This document shows, one piece after another, positions 1 through 64,000 of a stretch of DNA of 64,000 bases; positions within the stretch are counted from its first letter, which is position 1, and the number at the start of each line of letters is the position of its first letter. The position numbers and the translations under genes were made by a program. Source of the stretch: Nitrospirales bacterium (GTDB lineage Bacteria > Nitrospirota > Nitrospiria > Nitrospirales > UBA8639); NCBI GenBank assembly GCA_963555755.3, contig OY820905.2, positions 4,224,001 through 4,288,000 on the forward strand. The letters are read 5' to 3'. The notes beneath the pieces were generated by a model that ran no database searches, had not been told where the DNA came from, and saw only the letters and a list, made by a program, of their open reading frames with translations.

Positions 1-91
1 TAGCCCTGGCCATGACGGTCCGAGGCTGGTAGAACCATGAGAGAAAAGAATAATTTGGAAAATCTTTTTCCACAGTAAGGAGGGAAATCCA

Positions 92-892
92 ATGGAAACA
101 GGTACGAATCAAAAGTTGTTCCTCATTGTCTTGCTCAGTTTGAGCGTGGTACTCACGGGATGTTCACGTCAGCTTTATACCTCGTTGGTTAGTAGTGAGG
201 AATCGAAATCCGACGATCTATTACAAGGAGGAGAGTCGGAGCAAAGGGTGATGTCACGCAGTCCTGTTGAAGCTTCTCCACTTCCTAGGCTCAGTGATTC
301 CAGTATCGATTCATTCTCTCCTGTCCCGCAAAACCCACAATCGGGAAGTAATACGGAATTTTCTACCTCTCAAATTCCAGAGAGTGATTCTTTCTTTTCA
401 TCTTCGGGCGACATCATTCCACTCGATGACAAAGACTTGCTCACCGAAATAGCGGCGGCTTCAGGGACGGGCGGGTCGACAAGTCGTGAAACCGAGGCAT
501 TCTCTTCCCGTCAAAAGGGAGGGACGTTGACACCATTGGGAGATGAGCTTTTCGATAAGGGGAATTTGGGGGATGTGTTTTTCGACTTTGATGCTGTGGC
601 TATTCTTTCGGACGCCGCATCCACTCTTCACGCGAATGCTCAAATATTAACAGCGCGTTTGGATAATCGTCGTGTGGTCATTGAGGGGCACTGTGATGAA
701 CGAGGAACCGCAGAATATAATCTTGTGCTGGGAGAGCGCCGAGCTCAATCGACCAAACAATACCTGGTAGATCTCGGCGTCTCGGACTCGGCCATCCAGA
801 CGATCAGTTATGGCAAAGAAAAACCCTTTTGCACAGCCTCACACCCTGATTGCTGGCAGCTGAATAGGCGAGGTCATTTTGTTTTACAATAA
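92..892 (+). CDS. pal: Peptidoglycan-associated lipoprotein (OmpA-like C-terminal domain) with long low-complexity linker
   Basis: Lipobox LTGC; C-terminal VFFDFD, IEGHCDERGTAEYNLVLGERRA, ISYGKEKP, NRRGHF motifs. Confidence 0.9.
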   Translation: METGTNQKLFLIVLLSLSVVLTGCSRQLYTSLVSSEESKSDDLLQGGESEQRVMSRSPVEASPLPRLSDSSIDSFSPVPQNPQSGSNTEFSTSQIPESDSFFSSSGDIIPLDDKDLLTEIAAASGTGGSTSRETEAFSSRQKGGTLTPLGDELFDKGNLGDVFFDFDAVAILSDAASTLHANAQILTARLDNRRVVIEGHCDERGTAEYNLVLGERRAQSTKQYLVDLGVSDSAIQTISYGKEKPFCTASHPDCWQLNRRGHFVLQ

Positions 893-959
893 GGGCACCA
901 ATCGCTGGAGAGGTAGAGTCGTCATAGAGAAATAAGAGAGTCCTCTCGTAGCTTCAATG

Positions 960-1006
960 GGCCCAACCCAGGACTGTGCCGGTTCCTGAGTTGGGCCTTT
1001 CCTTTT
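960..1006 (+). terminator. Probable intrinsic terminator after pal
   Basis: Stem GGCCCAACCCAGGA / TCCTGAGTTGGGCC followed by TTTCCTTTT. Confidence 0.55.
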
Positions 1007-1135
1007 GAGATAGGGCATTCAACCTAGAAACGGCAGGTGGGCGTAAAAAAGACCCAAGGGTTGTTTTTCATTCTTTGGTGAGAGACTGGCGGGCTTCAAC
1101 TTTTGATAAATGGTCGTAGGCGTGCGGATGGTGTG

Positions 1136-1648
1136 TTATTCAGAATCACCTCGCATCATAAATGGATGGTTCAGAATCCACATTTCATACATGGGGACGG
1201 CAAACATCACCAGAAAACTTAATAGCATGAGGACATCGCCGGATAACATCGTGATCACAAATATTGGGGACACGTACGTGATCAACCAGGGAGATACCAA
1301 ATCCAAGGTGACCCCAAGGAAGGCGGCCCAGGTGGTGATGACTTTTAATGTGGGGCTGATCATCGTGAGGTACAACACGTGAACCATGATCATGAATACT
1401 ACTGGCATGGTGAAAATATGAAAGTGGGTGGTCTCAGCTAACTGTCCAAACGACATGGGCTCGCCGAAGTTGGCATCCGAGCCCCGATAATGTTCGACAA
1501 GGCCTTTTGGTGTGAGATCAGTCATGCTATGTGCCCAAACCAAGGTGAAGGCAAAACCCACAAACATTAAAAGAAGAAACCAGGTGTAGACCAACCGGAT
1601 GTGCCGGTCGGTATCACGGAGCCGAAACCGAGTGTTGAAATTCCGCAT
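1136..1648 (-). CDS. Integral membrane protein (about 4 TM) with several His residues; last gene of the porin/FMN-binding operon
   Basis: Hydrophobic segments; HYRG and ETTHFHIF..VH motifs; 17 bp downstream of the FMN-binding gene. Confidence 0.7.
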   Translation of the reverse strand: MRNFNTRFRLRDTDRHIRLVYTWFLLLMFVGFAFTLVWAHSMTDLTPKGLVEHYRGSDANFGEPMSFGQLAETTHFHIFTMPVVFMIMVHVLYLTMISPTLKVITTWAAFLGVTLDLVSPWLITYVSPIFVITMLSGDVLMLLSFLVMFAVPMYEMWILNHPFMMRGDSE

Positions 1649-1665
1649 TCCAAACGAATCTGATC

Positions 1666-2379
1666 TTAGAGCCCTAAGATTGATTCAATGAATCCTTTTT
1701 CCGCATGGCCAGTGGCGATGACGTTTGTGCCGAGTCCACGGGGTTTTAAATAAAATTCGTTGACCAACACCAACACCCGCTTGACCCCAGCGCTGGCTGA
1801 CCGGACCGACATCGTGGCGCCGGTAATATTAATAATGTCTCGATTGATGCCGACGGGGTCTCCAACGGTCTTTCCTTCATATTGATAATTAAATCGTTTC
1901 CTGGCGATTTCATTGCCGCGTCCTTCGCGGTACACCAGGACTTCGAAATTGATGACCTCGCCCCCAGAATCAACGGCCACCATGTAGGTAATGGGACGAT
2001 GTTTGCCGATGGTATTTTGGACTATAGCGTACCCGTCGATGTCCTCTTTGGTTTCGCCAATATAGACATCAAAAGAGGTTTCCGGAAATTTCCATCCAAT
2101 GGTTTGTTCAACCAGGGTTTTTTGTTCAGGGGTTAATGGGAGTGTTTCTCGTCGGATCGTTTCCGATTCCGGAAACATGACTTTTGCGGCTTCTTCCTCG
2201 GTAAAATAAATCTCAATGTGCCCAAGTTCTTCTTGTGTGAGCCAGCGTTTCAAATCATGGTCATAGATTTTTTCTGGAAGAGAATCCTGGGCAAACACCA
2301 AAGACGGAGCAAATCCAAGCAATATGCTACCAAGGGTAAAAATCCACACAAGTTTTTGAATTAGCTTAAAGTCGCACAT
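1666..2379 (-). CDS. Exported FMN-binding domain protein (RnfG/NqrC-like ApbE flavinylation substrate)
   Basis: Signal peptide; GKHRPITYMV and YREGRG motifs; flavinylation motif DIINITGATMS. Confidence 0.85.
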   Translation of the reverse strand: MCDFKLIQKLVWIFTLGSILLGFAPSLVFAQDSLPEKIYDHDLKRWLTQEELGHIEIYFTEEEAAKVMFPESETIRRETLPLTPEQKTLVEQTIGWKFPETSFDVYIGETKEDIDGYAIVQNTIGKHRPITYMVAVDSGGEVINFEVLVYREGRGNEIARKRFNYQYEGKTVGDPVGINRDIINITGATMSVRSASAGVKRVLVLVNEFYLKPRGLGTNVIATGHAEKGFIESILGL

Positions 2380-2831
2380 CCCTTATCCCTCAGTTGGTTG
2401 GAAATTCGTTGCGCCAAGCGTTGTTCCTCTTCCACGACCGGAGGAATTCGTCTCCAATGAGTTGATTGGGACTGCACACCCATTGGAGAAAAAAATTCTC
2501 TGACTTGGTGAATGGATATTTCAATTGCCTGTGGATCTTGCTCAAGATTGAGAAAAAACCGAGCTCGTTCTTGATTGGCGTCCCGCTCCATAACGCCAGC
2601 TTTTCTTTTTGAGGTAAGGGCAATCCACTCCGTCGCAATGACGCCTTTTTCTTTATCGATTTGCCGAAGCTCAAATTCATCCACGCTCGCCAGGGAAACC
2701 GACCACGCTTGTTCATAGGAACAAGAAGCCCTCACAGTGAGGGGTGCACTTGAAAGGGTCGCGCACCCCACTGTGGAAACGAACAAGAGAAAAGAAAGCA
2801 CTACAAATTTACCCATAGCGGGGATGAACAT
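2361..2831 (-). CDS. Putative lipoprotein
   Basis: Lipobox-like TVGC after a hydrophobic stretch; DKEKGVIATEW; overlaps the next gene. Confidence 0.7.
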   Translation of the reverse strand: MFIPAMGKFVVLSFLLFVSTVGCATLSSAPLTVRASCSYEQAWSVSLASVDEFELRQIDKEKGVIATEWIALTSKRKAGVMERDANQERARFFLNLEQDPQAIEISIHQVREFFSPMGVQSQSTHWRRIPPVVEEEQRLAQRISNQLRDKGCATLS

Positions 2832-2840
2832 TTCTTTCGA

Positions 2841-4331
2841 TTAAAAGTACGTCGTGGCTGAAGCTTGCCAACCGTTGGCCGACCCCGGAGAATGTGCTGG
2901 ACCGACGGTTCCTGCATTATGGTCATTGAAGGTATAGCTAAACTTGACGACAGAATCCTCTGTTGGACGAAGATTGAGCCCCAGCGTGAGCCTGTCGATC
3001 TCATTGGCATTGGTTGAAGAGGCTGTATTCGTGTCAACTTGGCCCCAGCGAATAACGCCAGTAAAGGTTGATGCATCGCTAAAGTATGAGGAAGCCCATT
3101 GCTTTAGGGATGCTGGGAAGAAATGGTAATTTAATTGGATGTAGTATCCACTCATATTGGCCGGTGGAGCACCATTATTAAATGAAGTCGTCGGCATGGT
3201 CGTTCCACCTTCAATATTGGCCCAGGCTGCTTCGCCTTGTAGTTCAAAAAATGAAGTCGTCGGCATGGTCGTTCCACCTTCAATATTGGCCCAGGCTGCT
3301 TCGCCTTGTAGTTCAAAGGGGCCACGTTGAAGGTTTCCGTCAACCGCTAAAATTGTTAACGCATAGTCACTGTTGTCGTCCCAGTAGCCGTGGTGAATAG
3401 AGCCGGCTACCTCCACTCCAAGAATGGGGCTTAATGAAATACGACTGACAACGGCCTTATTTTCATTATTATCCGTTTTGAAACTTCCCCGAGAACTCCG
3501 TAACCCTGAGCTCTCCGTAATTGTGGTTGGCCCGCCGGTTCCAAATCCCATGCCGCCATCAAAGCCCTGTGTGACATAGATTTCATAATCGACTTTGGAA
3601 AGCTGGGTTGGATAAAACGTTCCAAAAAATCCAAACCCGGACTCCGCAAACGTCGAAGGAATGATAAGCCGGGACACCATTGGACGAAGAGGAAGATCAT
3701 TTAACGGTGAATCATGGATCAGGTTGAAACGTCCCATGGGAATTAAAATGATTCCTGCCCGTAGGTTAATCCAGTCTTCGAACCGGTAGTCCATCGTGGC
3801 GAATTCAATTTTGACATCTCCATCGCTTTGGTTGCCTTGTGGGCCACCATGTTCAATCTCGACTTCAGCGGCCACACTCAGTCGATCGGTCACTTGGGAA
3901 TAAAAGAACGGAACAAATCGTTCTTGGTCAAATTCCAACCCACGGGCACAATCTCGTGAGTCGTCATTACAGTCTGTAATCGTAAAATCAATGTAACCAC
4001 CGACAATGGTTTTAGGAGCTTTGACGAATGGTTTGGCGTAGACAGTGCGACCTCCCTGAAGACCACCACCACCGGTAAAGGTATCCCCAAACCGTTGTAC
4101 TTGTTGTGTGGTATCACCCAAGGCCGGCATTTTTTTAGAAAGATCAAGAGATGGAGGGTCAATCTGGGTCATGCCCCCGCCCATCATTTGCTGTTTGGTG
4201 TACCACTCTTGAAACATTTTTTGCATTTGTTCTTGTTGGGCCGGTGTAAATTCTTCACTCTCAGCCCAAACTTGCGTTTGAGGAACAATCATGAGGGCCA
4301 ACATTGCCCCCGCAATCAACAATCGTTTCAT
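2841..4331 (-). CDS. Outer-membrane beta-barrel porin-like protein
   Basis: Signal peptide; alternating aromatic beta-strands; C-terminal Phe (ATTYF); GGAG 9 nt before the ATG at 4331 (ORF track starts at upstream TTG 4346). Confidence 0.85.
   Translation of the reverse strand: MKRLLIAGAMLALMIVPQTQVWAESEEFTPAQQEQMQKMFQEWYTKQQMMGGGMTQIDPPSLDLSKKMPALGDTTQQVQRFGDTFTGGGGLQGGRTVYAKPFVKAPKTIVGGYIDFTITDCNDDSRDCARGLEFDQERFVPFFYSQVTDRLSVAAEVEIEHGGPQGNQSDGDVKIEFATMDYRFEDWINLRAGIILIPMGRFNLIHDSPLNDLPLRPMVSRLIIPSTFAESGFGFFGTFYPTQLSKVDYEIYVTQGFDGGMGFGTGGPTTITESSGLRSSRGSFKTDNNENKAVVSRISLSPILGVEVAGSIHHGYWDDNSDYALTILAVDGNLQRGPFELQGEAAWANIEGGTTMPTTSFFELQGEAAWANIEGGTTMPTTSFNNGAPPANMSGYYIQLNYHFFPASLKQWASSYFSDASTFTGVIRWGQVDTNTASSTNANEIDRLTLGLNLRPTEDSVVKFSYTFNDHNAGTVGPAHSPGSANGWQASATTYF
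3180..3317. repeat. Exact 69-bp in-frame tandem duplication inside the porin gene
   Basis: 3180-3248 identical to 3249-3317; duplicates FELQGEAAWANIEGGTTMPTTSF. Confidence 0.95.
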
Positions 4332-4404
4332 TCGAACGATCTCCAATTGTTGTTGGGGACTCTAATGGCCCTCAATGTCATTAAAGGGACTCTTGTGGTC
4401 CTCA
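4292..4404 (-). promoter_or_regulatory. Putative cis-regulatory RNA: two tandem hairpins plus a stem enclosing the porin RBS/AUG
   Basis: 19-nt direct repeats at 4356-4374 and 4386-4404 (16/19 identical, 30-nt period); inverted pairings 4292-4300/4366-4374, 4317-4323/4346-4352 and 4324-4327/4335-4338. Confidence 0.6.
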
Positions 4405-4438
4405 GTTTACGTTTTGGTGTTTAACGGATTGTAAAACC

Positions 4439-4657
4439 TCATTTGAAAAAGTTGGTCATGGAATTGGTGCATGTAAATATGCTGACTTCATGCGCCTTGA
4501 TACTGGCATAGGGAATAGAAACAATGCGCTTGCACCGTTTGCATTTGAGTTCGAGATTGTCCCCACGAATTTTTGCAATGAGATGGCCACATTCACATCT
4601 TGCCTCACTAGGCTGAAATTGCCGTTCTGGAAGTCTGCTTTTTATTTCTGGACTCAT
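4439..4657 (-). CDS. Small Zn-ribbon protein, Mu Com-like family
   Basis: 72 aa; RCECGHLIAK...LELKCKRCKRI matches the Com-type RC..CG.LLA...EIKC.RC pattern. Confidence 0.75.
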   Translation of the reverse strand: MSPEIKSRLPERQFQPSEARCECGHLIAKIRGDNLELKCKRCKRIVSIPYASIKAHEVSIFTCTNSMTNFFK

Positions 4658-4708
4658 TGAATTAAAATAAAAAATAGGATAGTTATAAGAGCTAATTAAA
4701 AATTATTA

Positions 4709-4751
4709 TGATATTTATTCTCATTTAAATTGATTTTGATAACTATTATTA
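4709..4751. promoter_or_regulatory. Two Fur-box-like 7-1-7 sites
   Basis: TGATATT-T-ATTCTCA (4709-4723) and TGATAAC-T-ATTATTA (4737-4751), each 12/14 to TGATAAT-N-ATTATCA; AT-rich divergent promoter region; fur and iron ABC genes nearby. Confidence 0.7.
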
Positions 4752-4972
4752 ATAATGAATTCGTAGGGGTCCTGTCAACCTCATTCTTTAACGAAATGAT
4801 TGCCACCTAACCTGTTGATTTACATGAATAAATATGGACGGAAATAACTTATCAACGTATATTGTATTAGAGATATCCTTGGCTTCTACGATCACCAACA
4901 CGCGATGTATTTCCATGACTTATACCGATTTGATAGAGAGATGTTTTATGGTCATGCATTCACACTCAGGAA

Positions 4973-6001
4973 ATGATGCAACAGGTTTCTCCCGTTATGC
5001 GTAAACTCTTGGGTTCTGTATTCGGATGTGTGTTGGTGTTGGGGCTGATTGGATGTGGTGCTTCCCCCCATTTGGTCAAACGTGGCCAAATGCATATGGG
5101 GACCTTGGTTTTTTTAACTGCCGTGGCACCGGACGAACAGATTGCCCACGACGCTGTTCAAAAGGGATTTGACGAAATTCACCGGTTGGAAGAAATCCTG
5201 AGTACGTGGATTCCCGAAAGTGAGCTCTCGCGAGTCAATGCGGGGGCGGGGCGAACAGCCATCGCAGTCAGCCAGGAGACATTCGAAGTGTTGGCGAAAT
5301 CCATCGAGATGGACCGTCTGACCGAAGGTGGGTTTAATATTGCCATTGGCCCGGCGGTCGAAGCATGGAATGTGAGCCGGGAGGGACGGATTCCCACACA
5401 AGAAGAGTTGGATGCTGTTCGCCCTTTACTTCACTTAGAGAATCTCCTACTGGACAAAGAATCACGCATGGTGTTCCTTCGCAAGCCAGGGATGCGCGTG
5501 GATATTGGAGGTATTGGCAAAGGCTATGCCGCTGATCTCGCGGCCCATGTTATGCAGCAAGCAGGAGCTACTGCGGGGGTGGTCGCAATCTCAGGTGATA
5601 TCAAGACATTCGGTCGAATGCCTGATGGAGAACGGTTTGTCTTTGGCATTCACCATCCGCGTCATGGGGGTGCGTTATTAGGACAGTTGGAATTGGAAGA
5701 TAAGGCGGTGTCCACAGCCGGAGATTATCAGCGCTACTTTATGAAAGATGGGGTTCGGTATCATCACATCCTTGATCCGCAAACTCTTCAACCGGCTCGT
5801 GCATCCCAAAGCGTCACCGTGGTGGCGAAAGAAGGTGTCCTTGCCGATGGATTGGACACCGGCATCTTTGTGATGGGCCCGGAGAAAGGGATGGCGCTGA
5901 TCGAGAGCCTTGATGGAGTCGAGGGCGTGATTGTGGGGGAAGACGGGGAGGTCTATATTTCGTCGGGGTTGAAAGAGCGATTCCTTCTGAATGATCAGTA
6001 A
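4973..6001 (+). CDS. apbE: FAD:protein FMN transferase (lipoprotein)
   Basis: MGT, SELSRVN, DIGGIGKGYAAD, STAGDYQRYF, YHHILDP, ADGLDT motifs. Confidence 0.95.
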   Translation: MMQQVSPVMRKLLGSVFGCVLVLGLIGCGASPHLVKRGQMHMGTLVFLTAVAPDEQIAHDAVQKGFDEIHRLEEILSTWIPESELSRVNAGAGRTAIAVSQETFEVLAKSIEMDRLTEGGFNIAIGPAVEAWNVSREGRIPTQEELDAVRPLLHLENLLLDKESRMVFLRKPGMRVDIGGIGKGYAADLAAHVMQQAGATAGVVAISGDIKTFGRMPDGERFVFGIHHPRHGGALLGQLELEDKAVSTAGDYQRYFMKDGVRYHHILDPQTLQPARASQSVTVVAKEGVLADGLDTGIFVMGPEKGMALIESLDGVEGVIVGEDGEVYISSGLKERFLLNDQ

Positions 6002-6090
6002 AGTTGGTCAGATCATCCTGGATTCCGAGGTTGAGTTTGCTTGGAAGGGCTCGATTACCTTATCGAGTTTGGGACATCCATGCGGACCGT

Positions 6091-6183
6091 TGTCATTGCG
6101 AACGGAGTGAGAAATCTTGACGCGGGGGAAAAGATCTCTCGCTCCGGTCGAGACAAGGATTTCTCCCGTTGGTCGAAATGACA
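6091..6183. repeat. Single palindromic repeat of the family arrayed at 11624-12090
   Basis: TGTCATTGCG..GAGAAATC ... GATTTCTC..TCGAAATGACA. Confidence 0.75.
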
Positions 6184-6258
6184 TTGGGGGAAACGCCCTC
6201 TTGTTTTACTGCGAAATTCTGGATCATACACGGGATCCCAGGGAAACATTTTGCGCCT

Positions 6259-6290
6259 AAAAAAAAGGGGCCGACAGCGGCCCCTTTTTT
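6259..6290. terminator. Bidirectional intrinsic terminator
   Basis: A8-GGGGCCG-ACAG-CGGCCCC-T6 between convergent genes. Confidence 0.85.
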
Positions 6291-6314
6291 ATTTCGTCTT
6301 CAGCACCGAAAAAA

Positions 6315-7046
6315 TTAATAATTGCCTTTTCCTTTTCCACCGCGGGAATACCCGCTGGCGTGAGATGTGTTGCCGCCGTGGGATTTAATGCGTTCGTGAA
6401 TCTTATTCATCCGTGATTGTTGCTCTTCTGACAACACGGCTTTGGCGGCCCGTTTGGCTTTGATCGAGGCTATGTTCAAATCAGCTTTTAATCCATATAC
6501 ATTTTTGATGTTTCTCTCAATGTCTCCAAGGCTGGATTTATCGTCGCGCAGTAACTCATGCAGGTCGATATTGGCCAGTTGGACATTGGCTTTTATTTTG
6601 ATCCGGTCTTTTCTGTAATTCGTTCTCACATCCCGCAGTTGCTGTTCCTGCTCATCTGTGACGCTCATCCCATCCTTGAATTTCAAAATATGGTCGATGA
6701 ATTTCGTCGCGCCTTGATGTGTGCCTGGGTGGGTGGAACTCCGTCCTCCATGTCCCGACATCCCCTTGCTATGAATTCCCCCGCGTCCAGAACTTTTGGC
6801 ATGGTGAGAATCTCCCATTCCCGGGTAGCCTGTAGAATGGTGCTTGTCTCCATGGATGCTTGCCTGCATGTGTGCAGAGCCCGTTCCACTATGGTGTTTG
6901 CTCGAGTAATTTGAGTCTCCATGGGGTGATCCATGTGGAGAACTGTCGGAGGCTGCCACTGTGGGGCCTGCCAAGGCTAACACGAAAACGCTAGAGAGAG
7001 AACAAACTGAATACCAGGAAAGTGTCGTGACTCCTGTGAATCTCAT
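6315..7046 (-). CDS. Periplasmic Spy/CpxP-type protein with His/Gly-rich N-terminal region
   Basis: Signal peptide; VTDEQ and VLSEEQQ (LTxxQ-like) motifs; many His. Confidence 0.75.
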   Translation of the reverse strand: MRFTGVTTLSWYSVCSLSSVFVLALAGPTVAASDSSPHGSPHGDSNYSSKHHSGTGSAHMQASIHGDKHHSTGYPGMGDSHHAKSSGRGGIHSKGMSGHGGRSSTHPGTHQGATKFIDHILKFKDGMSVTDEQEQQLRDVRTNYRKDRIKIKANVQLANIDLHELLRDDKSSLGDIERNIKNVYGLKADLNIASIKAKRAAKAVLSEEQQSRMNKIHERIKSHGGNTSHASGYSRGGKGKGNY

Positions 7047-7218
7047 GATTGAGTCCTCCTTTTACCTTTGAACAAGACGTGTGAATGGGAATGAGATATT
7101 TGCATGCATGTTGATGTCACTCATCACATCATTATAAATCTCTGAGCGAAAAGAAGCCAATGGGGTGCTAGTTGCATTATAATCGGTTCCCAGGTTATGC
7201 CAAGACGAAAGGCAGTGT

Positions 7219-8292
7219 TTAGGAATTCCGAGATTGTTCAAACATCACGGTATGTGTGGCCTTCACTTTCAGTTCAACCTGGGCGTTGAGCGCATAGAAT
7301 TGCGTCGAAGATTCGCTGCAATGAACGAGGCGCCCCGATTCGAGACGAAGGCCGTATAAATTTTCCGATCCCCGAAATTGGCGTGTTTCAATTCGGGCTG
7401 AACCGCTCCCACTCCCACGGATTTCAAGGTCATCCGGTCGAATCATGACGTCTACCTGGTTGCTTCCTTGATAGCCTTGCGGAAGCGGCAGATCTCCAAT
7501 TTCAGTCACGACAACATGGTGATGAATCTCGCCGGGAATGAAATCTGCCTGACCGACAAATTCTGCGACAAAACGGGACGCGGGCAAATGATAGGTCGTT
7601 TCCGGTGAGGCAAATTGTTCCAGCCGACCTTGATGAAGAACGGCAACCTGATCGGCCATGGTAAAGGCCTCTTCATGGTCATGGGTGACTAACACCGCCG
7701 TGGTTTGAGTTTTTTTCAACAAATCATGCAGTTCGCCGCGCATTTTATAAGTCATGTCGGGATCGAGATTGCTGAAGGGTTCATCCAATAAGAGCAGCAC
7801 CGGTTGGGGGGCGAGAGCCCGAGCCAATGCCACGCGTTGTTGTTGACCACCAGATAGTTCATGTGGGTAACGGTGTCCGTATTCAGACAATCCGGTCAAA
7901 GAAAGCATATCGTCCACTCGACGACGACGATCGTGAGCGGATAATTGGTTGAGGCCAAAGCCCACGTTATCGGTCACGCGCAGGTGTGGAAACAGTGCAT
8001 ATTCCTGAAATACCATACCCACGCGTCGTTGTTCAGGGGGGACATGGTGGTTGCCATCTGCTACGGGTGTTCCATTCAACAGCACGGTCCCTTCTACAAC
8101 CGATTCAAATCCGGCGATAGCCCTGAGGGTCGTGGTTTTCCCGCAGCCTGAGGGGCCGAGCAAGGAAATGATATCGCCTTTGCGTGCCGTAAACGAAATG
8201 TTGTGAATCGCCGGTTGCCCTGACTCATACGAGCAGGTGACGTGTTGTAGCTCAAGGACAATGGGGTTGTCGTGTGGGGTTGCGTCAGTCAT
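7219..8292 (-). CDS. fbpC: Fe3+ ABC transporter ATP-binding subunit (FbpC/FutC-like)
   Basis: GPSGCGKTT, LSGGQQQRVALARAL, LLLDEP; C-terminal TOBE; operon context. Confidence 0.85.
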   Translation of the reverse strand: MTDATPHDNPIVLELQHVTCSYESGQPAIHNISFTARKGDIISLLGPSGCGKTTTLRAIAGFESVVEGTVLLNGTPVADGNHHVPPEQRRVGMVFQEYALFPHLRVTDNVGFGLNQLSAHDRRRRVDDMLSLTGLSEYGHRYPHELSGGQQQRVALARALAPQPVLLLLDEPFSNLDPDMTYKMRGELHDLLKKTQTTAVLVTHDHEEAFTMADQVAVLHQGRLEQFASPETTYHLPASRFVAEFVGQADFIPGEIHHHVVVTEIGDLPLPQGYQGSNQVDVMIRPDDLEIRGSGSGSARIETRQFRGSENLYGLRLESGRLVHCSESSTQFYALNAQVELKVKATHTVMFEQSRNS

Positions 8293-8300
8293 CGGAAGAT

Positions 8301-8405
8301 CGTGATGCGTGATGCGTGATGCGTGAAGCGTGAAGGCGCGAGATCAGAAAGGGGAAGGGGAAATTCTGTGGTGTATCTTCACGCATTACGCATCACGCTT
8401 TACGC
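8301..8405. repeat. Facing heptamer tandem repeats (GCGTGAT / ATCACGC) forming an imperfect hairpin
   Basis: CGTGATG x3 + CGTGAAG x2, then the complementary CTTCACGCATTACGCATCACGCTTTACGC. Confidence 0.75.
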
Positions 8406-10024
8406 TTAACGGGTTCTTGCACTTTTTTCAGTAATAGGAAAACGACGGGAATGGTAATCGCCACGATGAGTAAGGCCGGCGGGGCAGCCAGTTGATACAA
8501 CTCTTCACTCGCTTCCAGCCAAATTCGTATGGCGAGTGTATCGAACCCAACGGGACGCAGCAAGAGGGTCGCGGGCAGTTCTTTCATGCACTGGACAAAG
8601 ACCAAAATCCAGGCACTGAGGAATCCCCCTCGGACCAAGGGAAACGTGACCGTGCGAAACGTGCGTAAGGAACGAGATCCGAGACTTCTAGCCGCCTCTT
8701 CGAGATTCGGGGTCAGTTGATGAAGGGTCGATTCCATGCCCTGCAGCGCCACGGGCAGAAAGTGGACGAGATAGGCAATGAGCAGCACCAGGACCGTGCC
8801 ATATAACTCTGGCATGAGGTGCGAGACCAGAACGAGCACGGCTAAGGCCGCTACGGGGCCTGGTAAGACGTACCCCGTGTAGGCACCTTGGATACACAGA
8901 AGGCTGGCCCATGTTTGTTTGCGACAGGCCAAGTAGGCCAAGGGAATGCCACAGACAAGGGCTAATGTCGCCGTGATGCCGGCAAGGGAAATGGTGTTCC
9001 ACACATACCCCATGAATCCGCTGGCGAGCTCTCCGGCTGCAAGGGCATCCATGGTCCATTGCACCAACAGAAACACGGGGATGCCAAAGGCTGTTGCGAA
9101 GACGATGGTGAGGACTCCGGTGAAGCCAAGGGTTTGTAGGGGACTACAGGCCTGTGGAATCGGCTTTCGAAACCGGCCAGTGGTTTGATAAAACCGACTC
9201 CGTTGTCGAAACCAGCGTTCACCTAACAGGAAGATAAATGTGCAGGATACCAAGAACAGGCTTAAGCAGGCTGCGGCGGTATTGTCGAATCGTCCAGTCA
9301 TTTGTTGATAGATGGCATAGGTGAAGGTTTGATAGCGCAACATCGCCATGGCGCCAAAATCAGAAGCCACATATAGAATGGCCAAGAACAGTCCGGCCAT
9401 AAGCGAGGGCCGGATCATGGGTAGTGACACACGAAAGAAGGTGTTCAGCGGACTGGCACCTGTCGCACGCGCGGCTTCTTCAAAAGAAATATTGAAATTC
9501 TGAAAGGCTGATCGCGCCAATAAATAGACGAAGGGAAACGTGTTGATGGACATGACTAATGTCGCGCCCGCGAAACTGAACGGGGAAAAAATCTGCGCGT
9601 CAGCTCCTGCGACCATTTGCCAGGCATGTTCAAGCGGACCGTTGCGTTGCAAGAGAAATGTATAGGTGTAGGCGAGGACGTACGAAGGAATCGCCAAGGG
9701 TAGAATGATGAGCCAGTTCCACACCGTTGAGCCGACAAAGCGGTAACGAGTGAGAATCCATGCCAGAGAAACGCCTAGAACCAGATCAATCACCGCGACG
9801 CTGAGGGCCAATGAAAATGTGTTGAATAACAATTCAGGAATGCGAGTGGTCCACAGCCTTCGCCAGACTGCCGTGTCAGCCGTGATTGCGGAAACTATCA
9901 CGTACAACAAGGGAAGCGTAATCAGCCCTGCCAGGATAAAGGCGACAACAATCAAAGGAGAAGGAAATCGAAAGCGCGTACGTGACAAGCTGAGGGAAGG
10001 ATTAGCGAAGGCCAACGTGTTCAA
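8393..10024 (-). CDS. fbpB: Fe3+ ABC transporter permease (FbpB/FutB-like)
   Basis: Two EAA motifs (FEEAARATG, LEEAARSLG); PLAIPSYV; KELPATLLLRP. Confidence 0.9.
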   Translation of the reverse strand: MNTLAFANPSLSLSRTRFRFPSPLIVVAFILAGLITLPLLYVIVSAITADTAVWRRLWTTRIPELLFNTFSLALSVAVIDLVLGVSLAWILTRYRFVGSTVWNWLIILPLAIPSYVLAYTYTFLLQRNGPLEHAWQMVAGADAQIFSPFSFAGATLVMSINTFPFVYLLARSAFQNFNISFEEAARATGASPLNTFFRVSLPMIRPSLMAGLFLAILYVASDFGAMAMLRYQTFTYAIYQQMTGRFDNTAAACLSLFLVSCTFIFLLGERWFRQRSRFYQTTGRFRKPIPQACSPLQTLGFTGVLTIVFATAFGIPVFLLVQWTMDALAAGELASGFMGYVWNTISLAGITATLALVCGIPLAYLACRKQTWASLLCIQGAYTGYVLPGPVAALAVLVLVSHLMPELYGTVLVLLIAYLVHFLPVALQGMESTLHQLTPNLEEAARSLGSRSLRTFRTVTFPLVRGGFLSAWILVFVQCMKELPATLLLRPVGFDTLAIRIWLEASEELYQLAAPPALLIVAITIPVVFLLLKKVQEPVKRKA

Positions 10025-11030
10025 TCACGGTCATGGTGGGATCGCGGAGTTCAGCTAAACGGGAAAGGGGAACGCGCGCGACTTGAAAGCTTTTCAGGGG
10101 AAGCAGCTCGGGTGCAGCATCAACGTTGGCATTGAGTGGGTATTCTTTGTTGACGCTGGCGAACATCTGTTGTCCTTTGGTGGAGATAAGGAATTGGACT
10201 AGCGCTTTAGCCTGGGCCAGGTGTTTCGCATGTGCGGTGATGCCAATGCCCGCGGCATTTAAGACAAGGCCCATGCCGTTTTCTTCTTGATCAAGTAACA
10301 ACTGGGCAATCGGGGCATCGGGATGCTTGGCTAAATGGCGATAGATGTAATAGTGGTTCACGAGTCCGACCGCCACGTCGCCTCGTGCCACAGCCGCAAC
10401 AATCTGCCGGTTCTTTCCATACACCGATGAGCCGGCATTATCTTTGAGACCACGCAAAAACTCTTTGGTGACCGCGTCGCCTTTAGTCTCACGAATCACC
10501 GACACACCAGTTTGCAAATATACACTCCCGGCACTCGGAATGGCTACTTTCCCTTTCCACTGGGGTTTGGCAAGGTCCAAGATTGAAGAAAGAGCATCCG
10601 GCTTCACCATCGTCGTGTTATAGACCACCACCCAAATGCGTCCGGACAATCCGATCCAACTATTATCTGGAGCCCGAAACGATTGAGGAATAGCGGCTTC
10701 GATTCCGGGCATGTCAATGGCTTGGAGCAGATGAAGCTCACGCGCACGTTCGAGGGTCCCGGCATCGTTGGTGATAAAGACATCAGCAGGTGAGCGTTTC
10801 CCTTCCATCCTGAGCCGATTCACGAGGGCCGTACTATCGGCAGTGAGCATCTGAATAGCAATGCCGGATTCAGCCTGAAAAGCGTCGAGCACAGGTTTAA
10901 TCAAGCGCTCAGCTCGACCGGAATAAACCACGAGCGAATCACCAGAAAACGACAGTGGGGGGGCGCATAGGAGGGAGACGATAAGACAAACAGAATAGGT
11001 AAGGATTCTAGCTGTGGATTGAGAACGCAC
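10002..11030 (-). CDS. fbpA: Fe3+ ABC transporter periplasmic binding protein (FbpA/FutA-like)
   Basis: VYSGR, SPADVF, GLSGR and iron-ligand NHYY motifs. Confidence 0.9.
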   Translation of the reverse strand: MRSQSTARILTYSVCLIVSLLCAPPLSFSGDSLVVYSGRAERLIKPVLDAFQAESGIAIQMLTADSTALVNRLRMEGKRSPADVFITNDAGTLERARELHLLQAIDMPGIEAAIPQSFRAPDNSWIGLSGRIWVVVYNTTMVKPDALSSILDLAKPQWKGKVAIPSAGSVYLQTGVSVIRETKGDAVTKEFLRGLKDNAGSSVYGKNRQIVAAVARGDVAVGLVNHYYIYRHLAKHPDAPIAQLLLDQEENGMGLVLNAAGIGITAHAKHLAQAKALVQFLISTKGQQMFASVNKEYPLNANVDAAPELLPLKSFQVARVPLSRLAELRDPTMTVIEHVGLR

Positions 11031-11037
11031 GCGCTCG

Positions 11038-11520
11038 CTACCTTCGACCTGTTTGGGTGTTCAGTGCACGGCCACAGTTCTTGCACTCTCCATTGGGAAG
11101 CTGAACGGGATCGCCATAGATCTCAAGTTTGTGCGTATGAATCGTGAATCCATTTTTTCGTGCCACTTCTTCCTGAAGGTCCTCAATTTGGCAGTTCTCA
11201 AATTCGATGATTTTGTCGCAGGTCGTGCAGATCAAGTGGTCATGATGCCCCTTGTGCGAGACGTTATCAAACTTGGTTTGGGAGCCGAAGTGCTGTTCCT
11301 GGGCCATTCCGGTCTCACACAAGAGCTTTAACGTTCGATACACCGTGGCCAAACCGATGTGCGGATCCTTCTTGGCGAGCATGCGATACATCTGCTCCGC
11401 TGTCACATGTTCCATTTTGAGAAACGTGGTAAGGATGTTTTCCCGTTGCCGGGTGAGTTTCAGATTGTTCTTGGTCAGGTGCTGCTTGAGAATTTCGAGT
11501 TCTTTGGTGGGTTTCGCCAT
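11038..11520 (-). CDS. fur: Fur-family transcriptional repressor
   Basis: LKLTRQR, IGLATVYRTL, HHDHLICTTC, HKLEIYG; likely ATG at 11520. Confidence 0.9.
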   Translation of the reverse strand: MAKPTKELEILKQHLTKNNLKLTRQRENILTTFLKMEHVTAEQMYRMLAKKDPHIGLATVYRTLKLLCETGMAQEQHFGSQTKFDNVSHKGHHDHLICTTCDKIIEFENCQIEDLQEEVARKNGFTIHTHKLEIYGDPVQLPNGECKNCGRALNTQTGRR

Positions 11521-11623
11521 TAGTGGATTCTCTTTCTCAATTGAATATCCTATTAAAACCAAAAAAAGACAACAGGGTCAAGCCAAAAATGGGAGAGGTT
11601 GTGTTGTATGTGGTTTTCCCTCT

Positions 11624-12090
11624 GTCATTTCGACCCTTGGGAGAAATCTCTCATTCGACAATGAGGGGAGATTTCTCGCTCCACTCGAAATGACAAGACC
11701 GTTGTGATCTGTCATTTCGACCCTTGGGAGAAATCTCTCGTTCGACAATGGGGGGAGATTTCTCGCTCCGCTCGAAATGACAAGACCGTTGTGATCTGTC
11801 ATTTCGACCCTTGGGAGAAATCTCTCATTCGACAATGAGGGGAGATTTCTCGCTCCGCTCGAAATGACAAGACCGTTGTGATCTGTCATTTCGACCCTTG
11901 GGAGAAATCTCTCGTTCGACAATGTGGGGGAGATTTCTCGCTCCGCTCGAAATGACAAGACCGTTGTGATCTGTCTCGACCCTTGGGAGAAATGACAAGA
12001 CCGTTGTGATCTGTCATTTCGGGGAGATCTCTCATTCGACAATGAGGGGAGATTTCTCGCTCCACTCGAAATGACAAGACCGTTGTGATG
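11624..12090. repeat. Tandem array of 87-bp palindromic units (4 full + 2 internally deleted)
   Basis: Units start at 11624, 11711, 11798, 11885, 11973 and 12013; each GTCATTTCGA..GAGAAATCTC-loop-GAGATTTCTC..TCGAAATGAC plus a constant linker AAGACCGTTGTGATCT. Confidence 0.95.
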
Positions 12091-12433
12091 TAAGGGGTTC
12101 TCCCAAGGGTCGAAATGGCCACACAGTTGTTATGTCACGTTGTTCTTTCATTTTCTGTTTCGGTCGTGGGTCCTCGAGTTGGGCGCGGCGGAGCCGCATA
12201 CACGAATCGGCTTTTCGGCGAAGGTTGTTTGAGTCCATTGACAAGGCTCAGGATGGACTTCGCGATTTCCCGAGCCATCTTGACCTGTCCTGAGCGGAGT
12301 CGAAGGGTTCGGGGCGGAGGCGGAGGGACCCGGAGGGCCGCACACGGGTGAGAATGGTTTTGGGCACTTTTGCCGAAACACAAGTGTCTCGTTGCGCCGG
12401 GGCGATACCTCGCATGAATAAAGCCATAGAATT

Positions 12434-12454
12434 GGTGGGCAGTACCCACCCTAC
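12434..12454 (-). repeat. GTAG-type REP-like element
   Basis: Reverse complement GTAGGGTGGGTACTGCCCACC; related copy near 32810. Confidence 0.6.
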
Positions 12455-12549
12455 ATTGATTTCTGAATTTCTTTCCTAGGCCACAATCTTCCCTTTTCTC
12501 GTTGACGCCGTTCATGGTTGCTCGTTAGGATCGCGATCTTGTCGACTTA

Positions 12550-12706
12550 GGGTTCGCGCAAGCATAACTTCCCACGTTTGGGTGCTGAGACGCCTGTCTG
12601 GCAAGGCGCGAGGACTGCGCATACTCCTCGTATGAAAAGGATGAGCAACGCCGCCAGACTGGATAGATCGACGCCCAAACATGGGAAGTTATTCTTACGC
12701 GAACCC
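12550..12706. mobile_element. MITE-like element
   Basis: Imperfect terminal IRs GGGTTCGCGCAAGCATAACTTCCCA / TGGGAAGTTATTCTTACGCGAACCC; flanked by TTA on both sides; no credible ORF. Confidence 0.75.
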
Positions 12707-12710
12707 TTAA

Positions 12711-12851
12711 GGGCACCTCTACAAACCAGGCATTTTTTGTGAGGGCAAGGAAGCCGCGCGCGGAAAACCGGAGTGTATGGGCGAATACATGAGGATGTGA
12801 GCACGCGGCTGACGCCGCCATCACGGAAAAGGACGGTTTTTAGAGGTGCCC
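12711..12851. mobile_element. 141-bp MITE, copy 1
   Basis: IRs GGGCACCTCTACAAACC / GGTTTTTAGAGGTGCCC; TTAA duplication; same sequence as 60367-60507. Confidence 0.9.
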
Positions 12852-12892
12852 TTAAGATCTTTTGCCGAAATTATAGGGCCAGGAACGAATTC

Positions 12893-13459
12893 ATGCGTAA
12901 ACCCAACGACATCACTATTGATCGGACCTTACTGATCTACGTGCTTCATTTTGCGGAGTCGAAGGAGTTTTCGATGGTCAGTGATGTGAAGCTTCAGCAG
13001 CTTGTGTTTCTTGCCGAGTTGCAAATGCTTGGAAAAGGGTTGCGTGGGTTTCATTATGAGTTTATGCGTTACCCCTATGGAGCCTTCAGCAAAGATCTCG
13101 ACAATGACCTGCTGGCCATGCGCAAGAAAGAACGGTTAGAGAATTTTGATGTGGTCGGGCAGGCGGAGGACTGTATTCCGCTTTTGGAGGAAGCCATTCC
13201 TGGCGTCGAGGCGAATGAACAGATCATGGAAATCATCCAAGCCGTGGTCGAAACCTACGGGTCCAAAGACCTTGGTGAGATTTCGAAATCTGTCGAAGAT
13301 GTGGAAATCAGCGTGGTTGATCGTCCTGAAGATAAAATAGTTATTCTCGATATTCCCTTTCACTCCATGATGTTGGTGCCTTCTCGCATCGAAGTCACTG
13401 GGGAATTTTCTTTCCTTCCCAAAACTCTCTCTCAACTGAATACGGCGCTTGGGATGTAA
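12893..13459 (+). CDS. SocA/Panacea (DUF4065)-like protein
   Basis: KLQQLVFLAE and YEFMRYPYGAFSKDLDNDL resemble the KLQKL..LA / F..Y.YGP.S signature; the upstream ORF extension lies inside a MITE. Confidence 0.6.
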   Translation: MRKPNDITIDRTLLIYVLHFAESKEFSMVSDVKLQQLVFLAELQMLGKGLRGFHYEFMRYPYGAFSKDLDNDLLAMRKKERLENFDVVGQAEDCIPLLEEAIPGVEANEQIMEIIQAVVETYGSKDLGEISKSVEDVEISVVDRPEDKIVILDIPFHSMMLVPSRIEVTGEFSFLPKTLSQLNTALGM

Positions 13460-13536
13460 TTCTCTTTCTGGGTTGAGGAACGGGGCCGAGTAACGTGTGC
13501 ACTCAGCCCCGCGAAGACTCTCTGAACCGATGGGGA

Positions 13537-13857
13537 CTACTTGGATGAAGGTGATTGGGTGGCAACCCCAATCGTGATGAGTTCTTTTAGTTTGGCGAAT
13601 TTTCCTGTGTCAATGCCATTGACTTTCATCAGCTCATTGATACTCGTGAAGGGCCCAACGTCCGTTCGATAGTTGACAATGCGTTGGGCGATTTCTTTGC
13701 CAATGCCTGGCAATAGTTCAAGCTGTTTGGTCGTGGCGGTATTGAGATCGATTGTGCCCTCAGCGGCGAGCACCAGACCAGGAAAACTCAAACACAATAC
13801 GAAGGCCAACAGTCCAATGGTCATGTAAGACCGAGCAAATTGTTGAAACGGATTCAT
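13537..13857 (-). CDS. comEA: ComEA-family helix-hairpin-helix DNA-binding protein
   Basis: Signal peptide; IDLNTAT..QLELLPGIG..IAQRIV.YR..GPF.S..EL..V.GI. Confidence 0.85.
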   Translation of the reverse strand: MNPFQQFARSYMTIGLLAFVLCLSFPGLVLAAEGTIDLNTATTKQLELLPGIGKEIAQRIVNYRTDVGPFTSINELMKVNGIDTGKFAKLKELITIGVATQSPSSK

Positions 13858-14051
13858 ACACTTTCCCTCCTTTGAATAAGATTAAATGACCAGAAGAAAC
13901 ACTCCTGACTTTTCATGAAGCAGAATGTATGCCAGTTCGAGGCTAGAGTCAAGCCCCAGGGCTAATTCATATTAGAGTGTAACTTTATAGATAATAAGGA
14001 ATAATCGATTTAGGCTGGCTTTTTCTTTTCGTTTACAGCATACTCTTTTGC

Positions 14052-15179
14052 ATGCCAGACGAATCGCCCAGCGGACAGCCGGTCATTGATCTGAGGCAAG
14101 TCGTGGTTCGCCCAATTGTCCGGGACGAGCAGGACGCCTTCAAGTCCCTCCTCGCCCGACATCACTACCTCGGGCCTGCCCCGTTGATTGGCCCCTCGAT
14201 CCAATATCTCGCCTGTGTGCAGGATCGCTGGCTGGCCTTGCTGGTGTTTGCGGCGGCGGCCCTCAAATCGAAACCGCGCGACCACTGGATCGGCTGGCCC
14301 CCCTGTTTTCACTGGCAACGCCTCCATTTACTGGCCAACAACACCCGGTTTCTCATCCTGCCGGACTGCTCGCAAAAGAACCTCGCCTCGAAAGTCCTGG
14401 CGCTCTGCGCGAAACGGATCGCGGCCGATTGGCAACTGTGCCACGGCTACCCCTTGCTCCTCTTAGAGACCTTCGTCGATCCTGCCCGCTTCACCGGGAC
14501 CTGCTATCGAGCCGCCGGGTGGCAGGAGCTCGGGCTGACACGAGGGTTTCGCAAGTCCAATACGCGGTATGTTCAGCATGACCGCCCGAAACGCATCCTG
14601 GTCAAGAGCCTCCATCCCCAAGCCCGAGAGATTCTTGCACGCCCGATGCTTGATCAGCCCTATCAGAAAGGAGAAGCGCCTCAGATGAGATTGAATACAA
14701 AACAGACGGACTCCCTCTTTACGTATGTGGTGCAGCTGACCGATCCCCGCCATTTGCAAGGGCAACGGCACACCCGACGCGCCCTCACGGCGATCATGTT
14801 CTGTGCCACCTTGTGCGGCGCGCGCGGCTATGAAGCGATCTCGGACTGGGCCCAGCAGTTATCGCAGCCGATGCGCAAGCGGCTAGGCTGTACTCAGCGA
14901 GGGGGGCGCTACCTCGTCCCGAGCCGCAGCACTCTTTACCGCTTTATCACGGCCGTCGACCCCTGTGAAGTCGATACCCTGCTCGGCCGGTGGCTGGACA
15001 CCTTCGGCGGGGAGGATCAGGGCATTGCCATTGATGGCAAGACCATGCGGGGGACTTCGAAGGTCCCGAGCGAACAGACCCATGTCCTCAGTGCCGTCAC
15101 CCATGACGAGGGGCGCCACCTCACCCAAAAAAAGTTAACTCCAAAACCAATGAGATCCCCTGCGTGCGGCCCCTGTTAG
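14052..15179 (+). CDS. DUF4338/DruA-like domain fused to the N-terminal half of an ISAs1 transposase
   Basis: HHYLG, RDHWIGW, NNTRFLILP, ETFVD, GTCYRAAGW; then DPR..G.RH and AIDGKTMRG (ISAs1). Confidence 0.85.
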   Translation: MPDESPSGQPVIDLRQVVVRPIVRDEQDAFKSLLARHHYLGPAPLIGPSIQYLACVQDRWLALLVFAAAALKSKPRDHWIGWPPCFHWQRLHLLANNTRFLILPDCSQKNLASKVLALCAKRIAADWQLCHGYPLLLLETFVDPARFTGTCYRAAGWQELGLTRGFRKSNTRYVQHDRPKRILVKSLHPQAREILARPMLDQPYQKGEAPQMRLNTKQTDSLFTYVVQLTDPRHLQGQRHTRRALTAIMFCATLCGARGYEAISDWAQQLSQPMRKRLGCTQRGGRYLVPSRSTLYRFITAVDPCEVDTLLGRWLDTFGGEDQGIAIDGKTMRGTSKVPSEQTHVLSAVTHDEGRHLTQKKLTPKPMRSPACGPC

Positions 15180-15799
15180 ATGCGCTCGAGATCGCAGGGA
15201 AGGTGATCACGGCGGATGCGCTCCTCACCCAGAAAGAGATTGCCGAGTACCTGGTGCACGAACGCGGCGCCGACTTCGTCTTCACCGTCAAGGGAAACCA
15301 GCCCACCTTGAAGCACGACATTGAGGCCTTGGCGTTGCGAGCACGCCGGTGTGATTATGCCACCACCGAGAAAGGCCATGGGCAGATCACGACCCGCAGG
15401 ATCTGGTGCGATGACTCCCTGAATGCCTATGTCAACTTTCCTCATGTCCAGCAAGTCTTCTGCATTGAGAGGGAAGTGACGCATCTCAAGCAGGGCCTCA
15501 CGACCGTCGAAGCGGTCTGCGGTGTCACGAGTCAGTCCAAAGACAAGGCGGGGCCGAAGACCATCCTCTCGCAAAACCGAAAGCATTGGAGTGTGGAGAA
15601 TAAGCAGCATTATGTGTTGGACGTCACCTTTGATGAAGACCGGAGTCAGATCAGACGGCTCAATGGCCCGATGGTCATGACCTGTCTGAGACGCTATGCC
15701 ATCAGTCTCTTACGCGTGAAAGGCAACACCAATATCGCGCAGGCGTTTAGATGGCTCTGGGCCAAGCCGCATGTAGCCATCCGTATGGCCTTGCCCTGA
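15134..15799 (+). CDS. C-terminal half of the ISAs1 transposase, in the -1 frame (frameshift at A-AAA-AAG 15128-15134)
   Basis: -1 frame reads VNSKTNEIP..LL...ITADAL.TQ, VKGNQP.L, EKGHG, RKHWSVEN.H..LDV.F.ED. Confidence 0.85.
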   Translation, partial: VNSKTNEIPCVRPLLDALEIAGKVITADALLTQKEIAEYLVHERGADFVFTVKGNQPTLKHDIEALALRARRCDYATTEKGHGQITTRRIWCDDSLNAYVNFPHVQQVFCIEREVTHLKQGLTTVEAVCGVTSQSKDKAGPKTILSQNRKHWSVENKQHYVLDVTFDEDRSQIRRLNGPMVMTCLRRYAISLLRVKGNTNIAQAFRWLWAKPHVAIRMALP

Positions 15800-15926
15800 A
15801 AAAGAGAGCAAAAAAACCTAATGGAACCACTTGCTTATAAAAAGAATGAAATGGCCCTGGGGGGAGTCTTAGGTGGATACGAATGACGGCGACATAAAGT
15901 GGCCTACCCAATTGAAGAGACGAGAG

Positions 15927-16301
15927 ATGCGCAACCAGCAAGGCGTAACCCTTGTGGAAGTCATCATTGCCATGGGCCTGGTGTTCATGGCGCTCCTCGC
16001 GCTTTCCGGGTTGGCCACGGTGTCGTTGAAGGGGGCTGCCACGGCCAAACATCTCACCACGGCCACGGTATTAGCGCAAGAAAAACTCGAAGATGTGAAG
16101 CTGACCGGGTACAACCCGGATATCGTCAGTAGTGTAGAAGTAGACGAACCGTATGAATCCTTGCCAGACTTTCCTCTCTATAAACGAGTTGTAACGATTG
16201 ATCCCAACAATCCGACTATCGGCCTGCAAACCGTCACGGTGATGGTTTCGTGGGCCGACGACCGTCACGCCGTTTCACTGTCCACCATCTTGGCCGAATA
16301 A
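15927..16301 (+). CDS. Type IV minor pilin, PilV-like
   Basis: Prepilin motif QQG|VTLVEV; LAQEKLE. Confidence 0.8.
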   Translation: MRNQQGVTLVEVIIAMGLVFMALLALSGLATVSLKGAATAKHLTTATVLAQEKLEDVKLTGYNPDIVSSVEVDEPYESLPDFPLYKRVVTIDPNNPTIGLQTVTVMVSWADDRHAVSLSTILAE

Positions 16302-16303
16302 CC

Positions 16304-16927
16304 ATGGCCGATCATTGGGGCACACTTTTTGATCAACGCGGGGTGACGTTAACCGAACTCATGGTAGCGTTGGTCATGGGATTGGCGACCGTTGCGGCAG
16401 TGTATAGCGTGCACCTGGTGCAAGTGAAGCAGCGAATCCTTCAAGAGGATGTCATGGCCATGCAACAAAATGCTCGTGCGGCCATGGATCTTATGACTCG
16501 CGAGATTCGAATGGCTGGGTATGATCCAATGGGGGTGAATCGAGATGGGAGTGACTCGAATGATTTTTCCGGGGTGGCCTACCACCCAACGGAACTTCAG
16601 ATCAAATCAGACCTTAATGGGAACGGGCTTCTCACGGATTCGAACGAATCCATCGTGTTTCTTTATGATGCCTCAACCTTGACCCTCAGACGGAAAGTCG
16701 GTCGAGGCGGGCGACAACCCCTGGCTGAACATATCCAGTCCCTTGCCCTACAATATTTCGACCAGGGTGGTGCTCCAACAATAGATTCAACAAACATTCG
16801 TATGATAGAAGTAGCACTCACTGCACAAACAGAACATGCCGATCCCCAGTATCCCAAAAATGAAGGACACCGAACCTTTACCCTGCGATCCCGAGTCACC
16901 CCAAGAAATTTAGGCTTATTGCGATGA
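16304..16927 (+). CDS. Type IV minor pilin, PilW-like
   Basis: QRG|VTLTELMVA; QQNARAAMDLMTREIRMAGY; C-terminal PRN. Confidence 0.85.
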   Translation: MADHWGTLFDQRGVTLTELMVALVMGLATVAAVYSVHLVQVKQRILQEDVMAMQQNARAAMDLMTREIRMAGYDPMGVNRDGSDSNDFSGVAYHPTELQIKSDLNGNGLLTDSNESIVFLYDASTLTLRRKVGRGGRQPLAEHIQSLALQYFDQGGAPTIDSTNIRMIEVALTAQTEHADPQYPKNEGHRTFTLRSRVTPRNLGLLR

Positions 16928-17318
16928 AGACGGCATCGTGATCCGTGCAAGCCAACTTCTCACGCGACGTCTGGGAGTATTTGGGGCTATCCGGGCTAGC
17001 TTTCACTTGGGTCAAAAATATAAAATATGGGGTCAGACTCGAATTAATGGATGTTTCTGCTCATGTTTAGTTGGCCAAATACCTAATAAATCGAAAGGGT
17101 CAATCGCGTTTCGTCTATCACATTCTGCTTGTATTGTAGGTTTGTCCAAGCCGACCCCTACTTTCATTCCCCCGTTCAATTATCATTTTTTGGCCTGTTG
17201 TTCTTGTAAGGTCAGACTCTGCTTTGTGATTCATGGGTCGAGGTAACTACTCAGGTCAATTTTCTATAGCCTGATTTTTTTCTGGACTAACGGCTCCACC
17301 CATGGCATAATCGGGGCC

Positions 17319-18206
17319 ATGAATGAAGCGATTACATGTCAAGGTCGTCGCCTCCCCCAATCTGATCTGTGCTGGTTACGCCATCTGGTTTGCCGGCACC
17401 CTGACTGGAGCCGCCATAAAATAACCCAGCATATTTGTCGGCACTGGGGCTGGCAGACCCCGTCCGGACAACTGAAAACCTTTGCCGCCCGCAGCATGAT
17501 CGACAAACTCGAACATCGCGGGCTCCTGAAGCTGCCCCCGATTCGTGTCGCCTCTCGACGCAACATCTTCCCCCCTTTCCGAAAGGGGTTTATGCCTCCC
17601 GAAGCCCCGCACATCGACGCAGCTCTCAAGACCCTGACGCCCCTGTCCATTCATATTCCAACCTCACATTCCTACGAAGCCAGTTGTGTGGGATATTACC
17701 TGAGCCACCATCACTACCTCGGGTTCACCCGAACGGTCGGTGAACATCTCAAGTACCTGGTGCGGGATCGCTCCGGGCAGGATCTGGCCTGCCTCCTCTT
17801 CGGTTCCGCCGCCTGGAAAACCACCCCGCGCGACACCTTTATCGGCTGGGAGCCGGACACCCGAGCCGCCAACCTCAACTTCATGACCAACAATACCCGC
17901 TTTCTCATCCTGCCCTGGGTGCGTGTGCCGCATCTGGCCAGCCATCTCCTGGGCCGGGTCATGAGACGTCTCCGGCAGGACTGGATCGAGAAATACGGCC
18001 ATCCCGTCCACTTGGTGGAGACCTTTGTGGAGCGAGACCGCTTCAAAGGTATCTGCTATCAGGCCGCGAACTGGCTCTATGTCGGGCAGACCAAAGGCCG
18101 GTCCCGGCAGGACCGTGACAAGGCTCTGCGCGTGCCGGTGAAGGCAATTTATCTCTATCCCCTCATCCGCCACTTCCGACAGGCCCTCTGCCGGAGCAAG
18201 CCATGA
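17319..18206 (+). CDS. DUF4338/DruA-like protein (passenger or accessory gene of the IS66-like element)
   Basis: HHYLG, RDTFIGW, NNTRFLILPW, ETFVE, GICYQAANW, GQTKGR; ATGA overlap with the transposase. Confidence 0.85.
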   Translation: MNEAITCQGRRLPQSDLCWLRHLVCRHPDWSRHKITQHICRHWGWQTPSGQLKTFAARSMIDKLEHRGLLKLPPIRVASRRNIFPPFRKGFMPPEAPHIDAALKTLTPLSIHIPTSHSYEASCVGYYLSHHHYLGFTRTVGEHLKYLVRDRSGQDLACLLFGSAAWKTTPRDTFIGWEPDTRAANLNFMTNNTRFLILPWVRVPHLASHLLGRVMRRLRQDWIEKYGHPVHLVETFVERDRFKGICYQAANWLYVGQTKGRSRQDRDKALRVPVKAIYLYPLIRHFRQALCRSKP

Positions 18207-19651
18207 CCTTCACCCGCGACGCACTCCTCATCCTGGCCAAGAGCAACCCCGAGGCGCTCGTCGAACTGATCCTGGCGCTGCAGGAACAGGGGCAGGCGCT
18301 GACCACGCATGTCACCGAACTGGCACAGCGGCTCGACCAACACAGTCGCAACAGCAGCAAACCGCCCTCGTCCGATGGACCGGCCAAGCCCCGAACCAAG
18401 AGCCTGCGCATACCTTCCGGGAAAAAGCCGGGCGGCCAACAGGGACATGCCGGCCAGACGTTAAAACAGGTGGAAACCCCAGACCACCTGGTCCACCTGC
18501 CTGTTCACTCCTGTTCCTGCCATGCCGACCTCACCAACGAGACGGTCACCGGCTATGAACGCCGGCAGCTCTTTGAACTGCCGGAGCCAAAACTCGACGT
18601 CACCGAATATCGGGGAGCAATCAAAACCTGCCCCCAATGCGGCCGCTCGGTCACGGCGTCATTTCCTGATGACCTGCCTGCGCCGGCACAGTACGGTCCC
18701 AGATTTCGCAGCCTCCTGGTCTACCTCCAGAACCAACAGTTGATCCCCTTACGCCGTGTCAGCCAGATGATGGCTGATCTGTATGGCGCCTCGGTCAGCG
18801 ACGCCACCATTGACGAGGCCTCCCGCCGAAGTTATGAGCACCTCGCGCCGTTCGAGACTGCGGTCAAAGAAGCGCTCGGCAAGAGTCCCATCCTCCATGC
18901 CGATGAAAGCGGCGTCCGCACGGCCGGGACGCTCCACTGGCTCCACAGTGCCAGCACGGCCACGTTGACCTTTTACGGTGTGCACGCCAAACGGGGAAGA
19001 GAGGCGATCGAGCAGTTCCAGATCCTCCCGGATTTTGCTGGCCGCCTGATCCACGATTTCTGGAAACCCTATCTCTCCTATGACTGTGCCCACGGCCTCT
19101 GTAACGCCCATCATTTGCGGGAACTCACGTGCCTGTTCGAGCAGCACGAACAACCATGGGCCAAACACATGTTTGACCTGTTGCTGACGATGAACGTGTT
19201 TGTCAGCAAGCAACTCGCACAGTTAACGGAAGAACAGAAAACCCCCTGGCTGAAACAATACAGGGATCTTCTCACCCTCGGATGGCAGGCCAACCCCCTT
19301 CCGGCACCGCCACAGAAAAAGTCACGAGGCCGGCCCAAAAAGACCAAGGCCCAAAATCTCCTCACCCGTCTTGGCGAGCATGAAGCCTCCGTGCTCGCGT
19401 TCCTCCATGACAGACAGGTTCCCTTCACTAATAATCTGGCAGAACAGGATATCCGCATGATCAAGCTCCGCCTCAAAATATCCGGGTGTTTTCGAACGCT
19501 TCAAGGCGCGAGGCAGTTCGCCCGCATACGAAGCTACCTTTCTACCGCGAGAAAGCAGGGCGGCAACATGCTGCAAGCCATTTCACAAGCCATGATCGGC
19601 CACCCCTTTATGCCTGCACAATTCACTACAAAGATCATCACACCTGAGTAG
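18203..19651 (+). CDS. IS66-family transposase
   Basis: NSSKPPSSD, KPGGQ.GH.G, CPQCG, HADES, CNAHHLREL, TNNLAEQDIR, KISGCFR. Confidence 0.95.
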   Translation: MTFTRDALLILAKSNPEALVELILALQEQGQALTTHVTELAQRLDQHSRNSSKPPSSDGPAKPRTKSLRIPSGKKPGGQQGHAGQTLKQVETPDHLVHLPVHSCSCHADLTNETVTGYERRQLFELPEPKLDVTEYRGAIKTCPQCGRSVTASFPDDLPAPAQYGPRFRSLLVYLQNQQLIPLRRVSQMMADLYGASVSDATIDEASRRSYEHLAPFETAVKEALGKSPILHADESGVRTAGTLHWLHSASTATLTFYGVHAKRGREAIEQFQILPDFAGRLIHDFWKPYLSYDCAHGLCNAHHLRELTCLFEQHEQPWAKHMFDLLLTMNVFVSKQLAQLTEEQKTPWLKQYRDLLTLGWQANPLPAPPQKKSRGRPKKTKAQNLLTRLGEHEASVLAFLHDRQVPFTNNLAEQDIRMIKLRLKISGCFRTLQGARQFARIRSYLSTARKQGGNMLQAISQAMIGHPFMPAQFTTKIITPE

Positions 19652-19781
19652 TTACGGGTCGAGAAGGTTTTATCCCTTGAGGAATGTTTGAAGATTGGTG
19701 ACAATGCGGGCATTGAAAAATGAATAATGAAATAATGTCAGCTCACATGGTCTTGTATGATGAACGAAGGGAGTCATCCTC

Positions 19782-20150
19782 ATGAGTGCACCTGGTCATG
19801 CCCACGCGATTACTATTGAAAAGAATCCGAATCGAATTACGGTGACGTTTAACGGGACTGTCCTTGCCGATACGCAAAGTGCATTGGTCCTGAAGGAGGG
19901 TCCGCTTCCACCGGCCAATTACATTCCACGTGAAGATGTGCAAATGTCCTACCTACAACGGACTGATCATTCCACTCATTGTCCCTTTAAAGGCGACGCC
20001 TCCTATTTTTCCGTGAGTGTGAATGGGAAGACCGCAGAGAATGCAGTCTGGACCTATGAAGCTCCAATCGACTCTGTGGCGCAGATTAAAGATTATGTTG
20101 TGTTTTATCCAGAAAAAATGGACGCGATTAAAGAATTGCTGAAGGATTGA
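19782..20150 (+). CDS. DUF427 family protein
   Basis: YIPREDV, THCPFKGDASY, AVWTYE.P. Confidence 0.9.
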   Translation: MSAPGHAHAITIEKNPNRITVTFNGTVLADTQSALVLKEGPLPPANYIPREDVQMSYLQRTDHSTHCPFKGDASYFSVSVNGKTAENAVWTYEAPIDSVAQIKDYVVFYPEKMDAIKELLKD

Positions 20151-20420
20151 AAATTTTCGCTCTTCTAAAAATCGTGTAGGAGCTCCTGCCGGTTTGCCTC
20201 TCCTTACAAAGGAGAGGGATCCGAAGTATGTAAAAAATAGCAGACAGTCTCCTGGATATTCGACGAGGCATGCTTGTGAGAAAAATTCGTCATTGCAAGA
20301 CCTGCCTCTAATTTCCTTATAGAACCGATCAATCTCAACGAGGGATCTTAAGGAGCCTGTTGAATATTGCACGCCAATAGCCAATCAAAGCTTCAGATGA
20401 GCCACGCATCGTTCAAGGGG

Positions 20421-20628
20421 AGGGAATGTTCAAAAAAGCATGCCCTGAGTCTTTCCGAAGGGTTCGTCCAGCAAGGCCGCAGCCCTTTTGACGCGCAGAG
20501 CGTACTCATAGTACGTGAGCACGGCAAAAGGGCGACCTGCCTACGCGAAGCCGCTTCAGCAGGCATGGAACCGCTGGCTTGACAGCCGTAGCTTTAGCGA
20601 AGGCTGGCGGCTTTTTTCAACATTCCCT
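20421..20628. mobile_element. MITE-like intergenic repeat
   Basis: IRs AGGGAATGTTCAAAAAAGC / GCTTTTTTCAACATTCCCT; internal GTCCAGCAAGGCCGCAG; right end overlaps the stop codon of the DUF2784 gene. Confidence 0.7.
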
Positions 20629-21002
20629 TAAGGAGTTTTTTTTTGACGGTGAAACACCAACGCATAGATTCCCACGTTCAACAGAATCACCAATACCCCG
20701 AGGAAGATCTGGATCTCACGAGTCAAACCGGTTGGATAAAGAAGAGGCATAACATAGTGTTCAATAAAATCGGATTGGTACCCTTGCTCCCCTCCTGTCT
20801 CCCGGAGCCAATTTTCTAGTGGTGTCAGCGGACAAATCCATCCTGTGAATTCGATCAGGGCTCCCCACACCGCAGCAGGAAGGTGGACCCACATGACCCA
20901 TTTCCATTTTAAAACAAAAAGTCCACCCAACATCACAAAGAGCACAAAGCCCAAATGCAGGAGAACAACCATATCGGCAAAAAAGACAAAATCAAATTTC
21001 AT
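20628..21002 (-). CDS. DUF2784 family membrane protein
   Basis: AD..V.LH..F, HLPA..WG, ICPLTPLENWLR, FIEHY. Confidence 0.9.
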   Translation of the reverse strand: MKFDFVFFADMVVLLHLGFVLFVMLGGLFVLKWKWVMWVHLPAAVWGALIEFTGWICPLTPLENWLRETGGEQGYQSDFIEHYVMPLLYPTGLTREIQIFLGVLVILLNVGIYALVFHRQKKTP

Positions 21003-21284
21003 TGGTGCCTCAAGATTCTCTTGATCGTTGGAGAAACAAGATTCCATTGCGATCCTTGGGACGAGAGAACCCAATTGTAGTAGGAAAGACGGCAGGTGTC
21101 GAAAAAGCGAGGCGAGTGAGGTTTCCGAATGGATTCTCAGACAATCTTGCCTTACGCAGGAAGATCACTCACGTTCTATCAATTACCCCCTGTGACTTGA
21201 GGTTATTACATGTTGCAATCAAAGTTTGCAAAAAAGTTCCTGACACCTTTTTCTGCCGCCGAGGCTAGAATAGTAGGATAGCCA

Positions 21285-22598
21285 ATGTGTGACCAAGCTG
21301 GAAGAACAGTAACCGTGTCTGCCGGGAATCGGGGCTTTGCTTTAGTCGCGGCGTTATTGTTGGTTGTGGTGGTGGGGATTGTTGCAGCGACGGTGCTGCA
21401 GACGACTTCGACTGAGATTAAAATCAGTGGGAATCAGCGGCGAGCGGTGCAAGATTTTTATGTGGCTGAGGCGGGATTGGCGGAAGGTCAAGCGCGGTTA
21501 CGCACGCGAGCAGGGGTTGAACAATTTGTTATGTTTGATCTCGGCCCCGGATCCAATCCCTTCTGGTCAGTGTATATTTTGACGTCTTCTACCTGGGAGC
21601 CCCAAGACGACCCGAACTTTTCTTCTCAATATTTGAATCTCATTCCGCAACCTGGAAATCCTACCAGCACAGTGGTTCAACCCAATAGTGTGCAATCGGC
21701 TCTTCCGTACTGGGTCAAACTTCGTCATAAAACGGAATATGATGCGGAGCAGGCTGGGCACCGCACCAGCACTCCCCATTACTTCGATGGGGACGGGAGT
21801 ACGTCAACACATCGGTCCCCTAATGTGGGAAATGTCATCTATTTTGGATATCCGAATATCGATGCGACTGAGCCTCAGCAGTTTTCGACTCAAGGCCAAA
21901 CGCCTTGGCTCCCCATTGAGCTGATTACTTCGAATGGGGGGAATGATGTTGGTGGGGTTCTCTTGGAAATTGAGGCGGTACATCCCGCCGGGCCGAATCA
22001 TCTGGGCGCATTGTATGCGGAAGGGGACGTCATCCTTTCTGGTCAATCTGGAACTCTCAATGGTCACGATGCTTGTGGTGTCGTGTCCAGCCTTCCTCCG
22101 GTGTATTCAAGAAGTACTGTCACACAAGGGCCTGCTGTCCAATTTGATGGAATCCCGGGATCGCCCGTTCAAGGGAGCGTTGTCTTAGATCTTGTTCAAT
22201 CAATTGATGACCTCAGTCGAGGGGCAATACCGATTCAATCAGATTTGTTGAATCAACAATTGGGGAGCTCTTCAGTTCCTGAAACCTATTTGGCCATTGT
22301 GTCTCGCTTGCCAAATTCCAGTCGTCTTCTTATTCGAAATACCGTGGGATACGGAATCCTATTGGTGGATGGTACGGCGATTCTTGAAGGGCAGGTGTCG
22401 TGGCAAGGGATGATTATCGTGACCGGCGACCTTTTCATCCAAGGAGACGGGGCTAGCATTTCTGTAAACGGGGGACTGTGGGCGAGAAGCGTCCAGCAAA
22501 CAGGGGGGAGTCTTAACATTCAATATGACAGTTGCCAGATTCAAGCTTCTCTTCTCTCTCGGGCGGTACAGGTGAGGTCATGGAGGGAGGGTTTTTAA
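21285..22598 (+). CDS. PilX-like pilus assembly protein
   Basis: RG|FALV.ALL; E.KISGN; FYVAEAGL; C-terminal SWRE. Confidence 0.8.
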   Translation: MCDQAGRTVTVSAGNRGFALVAALLLVVVVGIVAATVLQTTSTEIKISGNQRRAVQDFYVAEAGLAEGQARLRTRAGVEQFVMFDLGPGSNPFWSVYILTSSTWEPQDDPNFSSQYLNLIPQPGNPTSTVVQPNSVQSALPYWVKLRHKTEYDAEQAGHRTSTPHYFDGDGSTSTHRSPNVGNVIYFGYPNIDATEPQQFSTQGQTPWLPIELITSNGGNDVGGVLLEIEAVHPAGPNHLGALYAEGDVILSGQSGTLNGHDACGVVSSLPPVYSRSTVTQGPAVQFDGIPGSPVQGSVVLDLVQSIDDLSRGAIPIQSDLLNQQLGSSSVPETYLAIVSRLPNSSRLLIRNTVGYGILLVDGTAILEGQVSWQGMIIVTGDLFIQGDGASISVNGGLWARSVQQTGGSLNIQYDSCQIQASLLSRAVQVRSWREGF

Positions 22599-22677
22599 TT
22601 CTCGTCAAAACTACAATGGGTTATGGTCTTGGCCATGAATGTGAAAATGAGCGTATTGGTGGCTTATGTCGCCTTCC

Positions 22678-22719
22678 CCCTCACCCTAGCCCTCTCCCCC
22701 TTCTAAGGGGGCGAGGGGA
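22678..22719. repeat. CCCTCACCC..CCCTCTCCC REP-like repeat (related copies near 31048-31080 and 32842-32876)
   Basis: CCCTCACCCTAGCCCTCTCCCC...GGGCGAGGGGA; inverted copies elsewhere in the window. Confidence 0.7.
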
Positions 22720-22992
22720 TAGGAATAAGACGTGGCTTTCTCAACTCCCACCCTGAATGGATAAGACGACTTTTTCACTAATGAATTTCTGCTGATTTGA
22801 TTTTGATTGCAACCCTTTGAAAAAAAAGAAAAACTCTGAAATATTTCCTTGGAACACTGTTCAAAGGGACTGTTTGTCTGGGCCTTTCGTCGCTGGTATT
22901 TTCTGGGTCTTCTGATTGATTGCCTATCCAAAAAAATCTCATTAGAATGCGAGGTTCGGTGTTCTATCACCCACCTTAACAAAGGTTTCGTT

Positions 22993-24189
22993 ATGGCTAA
23001 GGTTTTGGAAGGCCCGGGAATGGGCTTGCTGAAAAAGTGGGGGCTACAAACCCCGAACTATGTTGTCGTAAGTTCAGGGGATGAATTTGACCAACTCGCG
23101 CAGGCGAACGACTGGCTTCAAAAAAATAAATTGGTGGCCAAGGCTCATGAGGCCCTGGGATCTCGGTTTAAGCTGGGCCTGGTGAAAGTCGGACTTGATC
23201 TCCCAGGCACGAAGGCTGCAGTTCGAGAGATGCTAGGGAAACAGGTGGAATCAGTCACCATCCGTGAAGTGATTGTGTCTGAGGCCATTGATCATACAGA
23301 CGAATATTATGCCTCGGCCAAATCCACCCGCGAAGGTGTTGAGGTGATGGTGGCGAAGTGTGGGGGTATCGAAGTTGAAGCGAACTGGGATAAGGTCAAG
23401 CGTATAATAGTTGATATCGGAGAAGTGCCTACGGATGCTGCCCTTTCGGGTTTAGTAAAAGACGCTGAGTTTTCCGGAGACACTGCTTCCAAAATGGCAG
23501 AGTTTCTTAAGAAGCTCTATACCTGCTTTGACAATGAAGACGCTCAATATTTGGAAATCAATCCGGTCGTTTCAAATGCTGCCGGTGACTTAGTTGCTCT
23601 CGACGCCGTCACGCTTCTCGATGGTGATGCCAAGTTTAGGCATAAAGATTGGACCTTCCCCTTCGCGGCCGAGTTTGGCCGGGCCTATACCAAGAATGAA
23701 GAAGAAGTCATGGCCGTGGATGCCAAGGTGAAAGGGTCCGTGAAGCTCATTGAAATTCCTGGTGGCAATATTGCCATGCTCCCAGCGGGGGGTGGCGCGA
23801 GCGTCTACTATTCTGATGCGGTGGTGGCCCGTGGAGGAAAGTTGGCTAATTATGCGGAATACTCCGGTGATCCGCCTGATTGGGCCGTAGAAGTGTTGAC
23901 TGAGAAAGTCTGCTCACTTCCAGGCATTACCCATATTATTGTGGGCGGCGCCATTGCCAATTTCACCGATGTGTTAAAGACGTTTGGTGGGATCATCAAG
24001 GCGTTTCGTAAAGCCAAAGCCGAGGGTAAGCTGGACAATGTCAAAATCTGGGTGCGCCGAGGTGGACCCAATGAAAAACAAGGGTTGGCAATGATGAAGG
24101 ACCTTCAGAAAGAAGGCTTTAACATTGAAGTCTTCGATCGCACTCTACCATTGACTGATATTGTGGATATGGCGCTGGCAAAGAGTTAA
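22993..24189 (+). CDS. aclB: ATP-citrate lyase beta subunit
   Basis: MAKVLEGPGM; LEINP; AGGGASVYYSD; NYAEYSGDP; GGAIANFTDV; RRGGPN. Confidence 0.95.
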   Translation: MAKVLEGPGMGLLKKWGLQTPNYVVVSSGDEFDQLAQANDWLQKNKLVAKAHEALGSRFKLGLVKVGLDLPGTKAAVREMLGKQVESVTIREVIVSEAIDHTDEYYASAKSTREGVEVMVAKCGGIEVEANWDKVKRIIVDIGEVPTDAALSGLVKDAEFSGDTASKMAEFLKKLYTCFDNEDAQYLEINPVVSNAAGDLVALDAVTLLDGDAKFRHKDWTFPFAAEFGRAYTKNEEEVMAVDAKVKGSVKLIEIPGGNIAMLPAGGGASVYYSDAVVARGGKLANYAEYSGDPPDWAVEVLTEKVCSLPGITHIIVGGAIANFTDVLKTFGGIIKAFRKAKAEGKLDNVKIWVRRGGPNEKQGLAMMKDLQKEGFNIEVFDRTLPLTDIVDMALAKS

Positions 24190-24359
24190 TTCAAACAAGA
24201 CTGTAACTACTAGGTTCATGGGTTCCATGGTTCACGGTTTGGGGAAAGATAAAGCTTGAACGGAAGATCTTGAGGCGAGGCAAAGGGATTAACCGTGAAC
24301 TTTGAACCTTGAACCCGAGAACCTAAGTAGTGACAACATTCTGAACTGAGGAGAGTTCG

Positions 24360-26189
24360 ATGAGTATTTTGGCGACAAAAGATACCCACGTAGTAATCCA
24401 GGGTGGTGTGGCTGGTGTGAATGCAGCCAAACGGATGGCCGAGTTTCGATACATGATTAAACAGCCGATGAACGTCTCGGCCTTTGTCTACCCCCCCGAT
24501 GCCGGCAAAACCAATGAAGTCATCTGTGGGAACCAAACAGTGACAATTCCTATCTATAAGACTATTGCGGATGCCACCGCAAATCATCCTGAGATCAATA
24601 CCAGTTTGGTCTACGTCGGCGCGGACCGGTGCTATGCCAATGCCAAGGAAGCTCTGGATAATTCCAAGATTAAAACCGTGTCCATGATCACCGAAGGACT
24701 TCCGGAAAAGGACGCCAAGCTTCTCGGGAAACATGCCCGCACCCTGAAAAAGACGTTTAACGGTCCTTCCTCAATCGGTGTGATGTCTGCTGGGGAATGC
24801 CGCCTGGGGGTGATTGGTGGAGCCTTCGATAATTTAGTGTCTTGTAAATTGTACCGTCCCGGTTCCTTTGGTGTGATCACGAAGTCTGGCGGACTGTCCA
24901 ACGAAATCATTTGGATTTGTTCGCAGTTTGCAGATGGCATTACGACCGCGATTGGGATTGGCGGCGATTCGTACCCGGGTACGGACTACGTGAGTTATCT
25001 TGAAATGTTTGAAAACGATCCGCAAACCAAAGCCGTGATCATCGTCGGTGAAATGGGTGGCGATTTAGAAGAGCAAGCCGCCGAATGGTATGGCGCAAAA
25101 AAACGTCGAGTCAAACTGCTGGCAGTGGTGTCTGGTTTTTGCCAAGAAAGTCTACCGAAGGGCATGAAGTTTGGTCATGCTGGTGCCAAAGAAGGGCTCA
25201 AAGGAGAAGGATCTGCTCGTTCCAAAGCGGATGCGTTTAAAAAAGCTGGGGCCGTCGTCCCTGAAACGTTTGGAGCCTTGGGGCCTGCGATTAAAGCTAC
25301 CTATGAAGAATTATTGAAGTCTGGGGAAGTGAAGGCAATTCCTGAACTGACCGAAGCTGAAATGCCGGCTCTGCCACGAAGTGTTGAACAAGGCATGAAG
25401 GACGGCGACATTCTGGTGACCCCACTCATTAAGTCTACGATCAGTGATGATCGTGGGGATGAGCCGTATTACCAGGGCTATCCGGCTTCTGAACTCATCA
25501 ATAAAGGCTATGATATTGCGCATGTGATTGGGTTGTTGTGGGATGGTCGTTTGGTATCTAAGCAGGAAGCCGAAATTATTCGACGCATTATCATTCTTTC
25601 CGCTGACCACGGTCCCTGTGTGAGCGCTGCACTGACAACCATTATTGGTGCATGTGCTGGTATTGGGCTGTCCCAATCAGTGGCTGCCGGCATGATCATG
25701 ATTGGCCCCCGTTTTGGTGGCGCGGTGACGGATGCGGGGCGCTACTTCAAATATGCTATCGATAACAAAATGTCTGTCGATGAGTTCTTAGGATACATGA
25801 AGAAAAATATCGGGCCGGTTCCCGGAATCGGGCATCGAGTGAAGAGCCTGCGGAATCCGGACAAGCGAGTGAAGGAATTAGTCGGATACGTGAAGAGTTT
25901 GGGAATTCCTACACCTCATCTCGACTTTGCCCTTGAAGTGGAAAAAGTTACTGCAGCGAAAAAAGATAATCTGATTTTGAACGTGGATGGGACCATGGCT
26001 GTGGTCTTGGTCGATATTGGTTTTCCGACTGATAGCCTCAACGGGTTCTTTGTTCTCTCGAGAACAATTGGTTTAATTGGCCATTGGACCGATCAAAAAC
26101 GGCAGGGCAGCCGGTTGATTCGGTTGTTTAATTACTTGGTCAATTACGCCGCCCCGGGTCGGCGAGAAGTTCCACCACTTGATAAATAG
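24360..26189 (+). CDS. aclA: ATP-citrate lyase alpha subunit
   Basis: KLYRPGS, KSGGLSNE, phospho-His motif FGHAGA, ADHGPCVS, GPRFGGA, VPGIGHRVKS, NVDG. Confidence 0.95.
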   Translation: MSILATKDTHVVIQGGVAGVNAAKRMAEFRYMIKQPMNVSAFVYPPDAGKTNEVICGNQTVTIPIYKTIADATANHPEINTSLVYVGADRCYANAKEALDNSKIKTVSMITEGLPEKDAKLLGKHARTLKKTFNGPSSIGVMSAGECRLGVIGGAFDNLVSCKLYRPGSFGVITKSGGLSNEIIWICSQFADGITTAIGIGGDSYPGTDYVSYLEMFENDPQTKAVIIVGEMGGDLEEQAAEWYGAKKRRVKLLAVVSGFCQESLPKGMKFGHAGAKEGLKGEGSARSKADAFKKAGAVVPETFGALGPAIKATYEELLKSGEVKAIPELTEAEMPALPRSVEQGMKDGDILVTPLIKSTISDDRGDEPYYQGYPASELINKGYDIAHVIGLLWDGRLVSKQEAEIIRRIIILSADHGPCVSAALTTIIGACAGIGLSQSVAAGMIMIGPRFGGAVTDAGRYFKYAIDNKMSVDEFLGYMKKNIGPVPGIGHRVKSLRNPDKRVKELVGYVKSLGIPTPHLDFALEVEKVTAAKKDNLILNVDGTMAVVLVDIGFPTDSLNGFFVLSRTIGLIGHWTDQKRQGSRLIRLFNYLVNYAAPGRREVPPLDK

Positions 26190-26259
26190 TTAGGCTGTTT
26201 CTATCAATATACTCCGAAGTCTGGCGCGTAGCCCTTCGGACTGATGCGGAGAAAACGTT

Positions 26260-28509
26260 ATGTCAATCGATCTTGTAAAAAACTTATACGCGAAAATGCC
26301 GGGTGCTGTGGAAACGGCTCGGAAGAAATTTGGCCGTGGGTTAACCCTCTCAGAAAAGATCCTGGTTTCTCACGCTGATAATCTGGACACCCAAGTCTGG
26401 GATCGTGGGATTGCCATGTTAGCGCTTCGACCGGATCGTGTGGCGATGCAAGATGCTACTGCACAAATGGCGATGCTGCAATTTATCCAAGCAGGAAAGA
26501 ACAAAGCCGCTGTGCCGAGCACCATTCATTGCGATCATTTGATTCGGGCTGAGATGGGGTCTGAAAAAGATCTGATGATCGCCAACCAGGAAAATCGAGA
26601 AGTCTATAACTTTCTCGCCTCCGCAGCCAAAAAATATGGTATCGGGTTCTGGAAACCTGGTGCGGGAATTATTCACCAAGTCGTCCTCGAAAATTATGCC
26701 TTCCCGGGTGGGTTGATTATCGGGACTGACTCTCATACGCCAAATGGTGGTGGTTTAGGAATGTTAGCCATTGGTGTGGGTGGTGCGGATGCCGGCGAAG
26801 TCATGGCCGGATTGCCATGGGAAGTGCTGCATCCCAAACTCATCGGCGTCAAGCTCACTGGCAAGTTGAATGGTTGGGCCTCGGCCAAAGATGTGATTCT
26901 CTATATTTGCGGCTTGCTGACGGTGAAAGGTGGCACGAACAAGATCGTTGAATACTTTGGTCCAGGCGCTGAAACTATTAGCGCAACTGGCAAGGGCACC
27001 ATTACCAATATGGGTGCGGAACTGGGAGCCACCACGTCGGTCTTTCCGTTCGACCAGAAGATGGTGGACTATCTGAAGATTACGGAGCGTGAAGATATTG
27101 CCCAATTGGCTGAAGCCAATAAAGGGATGTTAGTGGCTGATCCTGAAGTGTATCAGTCCCCAGAAAAATATTTTGACGAGATTGTGGAAATTGATCTGTC
27201 CACGTTGGAACCGTACGTCGTCGGTCCTCACTCTCCGGACTTGGCCAGACCAATCTCCAAGTTGGCGGCTGAAGCCAAGGAAAAGGGGTATCCTGTCCAG
27301 TTAAAAGCCACCTTGTTGGGAAGCTGCACGAATTCCTCGTATGAGGATATTGGGCGTGCCGCGCATATTGCTCAACAAGGGTTGAAGGCGGGGCTGAAAA
27401 CCAAAACCCCGTTTTTGATCTCACCGGGATCTGAACGGATTTTCCATACCATGAAGCGGGATGGATTTATGAAGACGTTTGAAGATTTAGGTGCGACCGT
27501 ATTAGCCAATGCCTGTGGCCCATGTATCGGTCAATGGAAACGAGCGGATGGTGTTAAAGGAAAAACTGATTCCATTGTCAGTACCTTCAATCGGAATTTT
27601 CCTGGTCGTAATGATGGCATCGCTGAAACTCTGTCCTTCCTGGCGAGTCCGGAATTGGTCACGGCGTATGCGCTGACGGGAAATTTGGGGTTTGATCCAC
27701 TCAACGATACGATTACAACACCAGATGGCAAAGAATTAAAACTCGATCCTCCCCAAGGTGAGGAATTACCAGCTCAAGGGTTTGCCAAGGGGGAAGAAGG
27801 GTTTATCGCTCCAGCAGAAAATGGCGAAGGCTTGGAAGTCGATCTGCCTCCGACGAGTGAGCGGCTTCAATTGCTTCAGCCCTTTCCGAAATGGGATGGC
27901 AATGATTTTGATAAACTTCCATTGCTCATTAAAACCAAAGGCAAAACCACCACGGATCATATTTCGCCTGCCGGTCCCTGGCTCAAGTTCCGTGGGCATT
28001 TGGACAAGATCAGTGACAACATGTTCCTGGGTGCCAACAATGCCTTTACGAGCGAAGCTGGAACAGGGAACAATGTGTTAACCGGAGAATCCGGTCTGAC
28101 GCTGGCTCAAATCGCACGTGATTATAAAAGCAAAGGGGTTGGGTCGTTTGTGGTCGGTGATGAAAACTATGGCGAAGGCAGCAGCCGAGAACATGCGGCC
28201 ATGTGCCCCCGGTTTCTTGGTGTCAAAGCCGTGTTGACCAAAAGCTTTGCACGCATTCATGAAACGAATCTCAAGAAACAGGGTATCCTGCCCATGACAT
28301 TCGCCAATCCTTTGGACTATGATCAAATCGAACAAGAAGATCGTGTCAGCGTCACGGGTCTCAGTGGTCTAGCGCCAGGGAAGCCAGTGTCCATCATGAT
28401 TCATAAAAAGGATGGCAAAGAAGTCACGATCCAAGCCAACCACAGCATGACTGAACCGCAAACAAAATGGTTTAAAGCAGGTTCGGCCTTAAATGCCTTG
28501 AATGAATAA
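26260..28509 (+). CDS. acnA: Aconitate hydratase (mitochondrial-type)
   Basis: DRVAMQDATAQMA, HCDHLI, TDSHT, GSCTNSSY, NACGPCIGQW, TTDHIS, GSSREHAA. Confidence 0.95.
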   Translation: MSIDLVKNLYAKMPGAVETARKKFGRGLTLSEKILVSHADNLDTQVWDRGIAMLALRPDRVAMQDATAQMAMLQFIQAGKNKAAVPSTIHCDHLIRAEMGSEKDLMIANQENREVYNFLASAAKKYGIGFWKPGAGIIHQVVLENYAFPGGLIIGTDSHTPNGGGLGMLAIGVGGADAGEVMAGLPWEVLHPKLIGVKLTGKLNGWASAKDVILYICGLLTVKGGTNKIVEYFGPGAETISATGKGTITNMGAELGATTSVFPFDQKMVDYLKITEREDIAQLAEANKGMLVADPEVYQSPEKYFDEIVEIDLSTLEPYVVGPHSPDLARPISKLAAEAKEKGYPVQLKATLLGSCTNSSYEDIGRAAHIAQQGLKAGLKTKTPFLISPGSERIFHTMKRDGFMKTFEDLGATVLANACGPCIGQWKRADGVKGKTDSIVSTFNRNFPGRNDGIAETLSFLASPELVTAYALTGNLGFDPLNDTITTPDGKELKLDPPQGEELPAQGFAKGEEGFIAPAENGEGLEVDLPPTSERLQLLQPFPKWDGNDFDKLPLLIKTKGKTTTDHISPAGPWLKFRGHLDKISDNMFLGANNAFTSEAGTGNNVLTGESGLTLAQIARDYKSKGVGSFVVGDENYGEGSSREHAAMCPRFLGVKAVLTKSFARIHETNLKKQGILPMTFANPLDYDQIEQEDRVSVTGLSGLAPGKPVSIMIHKKDGKEVTIQANHSMTEPQTKWFKAGSALNALNE

Positions 28510-28580
28510 CTTCTTCTTTCCTCACCCCCTTTGGGAAAAGAATTAGGGTGTGGGAGAAGGCTTAGGCAGAGGTGGATATT

Positions 28581-29294
28581 ATGACGACTGCAAATGATAA
28601 CACCCTCGATCAGGAAAATGCTCTTCAGCCTAAAATGGTGACCGTGGAGATTGATGGGAAAACCCACCAAGTTCCTGCAGGTATCACATTGATGAAGGCC
28701 CTTTGGTATACCGGCAAGGAAGTGATCCGTGGGGCAGGATGTTTGGGCGGGTTTTGTGGGGCCTGCGGAACCTACTATCGGACCAAGGATGATCCGAAAG
28801 TCAAAACCTGTTTGGCGTGTTCGCATGCCGTCGAAGATGGCATGTCGTTTTCGTTCGCGCCGGCCTTTCCTGCTCGTAAAGCCACGTATGATTTGACCCA
28901 ACTCAAAGATCCCAAGCAAGATTTGTTCGAGCTGTATCCCGAAGCGCCCTTGTGTCGGAATTGCAATGCGTGTACTGAAGCCTGCCCGCAAAGCATCGAT
29001 GTGCGGGAGGGTGTCTGGAAAGCCGTCTTTGGTGATTTTAAAGCGGTGTCGGAAACCTTCATGGATTGTGTGATGTGCGGCATGTGTGCGCCGGTGTGTA
29101 TCGCGGATATTGCGCCTAGCCTTGTTGCTGTCTATGCCAGTCGAGCCTATGGAGTACGGGAAATGGAAAAGCCTCCAGGCCTCTTTGATCGAATTAAAGC
29201 CATTGAAGATGGGCAGTACAAAGAAGACTGGGATCGTGTGTTACACATGACTGATAATGAATTGCAGCAAACCTCAGCCAATATTCAATCCTAG
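28581..29294 (+). CDS. Fumarate reductase/succinate dehydrogenase-like Fe-S subunit
   Basis: 2Fe-2S motif GCLGGFCGAC..C; two ferredoxin motifs CRNCNACTEACP and CVMCGMCAPVC. Confidence 0.85.
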   Translation: MTTANDNTLDQENALQPKMVTVEIDGKTHQVPAGITLMKALWYTGKEVIRGAGCLGGFCGACGTYYRTKDDPKVKTCLACSHAVEDGMSFSFAPAFPARKATYDLTQLKDPKQDLFELYPEAPLCRNCNACTEACPQSIDVREGVWKAVFGDFKAVSETFMDCVMCGMCAPVCIADIAPSLVAVYASRAYGVREMEKPPGLFDRIKAIEDGQYKEDWDRVLHMTDNELQQTSANIQS

Positions 29295-29312
29295 GATTTC
29301 ATTATTTACGAA

Positions 29313-30899
29313 ATGGACATTCAAGCTCTCCATGACGTTGTCCACACATCCCGTGACGCTCGACGAAAACACACCCTTCCGAATTTTTCTCCTGCCGAAC
29401 GCGATACGCTCATAAAAAAATATCATCCTGATCATCGTGAGTCGGCGTACCGTCCGATTGTCTTTGGTCCCAATGAAGGGGACCTTACTGTTCGCGAGCT
29501 CGCCTCAGTGTTGGAAGGGGAAAGTCCCATTCCTGCCGATCTGCTGTTAGAACCCGATCATACCGTTGATGTCTTGGTGATTGGAGGCGGAGGTGCTGGT
29601 TGTGCCGCAGCGCTTCATGCGCATGCCGAGGGGGCGAAAGTCTTACTAGCCACAAAGTTGCGCCTTGCGGATTCCAATTCCGTGATGGCTCAAGGTGGGA
29701 TGCAAATCGCGGTGTCTCCGAATGATTCGCCGGTTCAGCATTTTCTCGATACCCTCAAGGGTGGTCACATGAAAAACGACCATGACCTTCTGAAGACGAT
29801 GGTGGAAGAGGGTCCATCGATTGCGAAGTGGTTGTTGGGATTAGGTGTCTTGTTTGATCGGGATGCCGATGGCAACCTACATGTCAAAAAAGGTGGTGGT
29901 AGCACCAAGGAACGTCTGCTGACGTGTTCAGATTACACCGGCCTCGAAATTATGCGAGTGCTCAAGGATGAGGTGCTCAACCAAAAGATTCAGCTTCTGG
30001 AATTTGCCGCAGCCGTTGAATTGCTGAGTGACGAGGATGGCGCGTGCACCGGTGCGGTGCTTCAGGATCTGGACAACAAACGTTTCGTCGTTGTTGCGGC
30101 AAAGACAGTGATCCTAGCCACCGGCGGAATCGGCCGATTACACATTCAAGGATTTCCCACGAGTAATCATTATGGTGCCACGGGTGATGGTTTGGCATTG
30201 GCCTATCGAATCGGTGCTCCGCTCGTACAAATCGATACGTTCCAATATCATCCATCGGGTGGTGTGTATCCTGAGCAATTGGTCGGTCAGTTGGTCACTG
30301 AGGGCATTCGGTCTGAAGGCGGACATTTGGTCAATGTGAACGGCGACCGCTTCGTGAATGAATTAGATACTCGAGATGTCGTGTCTTCATCGATCATTAG
30401 AGAATGTGAAGAAGGCCGTGGCGTGCGAACGGCAACGGGTCGTGTCGGTGTCTGGTTGGATACTCCCTTGTTGGAAGTGGAGCATGGGGAAGGTACGTTG
30501 GATAAGCATTTTCCGGCCATGGTGCGCCAATACGAGCGCTATGGCGTGGATATCCGGAAAGATCCGGTGCTGATTTATCCCACCCTCCACTATCAAAATG
30601 GGGGCGTGAAAATTGACGTCAATAGTGAAACGCCGGTGAAGGATTTATTTGTGGCTGGTGAAACCTCTGGTGGACTGCACGGACGCAATCGATTGATGGG
30701 CAATTCTCTGTTAGACCTCATGGTGTTTGGTAAACGATCGGGTCTTACGGCAGCGGCCCGAGTGACCAAGGCTTCGCAAGGTCAGTTGACGTTGAATCAT
30801 TTGCAGCGTTTCCGAGCCGAAGCTCAGAAGCACGGGGTCACTGGGCAAGTGACGTCCCCAATGGTATTGCCTGCGTATACGCGAACGCCAAATGCGTGA
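29313..30899 (+). CDS. Fumarate reductase/succinate dehydrogenase-like flavoprotein subunit
   Basis: IGGGGAG, MAQGG, LATGG, QYHP, TRDVVS, LHYQNGG, HGRNRLMGNSL. Confidence 0.85.
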   Translation: MDIQALHDVVHTSRDARRKHTLPNFSPAERDTLIKKYHPDHRESAYRPIVFGPNEGDLTVRELASVLEGESPIPADLLLEPDHTVDVLVIGGGGAGCAAALHAHAEGAKVLLATKLRLADSNSVMAQGGMQIAVSPNDSPVQHFLDTLKGGHMKNDHDLLKTMVEEGPSIAKWLLGLGVLFDRDADGNLHVKKGGGSTKERLLTCSDYTGLEIMRVLKDEVLNQKIQLLEFAAAVELLSDEDGACTGAVLQDLDNKRFVVVAAKTVILATGGIGRLHIQGFPTSNHYGATGDGLALAYRIGAPLVQIDTFQYHPSGGVYPEQLVGQLVTEGIRSEGGHLVNVNGDRFVNELDTRDVVSSSIIRECEEGRGVRTATGRVGVWLDTPLLEVEHGEGTLDKHFPAMVRQYERYGVDIRKDPVLIYPTLHYQNGGVKIDVNSETPVKDLFVAGETSGGLHGRNRLMGNSLLDLMVFGKRSGLTAAARVTKASQGQLTLNHLQRFRAEAQKHGVTGQVTSPMVLPAYTRTPNA

Positions 30900-31026
30900 A
30901 AAATGAAAAATGAAAAATGAAAAATGAAAAATGAAAAATGAAAAATGAAAAATGAAAAATGAAAAATGAAAAATGAAAAATGAAAAATGAAAAATGAAAA
31001 ATGAAAAATGAAAAATGAAAAATGAA
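30897..31026. repeat. Perfect heptamer microsatellite (TGAAAAA) x18
   Basis: Direct count; starts at the stop codon of the flavoprotein gene. Confidence 0.95.
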
Positions 31027-31113
31027 TTTTTTCTTTTCGGCATGTTCTCGCCCCTGAGGGGAGAGGTTAGGTGAGGGGGATTCCCTCAAATCAGAAAATC
31101 AAAAAGGAATCTT

Positions 31114-32295
31114 ATGAACATCCACGAATTTCAAGCGAAACAGTTATTTGCTCAATTTGGTATACCTGTTCCCAAAGGCAAAGAAATAAAAAACGCTCGG
31201 GCCGCTGAAAAATGGGCTGCCGCTCTTGAGACCTCGGTGTATGTGGTCAAGGCACAAATCCACGCGGGTGGGCGCGGCAAAGCGGGTGGAGTGAAAATTA
31301 CCAAGAATAAAGATGAAGTGCCGGGGTTGGCGCAAGAGCTCATCGGGAAAACCTTGGTGACGCATCAAACAGGGCCAAAAGGTAGAAAAGTCCGTCGTTT
31401 GCTGATTGAAGAAGGGGCCGGGATCGACAAAGAGTTGTACCTCAGCCTGCTAGTGGATCGGGATTCTGGATGTCCCACCTTCATTGCCAGTACTGAAGGT
31501 GGAATGGAAATCGAAGAAGTCGCGGAGAAAACTCCAGAAAAAGTGATCAAAGAAACGATTGATCCGGCAGTCGGTTTCCAATCCTACAACGGACGCAATC
31601 TTGCTTTTGCCTTAGGCCTACCGTCCATCGATAAGGCTCTTGCCAATTCGTTTATTCAAATGCTCGGGAATCTGTATCGCCTGTTTTTAGAAAAAGATGC
31701 ATCCATGGTGGAGATTAATCCGCTCGTGATTACCACAGATAAAACGCTCATCGCGCTTGATGGAAAAGTGTCCTTCGATGATAGCGCGTTGTTTAAACAT
31801 CCTGATATCCAAGCGTTCCGCGACTTGCACGAAGAAGATCCCCTTGAGATTGAAGCCGAGAAGCACAATCTCAATTATGTGAAATTGGATGGGGATATTG
31901 GGTGTATGGTCAATGGCGCCGGCCTGGCCATGGCGACCATGGATGTCATCAAGTTAGCAGGTGCCGAGCCCTCCAACTTTTTAGATGTCGGTGGTGGGGC
32001 GACCAAAGAAACCGTGGCCGCTGGATTTCGCATTCTCCTCAAGGACAAAAAGGTCAAAGGTATTTTCATTAATATTTTTGGTGGCATCGTCCGGTGCGAA
32101 CGTATTGCCCATGGCGTCATCGAAGCCTCCAAAGAAGTCGGCATTAAATTGCCTGTTGTCGTCCGACTGCAAGGCACCAATGCCGAAGAAGGCCGGAAAC
32201 TTTTGAAGGAGTCCGGCTTAAAAGTCGAAGTCGCAACTGACCTTTGGGAAGCTGCCCAAAAGATTGTCGCCATGAAGGGAAAGAAGAAGCGGTGA
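31114..32295 (+). CDS. sucC: Succinyl-CoA synthetase beta subunit
   Basis: MNIHEFQAK, KAQIHAGGRGKAGGV, NGAGLAMATMD, NFLDVGGGA, NIFGGIVRC. Confidence 0.97.
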   Translation: MNIHEFQAKQLFAQFGIPVPKGKEIKNARAAEKWAAALETSVYVVKAQIHAGGRGKAGGVKITKNKDEVPGLAQELIGKTLVTHQTGPKGRKVRRLLIEEGAGIDKELYLSLLVDRDSGCPTFIASTEGGMEIEEVAEKTPEKVIKETIDPAVGFQSYNGRNLAFALGLPSIDKALANSFIQMLGNLYRLFLEKDASMVEINPLVITTDKTLIALDGKVSFDDSALFKHPDIQAFRDLHEEDPLEIEAEKHNLNYVKLDGDIGCMVNGAGLAMATMDVIKLAGAEPSNFLDVGGGATKETVAAGFRILLKDKKVKGIFINIFGGIVRCERIAHGVIEASKEVGIKLPVVVRLQGTNAEEGRKLLKESGLKVEVATDLWEAAQKIVAMKGKKKR

Positions 32296-32377
32296 TCGAG
32301 TGGCTTCTTGTGCTTACACACCGCCCACTTCAAATAGTGCTCGAAGGATGTGTGTTGTCAATGGTGGAGGTGAGCAA

Positions 32378-32575
32378 ATGAAATACAAAATTGTGCTAAA
32401 GGAATCAGAGGAAGGCATGAGTGTTTCGTGTCCTGGCTTGCCTGGTTGTTGGTCTCAAGGGAAAGACGAAGAAGAGGCTATCGCGAATATTCGTGAGGCG
32501 ATAGGGGATTATCTGGCGGCTGTTTCCGAATCTGTGAAGGGAGAAAACGTTAGAGAAATTGAAGTCCCTGTCTAA
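32378..32575 (+). CDS. hicB: HicB-family antitoxin (short, no DNA-binding domain)
   Basis: CPGLPGCWSQG..EEEA..NIREAI; RBS GGAGGTG. Confidence 0.85.
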   Translation: MKYKIVLKESEEGMSVSCPGLPGCWSQGKDEEEAIANIREAIGDYLAAVSESVKGENVREIEVPV

Positions 32576-32577
32576 CC

Positions 32578-32793
32578 ATGCCGAAGATTCCAGGGGTTAA
32601 TCATCGGAATGCTGTCCGTGCTCTTGAGAAAGCAGGATTTCATATAGTTCGTGAAGGCCGGAAACATATTGTGATATCAGATGGAACACGCTTTTTGACC
32701 ATCCCACGAAATACCCCAATCAATGCCTTTACAATGGGTGGGATCGTTAAAGATGCCGGGTTAAGCGTTGAGGAATTTCGAAAGCTTCTCTAG
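32578..32793 (+). CDS. hicA: HicA-family toxin (mRNA interferase)
   Basis: ALEKAGF..VREGRKH; TIP; IVKDAGLSVEEF. Confidence 0.85.
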   Translation: MPKIPGVNHRNAVRALEKAGFHIVREGRKHIVISDGTRFLTIPRNTPINAFTMGGIVKDAGLSVEEFRKLL

Positions 32794-32953
32794 CGTTACT
32801 TTTTGTTTTGTAGGGTGGGGACTCTCCACCAGCGGAAATCTCCCTCGCCCCTGAGGGGAGAGGGTAGGGTGAGGGGTTATCTTGTCGGTTCGTTTTTAAT
32901 TCACAAAATTGATCTTTAAGTAGTAAATTGAAAAAATTGAAAGGTGAACTGGA

Positions 32954-33826
32954 ATGAGCATCTTAGTGAACAAGTCAACGAGAGTGGTTGTCCAAGGCAT
33001 TACTGGGAAAGAGGGCTCTTTCCATGCGACTCAGTGTAAGGCTTATGGCACCAAAATTGTTGCCGGCGTGACCCCTGGAAAAGCTGGGCAAGAAGTCGAG
33101 GGCATTCCGGTCTTTAACACGGTTCGTGAAGCCGTCAAAAAGACTGGAGCTACCACATCGTTGATTTTTGTTCCACCGCCATTTGCAGCTGATGCGATTC
33201 TTGAGGCAGCCGATGCTGGAATCTGGTTGGTGATCTGTATTACGGAAGGCATTCCAGTGAACGAAATGGTGCGTGTGAAACGGGCGCTGGAAAGCACCCA
33301 GACCCGATTCATCGGCCCCAACTGTCCGGGGATTATTACTGCAGATGAGTGCAAGATTGGCATTATGCCGGGGTTCATTCATAAAAAAGGAAGAGTCGGA
33401 GTGATCTCCCGCAGTGGAACGCTCACGTATGAAGCGGTCAATCAGCTCACGAACCTTGGCCTTGGCGAAACCACCTGCGTGGGAATAGGTGGCGACCCCA
33501 TCATTGGAACCGGATACATCGATCTCCTTCAAATGTTTGAAAAAGACGACGAGACCGAAGCCGTAGTCATGATTGGTGAGATCGGTGGTGATGCCGAAGA
33601 AAAAGCCGCAGCCTTTATCAAAAAAGAAATGACCAAACCCGTCATTGGTTTTATCGCAGGCATTACCGCACCACCAGGCCGGCGCATGGGCCATGCAGGT
33701 GCGATCATTACCGGCGGCAAAGGAACAGCTAAAGAAAAAATGGCAGCCTTGGAGGCAGCCGGCGTTCGAGTGGTCCGAAACCCAGCAGAGATTGGGGAGA
33801 CTGTAAAATCAGCTTTGGGTGGATGA
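32954..33826 (+). CDS. sucD: Succinyl-CoA synthetase alpha subunit
   Basis: [33 protein letters not shown]. Confidence 0.97.
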
Positions 33827-34061
33827 TTCTACCCTTCTTGAGAACCCTCCTCTCTTCATTTCTTTTGAAATCGAAAGGCTTCTTCTGGGTCTTGCTGAAC
33901 GAGCAGCAGGACCTCCTACCTCTCCTCTAATTCCAGACCACACGAGACTGTCTTGCAACGGGCAGCCAAGGCCGCTAGACTCCAACCCGAAATTTCAAGA
34001 CCAGCTCAACTTTTGGTCCAGGGTACATCCGCGCAAGAAGTGAACAGATCGAATAAGTAGT

Positions 34062-34553
34062 ATGAATTTTGGTAAGAGAGTATTCATTATAATTTTGATT
34101 GGCATTTCCTGTGTTGGTTGCGACCAAAGTACAAAGCTACTCGCTACAGAGTATCTTTCTCAAAATGGAATGCATTCATATTTCTACGACATGGTGCGCA
34201 TTGGGTACACTGAAAATTTGGGTGGCTTCCTTGGTCTTGGTAATACCTTGCCAATTGAGTACCGTTTTTGGCTTTTCAGCGTAGCTGTCGGCGCCACCCT
34301 CGTCGGCTTACTCTTCTATCTCATAATCAACTTCACACAAGGGCTAGGATCATTGATAGGGTTATCCCTGGTATTCGCCGGAGGGTTTAGTAATTTTTAT
34401 GATCGAGTAGCAAACAACGGAGCGGTTGTCGACTTTATCAATATTGGTGTAGGTCCGCTCCGAACGGGTATTTTTAATGTCGCTGATGTGGCTATATTGG
34501 TTGGCGTAGCAATTGTTTTGCTTGCTCAGTCTAAACAGAGGGCAACAACATAA
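34062..34553 (+). CDS. lspA: Lipoprotein signal peptidase II
   Basis: DQ.TK, EN.G.F, GG..N.YDR, VVDF, FNVAD. Confidence 0.9.
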   Translation: MNFGKRVFIIILIGISCVGCDQSTKLLATEYLSQNGMHSYFYDMVRIGYTENLGGFLGLGNTLPIEYRFWLFSVAVGATLVGLLFYLIINFTQGLGSLIGLSLVFAGGFSNFYDRVANNGAVVDFINIGVGPLRTGIFNVADVAILVGVAIVLLAQSKQRATT

Positions 34554-34558
34554 ACGGC

Positions 34559-34636
34559 TTCTAATAAGTGGCGGTAGAGCGACCGCTTTTCCGCCACCTC
34601 GCAGCTACAAATCAGCGCGTGAGCTGAACGTTAGGC
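34559..34636 (+). other. Degenerate attC-like site
   Basis: TTCTAATAAGTGGCG...GAGCGACCGCTTTTCCGCC...TGAGCTGAACGTTAGGC. Confidence 0.7.
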
Positions 34637-34713
34637 ATAACAAATATGGATATTGCAGGTTTTTTCGCTACCTTCTTCAGTACGATCTTTTGTGGCGCGG
34701 CAATTTATATAAA

Positions 34714-35725
34714 TATGCCTTCCCATTTGACTAAGGTTAGTCCCTAGACTAGTCTGCTGGACTATGGACACAGGGTATGCTGCTGATATCTTGGATTTTT
34801 CTGTTAGGTTCCACACCGAAGAAGCGTGCTTCGAGTACTTGCGGGCGATTCGGTGGCCAGACGGGTTTATGTGTCCAGCTTGCGGTCATCGCGGTGGTTG
34901 GTGGCTCAAAAAATATTTCCGGTTTGAGTGTTCGTCGTGTCATAGACAGACATCACCGCTAAGCGGCACAGTGATGCATAGATCGCACTTGCCGCTACGG
35001 CTTTGGTTTTGGGCTGCCTATTTCGTCTCCACGCACACACCTGGCATCAGTGCTGTGCAATTGCAGCGTCAACTCAGTATCAAGAAGGTGGATAGCGCCT
35101 GGTATTTGCTCCACAGATTGCGACGAGGAATGGTACGACAGAACCGTGAACGGCTCGCAGGAACAGTTGAAGCCGATGAAACCCATATCGGTGGACCGGT
35201 AAAAGGCAAAACGGGCCGTGGCGTCGCGAAAGCGAAAACCAAGACGTTAATAGCCGGAGCCGTAGAAATTGTCACGTACACACAAGGGGATCACTTTCGA
35301 GAGAAAGCAGGGCGTTTACGATTAGCGATTCTTCAAGACGCTGGAGAGAACGAGATCAAAGCATTCCTCAATAGCCATGTCGCTGAGGGCAGTAAGATCA
35401 AGTCCGATGGTTGGAAGGGATACTCGGCAAAAGCCTTGGCAGGATACGAACACCTGAGACGGACCCAGGGTGACCCAGCAAGTGCTGGGAAGCACGCTCC
35501 ACACATCCATAGAGCGTTCGGCAATCTGCAGACCTGGCTGAACGGGATTCACCATGGAGTGGATTCAAAATACCTGCAACACTATCTTGATGAGTTTGTC
35601 TTTCGCTATAACCGCCGTGAGACTCCAATGAGTACCTTCCAGAGTTTGTTGAAAATCCTGACCAGCAGCTCAAAACCCTTGGGATTCAATAAACTGAAGC
35701 AACCTTAGTTAAATGGGAAGGCATA
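34714..35725 (+). mobile_element. IS1595-family element (1012 bp)
   Basis: IR TATGCCTTCCCATTTGACTAAGG / CCTTAGTTAAATGGGAAGGCATA; 8-bp TSD TATATAAA. Confidence 0.95.
34764..35708 (+). CDS. IS1595-family transposase
   Basis: RWPDGF.CPACG..CSSC Zn ribbon; VEADET; SDG; YLDEFVFRYNRR. Confidence 0.95.
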   Translation: MDTGYAADILDFSVRFHTEEACFEYLRAIRWPDGFMCPACGHRGGWWLKKYFRFECSSCHRQTSPLSGTVMHRSHLPLRLWFWAAYFVSTHTPGISAVQLQRQLSIKKVDSAWYLLHRLRRGMVRQNRERLAGTVEADETHIGGPVKGKTGRGVAKAKTKTLIAGAVEIVTYTQGDHFREKAGRLRLAILQDAGENEIKAFLNSHVAEGSKIKSDGWKGYSAKALAGYEHLRRTQGDPASAGKHAPHIHRAFGNLQTWLNGIHHGVDSKYLQHYLDEFVFRYNRRETPMSTFQSLLKILTSSSKPLGFNKLKQP

Positions 35726-36097
35726 TATATAAATATTGCCGAGCATCCAGCAAGAATGGAGTGTGGCACTGAATTGGCGGCTACTGTCTTTGGTCCGAGT
35801 TACCATCGTGCGGCTGCCATGCAAGCTTCCTTGGCTTTACTATCAACTATAGCAGCAATCGTTACTTGGGTTCTTGGTGGCCCTGCACTCTGGCTAGTTG
35901 GTGCTGCATTCATTTTTACTGTGGTTCCATTTACGTTTATTGCAATAATGCCAACAAACACACGATTACTTGCTGCCACGTTGGACAAAAATTCCAATAC
36001 CGCGAAAGACTTACTAGAAAAATGGGGCAAGCTTCATGCGATGCGTAGTGCATTAAGTTTGTGGTCATCACTATTATTTTTATACATATTAACTACA

Positions 36098-36163
36098 ACA
36101 TAAAAGGCGGCTGTACTGGATTCTAGCGCTTACGCGCCTCCACCTGTGAGCCGGGGGTTAGGC
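36098..36163 (+). other. Degenerate attC-like site
   Basis: Overlaps the stop codon; ends TGAGCCGGGGGTTAGGC. Confidence 0.6.
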
Positions 36164-36175
36164 AGCCGCGAAAAT

Positions 36176-36649
36176 ATGGAAGCCATCACCTTCCGTCGGG
36201 CACGACCCGACGAGGCACAGCAGCTCACAGAACTCGCCTTTGCTTCGAAGCGGTACTGGGGTTACTCAGACGCGCTCATCGAACTTTGGCGCTGTGATCT
36301 CGAATTCAGTCCAGGTTCGATCCGAGTCTGGCCTACCTTCATCGCGGAGCAGACGGGTTGTTTGGTTGGCGTGTTCGCGGTCTCGAAATCGGAAGACATA
36401 GCCGAGCTCGAGGCCCTGTGGGTTCATCCCTCGTGTTTCCGTCAAGGTCTCGGCCGTGCTCTCTTCCGGAAGGCTGTCGCTGAGGCACGAGCGCAGGGTG
36501 CCACCTCTCTCGTCATAAAATCAGATCCTAACGCGGAGCCGTTCTACATTCGTATGGGTGCATCACCAGCAGGCTCGGTGCCGTCGACCCCGGTCGGCCG
36601 ACGGCTCCCTAGGCTGATCTTTAACCTTGGTGAGTCGGTGGCTGTCTAA
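36176..36649 (+). CDS. GNAT-family acetyltransferase
   Basis: SK.YWGY, LWVHP...RQGLGRALF, SDPNAEPFY.RMGA. Confidence 0.9.
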   Translation: MEAITFRRARPDEAQQLTELAFASKRYWGYSDALIELWRCDLEFSPGSIRVWPTFIAEQTGCLVGVFAVSKSEDIAELEALWVHPSCFRQGLGRALFRKAVAEARAQGATSLVIKSDPNAEPFYIRMGASPAGSVPSTPVGRRLPRLIFNLGESVAV

Positions 36650-36687
36650 CAAGGGGTTTGGCTATGCAGCTGAGCGCCCGGTTAGTA
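36644..36687 (+). other. Shortened attC-like site
   Basis: GTCTAACAAG...GCAGCTGAGCGCCCGGTTAGTA. Confidence 0.55.
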
Positions 36688-36714
36688 TTTCTATGAAAAT
36701 TTGAATGAATCAAA

Positions 36715-37410
36715 ATGAAGAAATTCGCGCTCATTGCTGAATATGATCCAAACTTTGAGCCCCATGTCTCCACCGAAAAAGCCCTTAGACATTCCGCGGA
36801 ATCTTTAGCGTTGCAGGTTGAGCACCAGTGGGTTTCAACCAATGATATTTGCGATTCATTATTTACGGACTTTGATGCGATATGGGTTGCTCCAGGTAGC
36901 CCTTATAAAAATATGGATAACACGTTATGGGCAATACGATATGCCAGGGAACATGATATTCCCTTTTTAGGAACCTGCGGAGGCTTCCAACACGTCATTA
37001 TCGAAATTGCTCGAAATGTTCTAGGATTTGAAGATGCCGAACATGCCGAACATGCCGAATACGATCCATATAGTAGTAAGCTATTTATCTCCGAACTCTC
37101 TTGTTCTTTAGCTGGTAAAGAGATGGATTTAGAGCTCGTGCCCGAATCGAAAGTTGCTGAGTACTATGGAGCGACGACAGCTAAGGAGAAATATTACTGC
37201 AATTTCGGCGTGAATTCTGAGTGGACTGAGGAATTAAGAAAGGCTCCAATTGGTTTTGTTGGATCGGACTCTGAAGGCGAGATCAGAATTATTGAGCTTG
37301 CCACCAATAGTTTTTTTGTCGCCACCCTCTTTGTCCCGCAAGCAAAATCGACACGAGATAATCCGCATCCACTGATCACGAGCTTTGTGAAAGAAGTCGT
37401 ATGCCAATAA
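36715..37410 (+). CDS. Glutamine amidotransferase related to the CTP synthase C-terminal domain
   Basis: PGSPY, IRYARE..IPFLGTCGGFQH, FFVATLF.PQ, PHPLI; small AEH-AEH 9-bp duplication. Confidence 0.85.
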   Translation: MKKFALIAEYDPNFEPHVSTEKALRHSAESLALQVEHQWVSTNDICDSLFTDFDAIWVAPGSPYKNMDNTLWAIRYAREHDIPFLGTCGGFQHVIIEIARNVLGFEDAEHAEHAEYDPYSSKLFISELSCSLAGKEMDLELVPESKVAEYYGATTAKEKYYCNFGVNSEWTEELRKAPIGFVGSDSEGEIRIIELATNSFFVATLFVPQAKSTRDNPHPLITSFVKEVVCQ

Positions 37411-37511
37411 GGTGAAACAATGGTCTTCAGTTGGCCACCAACAGCGGCGTTCCTTGGCGCACTGCTTTTGTTGGCAATAGAACATAGACATTAGGTTGTA
37501 GGGATTACCAT

Positions 37512-38075
37512 ATGGAACAGAACGCGATTTTTTTAGAGACGGTATGGAGAGAATATCGTGAGCAACTACTCGCCTTCATCCGTACAAAAATTAGTTCTCC
37601 TGAAGATGCGGAAGATATACTAACGGAAGTATTTGTAAAATTGGCGAGGCAGGAGGCGGTATCTAGAACTCCCTATTCATTGCCCAATTGGTTATATCGT
37701 GTTAGCAGAAACTCGATAATTGATTTTTATCGTATGCGTAGGCCCCTGGAAAGCTTGCCAGAGGACCTCATTCAGGAACAACCCGATCCACAAATATTAA
37801 CGACACTATCTGCATGCATCTCACCCATGATTCATATGTTACCGGATGTGTATAAATCTCCAATGCTTCTTTCCGAAATAGAGGGGAAAAAGCAAAAGCA
37901 GGTCGCGATAGAATTGGGATTAAGCCTGCCAGCGGTTAAATCCAGAATTTTGCGAGGACGAAAAAAGCTGAAAGCTCTGATGGTAAGTTGTTGCACCCTG
38001 TATCAAAATAAAAGTGGACAAATAATTGATTATAAACAAATTTCAAGCGAATTTTGTGACAAGTGTGAGGATTAG
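37512..38075 (+). CDS. ECF sigma factor, SigZ-like
   Basis: DAEDIL.EVF.K, WLYR..RN.IIDFYR, VKSRILRGRKKL...CC. Confidence 0.85.
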   Translation: MEQNAIFLETVWREYREQLLAFIRTKISSPEDAEDILTEVFVKLARQEAVSRTPYSLPNWLYRVSRNSIIDFYRMRRPLESLPEDLIQEQPDPQILTTLSACISPMIHMLPDVYKSPMLLSEIEGKKQKQVAIELGLSLPAVKSRILRGRKKLKALMVSCCTLYQNKSGQIIDYKQISSEFCDKCED

Positions 38076-38168
38076 ACGATTTGCAATGCGTCCTTTTCTG
38101 AGGTGTGTCGTCTGTACCAGTGAGAATGTCGATTTCCGGCACTTCGATTAACCTCAGATAAGGAGAAC

Positions 38169-38672
38169 ATGATGAAACGTCTGCATATCCACATTGCGGT
38201 AAAAAACCTTTCAGAAAGTATCGGGTTTTATTCTACTCTCCTGGGGAGCCCTCCAACCGCAGCACGTGAAGATTACGCAAAATGGAATCTGCATGATCCA
38301 GCAGTAAATTTTGCGATATCCATGCGAGGCCACTCAATCGGTATTAATCATCTGGGGTTCCAGGTCGACTCAGAAGAGGAATTGAGGGAAATATCAGAAC
38401 GTCTGGATAAAGCGTCGATGCCTTCCACTAAACAGGAGAACGCGTCATGTTGCTATTCTCGATCTAATAAACATTGGACTCTTGATCCCCAAGGTATAGC
38501 CTGGGAGAGTTTCCATACAGTGGGTCATATTGATGTCTTTGGAGAAGATACACAGGCTAAATCAGAAGAGAATGCTTCCGTATGCTGCATTCCGTTGCAC
38601 AACGAGAATGTAGAAAACGAAACGGAATGCTGTATACCCAATGAAAATGAAGTGACAGGGTGTTGTTCATAA
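38169..38672 (+). CDS. ArsI/CadI-family VOC metalloenzyme
   Basis: RLHIH, DYAKW...DP.VNFAI, NHLG.QV, CCY....K.W..DPQG..WE.F; Cys-rich tail. Confidence 0.85.
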   Translation: MMKRLHIHIAVKNLSESIGFYSTLLGSPPTAAREDYAKWNLHDPAVNFAISMRGHSIGINHLGFQVDSEEELREISERLDKASMPSTKQENASCCYSRSNKHWTLDPQGIAWESFHTVGHIDVFGEDTQAKSEENASVCCIPLHNENVENETECCIPNENEVTGCCS

Positions 38673-38752
38673 AACCTGCCATGAGCATAAAGACGGGTTT
38701 CTTGGGCGGCGCTTTGCTCTGTCTAAGAAACCGATTATGTAAGCGTGATATG
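38667..38752 (+). other. Degenerate attC-like site
   Basis: CATAA..GGTTTCTT...AAGAAACC..TTATG palindrome ending GCGTGATATG. Confidence 0.55.
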
Positions 38753-38765
38753 GGAATTGAGGCTC

Positions 38766-39131
38766 ATGGCTAAAGAATATTTAGAGAAACTATCAGTCTT
38801 TATAGAAAAGGCAACGTCTGATTATTCTGAAAACATGCACCTCGACTGCAAACATTTTTTTAGTGGTGCCGCACTCTATGCAGGGGAAAGAATATGCATA
38901 TCCTTAACGCCGGTTGGGTTAGCGATGAGGCTTCCAGAAAAAATCAAAGACACACTGATAAAAAATAACAAAGCGGTTCCACTGAGATATTTCCCGAAAG
39001 GCCCCATTAAAAAGGATTATGTGTTGTTTGCCGGTGGGGTAGAAAAAGGTGGAAAGGCGCTACATAAATATGTGAAGACAAGCATTGAGTATGTTCTCTC
39101 AATACCAAAACCCAAAAGAAAATCGAAATAA
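38766..39131 (+). CDS. TfoX/Sxy N-terminal-like protein
   Basis: CKHFFSGAALY, GLAMRLP, KDYVL; paralog at 41835. Confidence 0.7.
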   Translation: MAKEYLEKLSVFIEKATSDYSENMHLDCKHFFSGAALYAGERICISLTPVGLAMRLPEKIKDTLIKNNKAVPLRYFPKGPIKKDYVLFAGGVEKGGKALHKYVKTSIEYVLSIPKPKRKSK

Positions 39132-39229
39132 CAAGAAAGCCATAGCACAAGTCAATTTCAGCAGTCCCAATACCGTGCCGCTCCCATCGTCGTTCTGCGG
39201 CATCAGTCGGCTGATTTGCAACGTTATAT
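39129..39229 (+). other. Degenerate attC-like site
   Basis: ACAAGTCAATTTCAGC...GCTGATTTGCAACGTTATAT. Confidence 0.6.
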
Positions 39230-39247
39230 TATAAGGAATGCTGAGTC

Positions 39248-39667
39248 ATGGCTATTACCGGATCATGTTTTTGTGGAGCTATCGCATACAAAATTGAAGG
39301 AAAGTTGCGAGATGCACGATCTTGTCATTGTTCAACCTGCCGGAAAGCTTTTAGTGCTCAAGCGTCGGCCTATGCGCTTGTTGAACCCGATGAGTTCACT
39401 TGGGTTTCTGGTGAAGACTTACTCACCACCTATGAATCCAAGGATGGTAAAGGGTTGCAGTTCTGTCGAATCTGCGGCTCGACACTGTGTGGAACATTCA
39501 AAGGCCAAATACATGGGGTTACACTCGGATGCACAGACGGCGATCCAGGTATCCGATTGGGCATGCATATTTTTGTTGGGGAAAAAGCGTCTTGGGAAAC
39601 ATTGCCAGATGATGGAATCCCTCAATATGAAGAGTCTCCGCCTGAAAATTCATCAGAGAAGAGCTAA
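39248..39667 (+). CDS. GFA (glutathione-dependent formaldehyde-activating) family protein
   Basis: GSCFCGAI, CHCSTCRK, FCRICGS, HIFV..KASW. Confidence 0.9.
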   Translation: MAITGSCFCGAIAYKIEGKLRDARSCHCSTCRKAFSAQASAYALVEPDEFTWVSGEDLLTTYESKDGKGLQFCRICGSTLCGTFKGQIHGVTLGCTDGDPGIRLGMHIFVGEKASWETLPDDGIPQYEESPPENSSEKS

Positions 39668-39748
39668 CACAGCAATTCGCCCCAGATTACCAAAAGCGGC
39701 GCACCTTCATTAGTAGATGTTGCCAATCGGTAATTTTCGACGTTTTCG
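39662..39748 (+). other. Degenerate attC-like site
   Basis: AGCTAAC overlapping the stop codon ... GATT...AATCGGTAATTTTCGACGTT. Confidence 0.5.
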
Positions 39749-39770
39749 ATTAAAACGGGGGAACCTTACC

Positions 39771-40475
39771 TTGTTCTCAGGCAAAAGAGTCTTAATTCTA
39801 GACATGAACAGCACATTTATGTTTGGTGAAGACCGATTCGGAGATGCAGAAGATTTCTCGCTGTATTATTTCCAAATTGGTGGGACACTTCTAAAAGATG
39901 AAATCAATCGAATCGTACGCACAACGTATGAATACTTGGCTGCCCGGTACACAGATGAAACCTTTCGGCACAACTTTCCATCTGTGGAATCCGCAGTTCG
40001 AAAAGTCGCTGGTGTAGACATTGAGAGAAATGAAATTGAAAAAATCGTGAATACCTTTGCCTTCCATGAACTGGGATACATCCCAAGTGATTATGTCACG
40101 GCGCTTCAAAAGTTGCGGCAACATTTTCTTTTAGCCGCCGTCATTGACATTTGGGCACCGAAAACTAGTTGGCTCAATACCTTTAAGCGCGAAGGAATTG
40201 CGGATCTATTTTCAGTCACATCGTTTTCCTCTGACCATGGCATGGTCAAACCTTCTCCTAAACCTTTTGAAAGGGTGTTGCGTCAGCTTGGAATAGCTAA
40301 CTCAGAAGCAATCGTCATTGGCGATTCACCGCGAAGAGATCTTGGTGGTGCAAAGAGCGCTGGAATTGACTGTATACTCGTTGGCGGCTCTGAACATCCA
40401 GACGCGATAAAAAGTTTTGCTAACTTGCTAAAACTATGCGACGCAATGTATCAACGGGTTCCGGCCAATCCATAA
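39771..40475 (+). CDS. HAD-family hydrolase
   Basis: LDMNST, KPSP..F, IGDS..RDLGGA..AG; start chosen after the attC remnant. Confidence 0.8.
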   Translation: MFSGKRVLILDMNSTFMFGEDRFGDAEDFSLYYFQIGGTLLKDEINRIVRTTYEYLAARYTDETFRHNFPSVESAVRKVAGVDIERNEIEKIVNTFAFHELGYIPSDYVTALQKLRQHFLLAAVIDIWAPKTSWLNTFKREGIADLFSVTSFSSDHGMVKPSPKPFERVLRQLGIANSEAIVIGDSPRRDLGGAKSAGIDCILVGGSEHPDAIKSFANLLKLCDAMYQRVPANP

Positions 40476-40600
40476 AAAATATGGGAAAATTTTTGGTGAG
40501 GACATACCGTTGAAACGCGAAACGATGTATAGGGATTACATTCAGTGAAAATCAAACGCGTTGCTGGGCTAGGATTTCCCACCCATGTACATGGTGCGAA

Positions 40601-40924
40601 ATGAAAAATATAAAAGATTACGCTATAGATTTCGAATCGTTACCTTGGGAATCCCCAGCACCGGGTGTTCGATTCAAAGCATTTGTTCAAGGCCCAAAAA
40701 AGATACGTATCATTGAGTTTACGGAAGAATACGTCGAGCCTGCTTGGTGCAGTAAAGGGCACATTGGTTATGTTGTAGAAGGAGAAATGGAAGTGGAATT
40801 TGAGGGGGCCATTAGAAAATTCAAAGGTGGTGACGGGCTCTTTATCCCGAAAGGAGACGAAAATAAGCATAGGCATTATTCGACTAGTAAACCTACAACG
40901 CTTTTCTTGGTGGAAGATGCCTAA
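40601..40924 (+). CDS. Cupin-domain protein
   Basis: WCSKGHIGYVVEGE..GDGLFIP.G...H. Confidence 0.8.
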   Translation: MKNIKDYAIDFESLPWESPAPGVRFKAFVQGPKKIRIIEFTEEYVEPAWCSKGHIGYVVEGEMEVEFEGAIRKFKGGDGLFIPKGDENKHRHYSTSKPTTLFLVEDA

Positions 40925-40939
40925 CCAGAGAGGTCTGCG

Positions 40940-41299
40940 ATGAACGAACACGAAAAAATAAATTGCGTTGAATTTCCCGCAAAAGATATAGAGGCAACAA
41001 AAGCCTTTTTCACTGCAGTATTCGGCTGGATTTTTGTCGATTACGGGCCGGAATATAGTGCCTTCTCACATGCAGGTATTGACGGGGGCTTTTTTAAATC
41101 GGATCTCACGGTCTTAACAAAAAATGGTAGTGCCCTCATCGTGTTCTACAGTAAGGACTTACATCAAACACAGGTAAAAATTGAGGGCGCTGGAGGTTCA
41201 ATCATACAACCAATATTTTCATTTCCAGGTGGTCGTCGCTTTCACTTTGGCGATCCCAATGGGAACGAGTATGCCGTGTGGTCAGATGGCAAAGAATAA
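40940..41299 (+). CDS. VOC/glyoxalase family protein
   Basis: VEFPA.D, FGW.F.DYGPEY, FPGGRRFHF.DP.GNE.AVWS. Confidence 0.9.
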   Translation: MNEHEKINCVEFPAKDIEATKAFFTAVFGWIFVDYGPEYSAFSHAGIDGGFFKSDLTVLTKNGSALIVFYSKDLHQTQVKIEGAGGSIIQPIFSFPGGRRFHFGDPNGNEYAVWSDGKE

Positions 41300-41328
41300 T
41301 TTGCACCATTCTGGTTGAGGGACTTTCA

Positions 41329-41775
41329 ATGAGTAAACCGTATTTAGAGCCTACACAGGAATCGGGAGCAGAACTGTTCTCACGCAATATTTCAGGTGAA
41401 ATTATCATGCTGAATCTTTTGCGATTTCGTGAAGTGGCAGATTATTCAGCGACACCAGCTTTAGCTCCGACTGAGAGTGTATCTGGAAGAGAGGCCTATC
41501 AGAACTATATCGATCACACCTTGCCATTTCTGAGAGAAAGTGGCGGAGAACTGGTCTTGTTGGGTGAAGGGGGGAAATACTTAATCGGCCCCCAAGACGA
41601 ATATTGGGATGTCGTGATGCTGGTTCGCCAAGGATCCTTGGACGTGTTTATGGCATTTGCGTCAAATGAAGGGTACTTAGCAGGCATTGGTCATCGAATG
41701 GCTGCGCTAGAAGACTCTCGCCTCTTACCGCTTGTAGAATGTAAAGACTGCAACGTCATAAAGTCCTCGATTTGA
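41329..41775 (+). CDS. DUF1330-like protein
   Basis: MLNLLRFRE.ADY, SGREAY..Y, WD...LV, HR.AALEDSRL. Confidence 0.8.
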   Translation: MSKPYLEPTQESGAELFSRNISGEIIMLNLLRFREVADYSATPALAPTESVSGREAYQNYIDHTLPFLRESGGELVLLGEGGKYLIGPQDEYWDVVMLVRQGSLDVFMAFASNEGYLAGIGHRMAALEDSRLLPLVECKDCNVIKSSI

Positions 41776-41982
41776 CCCTGTCGGCCTTGCTCCAATTCTG
41801 AGATTTCGTTTACGTTTTTTTGCAATAGAAGCTCATGGCAAAAGAATATTTGGAGAAATTGTCGGTCTTCATAGAAAAGGCCACATGTGATTATTCTAAA
41901 AATATCGTAACTACTCAGGTCAATTTTCTATAGCCTGATTTTTTTCTGGACTAACGGCTCCACCCATGGCATAATCGGGGCC

Positions 41983-42870
41983 ATGAATGAAGCGATTACA
42001 TGTCAAGGTCGTCGCCTCCCCCAATCTGATCTGTGCTGGTTACGCCATCTGGTTTGCCGGCACCCTGACTGGAGCCGCCATAAAATAACCCAGCATATTT
42101 GTCGGCACTGGGGCTGGCAGACCCCGTCCGGACAACTGAAAACCTTTGCCGCCCGCAGCATGATCGACAAACTCGAACATCGCGGGCTCCTGAAGCTGCC
42201 CCCGATTCGTGTCGCCTCTCGACGCAACATCTTCCCCCCTTTCCGAAAGGGGTTTATGCCTCCCGAAGCCCCGCACATCGACGCAGCTCTCAAGACCCTG
42301 ACGCCCCTGTCCATTCATATTCCAACCTCACATTCCTACGAAGCCAGTTGTGTGGGATATTACCTGAGCCACCATCACTACCTCGGGTTCACCCGAACGG
42401 TCGGTGAACATCTCAAGTACCTGGTGCGGGATCGCTCCGGGCAGGATCTGGCCTGCCTCCTCTTCGGTTCCGCCGCCTGGAAAACCACCCCGCGCGACAC
42501 CTTTATCGGCTGGGAGCCGGACACCCGAGCCGCCAACCTCAACTTCATGACCAACAATACCCGCTTTCTCATCCTGCCCTGGGTGCGTGTGCCGCATCTG
42601 GCCAGCCATCTCCTGGGCCGGGTCATGAGACGTCTCCGGCAGGACTGGATCGAGAAATACGGCCATCCCGTCCACTTGGTGGAGACCTTTGTGGAGCGAG
42701 ACCGCTTCAAAGGTATCTGCTATCAGGCCGCGAACTGGCTCTATGTCGGGCAGACCAAAGGCCGGTCCCGGCAGGACCGTGACAAGGCTCTGCGCGTGCC
42801 GGTGAAGGCAATTTATCTCTATCCCCTCATCCGCCACTTCCGACAGGCCCTCTGCCGGAGCAAGCCATGA
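41983..42870 (+). CDS. DUF4338/DruA-like protein
   Basis: Identical translation to 17319-18206. Confidence 0.85.
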   Translation: MNEAITCQGRRLPQSDLCWLRHLVCRHPDWSRHKITQHICRHWGWQTPSGQLKTFAARSMIDKLEHRGLLKLPPIRVASRRNIFPPFRKGFMPPEAPHIDAALKTLTPLSIHIPTSHSYEASCVGYYLSHHHYLGFTRTVGEHLKYLVRDRSGQDLACLLFGSAAWKTTPRDTFIGWEPDTRAANLNFMTNNTRFLILPWVRVPHLASHLLGRVMRRLRQDWIEKYGHPVHLVETFVERDRFKGICYQAANWLYVGQTKGRSRQDRDKALRVPVKAIYLYPLIRHFRQALCRSKP

Positions 42871-44315
42871 CCTTCACCCGCGACGCACTCCTCATCCTGG
42901 CCAAGAGCAACCCCGAGGCGCTCGTCGAACTGATCCTGGCGCTGCAGGAACAGGGGCAGGCGCTGACCACGCATGTCACCGAACTGGCACAGCGGCTCGA
43001 CCAACACAGTCGCAACAGCAGCAAACCGCCCTCGTCCGATGGACCGGCCAAGCCCCGAACCAAGAGCCTGCGCATACCTTCCGGGAAAAAGCCGGGCGGC
43101 CAACAGGGACATGCCGGCCAGACGTTAAAACAGGTGGAAACCCCAGACCACCTGGTCCACCTGCCTGTTCACTCCTGTTCCTGCCATGCCGACCTCACCA
43201 ACGAGACGGTCACCGGCTATGAACGCCGGCAGCTCTTTGAACTGCCGGAGCCAAAACTCGACGTCACCGAATATCGGGGAGCAATCAAAACCTGCCCCCA
43301 ATGCGGCCGCTCGGTCACGGCGTCATTTCCTGATGACCTGCCTGCGCCGGCACAGTACGGTCCCAGATTTCGCAGCCTCCTGGTCTACCTCCAGAACCAA
43401 CAGTTGATCCCCTTACGCCGTGTCAGCCAGATGATGGCTGATCTGTATGGCGCCTCGGTCAGCGACGCCACCATTGACGAGGCCTCCCGCCGAAGTTATG
43501 AGCACCTCGCGCCGTTCGAGACTGCGGTCAAAGAAGCGCTCGGCAAGAGTCCCATCCTCCATGCCGATGAAAGCGGCGTCCGCACGGCCGGGACGCTCCA
43601 CTGGCTCCACAGTGCCAGCACGGCCACGTTGACCTTTTACGGTGTGCACGCCAAACGGGGAAGAGAGGCGATCGAGCAGTTCCAGATCCTCCCGGATTTT
43701 GCTGGCCGCCTGATCCACGATTTCTGGAAACCCTATCTCTCCTATGACTGTGCCCACGGCCTCTGTAACGCCCATCATTTGCGGGAACTCACGTGCCTGT
43801 TCGAGCAGCACGAACAACCATGGGCCAAACACATGTTTGACCTGTTGCTGACGATGAACGTGTTTGTCAGCAAGCAACTCGCACAGTTAACGGAAGAACA
43901 GAAAACCCCCTGGCTGAAACAATACAGGGATCTTCTCACCCTCGGATGGCAGGCCAACCCCCTTCCGGCACCGCCACAGAAAAAGTCACGAGGCCGGCCC
44001 AAAAAGACCAAGGCCCAAAATCTCCTCACCCGTCTTGGCGAGCATGAAGCCTCCGTGCTCGCGTTCCTCCATGACAGACAGGTTCCCTTCACTAATAATC
44101 TGGCAGAACAGGATATCCGCATGATCAAGCTCCGCCTCAAAATATCCGGGTGTTTTCGAACGCTTCAAGGCGCGAGGCAGTTCGCCCGCATACGAAGCTA
44201 CCTTTCTACCGCGAGAAAGCAGGGCGGCAACATGCTGCAAGCCATTTCACAAGCCATGATCGGCCACCCCTTTATGCCTGCACAATTCACTACAAAGATC
44301 ATCACACCTGAGTAG
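42867..44315 (+). CDS. IS66-family transposase
   Basis: Identical translation to 18203-19651. Confidence 0.95.
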   Translation: MTFTRDALLILAKSNPEALVELILALQEQGQALTTHVTELAQRLDQHSRNSSKPPSSDGPAKPRTKSLRIPSGKKPGGQQGHAGQTLKQVETPDHLVHLPVHSCSCHADLTNETVTGYERRQLFELPEPKLDVTEYRGAIKTCPQCGRSVTASFPDDLPAPAQYGPRFRSLLVYLQNQQLIPLRRVSQMMADLYGASVSDATIDEASRRSYEHLAPFETAVKEALGKSPILHADESGVRTAGTLHWLHSASTATLTFYGVHAKRGREAIEQFQILPDFAGRLIHDFWKPYLSYDCAHGLCNAHHLRELTCLFEQHEQPWAKHMFDLLLTMNVFVSKQLAQLTEEQKTPWLKQYRDLLTLGWQANPLPAPPQKKSRGRPKKTKAQNLLTRLGEHEASVLAFLHDRQVPFTNNLAEQDIRMIKLRLKISGCFRTLQGARQFARIRSYLSTARKQGGNMLQAISQAMIGHPFMPAQFTTKIITPE

Positions 44316-44760
44316 TTACAAAATATCAATCTTGAATGCAAGCACTTCTTTAGTGGTGCTGCACTGTATGCGGATGAAGGAATCTGTATATCGTTAACCC
44401 CAGTTGGATTAGCCATGAAACTTCCAGAGGAAACCAAAGCAAGACTGTTAAAAATTAAGAAGGCCATCCCTCTGAGATACTTTCCAAAAGGTCCAATAAA
44501 AAAAGAGTATGTTCTGTTTCCCGGTGGCGTAGCAAAGGGTGGGAAGGTATTACAAAAATACGTGAAAGACAGTATCGAGTATGTGCTCACCTTTCCCAAG
44601 CCTAAAAGAAAGCAGTGAAAAGGTCATTTTTTGTTGAGAGATTTTCCGGAAGACTGCGATCTGCGGCCTCAGTATCCAGTGGAATAGTCAGGAAAGACAG
44701 CCCTTTACCAAATGGTGTATAACAAGTCCCTGGAGGAGATGCAGCGAAAAGGTTAAACCT

Positions 44761-45084
44761 ATGAATAAGATCCATATTGCTCTTGCAACCAACGACATAG
44801 AAGGAACCGTTAAAGATTACAGTCAGCGTCTAGGCTGTGCTCCGTGTGTTGTGGTTCCAAATCAATATGCGTTATGGCGCACAGAATCCATAAATATGTC
44901 CGTACGACAAGACTCTTCTTGTAAGCCTGGAGAACTACGTCACCTAGGGTGGGAAGATGCAGAAGCGGAGAAAATGTCGTCGGAAAAGGATGTCAATGAT
45001 ATTGTGTGGGAACACTTCTCTGCGGAGCAGCAATCTGATGAAATAGAAGAAGCGTGGCCCGGAACAGGATATATTCCTCAATAG
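44761..45084 (+). CDS. VOC-like hypothetical protein
   Basis: HIALA..D, YALWRT, LRHLGWED, D.N.I.WE.F. Confidence 0.7.
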   Translation: MNKIHIALATNDIEGTVKDYSQRLGCAPCVVVPNQYALWRTESINMSVRQDSSCKPGELRHLGWEDAEAEKMSSEKDVNDIVWEHFSAEQQSDEIEEAWPGTGYIPQ

Positions 45085-45154
45085 TTTTTGCAAAAATTAA
45101 ATCAATCGTCACATTCAGGAAGCTGAATGTTTCAGATGAAAGGAATGATCGACT

Positions 45155-45625
45155 ATGTCTTTATTGATTGGTGAAAATTCCGTTGTCAGCATGCATTATA
45201 AGCTCACTGACAATGATGGAAAGGTGGTGGATAGCTCAGAGGGCTCCAAGCCATTGGTGTACTTACACGGGGCGGGGAATATCGTGCCCGGCTTGGAAAA
45301 GGCACTGGTTGGGAAAGGAGAAGGAGATTCTCTGAAGGTGAGGGTTGAGCCTGCTGAAGGCTATGGAGAGGCCAATCCAGACGGCATCAAGACCATCGAA
45401 CGAGCGGCGTTTGAGGGGGTCGAGTCCGTTGAAGAAGGAATGACCTTTGAGGCACAAGCGCCGGACGGCAGCCCGCAAAGTATTGTGGTGAAAAAAGTGG
45501 ACGGTGATCAAGTCACCATTGATACCAATCATCCCCTAGCCGGTGTCGTGCTGAATTTTGATATTCAAATTGTCAGTGTGCGGAAATCGACGGAAGAAGA
45601 ACGCACCCACGGCCATGCTCACTAG
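45155..45625 (+). CDS. slyD: FKBP-type peptidyl-prolyl isomerase
   Basis: YLHG.GN.VPGLE.AL, P.EGYG, D.NHPLAG, His-containing tail. Confidence 0.92.
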   Translation: MSLLIGENSVVSMHYKLTDNDGKVVDSSEGSKPLVYLHGAGNIVPGLEKALVGKGEGDSLKVRVEPAEGYGEANPDGIKTIERAAFEGVESVEEGMTFEAQAPDGSPQSIVVKKVDGDQVTIDTNHPLAGVVLNFDIQIVSVRKSTEEERTHGHAH

Positions 45626-45870
45626 CATTGTGTACAAATATATGAAAAAGTCTTTTGGCCAGATTTTTTCGTTGGGGCGGGGGTGGAAAGTTTGATGGCA
45701 ATCAGTCATCAAAAGATGTGCCCGCAATCTTTAATTCTGTGGAAAAGCAGGCCCTGGCTACCCTTGGCAAGTAAGTCAATACTCATGCCTAACCCCACAC
45801 CTTTCGGGAAGCACGTGGTGCACTCATGTTTTAATGTGGGGGGAATTAGTTCTTGTGGGATAAGTTCAAT

Positions 45871-47949
45871 TTACGAGGGATGTGGTGTTGCAAGACCTGA
45901 GGTGGACATTTCGTTGTGCCGTTGATCCTTAAAGCTGACACTATTAATAAAAATTTCACATTTGGCAAGTGCATGTTCTTCTGATAATTTGTGGTAACAA
46001 CCAATGACAAATTCTCTTTTAATTTTATCGCCTTCTTCTGATATAAACTCTTCTTTCCCCTCTGGTATGACTTTACGAATTGTTTGATGCCTGGTATTTA
46101 TCACAACCGTTGCGGAAAAATCACCAGACCTATTTGATATTTCATCCCATTGAGACTTGTATTTATCAGAGCTGAACTTGCTCGGTGAATAAAATTTTTG
46201 AATTCGAAAATGAGCATCAACACCTTTTTGCGGGAATAACTCAAACAACAAAAGTTCTTCCTCAAGAAGGTTCTTGTTTGAATACCCGAAATGAAAATGG
46301 AGACTGGTTTTTTCATTCATTTTATTACTTTTTAAATCAAGCTTGAAATTATTCAGTTCAATCTGTAGAGACCCATCATGTAAGTTTATCCTGCTATTAT
46401 TGAACGCTGCAGGGAGATAATTTTTACCCAGAGACAAATATTCTATCCAATCATATAGCCCTCCTTCATAACCAACGGCAACCTCATTTAAATTCTCTTT
46501 CATAAGACTTAAATAGCCTGTACGTAAAGACCAGGTTTTTTTAATGTCAATATTGCAGATCACCCCTTTGGGATAGGCCAAGCAATGGCTGTAAACAAAA
46601 GAATCACTATGCGGTCTGTACCATAATGAAGAGATCCATGGCCTGCCCAGTTTGTCTTCCCAGAATTCAATCGTTTCTGGATCCCCAAGACTGACCAGTC
46701 TGATTTTTTCTACATCGAAATTTCGGGTTAAGGGCAATGCTTTCAGCAAATTATCCATTACCCACTTTGGACTTGACAGAAAAGCTTCCAGGGTGAGGTC
46801 ATTTGGTTTTTCTATTATCACATGGAAAGTTGAAAGATCACTCTTACTTAAAGTGATCTTCTGGTCTTCAGCTATTGGAATGGACTTGGTTGAATAGCTG
46901 TTCAAACTCCATATATTAAAATCGGCGTCAGATTTTAATACCCCAAAATGCCGGATATAAATCTGATTCCTGAGATACGCACGGAATCTTTTTCCCTTTG
47001 GGAAATAATCATCCTCATATTTTTTGTAAACCCCTGATGAAACCTTTTCATAAAAAGAATGTAAAGAGTTTTGTGCTTTACTTGCAAGGCTTTGTATAGT
47101 ATCCGGTAATTCAAATTGCTCCAACCAATCCATGGAATAGGCGTTCTGGCTACCATTTAAATTCGTTGAGATATTTCTAATGTAGAATTCTGCTGTATCT
47201 TTTAAATTTGAGATTTCATTAATTGGGACAGCTACATTATAATTTTCATTTTCATTTTTCTTGATAATCAAACCCACCACTTTTCCATCGACGTCAAGAA
47301 GTGGGCCTCCACTATTACCCGGTGATGCGGGAGAGGTAAACCTTATATTTTTCCACTTTCCGAATTCTGGTTCTGACGTGAAAGATGCCACCTGGCCAGC
47401 CCGAAAGGATATGCCTTCTCCTTGCGCATTTCCGACTGAAAACACCGTATCTCCTATTTCAACATTCTTTGAAATATCAAGCCTTAAAATGGTTTCAGGA
47501 TATTTCTCAAGCTCAAAAACAATCATATCCCGTATTGAAGAGAATTTTTTTATTTGACCAATTTTATATGTGCGACCATTTGAATCACGGATATAAAAAT
47601 CTTGTAAAAGGGAAAAATACTCCAGATTTAGCACGTGTGCGGCCGTCATTAATTCCTTATCATTTAAAAAGAAAGCAGTTCCGATGCTGAAGTAATTTTC
47701 GTTTCGTTCCTTAAAACTTAATTTCTCAAAAGGCAGTTCCCTGGCATATTTTATCCTTTTACTTTCAATTTTCGGGACGACGATTTCAAAGACGCTAAAC
47801 CTCAGGCTTTTAATAACCTGTTTGTCGAGGAATTTGATATTATTTGCTGCTCCGGCAATAAGCGGACAAAGTAAAAGAAGGGATAAAAACATGAACCTGA
47901 AGAGCGCTTGAATTTTATAGAATCCAGTATGTTGTAAATTAAATATCAT
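45871..47949 (-). CDS. Secreted trypsin-like (S1) serine protease with a large C-terminal region
   Basis: GTAFF, TAAHV, RDM, SPGNSGGPL; signal peptide; AT-rich. Confidence 0.85.
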   Translation of the reverse strand: MIFNLQHTGFYKIQALFRFMFLSLLLLCPLIAGAANNIKFLDKQVIKSLRFSVFEIVVPKIESKRIKYARELPFEKLSFKERNENYFSIGTAFFLNDKELMTAAHVLNLEYFSLLQDFYIRDSNGRTYKIGQIKKFSSIRDMIVFELEKYPETILRLDISKNVEIGDTVFSVGNAQGEGISFRAGQVASFTSEPEFGKWKNIRFTSPASPGNSGGPLLDVDGKVVGLIIKKNENENYNVAVPINEISNLKDTAEFYIRNISTNLNGSQNAYSMDWLEQFELPDTIQSLASKAQNSLHSFYEKVSSGVYKKYEDDYFPKGKRFRAYLRNQIYIRHFGVLKSDADFNIWSLNSYSTKSIPIAEDQKITLSKSDLSTFHVIIEKPNDLTLEAFLSSPKWVMDNLLKALPLTRNFDVEKIRLVSLGDPETIEFWEDKLGRPWISSLWYRPHSDSFVYSHCLAYPKGVICNIDIKKTWSLRTGYLSLMKENLNEVAVGYEGGLYDWIEYLSLGKNYLPAAFNNSRINLHDGSLQIELNNFKLDLKSNKMNEKTSLHFHFGYSNKNLLEEELLLFELFPQKGVDAHFRIQKFYSPSKFSSDKYKSQWDEISNRSGDFSATVVINTRHQTIRKVIPEGKEEFISEEGDKIKREFVIGCYHKLSEEHALAKCEIFINSVSFKDQRHNEMSTSGLATPHPS

Positions 47950-48579
47950 CTATGTGAACCTATATTACGGGTTATATTCCAGGTATTCTATCTCTGTTAT
48001 TCATCGACGTTATCTTGTTTGACCTGAGTATAGCCTTTAATTTGATTGAAAATCTAACGTTTAAAAACTTCAATAATTTTGAAAATAGGAAAAACTAACA
48101 GCCTTGTGGCTGATCAGAGAACATGGATTCAAACCTTAAATGCAAAATTAGCGTGAATGTAAAATGCAAAAATGTGGGGAAACCTATTTGCCAATTAACT
48201 AACCTACTCTTTACTTCCTTCATTCCGAGGCCGATCAGCATTCAATAGTCATAATTAGGGTTTGGTGCGAATTAAATAATTCCGGTTTGATCATAAATAT
48301 CACCAAGTATCCTAACTTGATAAAACCGAAAAACATCAGATGTTCTTCAGCCTGAATGTGGGTGGTCGTTTTGCCGTGCGGTCCCTGCTCCTTTCTTCCC
48401 CATTCATGCTCCACTTTCATGGTCTGAGGTGGTTCTTCATCGCCTCGATTGCGACCTTTGTTTTGAACTCGGTGCGAGTGCGCTTTCGTTTTCTGGTATG
48501 CCAAAACTTCTTCCGCAATGATTGAAAGATCTTCATCTCAACAATCTTATTGACTGCCTTCATATTGGAAGGCGGTCTT

Positions 48580-50334
48580 CTATTCGCGATCGATGCGGAC
48601 CTTGACTTTCTTTCCTTTAAGTCTGGTTCGGCTGAGGGCCTTTAGGATTCCCTGGGCCATTTCTTCCGGGACTCTCACTAGCGAAAAATGATCTTCTATT
48701 TTGATGGGGCCGATCATTTGCGAATTTGTCCCGGCCTCGTTGGCAATGGCGCCGACGAGATCTCCTGGCCGGATGCCTGCTGTTCGTCCGGCGCTGAAAT
48801 TTAGAGTCGCCAATTTTGTGGTACGGCTTCCACGATCTCGTTTTCCAAATGGTCGATCCGCTCCTCCTCGCGGCTTTGCGCCGCGGGGTTGTTCTGCCGG
48901 TTCCCGTCTCTGCCGCCGCGACACTTGTGATGTTTCTTGTTCGCGGTCTCGAATGACAGGAATCTCTTCTTCCTTTCGTTCCCCTGTTTTTGATCCATAG
49001 GCGAGTTGAATGGCGGCTGCGGCTACGTCCCCCGGGTCGAAATCTTCCGTGATTGCCTGGACGGTTTTTCGAAATCGGCCAAATTGATTGGCCGTGAGGA
49101 CTTCCTTAATGGAGGCTCCGATCCTTTCCAGTCGTTTGGCTTGGAGATCGGCGACCGTCGGGAGAGTAGCCATCTCGATTTTTGATTTCGTGAGACGTTC
49201 GATATTTTTCAGCAACCAGCGTTCGCGTGGTTCAACGAGCGTGAACGCTTCACCGCCACGTCCGGCCCGTCCGGTTCGTCCGATACGATGCACATAGCCT
49301 TCAGGAGACGCAGGGACGTCGTAATTCATCACATGCGATACGTGAGAGATATCCAGGCCTCGTGCAGCCACGTCCGTTGCGACCAACAGGTTGGTCTTTC
49401 CTGAGCGGAAGGAGGCCATCACGCGATCGCGTTGGGCCTGGTTCATTCCGCCATGAAGGCCTTCACCCCTGTGTCCACGGCTGTTAAGCATGGAGGTTAG
49501 CTCGTCGACTTCCAGGCGAGTTCGACAGAACACGAGGGTTGACGTCGGACTGGCCATATCCAGGATACGGGCCAGGGCCGCCACTTTGTGAGGTCGGGCG
49601 ACGAGGTAGGCCGTTTGGTGCACACGAGGTGCCACTCCGGTCTTCAATGGTTCTTTCACAATTTGAATATCAACTGGGTCTTGTAAATGGCGGCGTGCGA
49701 TGGACGCAATCCGTGGGGGCATGGTTGCCGAAAACAGTGCGGTCTGCCTGGTCGTGGGAGTCTGTTGAAGGATGGCGTCCAGATCTTCGGCGAACCCCAT
49801 ATTGAGCATCTCATCCGCCTCGTCCAGCACCATGATTTGCAAGTCCTTGAGCTGAAGGCTTTTTCGGCGGATATGATCCAGCGCTCGCCCTGGTGTCGCC
49901 ACAACGACATCAACGCCGCGTTTAAGGGCAATGAGTTGCGGTCGAATCGCCTGACCTCCATAGACTGCGAGTATGGCAATCCCTTGTTCTTTGCCATAGC
50001 GATGGACGGCTTCGCTCACTTGTATCGCCAATTCTCGTGTTGGCACGAGAATGAGAGCGAAAGGATTTTGCTGTCGCGTCGAATGGGCCAAGCGCTGGAG
50101 AAGAGGGAGCGTGAACGCGGCCGTCTTGCCTGTTCCTGTCGCGGCGTGACCCAGAAAGTCCCGTCCAGCCAATAATGGGGGGATGGCTTCCAGTTGAATT
50201 GGCGTGGGCTCTTCATATCCCAATGCCCCGAGCGTGGTGAGCAGTGTAGTTTCGAGTCCGAGAGATGCGAAGCCAGAGGGTAAGCCCTTTTTGGTCGGAG
50301 CCGTGGGTTGGTGGGTCGAGTCGTGTTTTTTCAT
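48580..50334 (-). CDS. deaD: DEAD-box RNA helicase with DbpA RNA-binding domain
   Basis: GTGKT, PTRELA, DEAD, SAT, HRIGRTGRAG, PGDLVGAIANE. Confidence 0.9.
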   Translation of the reverse strand: MKKHDSTHQPTAPTKKGLPSGFASLGLETTLLTTLGALGYEEPTPIQLEAIPPLLAGRDFLGHAATGTGKTAAFTLPLLQRLAHSTRQQNPFALILVPTRELAIQVSEAVHRYGKEQGIAILAVYGGQAIRPQLIALKRGVDVVVATPGRALDHIRRKSLQLKDLQIMVLDEADEMLNMGFAEDLDAILQQTPTTRQTALFSATMPPRIASIARRHLQDPVDIQIVKEPLKTGVAPRVHQTAYLVARPHKVAALARILDMASPTSTLVFCRTRLEVDELTSMLNSRGHRGEGLHGGMNQAQRDRVMASFRSGKTNLLVATDVAARGLDISHVSHVMNYDVPASPEGYVHRIGRTGRAGRGGEAFTLVEPRERWLLKNIERLTKSKIEMATLPTVADLQAKRLERIGASIKEVLTANQFGRFRKTVQAITEDFDPGDVAAAAIQLAYGSKTGERKEEEIPVIRDREQETSQVSRRQRREPAEQPRGAKPRGGADRPFGKRDRGSRTTKLATLNFSAGRTAGIRPGDLVGAIANEAGTNSQMIGPIKIEDHFSLVRVPEEMAQGILKALSRTRLKGKKVKVRIDRE

Positions 50335-50452
50335 GGACTATATGGTTAACCTTTCTGTATTGGGTATTGGTGCCAACTCATTTCATTGGGCACAAGGCCC
50401 ATCCAAATAGTTGAATGAGTGGAAGATTTTAATAATGAATTTCTGGAAAATT

Positions 50453-52666
50453 TCACTGGCTCTTGTTGCCATGCAGGGCGCGGAATATGCGTAGTTGGCC
50501 GAAATTGCAGAGGTCGCCGAGGATTTCTTTGGCGCCAGTTAAATTTCCAAACCCGGTTTGGGCAAAGGCTGCGGCGATTTGGGTATGTTGGTCAGGGGAT
50601 AATAGCCGCTCGATATCTACTGGCTCACCAGCTTGGATGGCTTGTTCCAGATGTCCATAGATGGTGCTGTTGACCAACCCACGGTGTTGGGCGATATGTT
50701 CGACCGTATCCCCTAATCGAAAAAAGCGCAATGTTTCCTGAACGGTATCGCCCAGTTGCTTCTTCCTGGAGGATAACAGTGGTGGTGGTAGCGGCGGAGG
50801 GGCAGACGACTCTTTTGAAAAATTCTGGCGCGAATGAATCTCCATGTGACCCGCAATAGCTGCTAGAAACACCGTGCCAAACTCCTGTAATTTTTGCTTT
50901 CCCACGCCGCTTATCTGTAGGAATTCCCGTTCATTAGCTGGGTAATCTCGTGCCATCTGGCGTAGCGCCACGTCGGAAAATACGACATAGGCTGGAACGT
51001 CACGCTCATCGGCTAAATTTTTTCGTAGTTGGCGCAAGTGATTGAATAGTGCTTCGTCATGAACCAAATCACCGGCAGGTGTCTTCTTCCGCTCTGGTGC
51101 GCTCATGGGTTTCGTCAAAATGATTGGTGGACGCTCTCGAAGGAAGCCTCGGCCTTGGGCTGTCAGCTCTAAGATGGTAAAGGGCTCAGTTGTTTGTTGG
51201 AGGTATCCAAGCCGGATGAGTTCCCGACTGATGGCTGCCCATTCGGGTCGGCTGTGAATATTCTTTCCGCTTCCATACGCATTCAGTCGCTCATGGCCCC
51301 ATCGTCGAACTTTCTCGGTATTCGCTCCGGTCAGGACCTCAATCACATGATTGAGGCCTACACCAAAACCACTTTTTCCCCGTATCTGGGCGACGCAAGA
51401 CAGAATGGTGCAGGCGTCTTCTGTCCCATCAAACACGTCCCTGGGTGTCAGACAGTTGTCGCAGGCTTGGCATTTTTCGGAGTCAAATTTTTCACCAAAA
51501 TATTGTAATAATTTGACACGCCGACAGGTTGGGCATTCTGCATACTGGACCATTTGCTGGAGTTGTGTGCGAGCAATCTGCTGTTCTTGAATGTCCGGCT
51601 TTTCATTGATGAAGCGGTACTGCTTCACCGTATCCCCGGCGCTGAAGAGCAGGATGCACTCGCTTGGCAATCCATCGCGGCCGGCACGACCGGTCTCCTG
51701 ATAATAACTTTCAAGATTTTTTGGCAAGTCATAATGAATGACAAATCTTACGTTGGGTTTATCGATCCCCATCCCGAATGCAATCGTTGCGCAGATGACT
51801 TGAACCTCATCCCGCAGGAACAACTCTTGATGGTGTGACCGTTCCTTCGCCGTGAGGCCCGCATGATAGGGCTGGGCCTTGATGCCCTGGGCCTGTAATC
51901 GTTCCGCTAGATTTTCTGTGGTTTTTCGGCTCTGGCAGTATACGATTCCGCTTTCCTGTGATTGGGTCTGGAGAAAAGCCAGGACTTGTTCGAAGGGATG
52001 AGCTTTGGCCAGCACCCGGTAGGTGAGATTCGGCCGATTGAAACTGGCCAGGTAACGTCCAGGGTCCCGCAGTTGCAAGAGGGTGAGGATGTCGTTTCGA
52101 ACCCGTTCCGTTGCTGTTGCGGTGAGCGCCATGATCGGCAAGGAAGGAAACCACTTTCGCAGCTCCACGAGCCGCCGATATTCCGGTCGGAAATCATGAC
52201 CCCATTCACTGATGCAATGGGCTTCGTCAATTGCGAGAAGATTGACCTGCCATTCCTGAAGATTACTCAGGTAACCGGATAGCATGAGCCGTTCCGGCGC
52301 AATGTAGAGCAGCCGGTAGTCTCCACGGTGCAAACCCCGCAACCGGGCTCGAGATTCATTCGAGTCCAAGGATGAATTGAGGAAGGTCGCGGCAATTCCA
52401 TTGGCTTGAAGTGCATCAACTTGGTCTTTCATGAGCGCAATAAGCGGGGAGATCACCACGGTGAGCCCCGGTCGGGCTAATGCTGGCAACTGAAAGCAGA
52501 GTGACTTTCCACCGCCCGTCGGCAACAGGGCTACTACATCTCGCCCGTCCAGTGCATCGCGGATGATCTCTTCTTGCAAAGGCCGAAATGAGGTAAAGCC
52601 AAAATGCTCTTTCAATAGAGAGAGCAGAGGAACGTGTTTCGGTGGGCTGGGGTGTGATGAATCCAT
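50453..52666 (-). CDS. recQ: RecQ DNA helicase (RQC, HRDC, C-terminal HTH)
   Basis: PTGGGKS, DEAHCISEWGHDFRPEY, QETGRAGRDG, VPAYVVFSD. Confidence 0.95.
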   Translation of the reverse strand: MDSSHPSPPKHVPLLSLLKEHFGFTSFRPLQEEIIRDALDGRDVVALLPTGGGKSLCFQLPALARPGLTVVISPLIALMKDQVDALQANGIAATFLNSSLDSNESRARLRGLHRGDYRLLYIAPERLMLSGYLSNLQEWQVNLLAIDEAHCISEWGHDFRPEYRRLVELRKWFPSLPIMALTATATERVRNDILTLLQLRDPGRYLASFNRPNLTYRVLAKAHPFEQVLAFLQTQSQESGIVYCQSRKTTENLAERLQAQGIKAQPYHAGLTAKERSHHQELFLRDEVQVICATIAFGMGIDKPNVRFVIHYDLPKNLESYYQETGRAGRDGLPSECILLFSAGDTVKQYRFINEKPDIQEQQIARTQLQQMVQYAECPTCRRVKLLQYFGEKFDSEKCQACDNCLTPRDVFDGTEDACTILSCVAQIRGKSGFGVGLNHVIEVLTGANTEKVRRWGHERLNAYGSGKNIHSRPEWAAISRELIRLGYLQQTTEPFTILELTAQGRGFLRERPPIILTKPMSAPERKKTPAGDLVHDEALFNHLRQLRKNLADERDVPAYVVFSDVALRQMARDYPANEREFLQISGVGKQKLQEFGTVFLAAIAGHMEIHSRQNFSKESSAPPPLPPPLLSSRKKQLGDTVQETLRFFRLGDTVEHIAQHRGLVNSTIYGHLEQAIQAGEPVDIERLLSPDQHTQIAAAFAQTGFGNLTGAKEILGDLCNFGQLRIFRALHGNKSQ

Positions 52667-53143
52667 TGGGAATGACTATCGGGCCACTCAGAATTGGCAA
52701 TTGTGAAGCTTGATCTGACAGAGTACAACTGTTACCTACTCGAACCCCATTTTGCATGAGGTGGTGGACGCTCAGCAACAATAGGGTGTTTTCATCCATT
52801 ACGATGGGCTATCGGACAACCATGATCATGGAATCCAAGCAGCTTATCCCTAGTTTTTCGAAGGAGAGCCCCGCAAGCCCGTTGGTGGGCGCTGTGGAAA
52901 TTGTCTATACTGAGCACTCCGCCTATCCGTTGGATTCTGTACACTTGTGGGTTTTCGTAGAAAAAGGTTCCCTCTTTTTTTCAGGTTTTTTCCCTACATT
53001 CCCCTGACGTATGTTCGTGTAAGAATCACTTCCTTCTTTTTCTTTCATGAAGATTGGTCGGTACTGGGTAATGATCCTGGGTGAAAAAAATCCCAAGGTT
53101 CTGAGCCAATCGACCGAGAAAAACAAGAGAAGGAAATCTGCCC

Positions 53144-53485
53144 ATGTATATTACCGAACATGTTCATGATGGGGTCTTGGTGCTGAAGGTCTCAGGACGT
53201 TTAAACTACTATTCGAGGAAAACGTTCCAGGCTGTGATGCAAAATGCTGCACGAGGTTCTGTCGATCATGTGGTCGTCAATCTTGAACGGGTAGATTTTC
53301 TGGATAGCGTGGTGATCGGGTTACTCGTACTCTCACAAGCCAGACTGTCATTGCAAGGAGTTGTGTTGAGTCTCGTCGGTCCGCACTCAAACGTGAAGAA
53401 TATGCTGGACTTGGCCAATATTCCCAAACTCATTCCTGTGTACTCTACTGAAGAAGAAGCTATCGGTCTTTCAGTCGCGGTATAG
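53144..53485 (+). CDS. STAS-domain anti-sigma factor antagonist
   Basis: V.GRL, VNL..V.FLDS..IG.L. Confidence 0.85.
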   Translation: MYITEHVHDGVLVLKVSGRLNYYSRKTFQAVMQNAARGSVDHVVVNLERVDFLDSVVIGLLVLSQARLSLQGVVLSLVGPHSNVKNMLDLANIPKLIPVYSTEEEAIGLSVAV

Positions 53486-53779
53486 TTCAATCCTCCTTCC
53501 TCATTTCCCCAACAATTCCTGTGCCATTCCGTATTTTTCATTGTATCTTTTTGGGTTCCAGTTGTATGTAAATCGATACAGTCTGGTCTTTGCGCGACTG
53601 TATTCCTTACCTTCAAAAAAGAGGTTTTGACTACTTATCAGGCAATGACCCGAAAATCCAGGGAGAAAGTGGTGGGGTTTTATCTGGCCCCATTTTTGCG
53701 CAGGGAGTAGAGTGTCTCTTGCTCAGAGCAGTTTCCAGATTGTTCACTTTCAATTATTTCACCAAAAGGAGGTTGGGTT

Positions 53780-54418
53780 ATGCCCGTATCCATGTCGAGA
53801 AAATCGTATTCGGTAAAACTACGCGACCAAATGTACCCTGGAGACATCATTGCCTTTGGCGGTAAAACGCAATTCAGTCGAGTCATCAAATGGTTCACCG
53901 GCTCTCCGGTCAGCCATGTTGCCATTTTATTGAAAACCAGGCGGCCGGAGGCCAAAACTGATGGGTATTATAATCAAATCATTGAATCCACGGTGAAAGA
54001 TGATAAAAGTGGAGTCATTGTGTCAAAGTTATCGCGTGCGGTTAAACAATACAAAGGGGAAATCTGGTGGTTGCCACTCAGTCAAACGGTTCGAGAGAAA
54101 CTCGACTTGGAAAAATATTTTGATTGGTTAGAAAAGCAAGAGGGCAAAAAATATGATATAGGGCAACTTATCCCCTGTGCCCTCGATTTTCTTGGGCCCT
54201 TGACCAAAACGCAAGAAGATTATGAAAAGTTGTTTTGCTCGGAATTGGTTGTTGGGGCATTAAAAGCCGGCGGGGCGATTCCGAAGAAGGTTAACGCGTC
54301 AGAGGTGACACCAAAGGACTTGATGAGTTGGAATATTTATGCCAATACCTATGTCCAATTGAAAGGGAGTCGGACGGAAATCAGCGAATTAAATTCCAAG
54401 CCCGTCACCAGTGCGTAG
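53780..54418 (+). CDS. Permuted papain-like amidase (YiiX/YaeF-like)
   Basis: PGDII.F, SHVAI, GKKYD, LFCSELV. Confidence 0.8.
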   Translation: MPVSMSRKSYSVKLRDQMYPGDIIAFGGKTQFSRVIKWFTGSPVSHVAILLKTRRPEAKTDGYYNQIIESTVKDDKSGVIVSKLSRAVKQYKGEIWWLPLSQTVREKLDLEKYFDWLEKQEGKKYDIGQLIPCALDFLGPLTKTQEDYEKLFCSELVVGALKAGGAIPKKVNASEVTPKDLMSWNIYANTYVQLKGSRTEISELNSKPVTSA

Positions 54419-54659
54419 TTGCTGGCTCTCGATAGCTCGTCCGACTTGTGGTGTGATAGTTATGGGGATCCTGGCCCTTCCTCAAAGGCAGTGAGCTCTC
54501 GAAGAACTGTTCTGTGAGAGCTCACGGTCATTGTGGCAAATTCGGGAACCTTTCGTGGGACCGAACGACTTTGGAATTGAAAAACAGTACAAGAACTGAT
54601 CACGCCCTGCTCACAATCAGGTGATCGTGCTATGATCGTGAATGTGTGAATGATGAAGG

Positions 54660-56474
54660 ATGATAAATGCCGTGATGCCAGAAATTGCCGGAACTGAAAA
54701 TCGAGTTCACCAATTGCGTTCGCAATTAATCCAGCAAGGCCTATCTGGGTTTATTATTCCGCACGCCGATGAATATCAAAATGAATACCTGCCCGCTTGC
54801 GCTGAGCGGCTGGCTTGGCTCACGGGCTTTACAGGATCGGCGGGAATGGCGGTGGTGTTGTCGAACCAAGCCGCGGTGTTTGTTGATGGCCGCTATGTGT
54901 TGCAAGTCCGCAATCAAGTGAACCTTAGCATCTTCGAACCTCAGCATATCTCGGAGGTATCTGTGCATGACTGGTTACCTTCCGTGCTAAAACCTGGAGA
55001 CACACTTGGCTATGACCCCTGGCTGCATACGCCAAAGGAAATACACAAGCTTCGCCAAGCCTGTGCCCGCGTTCAGGCTGAACTCATTCCCTGCCAAGCG
55101 AATCCGGTGGATATCATTTGGACTGATCGCCCCCAGGTGCCTGGTGCTCCGGTTGTTCCTCATTCAACCCTGTATGCGGGGCAATCGTCCGAGGCCAAAC
55201 GCAAAGAACTGGCTCGGAAGCTCAAAGACGATCGGATTGATGTGGTCGTGCTCACGGCTCCCGATTCGATTGCCTGGTTGCTGAATATTCGAGGGGGTGA
55301 TGTTTCTCATACTCCACTGCCGCTGGGTTTTGTCTCGGTGCGAAGCGATGAATCGGCTATGCTTTTTCTGGATAGTCCCAAAGTGTGTGAGTCCTTACGG
55401 GATCATCTTGGGCCGAGTGTGGTGCTGGCTTCCATCGAAGAGTTTGGACCGGCTCTGGAGCAAATTGGCAGAGACAGGAGCCGAGTGTTGTGTGATCCAC
55501 AACGAACAGCGAGTTCTATTTTTGATCAATTGGAAAAGGCGGGTGCCGAGATTGTCGAAGGGGAAGATCCCTGTGTCTTGCCAAAGGCCTGTAAAAATGC
55601 TGTGGAAATAGCAGGCACAAGGGAAGCGCACAGACGAGATGGCGCGGCTGTGTGTGAATTTCTGGCATGGTTGGTGCGGGAAGCGCTCCAGGGGACAGTG
55701 ACCGAGCTTGATGCGCAATCCTATCTGGATTCTTGTCGGGAACAGCAAACCTTATGGAAAGACCTGAGTTTCCCTACGATTTCTGCTGGAGGACCCAACG
55801 GAGCCATTGTCCATTATCGAGCCTTGATTGAAACCAATCGGCCACTTATACCTGATACGTTGTATTTGGTTGATTCCGGCGGGCAATATTTGGATGGGAC
55901 GACGGATATCACACGCACCGTAGCAATCGGCACACCAACGTCGGAGCAGCGTGAGTGCTATACACGAGTGTTAAAGGGCCATATTGCGTTAGCCCTGGCC
56001 ACCTTTCCCAAAGGGACGACGGGCACGCAACTGGATATCTTGGCACGTTGGCCGTTGTGGGAAGTCGGGTTGGACTATGACCATGGAACCGGACATGGCG
56101 TAGGAAGTTATCTTGGCGTGCACGAAGGGCCGCAACGGATTTCCAAAGCCTCTAGTACCGTGGCGTTAGAGAAAGGGATGATCATCTCCAACGAACCTGG
56201 ATATTATAAAACCGGAGAATTCGGTATCCGCTTGGAAAATTTGGTGCTGGTCGTGCCGGCGGAAACAAGGGGCTCAACGGATCGTGAATGGTTCGCGTTC
56301 GAGACGCTCACCGTGGTGCCCTTTGATCGAAACCTGATTGATCCATCGCTCCTCACGTCAAAAGAAATCGATTGGGTGAATGCCTATCATGACCATGTTC
56401 GAGAGACCATCGTCCCATTGTTGAATCCCATCACCCAATCCTGGTTGCGCGATGCCACCACACCTTTACCGTAA
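54660..56474 (+). CDS. Xaa-Pro aminopeptidase (aminopeptidase P family)
   Basis: GFTGSAG, DSGGQYLDGTTDITRT, HGTGHGVG, HEGP, NEPGYY, GIRLEN. Confidence 0.93.
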   Translation: MINAVMPEIAGTENRVHQLRSQLIQQGLSGFIIPHADEYQNEYLPACAERLAWLTGFTGSAGMAVVLSNQAAVFVDGRYVLQVRNQVNLSIFEPQHISEVSVHDWLPSVLKPGDTLGYDPWLHTPKEIHKLRQACARVQAELIPCQANPVDIIWTDRPQVPGAPVVPHSTLYAGQSSEAKRKELARKLKDDRIDVVVLTAPDSIAWLLNIRGGDVSHTPLPLGFVSVRSDESAMLFLDSPKVCESLRDHLGPSVVLASIEEFGPALEQIGRDRSRVLCDPQRTASSIFDQLEKAGAEIVEGEDPCVLPKACKNAVEIAGTREAHRRDGAAVCEFLAWLVREALQGTVTELDAQSYLDSCREQQTLWKDLSFPTISAGGPNGAIVHYRALIETNRPLIPDTLYLVDSGGQYLDGTTDITRTVAIGTPTSEQRECYTRVLKGHIALALATFPKGTTGTQLDILARWPLWEVGLDYDHGTGHGVGSYLGVHEGPQRISKASSTVALEKGMIISNEPGYYKTGEFGIRLENLVLVVPAETRGSTDREWFAFETLTVVPFDRNLIDPSLLTSKEIDWVNAYHDHVRETIVPLLNPITQSWLRDATTPLP

Positions 56475-56594
56475 TTACGAAAAACGCCTTCATTCCGCAC
56501 CTTGCACTCCCCCCCTACTGGTATGACACAATCCTCAAAGTCCAATATCGAGATATTGTGTGATGAGTTCAAAGGATAGGAGGAGAGTTTCGTC

Positions 56595-56906
56595 ATGAAT
56601 GTGGAGGAAAAAGATACACAAATTTCAGCCAAAATTCGGGCTCAACTTGGTGATACTGCCAACATTGAAGAGGTTGTGGTCAAAGGAGACCTTTTGCAAC
56701 TGCATGTGACCAAAGAATTTTACGAACGATTGGCTGTTGATCGTGAGCGCGGAAGAAAAATTATGTTGGCCTTGATGCAACAAATGAAAACCCTCACGAA
56801 TTTAGACGAAGTTACCGCCCGGGTGTATTGTGAAAAAGACAAGATGATCGAAGCCAAAACCAAGAAGTGGGGCGGAGACAATGTCACGTATGTGTATGAC
56901 TTGTAA
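56595..56906 (+). CDS. Hypothetical protein
   Basis: Strong RBS GGAGGAG; plausible globular composition. Confidence 0.7.
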   Translation: MNVEEKDTQISAKIRAQLGDTANIEEVVVKGDLLQLHVTKEFYERLAVDRERGRKIMLALMQQMKTLTNLDEVTARVYCEKDKMIEAKTKKWGGDNVTYVYDL

Positions 56907-57088
56907 GATTTGATGATTCTTTCGATGCCTTCCCTGAATCCCCAATGGCTGATGAGTAAAGAATATTACTGATGACCTGATCGTATCAGCTGCGGCCTTC
57001 CTGATTGTCCTCACCCTCGTTTCCAGAATTTCCCCTTCTTGTCACAGCGAGAGGTGCTCTTCACTCCCCGAACGAACGGGCTTGAATC

Positions 57089-57129
57089 CCAACTGCCGTT
57101 TCTAGGTTAAACCTAGAAATAGCAGTTGG
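57089..57129. repeat. Near-perfect 20-bp inverted repeat; half-sites recur near 1021 and 61960
   Basis: CCAACTGCCGTTTCTAGGTT-A-AACCTAGAAATAGCAGTTGG. Confidence 0.75.
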
Positions 57130-57273
57130 ATCACAAAAGTCCGCGCAAGCCCTTGACGCACATCGTGGAATAAAAAAAGTCTCATCACCACTGAGGTGAC
57201 CACGACTTTCGGTATTTCACCATGCACGCCAATATCTTACACGTCTTTTTTGCGCCCAACTGTCGTTTCTTGG

Positions 57274-57981
57274 TTAAATTTCGTGTTCTTTGGAATAGAG
57301 TTCCGGGTAGGCATGTCGCACGGTGTCTTTGAGATTTGGACCTTGATGCGTCATGTGTACAAATCCTACTCCAGGGTCCAAGCCCACGAGTTCAAGTATC
57401 AGGACTCCTCCTTCAGTGGTTTCCCAAATTGATTCCCAATGGCCGCATGTTTGGTCTTGCAGACATTGGTAAAAGTTCCCATGAAATCCTTGGAGTTTCA
57501 CTGAAGGTTCCTCACGTGTTTCCTGTGGGGTGCCATAGTGTTTTGATATTGTGGCTTTCAGTTGATCGAATACCTGCAGACCTTTTGTTCCGGTTTCATC
57601 TCGTTCGATGGGCTTGCTGGCCCAATGTGTTTTGACCAGTCCCAAATCCTCGTCAAAAATCAGAATCAAGAAGCCAGCTCCGGCCAAAGTTTGAGTCTGG
57701 GCTCCTAATCTTACCGCAGTGGCGCGATGCCACATGGGCCATTCTGCTTCGATGTCAAAGTCCATGTGACGAAAGTCTGAAAGCGATAAGCCCCATTTCA
57801 GTCCCAGTGAGCCGGGCAGGGTGGCTTGGACCGTCGTGGCGGACAGGACAAGAACGCAGAAAACGAACCAGAACCATCCACTAAATCTCCGAGATGGCGC
57901 GATAGCCATGCCTTTGGTTAAGGTGTCGGCCTCCACATGGTGGGGGTACTGGGGTGTTGAGAGGGCTGGCACGAAGCTCAC
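57274..57981 (-). CDS. Exported hypothetical protein
   Basis: Hydrophobic N-terminal segment, GLKWG motif; RBS GGAGG upstream. Confidence 0.65.
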   Translation of the reverse strand: MSFVPALSTPQYPHHVEADTLTKGMAIAPSRRFSGWFWFVFCVLVLSATTVQATLPGSLGLKWGLSLSDFRHMDFDIEAEWPMWHRATAVRLGAQTQTLAGAGFLILIFDEDLGLVKTHWASKPIERDETGTKGLQVFDQLKATISKHYGTPQETREEPSVKLQGFHGNFYQCLQDQTCGHWESIWETTEGGVLILELVGLDPGVGFVHMTHQGPNLKDTVRHAYPELYSKEHEI

Positions 57982-58224
57982 GCAAATCCTCCATGATGTG
58001 AAGCTGTGAAAATGGGCGTGCTTGAGTGTCTTGTCAGACTACTTGCAGAGAGAGGGATTGGCGAATACGTCAATTGCCGTATGGATTTCACCAACAGAAT
58101 TCTGCGATAGGAATAGAGAACAATGAAGACCAGCAGGTATGAGCGGGGGCCTTTGCCGTATTCGGAATGAAGAGATCTGTTCCGAGTGAACGAAAGGGGT
58201 TGTTTCGGTTCTCACATCTGAATT

Positions 58225-58860
58225 ATGGCAAAACTGTTATACATCGATGCGTCAGTTGGTAAAGAACGCTCCGCACCCATGCTGGAAGTGGGTAAGGTAT
58301 TTTTAGATGCGTATCAAGAAACCCATCCGAATGATCAACTTGAACCGTTCAATGTGTGGGATGCAAATCTCGAAGCATTGGATGAGGTCACGATGGATGC
58401 GAGTTATGCGATCATTCATCACAGGAATCATACGGCGGCCCAGGCTGCCGCGTGGGAAAAAATTGTGAGGATCGTGAACCAGTTTAAGGCTGCGGATAAA
58501 TATGTATTCATGGTGCCCATGTGGCATTTAGGGATTCCTTACCGCCTCAAACATTATCTTGATCTGTTGATCCATCCCGGCCAAACTTTTCAATACGTGG
58601 TGGGTGAAAAAGCTCAAGGTCTTCTTCCAGGGAAGCCAGCCGTGGTGGTGTATTCACGGTTTGATGGATATCGAGATGGGTCGGGGTTTGAAAACTACGA
58701 ATCGCAAAAAGGGTTTATGGAGAAGGCCTTGAGGGTGATTGGTTTTACTCGCATCCATTCCCTCGTGGTAGTTGAGCCGATGCCTGGTTCCCAACAGTGT
58801 TCTGATCCGGAGAATGCCCGGGCTAAAGATCTAGCCATTCGGATGGCCACACGGTTTTAA
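58225..58860 (+). CDS. FMN-dependent NADH-azoreductase family protein (AzoR-like)
   Basis: LLYIDAS, ADKYV..VPMW...IP..LK.Y.D, G.TF.Y. Confidence 0.85.
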   Translation: MAKLLYIDASVGKERSAPMLEVGKVFLDAYQETHPNDQLEPFNVWDANLEALDEVTMDASYAIIHHRNHTAAQAAAWEKIVRIVNQFKAADKYVFMVPMWHLGIPYRLKHYLDLLIHPGQTFQYVVGEKAQGLLPGKPAVVVYSRFDGYRDGSGFENYESQKGFMEKALRVIGFTRIHSLVVVEPMPGSQQCSDPENARAKDLAIRMATRF

Positions 58861-59236
58861 TTGTCTTCTGCATTCCCTCCTTTTCTCCTTTTTCCTCATT
58901 CTTCCAAATGATAGCTCCTCGAACGTTGTGGTAGGTCTGTCCTGTTCCATCCCTTGGGTTCGGCTCTCAACGCGGATCATGAATGAAAGAATCGCTTTCT
59001 TACATGATTTCTGCTATCTCTCCCTTTTGGTTGCTTGCAGACGCTCTGTTGCCCACCTCCGCTTCGTCATTCTTACATGGATGAGTTTGAACCATTTGCC
59101 ACAACGAGGGTGCGAAAGCATGCTTTGCACTCGTTGGGGTAGAGCCTTCAGTTAAGTACTGTGAAAAAGTCTGGGTGCCTGAAACACACTGTGGGATGGT
59201 ATGTTGGTTTTGCTGATTTCTGTATAAGGGGGAGAC

Positions 59237-60010
59237 ATGTTCCTGTTTAAAAAAATCGTTTCTCGGGTGTTTTTTCCTGTTCCGTTGAGCCTTGAACTGA
59301 TGTGGGTCGGGTTACTTCTCATGTGGATGCGACCACAGCGCCAAGTCGGAAAGTGGATGCTGGTCAGTGGAGTGTTGATCCTCACCCTGTTGAGCTTTCA
59401 TCCCATTTCCGGTGCTCTGCTCACACCCCTGGAGTCTCACTATCCCCCTCTGTTGATTGGCTCGCAAGTGGAAGGCCAAGCTTTTGCTCAATCTCAATAC
59501 GTGAAATGGATTGTGGTACTATCCGGAGGAGCAATCGAAGAGCCTCACTTTCCTCTCGTGAGTCAACTTTCGAGTGCCACATTGCTTCGTGTGATCGAAG
59601 GGGTGGCTTTGTATCGATACATTCCTGGTGTCAAATTATTGGTTTCTGGGTCTCAGCTTGAAGCTGGTTTAATGTATCAATTTGCACGAAGGTTTGGGGT
59701 GCCAGAGAAAGATTTAGTCACCGAGTCAAATTCTCGTGATACGAAAGATCAGGCGCGATTTATTGCCGACATCGTGACTCAGGATGCACTGGTGCTCGTC
59801 ACGGAAGCGTCGCATATGCCACGTTCCATGGCACTGTTTCACAAATGGGGGCTTTCTCCTATTGCCGCTCCGGTTGGCCATCGGGTGAACCCAAACCCTC
59901 AATATCGGTGGTGGAGGCTGTTTCCCAGTGCGGGGTCCTTGAACATGGCTCAGCGTGCGTTTTACGAATATTTCGGATTGGCCTGGGCCGCGTTGCGGGG
60001 ACAAATTTAA
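59237..60010 (+). CDS. ElyC/YdcF (DUF218) family envelope protein
   Basis: IVVLSGG, R..EG..L, SRDT, LVT.ASHMPRS, YEY.G. Confidence 0.88.
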   Translation: MFLFKKIVSRVFFPVPLSLELMWVGLLLMWMRPQRQVGKWMLVSGVLILTLLSFHPISGALLTPLESHYPPLLIGSQVEGQAFAQSQYVKWIVVLSGGAIEEPHFPLVSQLSSATLLRVIEGVALYRYIPGVKLLVSGSQLEAGLMYQFARRFGVPEKDLVTESNSRDTKDQARFIADIVTQDALVLVTEASHMPRSMALFHKWGLSPIAAPVGHRVNPNPQYRWWRLFPSAGSLNMAQRAFYEYFGLAWAALRGQI

Positions 60011-60165
60011 GGGGGCTTCAGAGGGGGAAGATTGTGATGCTCTCTGTCAGTCGGGCGGTCGCGTGCGAGTGGCCGAATGGATCTGGATGCGCTCTGTTGA
60101 GGCGGCCAATGGTCGTAGCCAATCTCTGGCTTGAGAACGTTGAGGGGTTGTTGTCAAACATCCAT

Positions 60166-60353
60166 CTTAGGACCTGCGAGAAAATAACTTGATCAATCTC
60201 GCATCCAATCTTCGGGCCATCTTTGAACGGGCCTCAATCGAAACACCCTCACCATAGCTGTGCTATGCCTCGAGTGTTTCTCAATCGTTCCGTCCAAATC
60301 CGACCCAAATCTTGGCGCGATATTGATCAAGTTATTTTCTCGCAGGTCCTAAG
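60166..60353. mobile_element. MITE-like element with 32-bp perfect terminal inverted repeats
   Basis: CTTAGGACCTGCGAGAAAATAACTTGATCAAT (60166-60197) and its exact reverse complement (60322-60353). Confidence 0.8.
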
Positions 60354-60366
60354 CGTGGAATATTGA

Positions 60367-60507
60367 GGGCACCTCTACAAACCAGGCATTTTTTGTGAGG
60401 GCAAGGAAGCCGCGCGCGGAAAACCGGAGTGTATGGGCGAATACATGAGGATGTGAGCACGCGGCTGACGCCGCCATCACGGAAAAGGACGGTTTTTAGA
60501 GGTGCCC
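60367..60507. mobile_element. 141-bp MITE, copy 2
   Basis: Same sequence as 12711-12851; TTGA duplication. Confidence 0.9.
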
Positions 60508-60628
60508 TTGAATGTTCCTGGCGATGTAAGGTCGGGATGGAGTGCCAAAGGACACATCGCCCCATCGTCAGATAATCCTGTTGTGGGACGGGGCATTCTG
60601 TGGCGTTGCGACGTGGTGTGAGCCTTAA

Positions 60629-61123
60629 CTAACGTTGGGCCAAGTGTGTGGCTTCCCAATTCTTTTCCTCCGTTTGCTTGCCGTGCTGCTCAAACTTTTT
60701 GGATTCGGTTCCATTGGAAACTGTAGTGGTCTCTTGTCCTGTAAGGTCAAACTGCTCAAGGTTGGTTAATCCCATATCACACAAGCCTTGAAAACAGACC
60801 CCTTCTTCCATCGAGAAATTGGGTGTGCGAATATTGCCGATCACCACGGCAGGGTTGAAGAGTTGGACCCTGTGGTGCGCGGTAATATTGCCTTGAACCT
60901 TTCCGCCACTCACCACGACATTTCCGGAAATATTTCCTTTGATGATGGCATGTTCTCCAATGATGATGGTGTCATCGGTGTGCATTTCTCCTTCGAATCG
61001 TCCATCGACTCGAACGGTTCCCTCAAATTGGGCCGTGCCTTTAAAGTCCACGCCTTTCCCAAGAAAGGTGTAGTGTTGCTCATCAAAAATCGTTTCGCGT
61101 TTCTTCGGTTTTTCACCCCACAT
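60629..61123 (-). CDS. Bactofilin (polymer-forming cytoskeletal protein)
   Basis: TFLGKG..FKG...F.G.VRVDG.FEG; G.V.GNI; EEG..F.G.C.M. Confidence 0.9.
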   Translation of the reverse strand: MWGEKPKKRETIFDEQHYTFLGKGVDFKGTAQFEGTVRVDGRFEGEMHTDDTIIIGEHAIIKGNISGNVVVSGGKVQGNITAHHRVQLFNPAVVIGNIRTPNFSMEEGVCFQGLCDMGLTNLEQFDLTGQETTTVSNGTESKKFEQHGKQTEEKNWEATHLAQR

Positions 61124-61284
61124 GAAGTGCTCCTTCTTGTTGTGTTGCGAAGTCTAGTACTGATTGACAATGGGTTTCCGTGACTTGTGAGTCCCATGGT
61201 CATGCCCGGCGGTTCGCTTTTTCATCGGACTGATTTATGCCGGTGCCAACGTGTCACTGACGGTCGTAGAGGCCAATGGATCCC

Positions 61285-61737
61285 CTAATTCAGCGATTGG
61301 GGCTTTGAAGCAGGCATTTCAATGGTTCCGTTAAACGTGACCCCTTCTTCCATGAAAAGGGACGGTGTGAGGATTGAGCCGTCGAGGACCGCTGGTGCCA
61401 GTAATTGGACTTTGTCTTGTGTGGTAATGTCACCTGTAATGTGTCCTTTGCAAATGACGGCTTGGGCCGTAATTTTTCCCGTGAGGACGGCTTGCTCTCC
61501 CAAATAGAGTGTCCCATTGGCATGAACTTCTCCGTCCAGCAGTCCATCAATGCGAACGTTGCCCTGGTATGTGATGATGCCTTTAAACTCGACCCCGTGT
61601 CCGATAAAGGCTGCGACATTGGTTTGGTCCATCCCTATTCCTCCCTGGTTACTGTGGTGGGAACCGTGCTCTGGGTTTATTGAAGATTTGACAGTTGCTG
61701 TTGATGCTTCTTCGAATTCAAGGCCGGTATTCATCAT
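61285..61737 (-). CDS. Bactofilin (polymer-forming cytoskeletal protein)
   Basis: FIGHGVEFKG...VRIDG.LDG; EEGVTFNG.IEM. Confidence 0.9.
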   Translation of the reverse strand: MMNTGLEFEEASTATVKSSINPEHGSHHSNQGGIGMDQTNVAAFIGHGVEFKGIITYQGNVRIDGLLDGEVHANGTLYLGEQAVLTGKITAQAVICKGHITGDITTQDKVQLLAPAVLDGSILTPSLFMEEGVTFNGTIEMPASKPQSLN

Positions 61738-64000
61738 AGGGTTCTTTCTCCACTTCCCAGGTACAAGTTTTTCTCTCCTGTTCCATCAATCCTGGTACTG
61801 ATCTGGTGTCGTTCTCTCCTGTCCCTCACGTTTTTCGGTTGTTTCTGGAGATAACTTAATCATTTTTTGGATTGCACGATTTTTTGGTCCAGAATGGTGA
61901 TGTTTCTCGATCAAACCTTTCGTTGAGGAGAGGGCTTTTCCACGGTAAGGCCCTCATTCAACCTAGAAACGGCGGTTTCAAGGTTCAATCAATGAGTCAT
62001 AAAACACATGATTGGCCATCGAAAGTGTCAGGATTTTTTCTCCTGTGGGATACGTGAATATCCTTTACCCGTAGGTGGATTCCTATACATTTTTTGGATT
62101 TCCGCATATTTCTCTCAACAGGGTGTCGGAAAATTTTCCAATTGTTTGCGAGGGGATCTGGTTTCTCCTTGGGCATGAGATCCGTGGAGAGATGGAAATT
62201 TTTTAGAATTTTCATGGGGTCAGAAAAGGTGTACGCCCAATGACGTATGTGAAACAAGCTTGGCATTGAATTTGTAGAGTGCCAGGGTAGGATAGGATGT
62301 GATTTCGAAGCGAGGCCGTGTCGTGGAAGTGAGGGACAGAGAGCGGTCTGATTACACCCAAGGAGGTGCCCCATGAACTTTTCTCACCGAATGCTTGCTC
62401 ATCTCTCCATAGGGGTGATGATAGTAGGAAGGGTAAGTGTGGTGGCCGCCGCGCCCATTCCCGAGGGAAATTCACTCATGTATTCATATATTCATATGAG
62501 AAGGGATTCGACACCATCAAACAGGGTCGTAACATTCGTTCGAAGGATTCTTTGGGTCAAGGATGTTGGAATCGTCCATCTCAAGGTGCGGATGGCTATT
62601 CCTTCGTACTCAATGAGCCCAAAGAGGCTGATTGTTTCTCTATGGTAGGTGGTAAAACGACTTGGATGTATGCACCAGGCTGCACCAGTTTTGGGTTTTC
62701 TGGGAATCGAATACCCAACGGGCCTTTGTTCCGTTGATGATCAGTTGGTGACAAATGTAGGGAACATGATTGTCCGTTCTTCTCACCCGGTTCTCGGACG
62801 GGTTGATGTGCCGGCTCAGATTTCCGGAACCCAGAAGCCCCTTTCCTCCGTGGTTTCGGTCAATCAACAGGAAGCCACTTTTTTGAATACATTCAGCTCG
62901 CCAATTCGAATGAATCACCCTCTTATGCCCCAAGACGTTCGATTTGATCGAATGAGTCATGAGTTGTTTGATACTGATGATGCCGATGGGGTCAGCCTGG
63001 TCCAGGACTTTGACCATCAGCTAGTCATGTCGGGAAAATTGGCCCATCTGATTCCAAAGACGGCAAAAGGCCCAAGGGACTTTGAGTTGGGAGATTTAGT
63101 CTTTTTGCTACTTTTTGCGATTGTGCCAGAGAAAAAACAGATTAAGGGCTTACTGCACGGGATCCGTCACTTTCGGATGTTCTAAGGTGATGAGTGTAGA
63201 TTGTTCTGCCATGAGTGGCGTTCAAAGGCATCTAGGCTATGGGCTTCGCCAAGAGTGTTCGGATACCCGGTATGGTGAGATGTCGCAGTATAAGTTTAAG
63301 AGGAACTATTTCCTTCTCACACCGTTATGGAGTGCCGCATAATTTTTGGCCTTGTAAAATTTTCCTGACCGACGTGTTGTCCGTGGCACTCCTACCCTCC
63401 CTGGAGATCACACGTTTCCCTCACTTCCACGTTACGCGTTTTTCCCTGATTTGAACAGAGTGGAATCGTCACTTCCCCTCGTGACTCGCCTGCCACTGGA
63501 TATCGCATAAATGAACTGAGTGGGCGGAGAGGTTGGACTCAGAGTCTTTTCTGTATCGTGTCAAAAGTTTGTGAGAGCTGCCCCAGACTAGTTGTGACAA
63601 CGATTTCACCTCCAAGCAGGGGAAACTGTGATTCTCAGGGAGGAGGGGGATGGCTTCTCATTTCATGATTTTCGTGCAAGGTGGCTGTATATGGAGGGTA
63701 AGAAAACCGTGATGCGTCGGATATCGCTGGGACGCTCTGGTCGTCAGATCCTTTTGTCGGGCGTAGGGGCTCCTCAAACCCAGGCCGGTTAAGTTCGCTG
63801 GGAGCATGACCGAATAGAGTCAGATGTCAATGTACAGGTTGTCTGATTTTCAAAAATGGACAAGACAGCGATTCCCTGCGTTGAAAAGCGAAATAGCATT
63901 ACTAATTCGAAAAATTCACCATAAACTGTTAAGTCCGTTCGACGATTTGCCGAATTAAATGCCAAGAAACGGTTCTTGTCCCAATTGCATGACCAGTCCA

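Follow-up and report, generated by a model that had tools for sequence, protein, structure and literature searches.

The locus described here lies on the minus strand of a 64,000-nucleotide stretch of contig OY820905.2 from a Nitrospirales bacterium (hereafter the window). It comprises a short gene for a Zn-ribbon protein with a CxCG...CxxC arrangement of cysteines (the finger), a porin gene downstream of it and, between the two, a pair of hairpin-forming repeats (Table 1). The first-pass annotation of this DNA had reported two 19-nt repeats, 30 nt apart, behind the 72-aa finger gene, and we find the same layout, with a period of 30 nt. The named relatives of the locus belong to Nitrospirales and Nitrospira.

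Table 1. Features of the finger-porin locus and its surroundings, in window coordinates
Feature	Position	Strand	Details
Com-like Zn-ribbon gene, 72 aa	4439..4657	-	Core R-C-x-C-G...C-K-R-C-K-R; single copy in the genome; no evident Shine-Dalgarno sequence
Distal Com-type hairpin	4386..4404	-	5' GA, 4-bp stem closed by C-G, loop C..GA, 3' C
Proximal Com-type hairpin	4356..4374	-	Both arms able to pair instead with porin coding sequence
Porin RBS (GGAG, 4341-4344), AUG (4329-4331) and 6-bp start-codon hairpin (4335-4340/4322-4327)	4322..4344	-	Alternative helix 4344-4352/4317-4325
Anti-hairpin tract in signal-peptide codons	4292..4313	-	G run 4306-4313; 9-nt complement 4292-4300
Outer-membrane porin, presumed target of the leader	2841..4331	-	Porin_O_P, E 2e-5
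Remainder of operon: lipoprotein-like protein (156 aa), FMN_bind protein (237 aa), membrane protein (170 aa)	1136..2831	-
Promoter-like TTGACA (4778) and two Fur-box-like sites (4732-4750, 4704-4722; 14/19 each)	4704..4778	-	Conserved; putative
apbE flavin transferase, divergent	4973..6001	+	Context
Fur and ABC transporter with solute-binding protein	7219..11520	-	Iron neighbourhood, 3-7 kb away

Upstream of the finger gene, the TTGACA element and an AT-rich box are conserved among relatives; the promoter at 4778 was not listed by a sigma-70 scan. The best Fur-box match in this region averages 14.0/19, compared to 10.0 in coding sequences and 11.1 in shuffled sequences (n = 94; scored against the E. 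coli consensus), and such consensus-like boxes suggest that Fur may control both the finger gene and the porin operon. The leader of the finger gene itself (4657-4700) is AT-rich and has no evident Shine-Dalgarno sequence, so that the basal level of the protein would stay low. Contigs from the RNA libraries of one study span 3618-4635 and 4255-4555, and tell neither the strand, nor the ends, nor whether a single transcript is involved.

Within the porin gene, at 3179-3249, lies a perfect tandem duplication of 69 nt. Contigs from two runs, one of them an RNA run, skip it, so it could be a strain variant or an artefact of assembly. The interval separating fur from its neighbouring gene (11578-12042) contains tandem repeats of about 80 nt, which give rise to repetitive ORFs and have the look of a dispersed repeat element.

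The leader hairpins and a competing fold over the porin start

As had been proposed, each of the two repeats contains two GAGNNCC motifs and can form a small hairpin, with a 4-bp stem and a 7-nt loop, following the pattern GAG-RR-C[C..GA]G-YY-CC. The binding motif that the first-pass annotation gave for phage Mu Com, GA(G/A)NNCC in a hairpin, agrees with the SELEX core GAG(N)2CC reported in the Com study (PMC6483171), where the core is also found in bipartite form, the C-G closing pair is invariant and the loop GA is protected. The native Mu site has the same layout as the leader hairpins (5' GA, 4-bp stem, C-G closing pair, C..GA loop, 3' CC); the spacer of the window motif is 4 nt, against 2-3 nt in the SELEX motif.

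A single paired bipartite motif occurs at chance level, with 9 instances in the genome versus 9, 3 and 6 in three Markov simulations; hence, the case for the element rests on the tandem arrangement, the position and the conservation of the hairpins. Strict and loose scans for further sites in the window's genome likewise gave chance-level matches only, and a loose nested pattern run over 401 genomes gave about one control match per genome and was not used as evidence. One motif-like sequence (GAG..CC/GAG..CC with a 1-nt spacer; G000:C1:3787648, plus strand) lies about 55 nt before a phoH-like gene and is probably a chance occurrence.

The repeats were compared across homologous loci, as the first-pass annotation had proposed, using 94 distinct leaders (duplicates removed, window included). 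The hairpin with its C-G closing pair and C..GA loop is present in 93/94 leaders and the strict bipartite motif in 60/94, although leader and genome counts of this kind overstate independence, the genomes being kin. The control rates for the hairpin are 15% (reverse complements), 11% (CDS windows), 5% (upstream windows) and 21% (shuffles). Across 63 distinct separate hairpins, whose loops are 4-9 nt long with freely varying middles, the two variable stem positions give 126 cells, of which 122 pair (G-U 12, A-C 0). Because the stems keep pairing by way of G-U and without A-C, we take the element to be RNA. All 132 cells pair in 33 aligned hairpins with 7-nt loops, 8 of them changed on both sides, with just one pair covarying and two invariant. 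In Nitrospira leaders the element takes a nested form, consisting of a 4x4 internal loop and a terminal loop. Rfam returned no meaningful match for the element. CsrA-type sites were considered and rejected, as the GGA lies in the stem and not in the loop, where the CsrA consensus has it.

The segment 4280-4430 of the minus strand is predicted to fold as one long leader-to-coding stem of about 30 bp around the porin RBS and AUG (-47.6 kcal/mol, z = -3.7, with 0/200 shuffles as stable). The pairings proposed earlier largely recur in our analysis: the second repeat is complementary over 9 nt to the porin coding sequence at 4292-4300, the CCCC tract pairs with the G run at 4306-4313, and the helix given as 4317-4323/4346-4352 appears as 4344-4352 with 4317-4325. 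A helix at the start codon also exists, but its best-conserved form is the 6-bp helix with the AUG in its loop (4335-4340/4322-4327) and not the proposed 4335-4338/4324-4327. The last pair of this hairpin is kept in 35/35 sequences (C-G 28, U-A 5, U-G 2), changes that represent few independent events.

The region of the proximal hairpin is predicted to pair with porin codons 3-16 at a mean of -24.9 kcal/mol, beating synonymous shuffles at p<=0.05 in 68/93 leaders and exceeding downstream CDS windows (-13.2) in 88/93; the duplex is absent in about 6/93. The glycine codon in the G run is GGG in 80/82 genes, compared to 19% in the mature porin, and 12 genes are without that glycine. Native leader/CDS pairs are modestly better than swapped ones (-24.9 vs -21.9; median rank 25 of 93). 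The best covarying duplex pair (n=36) is A-U in 28, G-C in 3, G-U in 1 and A-C in 4, again amounting to few independent events, and in the close relative L029 both sides of a duplex pair differ from the window, with an amino-acid change.

Two mutually exclusive folds had been posited for the leader; the proximal hairpin and its duplex with porin codons 6-14 are both conserved, and folding models support their exclusion, with the proximal hairpin being kept in the MFE structure of only 12/93 leaders. The accompanying claim that binding frees the porin RBS is not borne out by equilibrium folding: when the hairpin is clamped, the opening energy of the -14..+6 region stays at 9.5, against 9.4 in the free state (27 lower, 28 higher, n=92), and that of the -16..+13 region is likewise unchanged. 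Opening upon clamping is seen only for windows reaching to +25 or +35 (68/92 and 73/92, respectively). Since the hairpin state costs 14.6 kcal/mol in the window's leader, hairpin capture would have to be co-transcriptional.

The finger family and terminator-type sites in relatives

The window protein matches PHROG 6417 ("translational regulator") with an E-value of 2e-4 and gpCom with 0.012. Its earlier designation as a Com-type protein stands at the level of the family, whose profile aligns with Mu Com in hhalign (95.4%, E 2e-8, 42% over 31 columns), and fails for the Pfam Com model (Zn_ribbon_Com, PF10122), to which the window protein has no match. In a family alignment of 33 members, gpCom (PHROG) is matched by 29/33 and PF10122 by 7/33 at E<=1 (best 1.8e-5). 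By sequence similarity, then, the finger family is a distant relative of Com. Its four cysteines are invariant, with a first knuckle of CxCG, in contrast to the CxxC...CxxC of the Mu Com family. A structural claim for the finger was dropped: its AlphaFold model is of low confidence (pLDDT 57, three strands), and a Foldseek search with it found nothing at E<=0.001. A sequence search of the PDB found nothing under E 0.3.

The finger core is under purifying selection (pN/pS 0.13, from 408 unsaturated pairs of 4371). The finger is present in 143/401 genomes of the phylum; the two main families contribute 126 (out of their 132 genomes), and 3 of the genomes fall outside the class. A wider profile search recovered 2157 proteins, the named ones including Nitrospira, Deltaproteobacteria and Binatia; there are 1574 family clusters at 50% identity (E<=0.001), among which may be phage Com proteins. 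Two fingers occur in tandem in the eleven top matches examined from this search, and tandem versions of 85-127 aa (proteins P0178-P0190) would fit a two-faced RNA site. Among 126 pattern matches in viral contigs we found no relative of the finger, and phage records yielded a single match, at E 8. The proposal of a non-phage Com homologue agrees with this, as does a target that is a porin rather than a DNA-modification gene.

We compared synteny across 110 loci, of which 30 were chosen through the porin and 80 were the top-ranked among 303 chosen through the finger; 106 of the 110 have the finger. The porin lies behind the finger in 104 of these 106, and the other two end at a contig edge. Finger gene, hairpins and porin make up a unit that is conserved across Nitrospirales. 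Finger paralogues at five loci (L121, L122, L128, L112 and L140) lack a motif downstream and stand before genes of other kinds (redoxin-like, membrane protein, TPR-like); these are possibly orphans or trans-acting copies. In other families of the class (L130-L132) the motif is a variant one, and the finger precedes a different outer-membrane-like gene of about 390 aa as well as an apbE-like gene; at L132 the finger lies directly behind a fur-like gene.

In Nitrospira, paralogous fingers have the nested motif behind them, and its 3' arm doubles as the 5' arm of an intrinsic terminator. This combination of motif and terminator arm is found in 87/401 genomes, all within the class and largely from one clade, versus 1 in the control. 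The finger is carried by 85/87 of these genomes, and only 2/258 finger-negative genomes, both draft assemblies, have the motif. Of the sites, 83/85 fold as terminators, a figure that is partly so by construction. Among the 124 matches listed from a motif-first search of metagenomes, 25 have a finger upstream in the same orientation (opposite strand 0) and 51 have an overlapping terminator, whereas 119 such matches in viral contigs had one finger, a chance-like number, and one overlapping terminator.

In nine regions chosen for the motif, sites close the porin operon and also precede genes for HD-domain, AraC, ECF sigma-FecR-TonB receptor, TonB and PepSY proteins, often without a finger gene beside them. 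No terminator-overlapping site was found in the window's own genome, including at the end of its porin operon. The earlier reading of the locus as a switch at the porin RBS therefore holds insofar as the leader hairpins are conserved, but is too narrow, as in relatives the motif overlaps terminators and recurs at several iron-uptake loci. Leader-peptide attenuation was rejected, given the many copies of the motif without an adjacent finger gene. Where a terminator-type site closes the porin operon at L398, L404 and L406, it is often followed by an HD-domain gene and an AraC gene, neighbours that raise the possibility of a link to cyclic-nucleotide signalling.

A predicted protein-operated RNA switch and its alternatives

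The most likely overall reading is that of a conserved protein-operated RNA switch, similar to Com/mom and domesticated into a likely iron regulon. Specifically, we propose, with a probability of roughly 0.6 on the sequence evidence, that the finger binds the leader hairpins co-transcriptionally, blocks their zipping with the first codons of the porin and switches porin translation on. Release of Fur at low iron would lead to transcription of the finger gene and the operon. Without the protein, the leader would form the long stem around the RBS and AUG, clamping the 6-bp start-codon hairpin; with it, two fingers would bind the two C..GA faces of each short stem, and only the weak start-codon hairpin would be left. 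In relatives, the same binding would block the terminator. The outcome would be positive feedback or a threshold step below Fur. A positive sign is presumed on two grounds: the motif fold is incompatible with the terminator, and Mu Com is an activator.

In a more tentative and rather doubtful extension, the finger would itself be the sensor, its CxC/CxxC site swapping or losing metal (Fe vs Zn) or becoming oxidised and thereby toggling RNA binding. It would then be a minimal bacterial counterpart of IRP/IRE, running an iron-uptake regulon via translation and antitermination, and such chromosomal switches might be the source of phage Com.

The main rival, which we regard as unlikely, grants that the protein binds the hairpins but has the long leader-coding stem act on the fate of the mRNA (nuclease cleavage, Rho loading or early elongation) instead of ribosome entry. 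The equilibrium model without RBS opening speaks for it, since the base pairs given up upon binding (+16 to +40) fall past the initiation footprint, as does the stem length of about 30 bp; yet the RBS and AUG always lie within the stem, together with a conserved start-codon hairpin, and translation is the step at which Mu Com acts (PMC6483171). A bound protein could also repress or buffer, through ribosome block or titration by the hairpins. That the folding test gives no sign for the effect, and that the proximal hairpin ends 19-26 nt before the AUG in most leaders of this type, would suit this idea, which nevertheless becomes improbable in view of the terminator sites, where stabilising the motif removes the 5' arm of the terminator (a positive logic), and of activation by Mu Com. 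Comparably improbable is a small ligand-binding riboswitch, sensing a metal or a nucleotide messenger, with the finger gene merely a co-regulated neighbour. Such an element would account for a motif that operates terminator as well as RBS platforms, turns up at a distance from finger genes and often stands before HD-domain genes, and two small hairpins before an RBS bring to mind the guanidine-II riboswitch; the tight linkage of motif and finger, the identity of the conserved bases with the published Com site, the freely varying loop middles and the lack of an Rfam match all point away from it.

Databases name Com relatives "DNA-binding transcriptional regulator", and each repeat has an inverted half, as would befit operators of a DNA-binding transcription factor. 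This possibility is made very improbable by the variable spacer (4-9 nt), by the occurrence of G-U (12) and not A-C (0) on the mRNA strand, by the strict orientation and by a site that lies downstream of the gene and far from the promoter. Least credible of all, and already largely refuted by conservation, is a prophage relic or chance repeats without function: the chance-level frequency of the single motif and the apparent dispensability of a Pseudomonas com (PMC3899960) would be in keeping with it, but the finger is retained in 126/132 genomes of the two main families with a pN/pS of 0.13, no viral relative was found in the viral contigs, and synteny is conserved.

The preferred reading, a protein-operated switch, has partial parallels in known systems. 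Proteins of the ANTAR/EutV (dual hairpins) and BglG/LicT-RAT systems stabilise a small RNA fold incompatible with a terminator or with a stem that masks the RBS, with ANTAR using two small hairpins and both outputs; their protein fold and RNA motif are unrelated to those of the finger system, and the finger is without a sensor domain. IRP/IRE in animals and RyhB under Fur likewise add a post-transcriptional layer to iron genes, but with different molecules, whereas here a finger of 60-70 aa would activate uptake genes. The closest likeness is to Mu, where Com activates mom translation at a hairpin adjoining an inhibitory start-codon structure (PMC6483171). Both systems have a four-Cys finger, encoded directly upstream of its target, and a short hairpin with a C-G closing pair and C..GA loop beside an inhibitory structure over the start codon, which is predicted and conserved in the present case. 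However, the system described here is chromosomal and vertically conserved in an iron-gene context, has a porin as its target and a first knuckle of CxC instead of CxxC. Its site, made up of two hairpins or of a nested form with a 4x4 internal loop, follows the stop codon rather than lying inside com and can pair directly with coding sequence; it is also coupled to terminators, and it is used at several loci.

Com-like genes outside Mu precede Pseudomonas llpA bacteriocins, tailocin cargo and levansucrase, a role for them being described as unexplored (PMC6240691). In Pseudomonas syringae, levansucrase (lscB) output stayed the same when a chromosomal com was given a stop codon (PMC3899960). 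Like the finger, these are Com homologues outside intact Mu phages and upstream of host-useful genes; as far as the available portions of these papers go, they differ in being phage-associated and PF10122-positive, with no RNA site or regulon given. We found no description of the motif, regulon or control circuit in the literature, although RNA-motif catalogues in supplements could list it.

Com was known so far as a phage activator with a single target, and the literature that we found assigns no role to chromosomal com-like genes. Our analysis predicts a large finger family with a defined RNA site and two output mechanisms, together with an iron regulon in Nitrospira-type nitrifiers and some Deltaproteobacteria and Binatia. 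It offers an RNA motif absent from Rfam, puts forward a candidate regulator of a porin-flavoprotein operon that is itself uncharacterised, and supplies a small protein-RNA pair testable in E. coli.

Follow-up and report, generated by a model that had tools for sequence, protein, structure and literature searches.

Mu Mom is a Gly-tRNA-dependent N6-adenine aminoacyltransferase in which the residues needed include H58, Y59, R111, S124, R151, D149 and Y159, and in which an HTH insertion (residues 175-209, W181) is essential (PMC13219725). According to PMC7261163, the conserved Mom arginine is kept in Mom homologues and not across GNATs, and PMC12707154 describes Mom as toxic when expressed. The DUF4338 domain found in Druantia DruA or fused to DndF has also been named a GNAT domain (PMC10853773).

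Here we describe a domain, carried by two insertion sequences in a 64,000-nucleotide stretch of Nitrospirales DNA (the window), that is predicted to share the GNAT fold of Mu Mom (8BV8; PF25680; PHROG 1384) and has counterparts of H58, Y59, S124, D149 and Y159 and, judged by motif and spacing, a probable one of R111. It differs from Mu Mom in lacking the HTH insertion with W181, in possessing an extra RD..IGW insertion and in being IS-borne, and its activity is a prediction. Iyer, Tahiliani, Rao and Aravind (2009, Cell Cycle 8:1698) reportedly linked a Mom-like domain to transposases of several families and proposed a DNA-modifying role. The Mom-transposase association is thus probably already in print. 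In the searchable literature, covering few subscription papers and no supplements, we found no paper in which insertion sequences are described as carrying DUF4338/DruA or Mom, none on ISAs1 promoter targeting and no functional test of a Mom-like IS module; domain tables of the Aravind group may nevertheless list such architectures. A single genome that holds two active elements together with a natural arginine mutant makes the 2009 prediction testable.

Two elements of unrelated families

A first-pass annotation had taken 13957..19655 as a single region in which two transposon ORFs of different families share a DUF4338/DruA domain. Both ORFs are present, with the shared motifs it named, and their partners are indeed an ISAs1 (NF033564) and an IS66 (NF033517) transposase; the region itself, however, is made up of two distinct elements, which pilus-type genes (15873-16927; PF07963) keep apart. 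The features are:

13957..15859, plus strand: ISAs1-family element, 1903 bp, with CAGGG...CCCTG ends
13924..13952, minus strand: promoter-like -35 (TTGACT) and -10 (TACATT) with a 17-nt spacer, belonging to the neighbouring comEA-like gene
14052..15179, plus strand: ORF A, 375 aa, Mom-like PF14236 domain, PF13808 (N-terminal transposase part) and the first catalytic Asp
14085..14636, plus strand: Mom-like GNAT domain of ORF A, about residues 12-195, with H38, Y39, R99, S113, D143 and Y152
15128..15134, plus strand: slippery heptamer A AAA AAG, where a -1 shift would give a single 582-aa frame
15164..15799, plus strand: -1 frame, C-terminal DDE part of the ISAs1 transposase (PF01609)
17243..19655, plus strand: IS66-family element, 2413 bp, with perfect 14-bp inverted repeats
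17283..17311, plus strand: promoter-like -35/-10 pair, the -10 ending 7 nt before the ORF1 start
17319..18206, plus strand: ORF1, stand-alone, 295 aa, N-terminal helical (HTH-like) residues 1-75 and Mom-like GNAT residues 105-290
18203..19651, plus strand: IS66 DDE transposase, 482 aa, with a 4-nt overlap with the ORF1 stop
41907..44319, plus strand: the IS66 element again, in a second copy identical to the first, with target duplication AAAATATC

The ISAs1 element, identified by the NF033564 transposase model and its CAGGG ends, has 41 near-full copies in the genome that are 86-100% identical; the window copy is without a target duplication, and duplications of 9-11 bp flank 27 of 36 paired genome copies. 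It shares CAGGG ends, 9-10 bp duplications and a DDE transposase with typical ISAs1 elements, but is 1.9 kb rather than 1.2-1.5 kb long, carries an N-terminal Mom-like domain and a conserved -1 frameshift, belongs to a separate transposase clade and is inserted upstream of -35 boxes. The IS66 element is present in 14 copies (99.7-100% identical), the first of those in the window being flanked by the 8-bp duplication GGGTCGAG, and the ORF at 41983 in the second is identical to that at 17319. It contains two ORFs only, neither of which matches the TnpA or TnpB family, and the NF033517 model, GTAA ends and 8-bp duplication are all found, features it shares with the single-transposase IS66 type, which we take to be the ISBst12 group; the difference is the Mom-like gene as an upstream passenger. 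The two elements are of unrelated families and recently active. Contigs from RNA libraries (X9, X14 and X15) span both of them but leave out the pilus genes, which are single-copy; since each element occurs many times in the genome and such libraries may contain DNA, we do not take this as a sign of transcription. No Shine-Dalgarno sequence was found upstream of ORF1, and its mRNA may well be leaderless.

A domain predicted to be closest to Mom

ORF A and ORF1 are 40% identical over 166 aa (BLASTP, E 4e-33), and both belong to PF14236 (DUF4338/DruA) with E values of 4.7e-26 and 2.6e-32 and scores of 92 and 113 bits against a gathering cut-off of 27. The likeness to the GNAT fold and to Mom, suspected in the first-pass annotation from motifs, was borne out by structure prediction. 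With the ORF1 model (pLDDT 82.7), 8BV8 was the top match among 48,161 chains (Z 13.4, rmsd 3.6, 167 aligned residues, 13% identity in the structural alignment), with a lead of only 1.1 Z units over the next GNAT; Foldseek placed Mom third for ORF1. For the ORF A model, 8BV8 was the first match (E 6.4e-8). Both proteins matched the Mom-like phrog_1384 (E 7.6e-5 and 1e-3). Profile comparison with Mu Mom was weak (hhalign E 0.008, probability 5%), and with PF25680 ORF1 scored 19.1 bits, below the cut-off of 27.1, which some relatives pass (P0207), while ORF A gave no match. PDB sequence searches with ORF1 and with its profile as queries gave no match. Mom relatives from viral contigs, considered for a sharper profile, were 85-100% identical copies and too close to be of use. 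We regard the module on both elements as a predicted GNAT fold closest to Mom.

In the alignment of Mom to ORF1, H58/Y59 correspond to H132/Y133, S124 to S208, D149 to E238 and Y159 to Y247; R111 corresponds to R194, placed by motif and spacing only, and R151 lies one position off a conserved R/K241. Among 124 representatives, all relatives less than 50% identical, these six positions are kept in 123 (H), 104 (Y), 124 (R), 121 (S), 114 (D/E) and 120 (Y), and in 120 ISAs1 fusions the corresponding counts are 120, 119, 119, 120, 120 and 120. An Arg-rich loop of about 20 residues replaces the Mom HTH insertion and W181 in the IS-borne domain. The domain is under purifying selection, as the first-pass annotation had expected if it were functional: dN/dS is 0.07-0.31 for pairs with measurable dS, equal to the transposase value. 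This level, together with the invariant residues in 124 distant clusters, disfavours a neutral hitchhiker, a reading to which we give hardly any credence even though a change at the invariant arginine of ORF A (R99W, below) is tolerated in the short term.

What would such an enzyme do on an insertion sequence? By analogy with Mu, we tentatively propose, as our leading reading, plausible but short of probable, that the module is a Mom-like GNAT that would acylate adenine in DNA, the group transferred probably being an amino acid taken from charged tRNA, and that insertion sequences would keep it as a passenger shielding element DNA from restriction on entry into a new host. The GNAT fold closest to Mom is the predicted part of this proposal; the DNA substrate, the tRNA donor and the protective role are what we infer. 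DNA binding would be provided by the N-terminal helical domain in the stand-alone form, or by the transposase end-binding domain in fusions, replacing the Mom HTH insertion. Against this, a restriction shield would be hard to build after entry, with the element arriving on unmarked DNA, and the toxicity of Mom contrasts with the 76 domain ORFs or fragments in this genome.

Might the GNAT instead acylate a protein or tRNA, such as the transposase, RNA polymerase or a TacT-like target? Ordinary GNATs trail Mom by only about 1-2 Z units and the DNA-binding insertion of Mom is missing, but its His-Tyr and arginine motifs are those of Mom and neither element contains an antitoxin gene, and we consider this doubtful. 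If the module is active on DNA, as we propose, it would represent a very large family of DNA-modifying enzymes on simple transposons and not on phages, and environmental bacterial and some archaeal genomes would bear a bulky adenine mark.

Relationship to Druantia

Druantia type I DruA and the DndF-fused DUF4338 domain also belong to PF14236, and they have the RD..IGW insertion in common with the IS-borne module. Defence DruA proteins, in contrast, are about 380-410 aa long, are without most Mom motifs and lie beside DruD/DruE or methylases, neighbours that the IS forms do not have. An anti-phage factor related to DruA, paying for the upkeep of the element, would fit the shared family and insertion and the DruA homologues that adjoin DruD/DruE, methylases and HerA-like genes (L136 is a true DruD/DruE locus). 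However, the PADLOC DruA model gives ORF1 an E value of only 5e-4 over 50 residues, where defence DruA reaches 1e-90 or better, and does not detect ORF A; three defence DruA proteins are without the HY, NxxRF and ETFVD motifs; and no defence partner is found within the elements, the window neighbours being transposases and pilus genes and not DruB-E. The window elements are not Druantia systems, and the anti-phage benefit raised in the first-pass annotation is weakly supported and, in our view, improbable. PF14236 'DruA' matches are often a sign of transposons and not of Druantia defence.

Spread among transposase families

A profile of the domain detects 9,768 clusters at 50% identity, defence DruA forms counted in. 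The downstream ORFs are transposases in 63 of 67 cases and fall into 8 family models; in IS4, IS50, ISKra4 and IS1182-like elements, both genes lie between the inverted repeats. Among 40 long representatives we found fusions to end-binding domains of Tn5-type (10), IS4 (7) and IS66 (3) transposases, and single fusions with ISAs1, IS701 and IS630. Insertion sequences with transposases of at least 8 family models thus carry the domain, which has switched partners repeatedly, in agreement with the carriage by several IS types first suggested. No enclosing inverted repeats were resolved at L007 (ISAzo13), L011 (IS1634), L016 (ISNCY/IS5), L027 and L052, whose partners may be nested insertions. Searched with one query, 72,556 plasmid records yielded only 2 that contain the domain and 50,697 phage records yielded none, so that the vehicles that would gain from a shield are not evident.

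A probable frameshift in the ISAs1 fusion

The ISAs1 transposase is split over two frames. The 'ISAs1 fusion' of the first-pass annotation does join the domain to the start of a transposase, but ORF A stops at 375 aa, and the full 582-aa transposase would need a programmed -1 frameshift at A AAA AAG. All 34 gapless copies in the genome keep this heptamer; the slippery site is present in 23 of 25 loci, and 113 of 120 homologues are 410 aa or shorter; no significant hairpin was found 3' of the site (z -0.55). The unshifted product, consisting of the enzyme and the end-binding part, would exceed the full transposase.

Why might more of the enzyme than of the transposase be made? Dam regulates IS10 and IS50, and the enzyme could likewise mark adenines at element ends or at a promoter, tuning transposition as a brake or licence. 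This product, the repeated fusion of the domain to end-binding domains and the spread of copies with R99W, which the release of a brake would permit, all favour such a role. The stand-alone form is without a tether to the ends, though, and the partner ends are unrelated in sequence. R99W occurs in 9 of 31 main-clade copies, at 9 different sites, and ISAs1 elements that have no Mom domain are also common, and they too are mobile. Both observations speak against a core role in transposition, where the first-pass annotation had suggested regulation, and a copy can apparently move without enzyme activity in cis. The R99W copies sit in a cell that also holds intact ones, and so reveal no gain or loss of mobility. 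We consider tuning unlikely, although not remotely so, and retain the passenger that shields element DNA as our tentative reading.

Insertion upstream of promoters

A -35-like hexamer lies 17-19 nt from the element end in 14 of 75 Mom-ISAs1 flanks, whereas only 1 of 58 flanks of Mom-less ISAs1 has one there (Fisher p 0.0018), and -10 boxes peak 41-43 nt from the Mom-ISAs1 end (12 seen, 2.2 expected). The 19-nt spacing recurs in five distant Mom-ISAs1 loci, an anecdotal count since ends were resolved for few loci. Does the module aid target selection or DNA binding, steering ISAs1 upstream of sigma-70 promoters? The hexamer, the -10 peak and the shared spacing would agree with this, but other carriers of the module are without the peak (0/25 and 2/40 flanks for IS66, 0/22 for the IS4 fusion, 0/28 for ISKra4) and R99W copies target too (5/8, against 7/22 of the others). 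Moreover, the transposases of Mom-ISAs1 elements group in a separate clade, with 25 members that have Mom and 2 that do not, so clade and domain are confounded. We find steering by the module hard to credit; promoter-proximal insertion is probably a trait of the ISAs1 transposase clade, and is a separate, measurable one. Equally improbable at present is the broader notion that insertion sequences of about ten families trade a tRNA-fed DNA-hypermodifying enzyme as an epigenetic writer, which in one ISAs1 clade would be made in excess by frameshifting and would also direct the element to a safe place immediately upstream of sigma-70 promoters. One Mom-less member of the clade (G832) is present in a single copy, too few for a control on targeting. 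In the window, the promoter-like pair at 13924..13952 lies 4 nt from the ISAs1 end, where typical sites lie at 18-19 nt.

Two insertion sequences with a common domain

The PF14236 (DUF4338/DruA) domain occurs in two separate insertion sequences of the window:

13957-15859: ISAs1-family element, CAGGG...CCCTG ends, ISAs1 transposase split over two frames
17243-19655, repeated at 41907-44319: IS66 element, perfect 14-bp repeats, 8-bp duplications, IS66 transposase

As the first-pass annotation claimed, both families carry the domain (40% identical over 166 aa), fused in the ISAs1 element and as a separate upstream gene in the IS66 element. The host genome holds 41 near-full ISAs1 copies, with 9-11 bp duplications flanking 27 of the 36 that are end-paired, and 14 IS66 copies that are 99.7-100% identical. 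The ISAs1 copy in the window, a 96% variant, has no duplication (flanks 13940-13956, 15860-15875) and lies 4 nt away from a -35 box, which probably reflects a deletion next to it or recombination between copies. Head-to-tail ISAs1 tandems with a common target duplication lie on host contig G000 C1 near 89416-93236, 987417-991236, 1120294-1124114, and 4163782-4167525.

Both elements lie in a gene cluster for competence or type IV pili (13537-13857, 15873-16927, 21285-22598), with a ComEA-like HhH protein and N-methyl pilin-type genes. Elsewhere in the window are REP-like tandem units of ~87 bp (11578-12042), which show up as peptide repeats within a spurious ORF, a weak SocA/Panacea-like match (12773-13459; PF13274, E 0.003), and a further element of ~1012 bp (34714-35725) with >30 near-identical genome copies.

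How far does the module extend beyond these elements? Searching every reading frame of the host genome yielded 76 domain-bearing ORFs or fragments. Inspection assigned each of them to the window's two elements, to another ISAs1 type, or to one of two more fusions, which their tree position places beside IS4-type and Tn5-type relatives. Of 224 stretches in GTDB genomes that encode a relative, 80 were kept; excluding 12 near-duplicate copies and one contig-end locus left 67 downstream ORFs. Transposase models matched 63 of these (IS66 46, IS4 5, ISKra4 4, IS4/IS50 3, IS1182-like 2, and ISAzo13, IS1634, and ISNCY/IS5 1 each; none 4), bearing out the suggested carriage by several IS types. A check of 20 loci showed module and transposase genes lying together within inverted repeats for IS4, IS50, ISKra4, and IS1182-like partners; at five loci such repeats could not be delimited. 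Fusions to transposase domains, of six kinds and at either end, make up 23 of 40 long representatives. On a quick tree of 89 domains, the 11 partner labels require 15 changes (minimum 10), and IS66 by itself requires 10; the two domains of the window fell in different supported groups. The tree, read without a root, names no donors.

PF14236 is present in 26/151 genomes of the host's phylum versus 0/14 control genomes. Carriage by insertion sequences is real, its distribution ordinary, and it was predicted before: Iyer et al. 2009 reportedly tied Mom-like proteins to diverse bacterial transposases in their abstract. Passages of PMC7824862 cite that work and a 2013 follow-up in connection with momylation systems encoded by phage and bacterial genomes. 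In excerpts of PMC7261163, PMC12707154, PMC4738411, PMC3874153, PMC11318856, PMC4422693, PMC13639185, and PMC13463889, carriage of the module by insertion sequences is not discussed. Archaeal assemblies also encode the stand-alone gene (L016, L040; Methanosarcinaceae, Bathyarchaeum). In representative proteins P0197, P0191, P0227, and P0254 the module is joined to an adenylate/guanylate cyclase domain, to MORN repeats, or to DUF6788; chimeric gene calls may account for these.

A predicted Mom-like fold

ORF1, the stand-alone IS66 protein, is predicted to have a helical domain at its N terminus, followed by a GNAT domain. Of 48,161 chains compared, Mu Mom (8BV8) matches this GNAT domain best (Z 13.4, rmsd 3.6, 167 aligned), and the next GNAT follows at Z 12.3. 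Foldseek ranked 8BV8 third for this model, with the highest TM-score listed. For the model of ORF A, the 375-aa ISAs1 ORF, 8BV8 was the top match (E 6.4e-8), and a phage Mom ranked ninth among viral models. Both predicted models are GNAT-like, in agreement with the resemblance proposed at first pass.

Mom requires H58, Y59, R111, S124, D149, R151, and Y159, according to portions of PMC13219725. A weak alignment of profiles (E 0.008) places H58, Y59, S124, D149, and Y159 opposite ORF1 H132, Y133, S208, E238, and Y247 and puts R151 one position off; only motif and spacing match R111 to the invariant R194. Mom-type positions are kept in 104-124 of 124 distant representatives and 119-120 of 120 ISAs1 fusions. 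Mom's essential HTH insertion is absent from the module. Judged by fold and conserved residues, the module probably works like Mom, though two features expected of a Mom family member are missing.

Defence DruA proteins from the host's phylum, one beside DruD and DruE, share with the IS module only the RD..IGW insertion and one tyrosine; they lack its HY, NxxRF, and ETFVD motifs. The IS modules do not belong to Druantia. Parts of PMC10853773 already term DUF4338 a GNAT domain. Loci L137 and L138 encode defence-type DruA, with no DruE within the fetched stretch; its neighbours are a type I-like methylase with PD-(D/E)XK and HerA-like genes in one case and a type II R-M pair with a TmtA-like gene in the other.

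Selection and expression

Between ISAs1 pairs, domain dN/dS is 0.14-0.31, similar to the transposase part (0.10-0.26); for stand-alone domains it is 0.07-0.19 among pairs with measurable dS. These values indicate purifying selection, and a neutral module is highly improbable. R99W replaces an invariant arginine in 9/31 main-clade ISAs1 copies at 9 sites; therefore, the module's predicted activity appears dispensable in cis, and intact copies may supply it in trans.

The slippery heptamer A AAA AAG is found in 34/34 gapless ISAs1 genome copies and in 23/25 outside ISAs1 loci, at identities down to 43%, with no hairpin stimulator at the element's slippery site. Homologues of the fusion are <=410 aa in 113/120 cases and full length in frame in 2. 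We infer that the unshifted product combines the predicted enzyme with an end-binding part. Among stand-alone genes of GTDB loci, counted alone, a Shine-Dalgarno motif precedes 0/51 starts (likewise at window 17283-17319) and a -10-like hexamer ends 6-7 nt 5' of 30/51; together these sequence features suggest leaderless mRNA across phyla.

Role of the module and target choice

Why would insertion sequences keep such a gene? Most likely, the module is a predicted Mom-like adenine acyltransferase retained as a passenger. Shielding from restriction would be its foremost, if tentative, role, ranked ahead of self-regulation of the element, which is rather unlikely; together these readings, with DNA as substrate, are somewhat favoured. 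Acylation of a non-DNA substrate is unlikelier still, and an anti-phage role is quite doubtful.

Does the module instead aid targeting? In genome flanks, window-type ISAs1 elements insert upstream of sigma-70-like promoters, at 18-19 bp from the -35 box. Of 75 distinct flanks, 14 have a TTGACA-like hexamer 17-19 nt from the ISAs1 end (background 1.0%), with 11 matches over the other 57 offsets, and a -10 peak lies at 41-43 nt (12 observed versus 2.2 expected). Mom-less ISAs1 elements of Photobacterium and Aeromonas gave 1/58 flanks for each box. The 19-nt spacing recurs at GTDB loci L139, L154, L158, L159, and L267. However, flanks of other module carriers show no promoter-spacing peak, R99W copies target promoters equally, and Mom-ISAs1 transposases form a clade of their own; for these reasons we attribute targeting to the clade of the transposase. 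The module as a targeting aid is as improbable as the anti-phage role. ISLre2-type elements are known to insert at a fixed distance upstream of promoters. Available sections of PMC9208149 do not report it for ISAs1. Flanks of the IS4-type Mom fusion element (G000 C1 1962178-1964756 and copies) are G+C-rich palindromes or G/C runs.
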